Shown piece after piece: positions 1 through 20,000 of a stretch of 20,000 nucleotides of DNA. The stretch lies in the IMG/VR virus record IMGVR_UViG_3300034102_001074. One strand, 5' to 3'. Numbering within the stretch: position 1 is the stretch's first letter; every line of letters starts with the position of its first letter. Both the position numbers and the translations under genes were made by a program. This stretch comes from an uncultured virus (IMG/VR IMGVR_UViG_3300034102_001074) (lineage: Duplodnaviria; Heunggongvirae; Uroviricota; Caudoviricetes). Under the pieces are notes generated by a model. It saw only the letters and a list, made by a program, of their open reading frames with translations, was not told the origin of the DNA and made no database searches.

Positions 1-225
1 GTCTGGAATCATTTGCTTAGATGATGCACCTTGACCACTTAACTCATTGTTGTCTGCTTTTTCTAATCTACGCTTTGCGGATCTGCGAAAATTGTGACTA
101 AGACCAGAAAGAGAAAGAATTTCATCCCCAGACTTTTTAAATTCATCTGATCCAGTCCAAGGGGAATCTGCCTTAGGTGTTGAAAAAAGCTTTACTCCAC
201 TTACTTCTCTATTATTTTCTTCCAT
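1..225 (-). CDS. N-terminus of probable portal protein (runs off window)
   Basis: Open frame from ATG 225 (MEENNREVSGVKLF...LSGLSHNFRRSAKRRLEKA...SSKQMIPD), overlapping the upstream gene by 14 nt. Portal identity is recalled similarity to large actinophage portals; no diagnostic domain is visible. Confidence 0.45.
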   Translation of the reverse strand, partial: MEENNREVSGVKLFSTPKADSPWTGSDEFKKSGDEILSLSGLSHNFRRSAKRRLEKADNNELSGQGASSKQMIPD

Positions 226-544
226 TGCTAAACAACTCTCTCCAGTTTTCTGTATCGCCATAAGGTGTCAATCCTTCAGCCATTCTTTCAATATCTTCTC
301 TAGCCTGTGTATCTGTTGCTCTGCCAACTCCAGGCATAAATTTTGCAGTTCCTTCTGGCTTACCCCAATATGCTGCAGCATCTGCAAGTGCTTTCATTTT
401 TGAAATATCATACTGGATGGATGGGACATTTAGAGTATTGCCATCATTGTCCATAAATGGTTCTCCATTTGGCAGGACCCATACATAAATTCCAAGAGAT
501 GACTTGCTTTCTACAACACTTAGCTTGTTATTTGATTTTGACAT
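212..544 (-). CDS. Conserved hypothetical phage protein (110 aa)
   Basis: Clean ORF in the structural block. Extended -10 (TG-G-TATCAT) lies 6 nt before the ATG. Confidence 0.75.
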   Translation of the reverse strand: MSKSNNKLSVVESKSSLGIYVWVLPNGEPFMDNDGNTLNVPSIQYDISKMKALADAAAYWGKPEGTAKFMPGVGRATDTQAREDIERMAEGLTPYGDTENWRELFSNGRK

Positions 545-568
545 ACCACAATGATACCATAATCAAAG

Positions 569-3500
569 CTAGAATGGAGGCATTCTTGTAGATGCAAATG
601 GTACAGCGGAAGATTTATAATGAATTACCTTTTTTTGAGCAATAGTTGTTGTGTAATTATTTAAACTATCTCTCATAAAATAATAACCCCTATTGTCCGA
701 TCCTCCAGACACATATACCACCTGGTTATTTGAAGGATTTGTTGATTTAGTAACATATATATAATCATCTGTGATGGACGTTACTGTATATATTCCATTA
801 TCTGCACTATTTGTTCCTTGATTTTTAAGCAAAATTACAGTTCCTACTATTAATTGAAATCCGTCCATTCTTTTTAAATCTCCAATTCCATTAATAGATA
901 TTCTATAAGCTGATCCAGAAACTGGAACAACTGAATATATCATAGTCGAAGCAACATTTATTAATAAATTAGAAAATGAAGACTGTGATCCTATGGGCTG
1001 AAAAGTTCCTAGTGTAGATTTATAGTCTGAATCATTAATATACATAGCAACCTGAGATGCAGATCCATACCCTCTTCTTTCTGTAAAAACACTAAATGCA
1101 TTGCTATAAATTCTTTTTACACTATTTGCATTTGGTCTTCCGCTTGTAATTAAAAGATTATCTAGTTGCCAAGGACTTCCACCAAATCCAAATAACAAAG
1201 GGTTAGTGTTTGATAAAGATTGACCATCATTAAATACAATTGCATAATGATTCCAAATATTAATATTATATGTTTTTGCAGAGTCGTAAAGATCTCCATT
1301 AATATATAATTTTGCAACTCCTGTTGATGGATCTAGTATGCCACTAGCTCTAGTTGACCATTTAACTTCTGTAGTACCGTATTTTAATAAATTAAAATCA
1401 GTTACTTCAGACCTTGCTCTTCCAGCAAACATAATTGAATAAACTGTGCCAGACTCATTTGTTGGGGTTATGGTTAGTGGTAAACTTATATAGTTTGATC
1501 TTTCAAGCACACCAGTTCCAGTTTTTCCAACCATGACTCCAGTAGTAAATGATCTGTATAAATCTGTTTTTCCTTTAATTTCAGGAATGCTTTTAAATGG
1601 CAATTGAGAAGATGATATTTCCTGAGAATACAGTCTTGGATTTGCACCTCTACTATCAGTATTGATCTCTAAATATTTCAAAGAACCGTCTGTTTTTGTT
1701 TCGTAAGAATATATTCTTAAATAATTTAAAACTCCAGGATATCTTTCATTATCAAAAGATCTTAGAGTTCCTTTAACATTAAAATATAATTCGCTAACTT
1801 TTGGTGGACTGGAAGAAAATACTGGAACATGCAAATATCTAATATCTATTGCATTTGCTTCTGTAATAACATCTGTTGTTACACCGTTTACTGTTTTTTC
1901 AACAGAGTATTTAACTTCTGCAACATTAGATCCAACCTCTGCTGCAATTGGAAATCTTAAATCGTTTACTGAAGAGTTTAAAAATTCTGTAGGAACTAAA
2001 TCTGCAAGAGAAAATCCAAATTCAAAAGTTCCATTTACTGCAACACCAAATCTTTCTTCTGATTTAATTGGATATGCTTGATAAAGCAAAGACTTATATC
2101 TATCTGGATAGTCAGCAATGTCCGTTATTCCAGTTAAGTCTTCTTCATGAATATCTATTTGCCAAAGCTTTCCGTCAAATCTTTTTGTTTGAGACAAAGA
2201 AATTCCTGGAGGAACTGTTTCATTGAAAAATACTGGTGCTGTTCCAATTCTAATATATCCATCTTGAAGTGGAAATATGCTTATAGAAGAAGACGTAGTT
2301 GTATTAATTCCAGTAGAAGAATCTTTTATTCCAATCTTAATTTTTCCATCGGAAATAACATACAGGGAAATAGTAAAAGTGTTTCCTTGTAAAATAAAGT
2401 TACCACCAGAAACTCCTCCTATCATTTGTGTCTCTGCTGCTCCATTTATAGACTGCTTTAGATTAATAACGCTTCCAGTTATTGTTGCAGATATTGAGCT
2501 ATTTGAAGATTTTGACCCAATATAAAATAGTTGCTGCTGATTGCTTCCATGTCCAGTAGAAGGTATAGAAAATTTAAAAGATATTCCAGAAGTTTTACTG
2601 TTTGTTATTTTTTCATAGTTTGGTATTTCTACATAAGAATAGGCATTGTTTGGAAACTGTATAAAATCAATAGAGGATTCTGTTCCAAACATATCTGACT
2701 TTGTTACATTTTGTGTAGATGATAAATATATATCTACTTTTGGTTGAGGCTTTGTAACTAGATTGTTATTTGAAAACTCTAGTCTTTCGTAAACTGTTGA
2801 TGGGTTCCATGTTGTAGAAGAAAAATAGTCTAATTTTTTTGATGGAATAGTAGATTGCATAACTAAGTCGTAAGCGGTTCCACCAAAATTTGAAGCAAGA
2901 GTTTTATTTATTGTATGACCAAGACCATAAACATAATGTCTTTTACATGCATCAAGGGATAATTGATAGTCATAAAGTGCTACTGTGTCATAAGATACAG
3001 ATAGAAATGCTGGTGCTGTTGAAGTTAGTGGGGCTGGAAATTTAAATTCAAATTTTTTATCTGACTCTCCAGATGGTTTTGACAAAAACAAGTCTTTTTC
3101 AATTACAACTTTTCTTCCAGGTTTTCCATTTACAACAATCTGAATTGATGTTGGGCTGTACAAACATACAACATGAAGAGGAGTATTAAAGTTTTCAATA
3201 TGTATTTCTGAATCATAATAAGGCTTTCCATAGTCTCCAACTCTAAAAACTAAATATTCAAAGTTTTTAACATATACCCCAGTTGAAGAATTTCCAAAAT
3301 TTGTATTTTCTCCTTTAAGTCTTACTACTGTAGATTCTCCAAATAATATAGATTCATCTGATCTATCAAAATCTTTTGGCAACTCTAAATTCATCCAAAA
3401 CTCCAATGAACATGATTTTGATTGTGAGGATGGTGAAAAAAACTCTAAAGATGGAACGTCAAATAACGTGTTGCTTGTAGCATAATCAGAGCTCCAAGGA

Positions 3501-3694
3501 CCATTATTTGTAATGCTTGTTACACCAGAATAAGTAATTGGTATTTTGCCTTTAAAAAACTTTCCAGTTTTATATGACCCATTATTGGCTGATCCAGAAA
3601 AAGAATCTGCAAGAACAGAATTTGTTGAATCTGGCTCATCTAAAGCCCAAACAACTTTTGGATTATCTACTAAAATAAGACTGGAATAAGACAT
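569..3694 (-). CDS. Large virion/tail protein with LamG/concanavalin-like domains (1041 aa)
   Basis: N-terminal YSSLILVDNPKVVWALDE, SLEFW, HVVCLY and YDTVALYDYQLS...HY motifs, plus a later WNHYAIVF. Ser/Thr/Gly-rich. Confidence 0.7.
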   Translation of the reverse strand: MSYSSLILVDNPKVVWALDEPDSTNSVLADSFSGSANNGSYKTGKFFKGKIPITYSGVTSITNNGPWSSDYATSNTLFDVPSLEFFSPSSQSKSCSLEFWMNLELPKDFDRSDESILFGESTVVRLKGENTNFGNSSTGVYVKNFEYLVFRVGDYGKPYYDSEIHIENFNTPLHVVCLYSPTSIQIVVNGKPGRKVVIEKDLFLSKPSGESDKKFEFKFPAPLTSTAPAFLSVSYDTVALYDYQLSLDACKRHYVYGLGHTINKTLASNFGGTAYDLVMQSTIPSKKLDYFSSTTWNPSTVYERLEFSNNNLVTKPQPKVDIYLSSTQNVTKSDMFGTESSIDFIQFPNNAYSYVEIPNYEKITNSKTSGISFKFSIPSTGHGSNQQQLFYIGSKSSNSSISATITGSVINLKQSINGAAETQMIGGVSGGNFILQGNTFTISLYVISDGKIKIGIKDSSTGINTTTSSSISIFPLQDGYIRIGTAPVFFNETVPPGISLSQTKRFDGKLWQIDIHEEDLTGITDIADYPDRYKSLLYQAYPIKSEERFGVAVNGTFEFGFSLADLVPTEFLNSSVNDLRFPIAAEVGSNVAEVKYSVEKTVNGVTTDVITEANAIDIRYLHVPVFSSSPPKVSELYFNVKGTLRSFDNERYPGVLNYLRIYSYETKTDGSLKYLEINTDSRGANPRLYSQEISSSQLPFKSIPEIKGKTDLYRSFTTGVMVGKTGTGVLERSNYISLPLTITPTNESGTVYSIMFAGRARSEVTDFNLLKYGTTEVKWSTRASGILDPSTGVAKLYINGDLYDSAKTYNINIWNHYAIVFNDGQSLSNTNPLLFGFGGSPWQLDNLLITSGRPNANSVKRIYSNAFSVFTERRGYGSASQVAMYINDSDYKSTLGTFQPIGSQSSFSNLLINVASTMIYSVVPVSGSAYRISINGIGDLKRMDGFQLIVGTVILLKNQGTNSADNGIYTVTSITDDYIYVTKSTNPSNNQVVYVSGGSDNRGYYFMRDSLNNYTTTIAQKKVIHYKSSAVPFASTRMPPF

Positions 3695-3710
3695 GGGTAC
3701 CTCTTATACA

Positions 3711-5654
3711 TTATACAGTTTTAGCGGTACCAAAATCACTTATATCACAAGCACCTGCAACACATGCAAGATCCTGAACACTAGTAGTTCCGTCAAATGT
3801 TTCATAGATTTCAAGCCACTTCCAATCAAGGTCTGCAGGAGTTTCAGAAACTAGTGCTTCATATTCTTCCTTTGTGCATTCTTGATATGGTGCTTGCTGA
3901 TAAGTATGCTCTGAATAAGGTAAGAAAGATACGCCAGACATTTCATCAATATGGTCATATACCCAAGCACCTACTGCCATCCATTCACTTTCTTTAACAG
4001 AAACAGTAATAGAAGGCTTATGCTCTGCCCAATGTCTTTGGTAGGTAAGCCAGATATCTAAATGCTGTACGGCAGTTAAATCTTGACGAAGTGTTGCACC
4101 TTCTGGTGCAGCAATAGGAAATGAAAATACCATAGTGTCGTTTGGCTTCATTACATCTGGCTCATGCTTAATTCCCATATCTACTAAAAATGATGTAATT
4201 GGGTCTTTCATATCTCCACGAATTGTTCGTGTGTAATATTGAGAGTGCCATGGATGCATACCTGAAGATGCATTTACTAATTGAGAAACTGTGCCAGATG
4301 GCTTAACGCATGTAATTGCTGCTGCCTGGTTTACTCCAATTTCTTTAGCCCACTTTGCATTAACTTTAACTGCATGTTCACGCATTTCATCAAGCCACTT
4401 AGAAAGCTCTTCTACGCCTCTAGAACCATTCAGGACAGGATGAGATAGCTGACCTGTTAGTGAGACACCAAGTAAACTTTCTTCTTCTGAGTTCTTCTGC
4501 CAGATTTTTCTTAGGTACTTAAATCTAGTAAATGAGGATTGAACGGTTCCAAGAATAGTTGCCAATTCAACCTTGTCTTTTAGTTCCTCAAGAGTGTCTG
4601 TATCACGAACAATAACTTCTGTAAGGTTACAGAACTGGTAAGGGCGTAGAATAATCTCAGAACATGGGTTTGTTCCAAAGTCTACAGTATGATCTCTACG
4701 ACCATTCTTTTCTGCAACATTTTGTGCTGCTGCACGACTAAAGATTCCACGCTCTCCTGACTTTGAGTCATATAATGCTTTCCACTCATCCATAAATACT
4801 TCCATGGTTGGACGAGTTCCATAAACTGCAGAATTATTTGCAAGAGCTCTTTGACCTGAATATTCCCACCATGAACCAGACTTTGCTGCTGCCATATTTC
4901 TATCTTCTAGGTCTGAAAGTGAAATCATTGCTGACCTACGAACTCCACCAACAACTACGACTTCTGCAATCTTACACATTAAGTCATGTGCCTCTAGTGG
5001 TGTAAGCTTTCTACCTGCTGCACCCTTAACAATTGCAATGGAAAACTTAAACAAACGATCTAATGGATCTGGACCAGATGCACGACCACCAAAAGTCTTA
5101 AGACGAGCACCTGCAGGACGAACCTGAGACATGTCCCAAGATGGAATTTGACCCTGCCATAAAAGTGCAAGAAGTTCTTTTAATGATCTAGCCCATCCTG
5201 CTTTGGAATCTTCTACAACAATAGTGGTATCTGTTTTTTCAAAATGTTCGGAAATTTCTGGCAACTGATTTACATAACGTGACTCTACTGAGTATCCAAC
5301 ACCAGTTCCACACATAAGAATATACATAGCTTCATCAAAAGATCGGAGAGAATCTACTGGAAGATAAGAGCAGTTGTAGAGGCATGTGCTATCACGATCT
5401 AAGGCAGGTCCTGCAGTCATTAAGCCTCTCATGGATGGCATTACCCTAGTTGTTAAAATAGCCTCTGAAATTTGTTTCTTAATCTTGTCAGACATAGAAT
5501 ATCCATTGTGCTTTTCCAATGCCTCGAACATGTATGTGGTATAACGACTTACTGTTTCGTCCCAGTTCTCTCTACGATTCTCTGCTTCCATCCATCGTGC
5601 ATATCGTGTTTTGTGAATTACCTGCTGATAAGCGGTGGGTAAAACATAAGTCAT
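3711..5654 (-). CDS. nrdJ: Class II (adenosylcobalamin-dependent) ribonucleotide reductase
   Basis: RYARW..RRENWDETV, VMPSMR, GGVRRSAMISLS, catalytic TNPCSEI, TCVKPSGTVS, YQQAPY, C-terminal CVAGAC. No adjacent beta-subunit gene. Start 5654 preferred for GGAG spacing (5663 alternative). Confidence 0.9.
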   Translation of the reverse strand: MTYVLPTAYQQVIHKTRYARWMEAENRRENWDETVSRYTTYMFEALEKHNGYSMSDKIKKQISEAILTTRVMPSMRGLMTAGPALDRDSTCLYNCSYLPVDSLRSFDEAMYILMCGTGVGYSVESRYVNQLPEISEHFEKTDTTIVVEDSKAGWARSLKELLALLWQGQIPSWDMSQVRPAGARLKTFGGRASGPDPLDRLFKFSIAIVKGAAGRKLTPLEAHDLMCKIAEVVVVGGVRRSAMISLSDLEDRNMAAAKSGSWWEYSGQRALANNSAVYGTRPTMEVFMDEWKALYDSKSGERGIFSRAAAQNVAEKNGRRDHTVDFGTNPCSEIILRPYQFCNLTEVIVRDTDTLEELKDKVELATILGTVQSSFTRFKYLRKIWQKNSEEESLLGVSLTGQLSHPVLNGSRGVEELSKWLDEMREHAVKVNAKWAKEIGVNQAAAITCVKPSGTVSQLVNASSGMHPWHSQYYTRTIRGDMKDPITSFLVDMGIKHEPDVMKPNDTMVFSFPIAAPEGATLRQDLTAVQHLDIWLTYQRHWAEHKPSITVSVKESEWMAVGAWVYDHIDEMSGVSFLPYSEHTYQQAPYQECTKEEYEALVSETPADLDWKWLEIYETFDGTTSVQDLACVAGACDISDFGTAKTV

Positions 5655-5763
5655 TAAAATCATCTCCGTTTAAAAAATATTTGATTCGCTGAATAGCGAG
5701 TACCTCTATTCTACACCATATTGGTCACAGTTCCAAAATCGGGGTGTGTGATAAGATTAAGTC

Positions 5764-5991
5764 ATGATAACAATACAAGAATTACATATTTACAATAAAT
5801 TACAATCAGCTGGTGTAGTTGCAAAAATTAAATGTCCAGGAAATCCAGATCATATGTATATGCTTCCTTGGTTTACAGAATCAGAAGAACCAGTATTTAA
5901 GTGCATAGCTTGTAATACAATATTACATTTAGGTAACGATTTAATAAAAAAGATTAAATTCCTAGTCAGTGAACTAGGAAGTAGTGTATAA
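5764..5991 (+). CDS. Small putative Zn-binding protein (75 aa)
   Basis: CPGNPDH and CIAC ligands. TG-A-TAAGAT lies 6 nt before the ATG. Confidence 0.7.
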   Translation: MITIQELHIYNKLQSAGVVAKIKCPGNPDHMYMLPWFTESEEPVFKCIACNTILHLGNDLIKKIKFLVSELGSSV

Positions 5992-6073
5992 TTGTTATTT
6001 ATATAATATAGATAGTTTTAAAGTATTATTATATTAATAATATAATTTATATTAATTATATAATTATATATTA
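5992..6073. other. Extremely AT-rich tract between convergent genes
   Basis: 4 G and no C in 5992-6073; 6024-6073 is pure A/T. Confidence 0.8.
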
Positions 6074-6412
6074 GGAAGCAGACGAAACATCTGCAGTAAC
6101 TAAAATTGGACCAGTTAAAATTGTAGTCTTATTAGTTCCATTTGTCATTTCAACATCATAGACATAACTTTTATTTGGAACTAGATTTGCAGATTCAGTT
6201 GAAGGCAAAGTAACTTTGATAACTCCACCAAGCAAACTTTCTTTTGTAACTGTAAGTGTTGCAGCTACTGTAGTCTTACCTTTTTCTTTTATCTGAGCAA
6301 TAAAAGTTGAACTAGTAATATTTAAGAAAGTTGTCGATCCAGTTTTCAGTGTCATTTGAAAAGCAAAGGTATCTCCACGGTAAATCTTAAATGATTTAAA
6401 GCCTGGAAGCAT
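6071..6412 (-). CDS. Virion structural protein, BppU-N-like baseplate/adaptor domain (113 aa)
   Basis: IYRGDTF...IKVTLPSTES..L...YVYDVEMT...TILTG pattern. Its start overlaps the stop of the fibre gene. Confidence 0.6.
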   Translation of the reverse strand: MLPGFKSFKIYRGDTFAFQMTLKTGSTTFLNITSSTFIAQIKEKGKTTVAATLTVTKESLLGGVIKVTLPSTESANLVPNKSYVYDVEMTNGTNKTTILTGPILVTADVSSAS

Positions 6413-7962
6413 TAGCCAACAACTACCGTCTTAAGATCTGTAATCGAACTATTTGTTGTTACGGTTACGGTGTTTGCATCTGTAACTACGATTGCAGCAT
6501 CTACCTGAGCACCTGCAAGCCAGCATTGTACTGTTACGTCTGAAGTTGCAAGACCATGTGTGATGGTATGTGTTGTTCCAGTTGTTGTTGTAACATACTT
6601 TCTAGCAATTGCAATTTCTGAACCAGCAATACCTGCACTCCACTTGTCACTTGTTTCATTCCAAATAAGTGATGCATTTGTAGAATTTCCTCGCTCAACT
6701 TCAAGACCTGCATTCAAAGAAGGAGTTCCAGTTACATTTGAATTAAGTAAGAACAAGTTATCTTCAACATTAATTGTTGAAGTTGAAACTGAATTAATTG
6801 CACCAGTAACGTCAAGGTCTCCAGTTACTGTAAGAGTTCCTCCAATTGTTACATCATTTGGGAGACCAATTGTGATAGCTCCTGTGTATGGACCAGATCC
6901 AGTACCTGCTGACACTTCAATTTCATTTGTAGTTCCAGCAATACTTGTTACACCAGAGTTAGTTAGGGTAATAGTGTCTGTTCCTGCATTTGTGGTTACT
7001 GTTAATCCAGTACTTCCAGCAATTGTTAATGTGTCAGTATTAGAATCTGCGACAACGCTATCCTGACCAGATACAGCAATTGTCTTAAAGATATTTTGAT
7101 CAGAACCCTTGTCTGCGTTTGTAATTGTTACATCGCCAGTAGCCTGGTCAATTGTTATTCCTGTTCCTGCAACAATTTCTGTTACACCAGTGTTAGTAAA
7201 CGCTAGTGTTCCAGCACCACCTGTATTATCTGTATAGGCTACAGAAATTCCAGAGTGTGTTGCAGTTGTTATTAGATTTGCAGCAGTATCTTCAACGGCT
7301 TCACGGAAATCTGAAATTGTTGTAGAAGCGTGAGTATGAGTATCATTTCCAACTGTTGCTTCAAAACTTACGTTTCCAAGATTTGTTACAGTTCCGCTAC
7401 CAGTTACATCTCCAGTAAGAGTAATTGAGAAATCTGCTACGTCAAAGTCAAGGGTATTATCGGAATCATCATAGGATACTGAAATTCCACTTTCGGTATT
7501 TGATGTTACCATTCCTCCAACTGCGTCAGCAACTGCTTCATTAAAGTCTGAAATTTTTGTTGATTCAAGGCTAGGAATGTCTGCAGCTACAAGTGATCTA
7601 AATGTTGGAATAGCTGCTGTTGAGCCAGAACCTGGACCAGCAAGAACAGTGTTAACTGCTGCTGTGTTCCATTCAAATGCTAGTGTTCCTGAAGCGTTAG
7701 CAGGAGATCCTGATACTGTAAATAGGTCTGGGGCATCTAGAGAGATAGAAATTGTTGGAACGTCATCGGTATAAGCGATTGTCTTCCATGCAGTTCCATT
7801 GTAAAGTCTTAGATGATTCTGATCACCACCTGAGCCAGTAAAGTAAATAATACGACCAGAAGTTAGGTCGGAGCTTGGATTTGTTGAAAAATCCTCAAAG
7901 ATAAATCTTTTTGCCTTGTTTAATCCAAGGTCTAAATCAACTGTAAACAGTCTTGATGCCAT
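6412..7962 (-). CDS. Tail fibre-like structural protein (516 aa)
   Basis: Thr/Gly/Ser-rich repeats (ISDFNEAV/ISDFREAV, GVTEIVAG/GVTSIAG), GLEVERG...WNETSDKW, C-terminal ITHGLATSDVTVQ. Confidence 0.75.
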   Translation of the reverse strand: MASRLFTVDLDLGLNKAKRFIFEDFSTNPSSDLTSGRIIYFTGSGGDQNHLRLYNGTAWKTIAYTDDVPTISISLDAPDLFTVSGSPANASGTLAFEWNTAAVNTVLAGPGSGSTAAIPTFRSLVAADIPSLESTKISDFNEAVADAVGGMVTSNTESGISVSYDDSDNTLDFDVADFSITLTGDVTGSGTVTNLGNVSFEATVGNDTHTHASTTISDFREAVEDTAANLITTATHSGISVAYTDNTGGAGTLAFTNTGVTEIVAGTGITIDQATGDVTITNADKGSDQNIFKTIAVSGQDSVVADSNTDTLTIAGSTGLTVTTNAGTDTITLTNSGVTSIAGTTNEIEVSAGTGSGPYTGAITIGLPNDVTIGGTLTVTGDLDVTGAINSVSTSTINVEDNLFLLNSNVTGTPSLNAGLEVERGNSTNASLIWNETSDKWSAGIAGSEIAIARKYVTTTTGTTHTITHGLATSDVTVQCWLAGAQVDAAIVVTDANTVTVTTNSSITDLKTVVVG

Positions 7963-7994
7963 GATAATCAGTTTTCCCTATTGAAGTAACAGGG

Positions 7995-8456
7995 CTAAGT
8001 TAGATACGCTGTACCGCTTGAAGCACTGTTCATTACAATTTTAACAGTATTACTGTTCAAATACACTAAGTCAGTTTCAAGAATTCTACTTGCATTGTCT
8101 AGGACAGTAACATTTGGATAAAAGTTTAAATTATGGTTAATTGTCCATTCATTAGAAATAGAGGTTTGGGTGTGGACATGTCTAACATGATTTACTGGAT
8201 TTGAGCCAATATCTGGATAGTCAATTACCACCACTCCAGTCTTTCCATTAACTGAAGTTACTGCACTAATAGCCTCAACTACGGAAAGCTCAACATTAAA
8301 GTTTTCTTGTGAGGCAACCACATTAGCCTGACCAGTTTCAAAGTCATATGTGGTGGTTGATCCAACAGTACTAATTCCATCATTAATTACTGGAGCTAAA
8401 ATTAGGGATGCAAGAAGATTATCTTCTTCTACTATGATGGATGTAATATCAGACAT
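7995..8456 (-). CDS. Tail-fibre-associated structural protein (153 aa)
   Basis: VTSVNGKTGVV and HTQTSISNEWTINHNLNFYPNVTV...SGTAYL motifs. Confidence 0.65.
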   Translation of the reverse strand: MSDITSIIVEEDNLLASLILAPVINDGISTVGSTTTYDFETGQANVVASQENFNVELSVVEAISAVTSVNGKTGVVVIDYPDIGSNPVNHVRHVHTQTSISNEWTINHNLNFYPNVTVLDNASRILETDLVYLNSNTVKIVMNSASSGTAYLT

Positions 8457-8463
8457 ACCACGA

Positions 8464-9405
8464 TTATAGCATTAAACGAGCTTCAACAGAATCTAAATGG
8501 TCCCTTACTACCTTTTCCCATTTCCACTCTTTGTGAACATCTAGTGCTCTTTTAGACTGAAGCTCTAATATGCTTTCGATATTTTTTTCAGTGTGTTGCA
8601 TAAGAGTAGCAAAATGGTTTAGGTCAGGTCTAAACATTTTTCCAGGATGTATTAGTTGCCAAGGATTATATACAAGTTCAGAATTAATAATTAGTTCTGG
8701 ACAGTGACGCTTATAGTCGCACCATCCATCTGTCATAACTACTGGCATACCTGTGGCTAGTGCTTGTAGTGGCATAAGACCAAAGCCTTCTCCCCAAGAA
8801 GGATAAAGTAGGGCGTGGTGCTGACCAACAAAGCTAGCAAGTTCTGAATAGGTAACGGTATCTACAACAACATTAATGTTTGGCTCATTAATTTCAAATT
8901 CACATGCAGAGTAAGCTTTAACAGTTAGCTCTACATCTTTTCTTCCAGCGTATAGTTCAAGAAATGTATTAATTGTTTCTGGTAAATTTTTTCTGTAAGC
9001 GGGATGACCCATATGAAGAAATTTTATTTTGTCATCTACTTTTCTTTCAATAGGAGCCCAGGTATCATCAATGCCATGGGGAAACACATAAATTTCTTTG
9101 TCTGTAAACTTACTAAATATTTCTTTGCAGAATTGATTAGGTACCCACATTTCATCAAGGTGAGAAATGTACTCTTCCCACATAGGCTGAAGCTCGGTAG
9201 ACTCCCAGGCTGTGTATCCAATTTTGTAGGAATCTTTTCCATGAAACTTATAGAATTGGGGATGGCTAAAAGTAACCTCAACTGGGTTTTCTCTTTCAAT
9301 TAAAAGACTGTGGCTTGTCTTACCAATATTGGTAATTATCTTATGTGTGGCATAGCCATACCCAGTCTTGATATTGCCATCGCAATTATTAAAACCAAAC
9401 TTCAA
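8464..9405 (-). CDS. GT-B fold glycosyltransferase (GT4-like)
   Basis: TGYG, GYTAWES, DEMWVP, PHGID, RKN and YPSWGEGFGLMPLQALATGMPV signature. TTG start. Confidence 0.88.
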   Translation of the reverse strand: MKFGFNNCDGNIKTGYGYATHKIITNIGKTSHSLLIERENPVEVTFSHPQFYKFHGKDSYKIGYTAWESTELQPMWEEYISHLDEMWVPNQFCKEIFSKFTDKEIYVFPHGIDDTWAPIERKVDDKIKFLHMGHPAYRKNLPETINTFLELYAGRKDVELTVKAYSACEFEINEPNINVVVDTVTYSELASFVGQHHALLYPSWGEGFGLMPLQALATGMPVVMTDGWCDYKRHCPELIINSELVYNPWQLIHPGKMFRPDLNHFATLMQHTEKNIESILELQSKRALDVHKEWKWEKVVRDHLDSVEARLML

Positions 9406-9419
9406 GACTTTACTTTCTG

Positions 9420-9719
9420 TTAGTTGCGTTCTAGTTTATCTAAACGCTCTTCAATACGACCAACGGCATCTTTAATGGATGTACCGTGGTTTGGTCTCAT
9501 TTCAAAAGATATGCAAGCAATTTCTTCTTCCATAAATCTTAGTCTTTCTTGCATTCCAGGACGACCATCAAATCCTGGTCTTGGCTCTTCACCAAAGTAA
9601 TCATCTAGGAAGTGTATAAATCTTTTTACAAGCTTTGTAACTTTATATAGTCCAACACCAATAACTCCAATTGCAGTTATTGTTGCAGCAATGGTCATCA
9701 ACCATTCATTTGGAGTCAT
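9420..9719 (-). CDS. Single-TM lysis-cassette membrane protein
   Basis: N-terminal TM helix. PNHGTSIKDAVGRIEERL resembles the motif seen in actinophage holin-adjacent proteins. Confidence 0.65.
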   Translation of the reverse strand: MTPNEWLMTIAATITAIGVIGVGLYKVTKLVKRFIHFLDDYFGEEPRPGFDGRPGMQERLRFMEEEIACISFEMRPNHGTSIKDAVGRIEERLDKLERN

Positions 9720-9741
9720 CGTCTATACACTTCCACAAAGA

Positions 9742-10083
9742 CTACTTTGAAGTAGTCTTCTTTGCTGTAGATTTTTTAGCAGGTGCCTTAGTTGCCTTTT
9801 TTGCAGGTGCAGCTGGTGCACTTGCAGTTTTTGCTTTTGGGGCTTGCTTTACTACCATTTCTGCAATATCAACTGCTTGCTTGGCTAGTGATTCTGGGGT
9901 TGCAGTCTTACCGAATGCAATATCGTTCTTATTCATGTAGCGAATTGCTACTGGTGCAAATGCTGCGACTAGAGCAGATAAATAACTCTGCCATTCAGTA
10001 ACACCTGCTAAGTACAATGCAATTGCTGCTGCCAGGAATGCTCTTCCGTATGACTGTAGCATTGCCATCTGTGACTTTGACAT
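9742..10083 (-). CDS. Holin-like membrane protein with Lys/Ala/Pro-rich tail
   Basis: Two hydrophobic helices (RAFLAAAIALYLAG; LSALVAAFAPVAIRY) then NKNDIAFG. ATG 10083 follows GGAG. Confidence 0.6.
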   Translation of the reverse strand: MSKSQMAMLQSYGRAFLAAAIALYLAGVTEWQSYLSALVAAFAPVAIRYMNKNDIAFGKTATPESLAKQAVDIAEMVVKQAPKAKTASAPAAPAKKATKAPAKKSTAKKTTSK

Positions 10084-10201
10084 ATATTTCTCCAATGTTA
10101 TTCCCGTTTGGGATTGTACTTATCATTATACAGCAAAAAAAAATAAAATTTCGGCGGTGGCGTTCGGCGAAAAGAGAACAAAACCCAACTCCCTATATAA
10201 C

Positions 10202-10231
10202 TTGACACAAGATAAAAAGAGTTGCTATAAT
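10202..10231 (+). promoter_or_regulatory. Canonical housekeeping sigma promoter
   Basis: TTGACA-N18-TATAAT with extended TG, upstream of the 10258 ORF. Confidence 0.8.
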
Positions 10232-10257
10232 AGGTAACTACGAACAAAGGATTATAT

Positions 10258-10503
10258 ATGTCAGAAGAACAAATTGACACAGAAGTAAAGAATATGAATG
10301 ATAATCTAGGAACTATCCTATATATCATGTTAGGTCGAATTTATGATCTTCTGGTACTAATTGCTGATAGTCAAGATAAAGGTGAAGATGTATTAAAGCT
10401 TATGGAATTACATCGTCAAGGTAATATTATGTCACCTCTACCTGCATTGAATGTACCAGATTTTGAATCAGAAGAAAAGTCTTCCACATCCCCCGAAAAA
10501 TAA
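10258..10503 (+). CDS. Hypothetical protein (81 aa)
   Basis: ORF with AAGGA RBS and consensus promoter. Confidence 0.75.
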   Translation: MSEEQIDTEVKNMNDNLGTILYIMLGRIYDLLVLIADSQDKGEDVLKLMELHRQGNIMSPLPALNVPDFESEEKSSTSPEK

Positions 10504-10519
10504 AATTGTAAAAATAAAA

Positions 10520-10548
10520 TGAGCAGTTTTATGTCTTTACTCAGGACA
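10520..10548 (-). ncRNA. Candidate H-type pseudoknot RNA, copy A (3' of hsp20)
   Basis: TGTC-C-TGAGTA-AA-GACA-TAAAAC-TGCTCA; covaries with the copy at 17429. Confidence 0.55.
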
Positions 10549-10582
10549 CTTACCCATCCCAAGGTAAACCTATAGCTTTTAG

Positions 10583-10990
10583 CTACTTGATAGAGATAGC
10601 TTTTGGCTTTTTCTCTTCAGGGATATTCCTTGTAATTATAATGGATAAAATACCATCATTTAGTTTTGCATCCGAGACTTCCATATATTCTGCTAAAGCA
10701 AATGTTCTTTTGAACTTACGCCCTGCAATTCCTTTATGGATATATTCATCATTTGTTTCTGGAAGTTCTCCATCTACCGTCACACAGCAATCTTCTTCAG
10801 TAATAGTTAGATTTGACTTGTTGTATCCAGCTACTGCCAATTCAATAACGAAGTTGTCTTCACCGATTTTTTTAACGTTATATGGAGGAAAGCTAGCTGC
10901 ATTTGTTTTTGCTAAAGTTTCTAGCTTTGGGAAAAAACTTTCCCATCCGATCATGTATGGGTCATTTGCCCACGTTGTTGTATATTTCAT
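10583..10990 (-). CDS. hsp20: Small heat shock protein (Hsp20/IbpA family)
   Basis: FPPYNV, IELAVAGY, YIHKGIAGRKFKRTFALAEY, AKLNDGILSI, PEEKKPKAISI. Confidence 0.95.
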   Translation of the reverse strand: MKYTTTWANDPYMIGWESFFPKLETLAKTNAASFPPYNVKKIGEDNFVIELAVAGYNKSNLTITEEDCCVTVDGELPETNDEYIHKGIAGRKFKRTFALAEYMEVSDAKLNDGILSIIITRNIPEEKKPKAISIK

Positions 10991-11040
10991 TTTTTGCTCC
11001 TTTTAAGCGAGTTAAATTCACACCCCATAAGGCAATGTGT
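10991..11040 (-). promoter_or_regulatory. ROSE-like RNA thermometer in hsp20 5' UTR
   Basis: CUCGCU-UAAA-AGGAG pairs over the SD with a bulged G. An upstream hairpin and TATAAT (11052-11047) are present. Confidence 0.55.
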
Positions 11041-11123
11041 ATACATATTATACCCTAGATTGTATCCAATATATTATTGTTATACAAACGTTATCTGTTT
11101 GTTACCATTTTGTTATATATTAA

Positions 11124-11139
11124 TGTGATGTAGGTCACA
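11124..11139. promoter_or_regulatory. CRP/GlxR-family binding site
   Basis: TGTGA-tgtagg-TCACA, a perfect core in intergenic DNA. Confidence 0.55.
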
Positions 11140-11289
11140 TATATATAATCCTATAAAATGTGAATGCAATTTTATATTTTAGATCTGCAGCTAGACCCAT
11201 TTTCACCAAAATGTGAATGAGATTTTTATTTGTATGATGCCGAATTTTCAAAAAAGCTTTCAAAAAACATAGTGAGCACATACGAGAAC

Positions 11290-11329
11290 AAAAAAAATCA
11301 CTAGACATTTAATCTAGTGAAATTTTTTT
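11290..11329. terminator. Probable bidirectional intrinsic terminator
   Basis: TCACTAGA/TCTAGTGA stem flanked by A-tract and T-tract, downstream of the leftward mini-genes. Confidence 0.6.
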
Positions 11330-11368
11330 AAGCATAATGCCTAATTATTTTTGAAGCATAATGCGGTT

Positions 11369-11443
11369 TTAGAAATTATCTATGCTTGCTAGGTATGCAC
11401 CAATCATAATTAGTACCATAATGAATCCAAATAGTAATTCCAT
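11369..11443 (-). CDS. Membrane micropeptide (24 aa)
   Basis: MELLFGFIMVLIMIGAYLASIDNF, GAGGGG RBS. Confidence 0.5.
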   Translation of the reverse strand: MELLFGFIMVLIMIGAYLASIDNF

Positions 11444-11446
11444 TGA

Positions 11447-11635
11447 CTACCCCTCGATTGCTTCGATAACTATTGCACCAATGGCAGATAGTAAACCAAT
11501 GGCAACGGTTACTATCATTACATTGACAGACATTCCATTTAGTCCAATGACTAATAATTGTAATTCAAGTAGCAGGGCAGGTAATGAGAATACCGCAACG
11601 CCTAGCAATACATCACGCAAGTGAAACAAAAACAT
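11447..11635 (-). CDS. Small two-TM membrane protein (62 aa)
   Basis: Hydrophobic ORF with GAGGA RBS, co-oriented with its neighbours. Confidence 0.65.
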   Translation of the reverse strand: MFLFHLRDVLLGVAVFSLPALLLELQLLVIGLNGMSVNVMIVTVAIGLLSAIGAIVIEAIEG

Positions 11636-11637
11636 AA

Positions 11638-11748
11638 TTAGTCCTCACACATAATGCAGATAGAGGATTCAATTTCAAACGGTGCTAACTTGTCACCGCA
11701 CACTAGGCAGGTTGCCTTAGTGATTTGTTCTAATGCTAATTCATTCAT
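11638..11748 (-). CDS. Zn-finger micro-protein (36 aa)
   Basis: MNELALEQITKATCLVCGDKLAPFEIESSICIMCED; GAAAGG RBS; directly behind the promoter at 11781. Confidence 0.65.
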   Translation of the reverse strand: MNELALEQITKATCLVCGDKLAPFEIESSICIMCED

Positions 11749-11780
11749 TTGATTTAGCCTTTCTTGTTGTTGTTAGTTTT

Positions 11781-11802
11781 AACTTACCATAGGGGTCTGA
11801 CA
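11781..11802 (-). promoter_or_regulatory. PafBC-type promoter
   Basis: TGTCAG-acccctatgg-TAAGTT. Confidence 0.75.
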
Positions 11803-11818
11803 ATTTTTGGGTGGGTGC

Positions 11819-11905
11819 TTATTGGTTGATGATGAACCAACCAACAAACACGCTGTACAATGCAACTATTGCTAGTCCGATTGCATCTAATGTTGTAATT
11901 TCCAT
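11819..11905 (-). CDS. Membrane micropeptide (28 aa)
   Basis: MEITTLDAIGLAIVALYSVFVGWFIINQ; strong AGGAGG RBS. Confidence 0.65.
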   Translation of the reverse strand: MEITTLDAIGLAIVALYSVFVGWFIINQ

Positions 11906-11933
11906 TTCTTACCTCCTCTTATCTAATAGTCTA

Positions 11934-11955
11934 AACCTAACACACCCCACCGACA
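11934..11955 (-). promoter_or_regulatory. PafBC-type promoter (full RecA-NDp consensus)
   Basis: TGTCGG-tggggtgtgt-TAGGTT, preceded by T, i.e. tTGTCGGTG-N8-TAnnnT. Confidence 0.75.
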
Positions 11956-12001
11956 ATTTCTGCCAAATAGGGCGTGTTGTAGGTAAACATTTGGTGAACA
12001 A

Positions 12002-12221
12002 TAATCCACAGCCTTATCCACACGTTATCCACAATCCACAGGTTATCCACAGGTACTTATCCACAAGTTATCCCCAAGCTGTGGATAAAAAAATCCGCCG
12101 ACCCGTTTTCCACAGGTTATCCACAGGCTTACGATTATGATTAAAAACACAGTGAAAATTCACAGGATATCCACAGGTTATACACATGTTATCCACAGAG
12201 TTATACACAGGCTGTTGATAA
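12002..12221. repeat. DnaA-box array (putative origin or DnaA titration locus)
   Basis: TTATCCACA at 12014, 12025, 12043, 12057, 12080 (rev), 12117, 12189. TTWTNCACA at 12106, 12178, 12201. One-mismatch boxes at 12002, 12068, 12167, 12213 (rev). Confidence 0.9.
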
Positions 12222-12279
12222 GTTGTGAATTATTGTTTACCTAATGTTCATCTAAGACATACCCTAAAATGGGCAAAAC

Positions 12280-12301
12280 TGTCAGACCCCCCTGCTAAGA
12301 T
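12280..12301 (+). promoter_or_regulatory. PafBC-type promoter
   Basis: TGTCAG-acccccctgc-TAAGAT. Confidence 0.75.
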
Positions 12302-12315
12302 GAAATCATAAAGCA

Positions 12316-12374
12316 GTTGAGAATGAGCCTAGCAAATAATCCCGAAAGGGTGAGCCTAGCAAATAAGTTTCAAC
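12316..12374 (+). ncRNA. Candidate structured 5' leader RNA with duplicated 16-mer
   Basis: TGAGCCTAGCAAATAA x2 around CCC-GAAA-GGG, closed by GTTGAGA/TTTCAAC. Confidence 0.5.
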
Positions 12375-12396
12375 ACTAAAGAAAGGTAGTCTCAAA

Positions 12397-12555
12397 ATGG
12401 CTTACACTAAAATCAAGAATCTATCCCTACTACTAGATGCTATGGCACAACTAGAAGATGCTAAGGCTACCGCCCTGCAATTCCCTGCACACCAACTAAT
12501 GGTGGACTATTGGGAAATCAAAATTAAAGAATTGACTAAGCGTGTCTACGGGTAA
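12397..12555 (+). CDS. Hypothetical protein (52 aa)
   Basis: MAYTKIKNLSLLLDAM...KRVYG; GAAAGG RBS. Confidence 0.65.
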   Translation: MAYTKIKNLSLLLDAMAQLEDAKATALQFPAHQLMVDYWEIKIKELTKRVYG

Positions 12556-12558
12556 AAC

Positions 12559-12580
12559 TGTCAGACCCTTATGCTAAAGT
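12559..12580 (+). promoter_or_regulatory. PafBC-type promoter
   Basis: TGTCAG-acccttatgc-TAAAGT. Confidence 0.75.
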
Positions 12581-12612
12581 AAAACTACTAAACAAAAAAG
12601 AAAGAGGTCACT

Positions 12613-12822
12613 ATGACTTACTTAGATGTAATTGAAAACGTAACTACTCCCGCAGGAAATAGTTTCACCCATACCATTCGCTACTATGACGAATGTGAGA
12701 TTTGCCAAAATGCATTGGCAAAGAATGAGATGCCTTTCATCTCTCACGATAACTGCCTTTACAAGGGTAAGCGTAGTATCGGTCATTCACTTGCACATTG
12801 TACCGCAGGGAGTTGCTACTAA
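12613..12822 (+). CDS. Cys/His-rich hypothetical protein (69 aa)
   Basis: CEIC, HDNC, HSLAHCTAGSCY; GAGG RBS. Confidence 0.7.
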   Translation: MTYLDVIENVTTPAGNSFTHTIRYYDECEICQNALAKNEMPFISHDNCLYKGKRSIGHSLAHCTAGSCY

Positions 12823-12953
12823 TGAATAGATGCGAAAACTGTGATGAGTGGTCAGAGTGGAAATCCTGCCCTGCCTGTGATGAATCTATCTGTGGCTATT
12901 GTGTCTACTATGTAGAGCAAGACCTAACCAGTTGCGACAGATTAGGTCACTAA
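12822..12953 (+). CDS. Cys-rich Zn-finger micro-protein (43 aa)
   Basis: MNRCENC...CPAC...CGYC; TAATG stop/start overlap. Confidence 0.6.
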   Translation: MNRCENCDEWSEWKSCPACDESICGYCVYYVEQDLTSCDRLGH

Positions 12954-12957
12954 AAAC

Positions 12958-12979
12958 TGTCAGACCTCTCTGATAGTAT
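12958..12979 (+). promoter_or_regulatory. PafBC-type promoter
   Basis: TGTCAG-acctctctga-TAGTAT. Confidence 0.75.
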
Positions 12980-13016
12980 CAACTTAACAAACTAACAAAA
13001 ACGAAAGGTGGTCACA

Positions 13017-13241
13017 ATGACTACACTAAACACCAAAGACTTTCTAGAGTCTTACAAGGCTTTGCAAAATGCAAAGTATCCAACACTTCCAACAAATGAG
13101 CATCTTGTGCTTTCAACTATTCTAAGTGTATCTATTGAATGGGCAAAGCCACTTGCAGATGTGCAAGCAATACTAGACAAAAAAACTCAAGAGCAAAATC
13201 TTGAACTACAATTCTTTCAAAATGCAAAGGCAGGAAAATAA
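13017..13241 (+). CDS. Hypothetical protein (74 aa)
   Basis: GAAAGG RBS favours ATG 13017 over GTG 13008. Confidence 0.7.
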   Translation: MTTLNTKDFLESYKALQNAKYPTLPTNEHLVLSTILSVSIEWAKPLADVQAILDKKTQEQNLELQFFQNAKAGK

Positions 13242-13424
13242 ATGATGACACGCAAAGACTACATAGCAACTGCAAAGATTTTTAATTCTTATGCAGAAGC
13301 AGGACAAGACAACATTTTGATTTCTTCACTTGTAAAAAGTATCGCAGAAGATTTTGCAGATTTATTTGCAAGCGATAATCCAAACTTTGATGAAGAAAAG
13401 TTTTTAGATGCGGTAGGTGTGTAA
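13242..13424 (+). CDS. Conserved hypothetical phage protein (60 aa)
   Basis: MTRKDYIATA...FASDNPNFDEEKFLDA pattern common in small phage proteins. Confidence 0.75.
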   Translation: MMTRKDYIATAKIFNSYAEAGQDNILISSLVKSIAEDFADLFASDNPNFDEEKFLDAVGV

Positions 13425-13576
13425 TGAGATTCGTTCACAATAAAATTGACGGAACTTTCGTAATTGGAATTAGTTTTTCAAATTACTACAGTAAAAAACT
13501 AAACAGAAAAAACACATCTTTAATTTTTGATTTAGGTTCGCATTCGTTTGCGTTTGTGTTGCGTGGTGAATACTAA
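13424..13576 (+). CDS. Hypothetical protein (50 aa)
   Basis: TAATG overlaps at both ends. Confidence 0.55.
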   Translation: MRFVHNKIDGTFVIGISFSNYYSKKLNRKNTSLIFDLGSHSFAFVLRGEY

Positions 13577-13644
13577 TGAAAAATTTTTTGATCATCACTT
13601 TTCTTTTGCTAACTCTGTATGTGGTTTTCAAACTCACTGATTAA
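13576..13644 (+). CDS. Membrane micropeptide (22 aa)
   Basis: MKNFLIITFLLLTLYVVFKLTD, coupled start. Confidence 0.4.
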   Translation: MKNFLIITFLLLTLYVVFKLTD

Positions 13645-13660
13645 AAACTAAACTAAAATT

Positions 13661-13695
13661 TCTGGGCGTGTCGTTTGACATTCCCAGATTTTTTT
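13661..13695 (+). terminator. Intrinsic terminator
   Basis: TCTGGG..TGTC/GACA..CCCAGA hairpin followed by T7. Confidence 0.6.
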
Positions 13696-13774
13696 GCCGA
13701 CCCGATTTTTCAGCTTTTGTCAAGTTACGACACGATTAAAACAACACCAGAAAATCACTGGAATTTAATAAAAT

Positions 13775-13796
13775 TGTCAGACCCTTATGCTAGTAT
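13775..13796 (+). promoter_or_regulatory. PafBC-type promoter with upstream module
   Basis: TGTCAG-acccttatgc-TAGTAT. Confidence 0.75.
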
Positions 13797-13826
13797 CAGA
13801 GATACCTACTAAGAAATGAGAACGAC

Positions 13827-14360
13827 ATGAACGCAACCGACTTATACCGTAACATTGCTACTACCGCAACACCTGCACAAATTGAACAGGCAACCCAATG
13901 GTATGCAGATGCAGAATTGTTGGCTCATGATCTAATTAGAATTTACCAATCACGAAACATAAACGTGACAGTAGAAAATACTGCAAGCATAATTTCTGCA
14001 TTCTCACCTCGTCAGCGTTGGTCACGCAACATGGCACAAGCATTAGAATTTGCTCATGGTGGAAAACCTGCAGGACTAAAAAATAATTTGCTAATGGCAG
14101 AAAATTCTTTAACAATGGGATTCGATGCACTTAAAGGTCAAAAAACTAATGCATTCGCAAGAGCAATTGCAGGTGATGAGAATGCAATAACAATTGATGT
14201 GTGGATGTGTTATGCAGCAGGATTAGAAACTAATGCACCTAACAAAACACAATACCGAGAATTATCTAAGGCTGTTGAAATAGTTGCAAGCGAAATGAAA
14301 ATGACACCTAGAGTTATGCAAGCCCTGATCTGGATTGTGTTTAGGGGTAGTGCCTCATAG
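13827..14360 (+). CDS. Phage protein with HhH-GPD DNA-glycosylase-like motifs (177 aa)
   Basis: WY, SP..W..N, GQKTNAF, AITIDVW and P..MQALIW motifs. Fold assignment is inference. Confidence 0.5.
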   Translation: MNATDLYRNIATTATPAQIEQATQWYADAELLAHDLIRIYQSRNINVTVENTASIISAFSPRQRWSRNMAQALEFAHGGKPAGLKNNLLMAENSLTMGFDALKGQKTNAFARAIAGDENAITIDVWMCYAAGLETNAPNKTQYRELSKAVEIVASEMKMTPRVMQALIWIVFRGSAS

Positions 14361-14471
14361 TGGCACACCGCTTGACAAAGCTAATAAAATCTGGTCGGCA
14401 CGAATTCCCATCAAAGTCAAGTTACGACACTATTAAAAAAACCACGAGAATTTCACTGAAAACCTAGAAAT

Positions 14472-14493
14472 TGTCAGACCCTTGTGGTAAGGT
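14472..14493 (+). promoter_or_regulatory. PafBC-type promoter with upstream module
   Basis: TGTCAG-acccttgtgg-TAAGGT. Confidence 0.75.
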
Positions 14494-14523
14494 ATAACCA
14501 TACCTACAAACGAAAGGGACACT

Positions 14524-14760
14524 ATGTTCACTTTACACAACCCAATGAAAGTGATGAACGAACGCTACGTTGTTACATCACACCCTTGCCCAACTTGCAA
14601 TGAAACCAAAACCGTTTCAATTTCTTCCGCTGAACTATTTGCATACCACCAAGGTGGATTAGCCCAAACTGTATTGTCTTCTTATGATGCAGATGTGCGT
14701 GAGCGTTTCATTACAGGTATCTGTGGTACTTGTTGGGATGAAATGTTTGGGGAGGAATAA
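14524..14760 (+). CDS. Zn-binding hypothetical protein (78 aa)
   Basis: CPTC and ERFITGICGTCWDEMF; GAAAGGG RBS. Confidence 0.75.
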   Translation: MFTLHNPMKVMNERYVVTSHPCPTCNETKTVSISSAELFAYHQGGLAQTVLSSYDADVRERFITGICGTCWDEMFGEE

Positions 14761-14782
14761 TGTCAGACCTATCTGCTAAGAT
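14761..14782 (+). promoter_or_regulatory. PafBC-type promoter
   Basis: TGTCAG-acctatctgc-TAAGAT. Confidence 0.75.
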
Positions 14783-14789
14783 TAATCCT

Positions 14790-14924
14790 ATGATGAAATT
14801 ACCTGCAAGCCCTGAGCAACTTAGGGCAAGACTAGAATTGCGTAGGAGTAATGCATCCGCTAAGCACCGTAACAAAAAGAAATACACCCGTAAGTCAAAA
14901 TACAAAAACCTACTAGGAGAATAA
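14790..14924 (+). CDS. Highly basic micro-protein (44 aa), probably leaderless
   Basis: MMKLPASPEQLRARLELRRSNASAKHRNKKKYTRKSKYKNLLGE; ATG 7 nt after the -10. Confidence 0.6.
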   Translation: MMKLPASPEQLRARLELRRSNASAKHRNKKKYTRKSKYKNLLGE

Positions 14925-14925
14925 A

Positions 14926-15210
14926 ATGGGATTAAACTTTGCTACAGAGTTATCCGCTATGGATACTATGCCAATTGAGCAACAGATCAATTTGCACCTA
15001 CAATACAATTTCTATCCACCCGTTCCATCGTCAATGGTACAGCCTTGCATAGATGCTATTAATGCAATTCAGAACGAAGATTACTTTGCTGAAATTGAAT
15101 TACCACAAGGTATTGAGTATCGTGGTAGTAATTTTGCACCTGCTCAAGCAATTGCAGATAACCATCGTTTAGATGCTTGGCTAATAGAATTAGATTGGGA
15201 TGACGAGTAA
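14926..15210 (+). CDS. Hypothetical protein (94 aa)
   Basis: AGGAG RBS; HLQYNFYPPVP motif. Confidence 0.75.
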   Translation: MGLNFATELSAMDTMPIEQQINLHLQYNFYPPVPSSMVQPCIDAINAIQNEDYFAEIELPQGIEYRGSNFAPAQAIADNHRLDAWLIELDWDDE

Positions 15211-15303
15211 AACTTGACAGACCCACCGAAAGGTGGTCGGCACAGTTAAAGCTATTTGTCAAGTTAAGAAACTTAAGAAAAAATCACGGAAAGCACTAGA
15301 AAT

Positions 15304-15325
15304 TGTCAGACCTTTGTGGTATGCT
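15304..15325 (+). promoter_or_regulatory. PafBC-type promoter with upstream module
   Basis: TGTCAG-acctttgtgg-TATGCT. Confidence 0.75.
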
Positions 15326-15351
15326 TTCAGCATAACCTACTAAGGAGAGAA

Positions 15352-15468
15352 GTGTCAGAACTAATTAAAGATTTGTTTGAGGGTGTCATTGATGATGAAG
15401 CCATCGCAAAATTATCAACAGAAGAACTAGAAGCAATTAACAAAATGCTAACGGAAGCAGGTTACTAA
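15352..15468 (+). CDS. Acidic micro-protein (38 aa)
   Basis: GTG start after AAGGAG; MSELIKDLFEG...EAGY. Confidence 0.6.
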   Translation: MSELIKDLFEGVIDDEAIAKLSTEELEAINKMLTEAGY

Positions 15469-15469
15469 A

Positions 15470-15808
15470 ATGGGTGCAAGAATTAATTTCGTATTTGATG
15501 ACGGAACAGACAGTCTAGTTAATCTTTATTCACATTGGGGTGAATCTAATTGGCAAGATGATTTGGTTGGTGCATTGATACACGCACAACCACGCAAGGG
15601 TGATACCTCATACTTTACTCGTATGGTTATCTCACACTTAATGAAAGACTATGTATTAGATGAAACTGGTTTTGGTATCTATGCAATTAGCCGTTCAGAA
15701 ATTGCTAACAATTTTGATAAGACAGTTGTATTAGATTTAGTAAACAATCTACTTACTGATTTAGATAATGGTAATTCAGTTGAGTTGTATGGAAAGGTAT
15801 TTGCGTAA
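15470..15808 (+). CDS. Conserved hypothetical phage protein (112 aa)
   Basis: MGARINF...LYSHWG...DTSYFTRM. Confidence 0.75.
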   Translation: MGARINFVFDDGTDSLVNLYSHWGESNWQDDLVGALIHAQPRKGDTSYFTRMVISHLMKDYVLDETGFGIYAISRSEIANNFDKTVVLDLVNNLLTDLDNGNSVELYGKVFA

Positions 15809-15990
15809 TGAGTAATAGTAAAAGGTATTTAGAAGATTTACAAGATAAAAATATGACAGCACAAGAAATTCTTAATCGTTGGTATCCAAATGGAAACTAC
15901 ACCGAATCAGATGTATGGGATGCCATTGCAGAAGCAAATGGTATGGACTATTCAGAAATTGCAGATGGAGATTTAGCAGAATGGCTATAA
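15808..15990 (+). CDS. Acidic hypothetical protein (60 aa)
   Basis: TAATG coupling with the upstream gene. Confidence 0.7.
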   Translation: MSNSKRYLEDLQDKNMTAQEILNRWYPNGNYTESDVWDAIAEANGMDYSEIADGDLAEWL

Positions 15991-16109
15991 GACTATTTAA
16001 TCGTAAGCAAGAAATGTCAGACCCTTATGTTATACTAGACAAACTAATGTCAGAAATGGCATCAGATAAGATTTACATTGAGTATCTACGATTGAGAGAA
16101 AGTGTATAG
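15981..16109 (+). CDS. Possible micro-protein (42 aa) spanning a promoter
   Basis: ATG 15981 after GGAG; start uncertain. Confidence 0.4.
   Translation: MAIRLFNRKQEMSDPYVILDKLMSEMASDKIYIEYLRLRESV
16015..16036 (+). promoter_or_regulatory. PafBC-type promoter
   Basis: TGTCAG-acccttatgt-TATACT. Confidence 0.72.
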
Positions 16110-16265
16110 TTGAAATTATTTTTTGGTATACTTGCTATGTTATTTGCTTTTGGTTTCGTGATAGGTTTAATTTCTAAACTTAGTTGGCTTGAAGATAAAA
16201 TAGATAGTGACATAAACGAAGCATCAGAACTTGACAAATACAAAACCTATGATTGGAAACTATGA
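16110..16265 (+). CDS. Single-TM small protein (51 aa)
   Basis: TTG start, MKLFFGILAMLFAFGFVIGLI...; ATGA overlap with the next gene. Confidence 0.55.
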   Translation: MKLFFGILAMLFAFGFVIGLISKLSWLEDKIDSDINEASELDKYKTYDWKL

Positions 16266-16477
16266 TTACCGAATATAAAGAAATAGATAAATTAGTTGGA
16301 ATGACTATTGAGCCTGGCGACATAGTAAAGCTTCCAGACAATCATATTGTTTGCATTACTCGCACAGAGCCAACTCCTGAAGGATATGATTTATTCTTCT
16401 TAGATATCTTTGAAGATGAAGAGTTATGCTATTCCCTACTAGATAATGAAAGTGTGTCTTTGCTTCAGTTTGACTGA
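16262..16477 (+). CDS. Hypothetical protein (71 aa)
   Basis: ATGA overlap supports ATG 16262. Confidence 0.65.
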   Translation: MITEYKEIDKLVGMTIEPGDIVKLPDNHIVCITRTEPTPEGYDLFFLDIFEDEELCYSLLDNESVSLLQFD

Positions 16478-16568
16478 GGCAAGACCGCCGACACAAAAGT
16501 ATTGGTTTGTCAACCTTTACGAGAGTGATTAAGGTCACATGGAAAAGATCACCAGAATCCTGCAAAAA

Positions 16569-16590
16569 TGTCAGACCCCTCTGGTATGAT
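16569..16590 (+). promoter_or_regulatory. PafBC-type promoter with upstream module
   Basis: TGTCAG-acccctctgg-TATGAT. Confidence 0.75.
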
Positions 16591-16624
16591 GATAACATCA
16601 ACAACAAATAGAAAAGAGAAGCAA

Positions 16625-16783
16625 ATGGAAAACACAATCCAAGCCCCAACTGTTGGCTCACAGTTCACCACGCAGAAGTCTGCTGTAACTGGAACCGTAA
16701 CAGAAGTTAAGGAAAACAAGAATGGTACTTTGCGTATCAAACTTGATGTGAACGGTCAAGACCGTTGGACTACTGTTAAGTAG
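16625..16783 (+). CDS. Small beta-rich protein (52 aa)
   Basis: True start is likely 16625; the track's 16568 ATG is part of the promoter motif. Confidence 0.7.
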   Translation: MENTIQAPTVGSQFTTQKSAVTGTVTEVKENKNGTLRIKLDVNGQDRWTTVK

Positions 16784-16793
16784 TTAATTGACT

Positions 16794-16827
16794 TGGGTGG
16801 GGTGTTTTTACCCTTGCACCCCACCCA
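16794..16827 (+). terminator. GC-rich stem-loop (terminator or processing site)
   Basis: TGGGTGGGGTG/CACCCCACCCA 11-bp stem; no U-tract. Confidence 0.5.
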
Positions 16828-16834
16828 CACAAAT

Positions 16835-16856
16835 TGTCAGACCTATCTGATAAGAT
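16835..16856 (+). promoter_or_regulatory. PafBC-type promoter
   Basis: TGTCAG-acctatctga-TAAGAT. Confidence 0.75.
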
Positions 16857-16886
16857 AAACTTACCTACTAAAGAATGGAGTCCACA

Positions 16887-17372
16887 ATGGGACTAGATAT
16901 GTATCTTCGTGCAAGTGAATACATTTCACGCACCGATTGGGGTCGTGATGAGAATGGTGACATTCTTGACACACCTAATGAAACATTTAAGAAAATTGTT
17001 GAAGCATTTGAAATGGAAGATGTTATTGACAAGCAAGGCTTTGCTGGCATCTCTATTGATTTCCCAATGGGTTACTGGCGTAAGGCTAATCAGATTCATC
17101 AATGGTTTGTTGATAATGTTCAAGACGGTGAAGATAACTGTGGTTCATACTATGTAACCCGTCAACAGTTAGAAGAATTAAAAGCAACCTGCATTGAAGT
17201 TCTTGCACATAAAGAATTGGCAGAAGATTTATTGCCAACAGGTGCAGGATTCTTTTTTGGTTCAACTACTTATGATGAATACTACTATGCTGGTTTGAAT
17301 GAAACCATTGAGATTATTAATCGTTGTCTTGAAAGTAGATTTGATGGCTTTGAATACCAATCATCTTGGTAG
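16887..17372 (+). CDS. Conserved hypothetical phage protein (161 aa)
   Basis: MGLDMYL, YWRKANQIHQWFV, LLPT..GFFFGS..YDEYY, YQSSW; GGAG RBS. Confidence 0.8.
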   Translation: MGLDMYLRASEYISRTDWGRDENGDILDTPNETFKKIVEAFEMEDVIDKQGFAGISIDFPMGYWRKANQIHQWFVDNVQDGEDNCGSYYVTRQQLEELKATCIEVLAHKELAEDLLPTGAGFFFGSTTYDEYYYAGLNETIEIINRCLESRFDGFEYQSSW

Positions 17373-17428
17373 TAGGTTACATCCGAAACCAAAACCTGCC
17401 ACAGCCACGCAGGTAAAATAAAGGGGAC

Positions 17429-17464
17429 AGTCCTAAGCACCATACTCAGACTATAAACTGCTTA
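17429..17464 (+). ncRNA. Candidate H-type pseudoknot RNA, copy B (5' of tRNA)
   Basis: AGTC-C-TAAGCA-CCATACTCA-GACT-ATAAAC-TGCTTA. Confidence 0.55.
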
Positions 17465-17470
17465 CCATAA

Positions 17471-17544
17471 GGTCTGTTAGCTCAATTGGTTAGAGCACTA
17501 CCCTGTCACGGTAGAGGTTGTGGGTTCAAGTCCCATACAGATCG
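17471..17544 (+). tRNA. tRNA-Asp (GTC)
   Basis: Cloverleaf: acceptor GGTCTGT/ACAGATC, D arm GCTC/GAGC, anticodon arm CTACC/GGTAG with GTC at 17505-17507, T loop TTCAAGT, discriminator G. CCA not encoded. Confidence 0.95.
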
Positions 17545-17635
17545 CAAAATCGGGTCGGCAGCTTTATAACAGCAATATAACAATTACGAAATGCTTACGA
17601 ATTCACAGGAAATTACACTAAATAAGTTTGGTAAA

Positions 17636-17657
17636 TGTCAGACCCCTATGCTATGAT
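17636..17657 (+). promoter_or_regulatory. PafBC-type promoter with upstream module
   Basis: TGTCAG-acccctatgc-TATGAT. Confidence 0.75.
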
Positions 17658-17688
17658 AATCTTATCAAACACTAACAAAGGAAAAAAC

Positions 17689-18684
17689 GTGTCTATTGAC
17701 CAAATTGAAATTGTAAACGGCAAGGCTTCTTATGCTTCCTTGCGTGTACCTGCCTACCACCAACTTGGAACTGTATTCCAAAATGAAGTGACCACATCAG
17801 AAATGCTAGAACTAGCAAACCTTGATAACTGGGATGTACGTCTTGAAGATGTTGCACTACCTGAAAACTACACATCAGTAAAGTCTAACTTTCTTGTTGT
17901 TCGTAATCATCCAGCAGACAAGCATCCAGATGTTTTATCTGTTGTAGGTGAGCGTTACAAGGTATTGCAGAATGAAGAACTATTTGCATTTGGTGATAAC
18001 TTGCTTGACGGTGGACGTTGGGAAGTTGCTGGTTCTCTAAAGCAAGGTAGACTTGTCTTTGGTGCATTAGCACTTGAGCGTGAAACCATACTTGACCCAA
18101 CAGGTGTTGCAGACGTAGTTAAGAATTACCTTGCTATCTCTACAAGCCACGATGGTTCTAGTGCTGTTCAAGCAACTGTTACTCCAATCCGTATGACCTG
18201 TATGAATACTCACACCGCAGTATTCCGCAAGGGTGCTAAGCAGTCTTTCAAGTTACGTCACACACAGTCATTAGACGGACGTGTTGCACAGGCTCGTCAA
18301 GCACTTGGTCTTGCTAACACTTACATTGATGAGTTTGAAGTTATGGCTAAGGCTATGATTGAAAAGGAAATCACTAAGTCTAAGTTTGCTGAAATTGTTG
18401 CAACCGCTTACCCAATGCCAGACAAGGACACTAGAGGTGCTATGACTAAGTGGGAAAACAAGATTGAATTGCTAGATGAAATCTATGGTGGTGACACTAA
18501 CGGAATGATTGCTGGTAATGCTTGGGGTGCTTACAATGCACTAACAGAACGCTTAGACTGGTATCGCTCTGCCCGTAGTGAAAACAAGGAAAGTATCCTA
18601 ATGGGTGCTAGTGGCTTTGACCCTGTTGTAAATGCAGAAAAGAATAAGTTGCTATCCATTGTGCGTGAGTTGGCTGAGGTCTAA
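17689..18684 (+). CDS. DUF932-family phage/plasmid protein
   Basis: YHQLG, LDNWDV, VVGERYKVLQNEELF, AGSLKQGRLVF, SHDGS, TPIRMTCMNT, RHT, AWGAYNALTE..D. GTG start after AAGGA. Confidence 0.8.
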   Translation: MSIDQIEIVNGKASYASLRVPAYHQLGTVFQNEVTTSEMLELANLDNWDVRLEDVALPENYTSVKSNFLVVRNHPADKHPDVLSVVGERYKVLQNEELFAFGDNLLDGGRWEVAGSLKQGRLVFGALALERETILDPTGVADVVKNYLAISTSHDGSSAVQATVTPIRMTCMNTHTAVFRKGAKQSFKLRHTQSLDGRVAQARQALGLANTYIDEFEVMAKAMIEKEITKSKFAEIVATAYPMPDKDTRGAMTKWENKIELLDEIYGGDTNGMIAGNAWGAYNALTERLDWYRSARSENKESILMGASGFDPVVNAEKNKLLSIVRELAEV

Positions 18685-18695
18685 CTCCAACACAC

Positions 18696-18730
18696 CCAGT
18701 TTCCTGACTTGACAAAGTTGGGAAATTGGG
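18696..18730 (+). terminator. Long stem-loop after DUF932 gene
   Basis: CCCAGTTTCCTGACTT-gaca-AAGTTGGGAAATTGGG pairs fully with G-U wobbles. Confidence 0.55.
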
Positions 18731-18797
18731 TCGGCACGTTAAGATCCAAAGCTCTTGTTACGACACTTAAGAAATACTCACGGGAATCACCAGAAAA

Positions 18798-18819
18798 TGT
18801 CAGACCTATCTGCTATGAT
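18798..18819 (+). promoter_or_regulatory. PafBC-type promoter with upstream module
   Basis: TGTCAG-acctatctgc-TATGAT. Confidence 0.75.
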
Positions 18820-18849
18820 GTAATCATAACCTACTAGAAAGAAGAACAA

Positions 18850-19617
18850 ATGCCAAACTGGGTATTTAATTCACTTGTTGTATCAGGTGAGCAATCAGAA
18901 TTAGATAAGATGGTTGAACAACTTAACCAGCCATTCACTATGCACCACCCTGTTCATAAGTTTGTTGATGGTAAGTACACAAAGGTTGCTGACTTTGAAG
19001 AATACAACAATCCTGTATTTGCTTTTTGGAACATTGTAAAACCAACAGACCTTGAATCATACTATGAAAAAGAAGTCTTTACTAAGAAGCAACTTGATGG
19101 TGAAGAATTTATGGCAGAGTTTGTTCGCTCTATGCGTGAAGACCAAGACTGGTATCATTGGAACTGCCGTAACTGGGGAACTAAATGGGACGTATGTGTA
19201 TCTGATGACAATGAGTATCCTAATACTATTAAAACTGTTAATGATGATGGTTCTGTTATGTATCACTTTGAAACCGCTTGGAGTCCTGTTGGAGAGGCTC
19301 TACTAAAACTATCAGAACAATACCCAACTCTTGAGTTTGACTATGAGTATGAGGAGGAGACTGGTTGGGGTGGTTCTTGCACATTCAAGGCTGGAGAAGA
19401 CATTGCCTGTGATGAGTATGATTTCCCAATGTCCCACGCTGACTACAAAGATAGAGATAAGGAATGCATCTGTGAGTATGGAGACCCAGAGAACGGCTAT
19501 GAAGATTGCCCTGTAGATACTACAAAATACAGGTGGGATAACGAACTGGAGGAATGGCAAGAAATGTCAGACCTCTCTGATACACTAGTATCAACAAACA
19601 ACCTACAAGGAGAATAA
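18850..19617 (+). CDS. DUF1281/YubB-like protein (255 aa)
   Basis: MPNW..N, DWYHWNCRNWGTKWD, FETAWSP, LSEQYPTLEF...YEEE. Confidence 0.75.
   Translation: MPNWVFNSLVVSGEQSELDKMVEQLNQPFTMHHPVHKFVDGKYTKVADFEEYNNPVFAFWNIVKPTDLESYYEKEVFTKKQLDGEEFMAEFVRSMREDQDWYHWNCRNWGTKWDVCVSDDNEYPNTIKTVNDDGSVMYHFETAWSPVGEALLKLSEQYPTLEFDYEYEEETGWGGSCTFKAGEDIACDEYDFPMSHADYKDRDKECICEYGDPENGYEDCPVDTTKYRWDNELEEWQEMSDLSDTLVSTNNLQGE
19565..19586 (+). promoter_or_regulatory. PafBC-type promoter inside 3' end of upstream CDS
   Basis: TGTCAG-acctctctga-TACACT. Confidence 0.72.
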
Positions 19618-19618
19618 C

Positions 19619-20000
19619 GTGGAGTTTACCACAGGAGAGCCAACATTTGGCATACCAGCAACCATAACAGAATACAAGCCAGAGTATGACCCAAAGGCAA
19701 CTATTGTTGTCCGAAAGGGTTACTACTACGGTACACCGTCAGACTCAAAGTTTGAAACAGAAAATGCAGACGACATTTCTAGAACTTACTGGAGACTAGA
19801 GGCAGTACAAGAAACTAACAACCGTAACTCAAGAGCACAAGACAAGTTAAAAGATTATCTTGTTGAGAACTTTGATGAGATTGGCGAAGAACACGCAACT
19901 GAAATTGCAAACATCTTTGGTATTGACTTGTCCAAGGAAGTTGAAGTTGAATTCAATGTAACAATCAAGGCAACAGTTTCTATTCCTGTCAATGAAGATG
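19619..20000 (+). CDS. Hypothetical protein (runs off window)
   Basis: GTG after AAGGAG; frame open to the window end. Confidence 0.7.
   Translation, partial: MEFTTGEPTFGIPATITEYKPEYDPKATIVVRKGYYYGTPSDSKFETENADDISRTYWRLEAVQETNNRNSRAQDKLKDYLVENFDEIGEEHATEIANIFGIDLSKEVEVEFNVTIKATVSIPVNED

Follow-up and report, generated by a model that had tools for sequence, protein, structure and literature searches.

A PafBC-type -26 element in the small-gene promoters of a freshwater actinophage clade and its candidate host reader

What reads a phage promoter class that carries a host-like damage element in place of a -35 box? The window analysed here is a 20,000-nt stretch of the uncultured virus IMGVR_UViG_3300034102_001074, whose 40-kb contig covers part of the ~100-kb genome of a freshwater actinophage akin to the Streptomyces BE/BK phages. 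PafBC promoters are described as TGTC(G/A)G-N10-TA-N3-T, with a GTC triplet in an element at -28 to -23 and mostly without a -35 (PMC8635444, PMC11804915). A first-pass annotation of the window reported 15 such promoters and offered three explanations: use of host PafBC, a phage-encoded PafBC-like adaptor, or titration of PafBC. The identification of the -26 element and the host-PafBC option are favoured by our analysis, at the expense of the phage adaptor and of pure titration.

A fixed promoter geometry in the small-gene field

A direct pattern search of the window returned all 15 annotated copies at their coordinates and on their strands. Shuffled versions of the window contained 0.40 copies on average and four at most (0/200 shuffles reached 15), and the fixed spacing was borne out, with 15 copies at N10 and none at a spacer of 9 or 11; chance or a repeat artefact is thereby ruled out as the origin of the motif. 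Fourteen copies read TGTCAGACC and the remaining one, at 11955, reads TGTCGGTGG, which matches the published M. smegmatis PafBC consensus. As in published PafBC promoters, the GTC triplet lies in a tGTCgg-like hexamer 10 nt ahead of the -10 in every copy (15/15), and the -10 itself is of the canonical SigA type (TA-N3-T). TG-N precedes it in all 15 copies and in 18/18 across the whole contig, and a consensus -35 is absent (0/15 above 4/6 to TTGACA at 16-19 nt).

The structural block is free of copies in the window and in the whole 40-kb contig, where each of the 18 sites falls in the small-gene field. The three additional sites lie just past the window (window-equivalent 20483, 22607 and 23178), the last of which also has a perfect TTGACA. 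That each copy faces a gene start, as annotated, holds for 13/15, in which a start codon 7-37 nt past the -10 opens 28-331 codons; the exceptions are 12280, with its 95-nt leader, and 16015, followed only by a 20-codon frame. The features of the region are as follows.

10202..10231, plus strand: contrast case beyond the field, a standard -35/-10 promoter (12/12)
11124..11139, no strand: perfect CRP-type palindrome TGTGA-N6-TCACA, upstream of an Hsp20 gene
11781..11802, minus strand: -26 element with TG-extended -10; 36-codon ORF 11638-11748, start 32 nt downstream
11934..11955, minus strand: -26 promoter, TGTCGGTGG form; 28-codon ORF 11819-11905
12002..12221, no strand: 14 DnaA-type boxes between divergent promoters, 7 identical to TTATCCACA and 7 one mismatch away
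12280..12301, plus strand: -26 promoter, first in the rightward field; 95-nt leader, 52-codon ORF 12397-12555
12559..12580, plus strand: -26 promoter ahead of ORF 12613-12822
12958..12979, plus strand: -26 promoter ahead of ORF 13017-13241
13665..13672, plus strand: WhiA-like box GGCGTGTC (GACACGCC on the opposite strand), 3 nt ahead of a TTGACA
13775..13796, plus strand: -26 promoter ahead of DUF7178 gene 13827-14360
14472..14493, plus strand: -26 promoter ahead of ORF 14524-14760
14761..14782, plus strand: -26 promoter; ORF 14790-14924 (phrog_855), ATG 7 nt past the -10
15304..15325, plus strand: -26 promoter ahead of ORF 15352-15468
16015..16036, plus strand: -26 promoter with a 20-codon frame behind it; target gene uncertain
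16524..16539, no strand: CRP-type box (one mismatch), centre at -65.5 relative to the start predicted for the 16569 promoter
16569..16590, plus strand: -26 promoter ahead of ORF 16625-16783
16835..16856, plus strand: -26 promoter ahead of ORF 16875/16887-17372
17636..17657, plus strand: -26 promoter of the DUF932 gene; orthologous promoters have the -26 alone, the -35 alone or both
17689..18684, plus strand: DUF932 gene; orthologue within the terminal repeat of Streptomyces BE phages
18798..18819, plus strand: -26 promoter ahead of Api92-like (DUF1281_C) gene 18850-19617
19565..19586, plus strand: -26 promoter within the 3' end of the upstream gene; ORF start 19619

The DnaA boxes of 12002..12221 and the CRP-type box at 16524..16539 were scored against what we take to be the consensus of each factor. 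The ATG 7 nt past the -10 and the lack of a Shine-Dalgarno sequence make a leaderless start of ORF 14790-14924 from the 14761 promoter probable. PMC5512222 mentions neither DUF932 nor DUF1281.

Distribution in the clade and the candidate host

The motif recurs across the clade, with 5-15 sites per genome in the 11 relatives whose contigs take in the field. In nine genomes, 99/107 sites fall in one cluster per genome, and a consensus -35 (TTGACA) is present at 13 of the 99 clustered sites. The spacer is again fixed (118 sites at 10 nt, as against three at 9 and two at 11). At 471 sites the unselected neighbours of the search motif gave, among others, TGTCAGTGG (54), TGTCAGTGC (23) and TGTCGGTGG (21), the forms that also dominate in the candidate host family.

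A general actinophage feature is ruled out by the lack of any excess in four cultured relatives: Weasels2, Trina, Comrade and Jay2Jay have 64, 63, 44 and 45 matches, as against 102, 85, 52 and 81 for the reversed motif. Five other DUF932-bearing actinophages have 0-3 sites each, and a blastn search with one of the promoters found nothing beyond chance matches among cultured phages. Use by unrelated viruses was likewise rejected, as 134/174 pattern loci have clade homologues; the 13 long loci without them are single matches, mostly inside the coding DNA of unrelated viruses. In a bacterial collection the pattern picked up 81 stretches, most of them attributable to chance and a few to phage fragments within binned genomes. 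Among contigs chosen by their capsid, 4/5 have just one or two sites; one of these four (G091) spans both flanks and ends at the field. Another contig (G088), chosen by DUF932, has one site and lacks capsid homology, and is therefore no negative within the clade. The -26 element doubles as a sequence marker for this phage clade.

The host is most likely a PafBC-bearing actinobacterium of the acI group, to judge by WhiB, by kinship of the capsid and by binned genomes that contain short phage contigs, among which is a Bacteroidetes bin. The relatives encode WhiB in Pfam scans, which points to an actinobacterial host type. A PafC HTH is found in 61/61 acI-family genomes and WhiA in 31/31 host-family genomes, PafB of the candidate family (G007) retains the R46/R50 helix with its two DNA-reading arginines, and WYL pairs are present in two Acidimicrobiia bins. 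The same -26 element precedes recA, dnaN and dnaE2 of the candidate family, with weak -10s, and recA carries GTC-N12-TACCTT in 5/5. Across the 61 host-family genomes, TGTCAGWSS-N7-TANNNT has 156 matches versus 35 for the reversed pattern and 13 with a spacer one longer; a loose pattern shows no excess (547 versus 555 reversed), and several host sites lie ahead of non-repair genes or within ORFs (7/44). Both pafBC and its regulon motif are present in the likely host family. The identification of the -26 element as PafBC-type is upheld by the published motif and spacing, the actinobacterial host type and the host copies at recA, dnaN and dnaE2.

Element exchange, companion boxes and the candidate readers

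At the DUF932 promoter, followed through 29 loci, the -26 element is present in 17, of which 10 have TTGACA too, and TTGAC is found in 9 of the 12 others; the two elements substitute for one another at an orthologous promoter. The Streptomyces BE/BK phages (Stanwilliamsviridae) have a homologous field with DUF932 in their terminal-repeat early promoter region, also with a promoter ahead of every one to three small genes and a TG-extended -10, but there the promoters combine a TTG-type -35 with TAGACT; among the 19 BE promoters listed, five have GTC in the -26 position, with no genome-wide excess.

The phage copies resemble the PafBC promoters of Actinomycetota in motif, GTC triplet, position and the mostly missing -35, but differ in being clustered on one gene class, in their near-universal TG-extended -10, stronger -10 and A-tract, and in some -35 hybrids. 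The extended -10 is present at 316/402 phage sites versus 4/44 and 15/156 host sites, the -10 matches 4.8 versus 3.7 of 6 positions, and the A-tract lies upstream of the phage copies, in contrast to host copies. Because of the stronger extended -10, PafBC is possibly dispensable for firing, and the phage -26 promoters may fire without it. An ATG peak at gaps of 6-7 nt past the -10 (33/402 phage and 13/44 host sites) is an indirect pointer to the transcription start. At positions 7-9, the window favours ACC and hosts favour TGG.

Boxes for other host factors accompany the element. In the relatives, CRP-type boxes lie upstream of 226/526 promoters versus 17 boxes downstream, with peaks near -64.5, -74.5 and -84.5, in a 10.5-bp phase shared by the 16524..16539 box, which lies at the only window promoter of 15 to have one. 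The field holds 36/41 CRP-type boxes and 32/35 copies of GACACGCC; DnaA boxes are dense in the field too, and differ in number and position among relatives. Host-factor sites are thus biased towards a single region and towards promoters, as for CtrA. In the accessible text of PMC9437464, alphaproteobacterial phages carry CtrA boxes, linked to 'lytic deferment', which likewise concentrate host-regulator sites in promoter regions as a clade-level signature. Compared with that account, the regulator here would be an ssDNA-sensing damage activator, the putative site replaces a core promoter element, and CRP-, DnaA- and WhiA-type boxes accompany it.

The reading we consider probable, from sequence comparison, is that host PafBC activates or boosts this early promoter class. 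If instead the promoters were constitutive through their extended -10, the -26 copies could act as a sink for PafBC, together with DnaA and CRP, and blunt the damage or anti-phage response. The strong extended -10, the many copies per genome (multiplied by replication), the host sites ahead of methylase and restriction-type genes, the variable count and place of DnaA boxes, and one study reported to tie pafBC to mycobacteriophage resistance would all suit a sink. A sink, however, needs neither an invariant 10-nt spacing to the -10 nor a -35 exchange or phased upstream boxes, and PafBC is published to bind promoters jointly with polymerase; we regard titration, a poor fit with this geometry, as unlikely.

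Slightly less probable still is an adaptor of unrecognised fold encoded by the phage, made first from the extended -10 or borne by the virion, in a middle mode like that of T4. In T4 MotA/AsiA sigma appropriation, an upstream box near -30 replaces the -35 (PMC8635444), and here too a promoter class has a box in place of the -35, but T4 encodes its own activators and none was found here. WYL is absent from 5/5 near-complete relatives, Pfam scans of 148, 142 and 93 proteins gave no WYL or sigma match, and a PafB-HTH profile found no PafB-like protein among the phage proteins (best E 0.36), so the phage-encoded PafBC-like adaptor of the first-pass annotation was not recovered. The high uniformity of TGTCAGACC (14/15) would suit a dedicated phage reader, and candidates exist among the small conserved field genes, such as those for a 60-aa protein, for which no family was found, and a 53-aa protein (both in 7/8 relatives), as well as among the many small early ORFs that match no known family. 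Yet the two conserved phage HTH proteins have counterparts in 132 and 118 records of cultured phages, chiefly phages of Streptomyces, motif-less relatives among them, and coincidence or mimicry would have to explain why the element equals that of the host in sequence, variants and spacing.

Another host reader, such as WhiA acting with the WhiB of the phage or sigma domain 4 on its own, comes to mind because the opposite strand has CTGACA, which resembles a -35 in reverse. The accessible text of PMC10243135 gives GACAC as the WhiA motif and GACA as recognised by both, and WhiA and WhiB are available in the candidate host family and the phage relatives, respectively. This seems improbable to us, clearly more so than the other two: GACAC requires a G before TGTC, seen in only 5% of the 471 sites, GACACGCC is present in the field as a motif in its own right, and the host copies at recA, dnaE2 and dnaN show PafBC geometry.

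A host alarm as a possible phage input

Under the favoured host-PafBC reading, host SigA RNA polymerase would read the early promoters of this clade, with the PafBC -26 element standing where soil relatives have a -35. The near-consensus, TG-extended -10 would permit some immediate transcription. Host PafBC would then be activated by single-stranded DNA, whether from the linear phage genome as it enters, from phage nucleases or from damage by sunlight. With PafB reading the GTC triplet and PafC holding on to sigma domain 4, the output of 15-18 promoters would rise together, and the phased CRP-type boxes, like the DnaA and WhiA-like ones, would supply extra host inputs. The damage alarm of the host would thereby amplify the takeover genes of the phage.

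Prophage induction through RecA/LexA proceeds by repressor cleavage in temperate phages. Phage expression would be tied to host DNA damage in both cases, but here through a candidate activator site, in phages in which no integrase or ParA was found (compared with the part of PMC12392091 available). PF00589 and PF13614 were each found in 0/5 relatives, and Pfam scans of 148, 142 and 93 proteins, which alone cover serine integrases, gave no integrase or ParA; the integrase or partition system expected of a damage-inducible temperate phage was not detected in these sets. GC skew tracked gene direction, and an origin was not located. We found no paper that describes PafBC-type promoters as a phage programme, the nearest precedent being the CtrA boxes.

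More speculatively, and with rather low probability, the early field could be a gate for the state of the host, at which an injected phage waits in slow-growing acI until the host signals. The signals would be PafBC for ssDNA and sunlight damage, CRP for carbon, DnaA for replication readiness and WhiA/WhiB for division. Such a gate would amount to repressor-free, activator-driven damage induction in a phage without lysogeny genes, and the DnaA array might keep the waiting genome replicating.

The natural series at one promoter, which comprises -26 only, hybrid and -35 only forms, illustrates a way in which sigma adaptation can arise. WYL-domain sensors are tools with which hosts control damage repair and phages, and acI are among the most abundant freshwater bacteria. 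If the host-PafBC reading is true, a phage lineage turns a WYL alarm against the cell through promoter sequence alone and, since these phages probably infect the abundant acI, damage by sunlight could determine when lysis occurs in lakes.

The -26 promoters in the window and across the clade

All 15 copies of the -26 element, TGTCRG-N10-TANNNT, that the first-pass annotation had placed in the window were found at those positions, against a mean of 0.40 and a maximum of 4 in 200 shuffles. The proposed invariant spacing was borne out, with 0 copies in the window at spacers of 9 or 11. The source contig (40,318 bases) contains 18 copies, all located inside one 11.4-kb field of small genes and all with the TG of an extended -10 two bases ahead of the -10; its structural genes contain 0. 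A consensus -35 is absent from the 15 window sites (best TTGACA match ≤ 4/6). That each site faces a gene start holds for 13 of the 15, where a start codon follows at 7-37 nt, whereas the leader at 12280 is longer and the gene at 16015 is uncertain. Ordinary TTGACA promoters flank the field (window 10202-10231, and the contig beyond the window), and at its distal end the promoters shift from -26 to hybrid to -35 type.

A stricter form of the motif matched at least 174 viral stretches; among the 174 matches listed, clade homologues were found for 134, and the 13 long loci without homologues were single matches. Five near-complete genomes that had been selected through the motif hold 11-15 copies versus 0-2 for the reversed motif. 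As a check unbiased by the motif, loci were picked by their DUF932 protein at ≥ 50% identity: 23 of these 29 loci, some of them near-duplicates, carry at least two -26 sites, and 118 sites have a spacer of 10 versus 3 with 9 and 2 with 11. Whole records from this set hold 5, 9, 10, 11 and 14 copies; G088, a DUF932-picked record from another phage group, holds 1. Five capsid-picked fragments hold 12 copies in one case and 1-2 in the other four. A lone conserved -26 promoter also lies outside the field in three viral contigs (G091:C1:64752, G092:C1:58952, G093:C1:58033), after an M23 peptidase gene and before a gene that is probably leaderless; at the G091 copy TTGACA is present as well.

The nearest cultured records by capsid and DUF932 proteins are Streptomyces BE/BK phages and the Rhodococcus phages Weasels2 and Trina. 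Cultured soil relatives showed no motif excess, and their equivalent field carries promoters with a TTG-type -35 and TAGACT. In some early promoters from the terminal repeats of the cultured actinophages Jay2Jay and NootNoot (L003, L480), TGTC or TGCC occupies the -26 position alongside a -35, which may represent a weakly PafBC-compatible state in culturable phages; CCGGACA recurs in these repeats (23 and 17 copies).

We infer that the field comprises early genes. BE phages have two copies of the DUF932 gene, in the terminal repeat, and these repeats are described as ~11 kb long (PMC5764925). Sister contig G091 (82-95% identity across both flanks) ends at the field, a break that a hypervariable region or terminal repeat would be expected to cause. 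Neither integrase nor ParA was found in five relatives. WhiB, described as the usual marker of actinobacterial phages (PMC10202952, PMC10914622), is encoded by G091 and the relatives G001 and G084; G084, the closest near-complete relative, has a second WhiB gene within its -26-driven field (L533:13712-13918).

The likely host family and its putative PafBC promoters

Short motif-bearing phage fragments were found in an Actinomycetota bin (G007), an Acidimicrobiaceae genome, unclassified bins and a Bacteroidetes genome, and this spread makes binning weak host evidence. The G007 family is taken as acI because its genomes measure 1.1-2.2 Mb and 14 of 61 match an acI probe exactly. Acidimicrobiia remain a candidate host group, since one genome of that class (G077) has 26 strict -26 sites versus 0 reversed.

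A search for pafBC in the likely host family found PafC in 61/61 genomes. PafB was examined in G007, where alignment to the solved PafB shows that the helix with R46 and R50, residues described as reading GTC (PMC8635444), is retained. For the regulon motif, the loose pattern showed no excess (547 versus 555 reversed), whereas the TGTCAGWSS form, picked from the phage alignment, occurs 156 times, compared with 35 matches to its reverse and 13 when the spacer is lengthened. We examined 44 of 52 loose matches from four single-contig genomes, leaving out eight apparent orthologues of sites already taken. Among the genes that these sites precede are dnaN, DEDD exonucleases, a Dam-type methylase, MmeI and SNF2, together with a DnaE2-type polymerase and a LysM gene, the latter two having SOS boxes as well. 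Further sites stand before NlpC/P60, Lon-like, chaperonin or unknown genes, and seven of the 44 fall within long ORFs. Host recA carries both an SOS box and, proximally, GTC-N12-TACCTT (5/5), resembling the two-promoter arrangement described for mycobacterial recA (PMC11804915).

Boxes accompanying the -26 promoters

Of 526 distinct promoters, 226 have CRP-type palindromes in the upstream region. These total 278 boxes, with centres near -64.5, -74.5 and -84.5, whereas a downstream stretch of equal length contains 17. Across nine genomes, which are related so that the values are not independent, 38 boxes gave a phase strength of 0.65 at 10.5 bp. Such phasing would suit activators that contact polymerase, as class I CRP does; the boxes sit ~3 bp farther upstream than the E. 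coli class I positions. The palindromes are concentrated in the early fields of seven viral genomes (G001-G004, G084, G086, G087), helically phased to the -26 promoters. In the window, only the 16569 promoter has a box (16524-16539), and a further palindrome lies at 11124-11139. TCAC(G/T)G(A/G)A, which may be a half CRP box or some other element, lies ~20 nt upstream of four sites (window 13755, 14453, 15284, 18778). The host family encodes a CRP-type HTH in 30/31 genomes and WhiA in 31/31.

The window also contains a DnaA-type array:

12002-12221: 14 DnaA-type boxes, between divergent promoters

This array may be an origin, a DnaA sink or a regulatory input. In nine genomes, 54 of 92 such boxes lie in or near the field versus 13 expected by length, although intergenic DNA is more plentiful there. 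Among 121 viral loci picked by paired DnaA boxes alone, 10 have a -26 promoter versus 1-2 at shifted spacers, six of them at a distance of 76-83 bp. Relatives differ in how many boxes they have and where, a common position being 76-83 bp ahead of a -26 promoter, and the host dnaA-dnaN gap likewise pairs DnaA-type boxes with a -26 site (L293, L313).

GACACGCC, which resembles the WhiA GACAC motif as described in PMC10243135, has 32 of 35 occurrences in the field, often 3-4 nt upstream of TTGAY. The WhiA-like box GGCGTGTC is present at window 13665-13672 and in seven relatives (G001-G005, G084, G087), frequently with TTGAC following 3-4 nt later; the SOS box of host recA is preceded by a comparable word (5/5). 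Phage WhiB might partner host WhiA at these boxes.

Candidate readers of the element

The suggestion that the phage encodes its own PafBC-like adaptor was not upheld: WYL is absent from 5/5 near-complete relatives. Pfam scans of 148/160 ORFs of G001, 142/150 of G084, 78 G091 ORFs past 30 kb and 15 of the source contig found no WYL and no sigma factor beyond a weak HTH match, and a PafB-HTH profile built from five host segments gave a best E of 0.36 against 16,328 frames. The two conserved phage HTH proteins are shared with 132 and 118 cultured records, most of them from Streptomyces phages. An unrecognised phage adaptor is ranked as unlikely, below a sink. The unselected neighbours of the search motif, TGTCAGTGG (54 of 471), TGTCAGTGC (23) and TGTCGGTGG (21), are the common forms in the host and those of the older RecA-independent consensus. 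Host PafBC would be the simplest reader; we regard another host factor in this role as very improbable.

The DUF932 promoter occurs in three states, namely -26 alone, -26 with TTGACA (10/17) and TTGAC with no -26 (9 of the 12 loci that lack the element), which indicates that the -26 element occupies the place where a -35 otherwise serves. An ATG peak 6-7 nt past the -10 (33/402 phage and 13/44 host sites) appears in both, as leaderless starts would give. That the copies instead act as a sink is a minor possibility, though the foremost of those ranked below activation. The phage feature is real and extends across the clade, and it agrees with the host PafBC promoter in every available sequence test; activation by host PafBC is the best explanation and a probable one. 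Because phage sites have an extended -10 (316/402 versus 4/44 host sites) and a better -10 match, which argues against strict dependence, PafBC would be an amplifier of these promoters, not a lock.

A 2025 study, cited in PMC12848934, reportedly links pafBC and mycobacteriophage resistance. The PafBC and actinophage literature searched, with subscription papers mostly outside it, yielded no description of -26 promoters on a phage, and supplementary motif tables of actinophage genome papers could bear on this novelty. The nearest parallel is the regulation of alphaproteobacterial phage genes by CtrA, as outlined in PMC9437464. The phage -26 promoters are a variant, itself new, of two known kinds.
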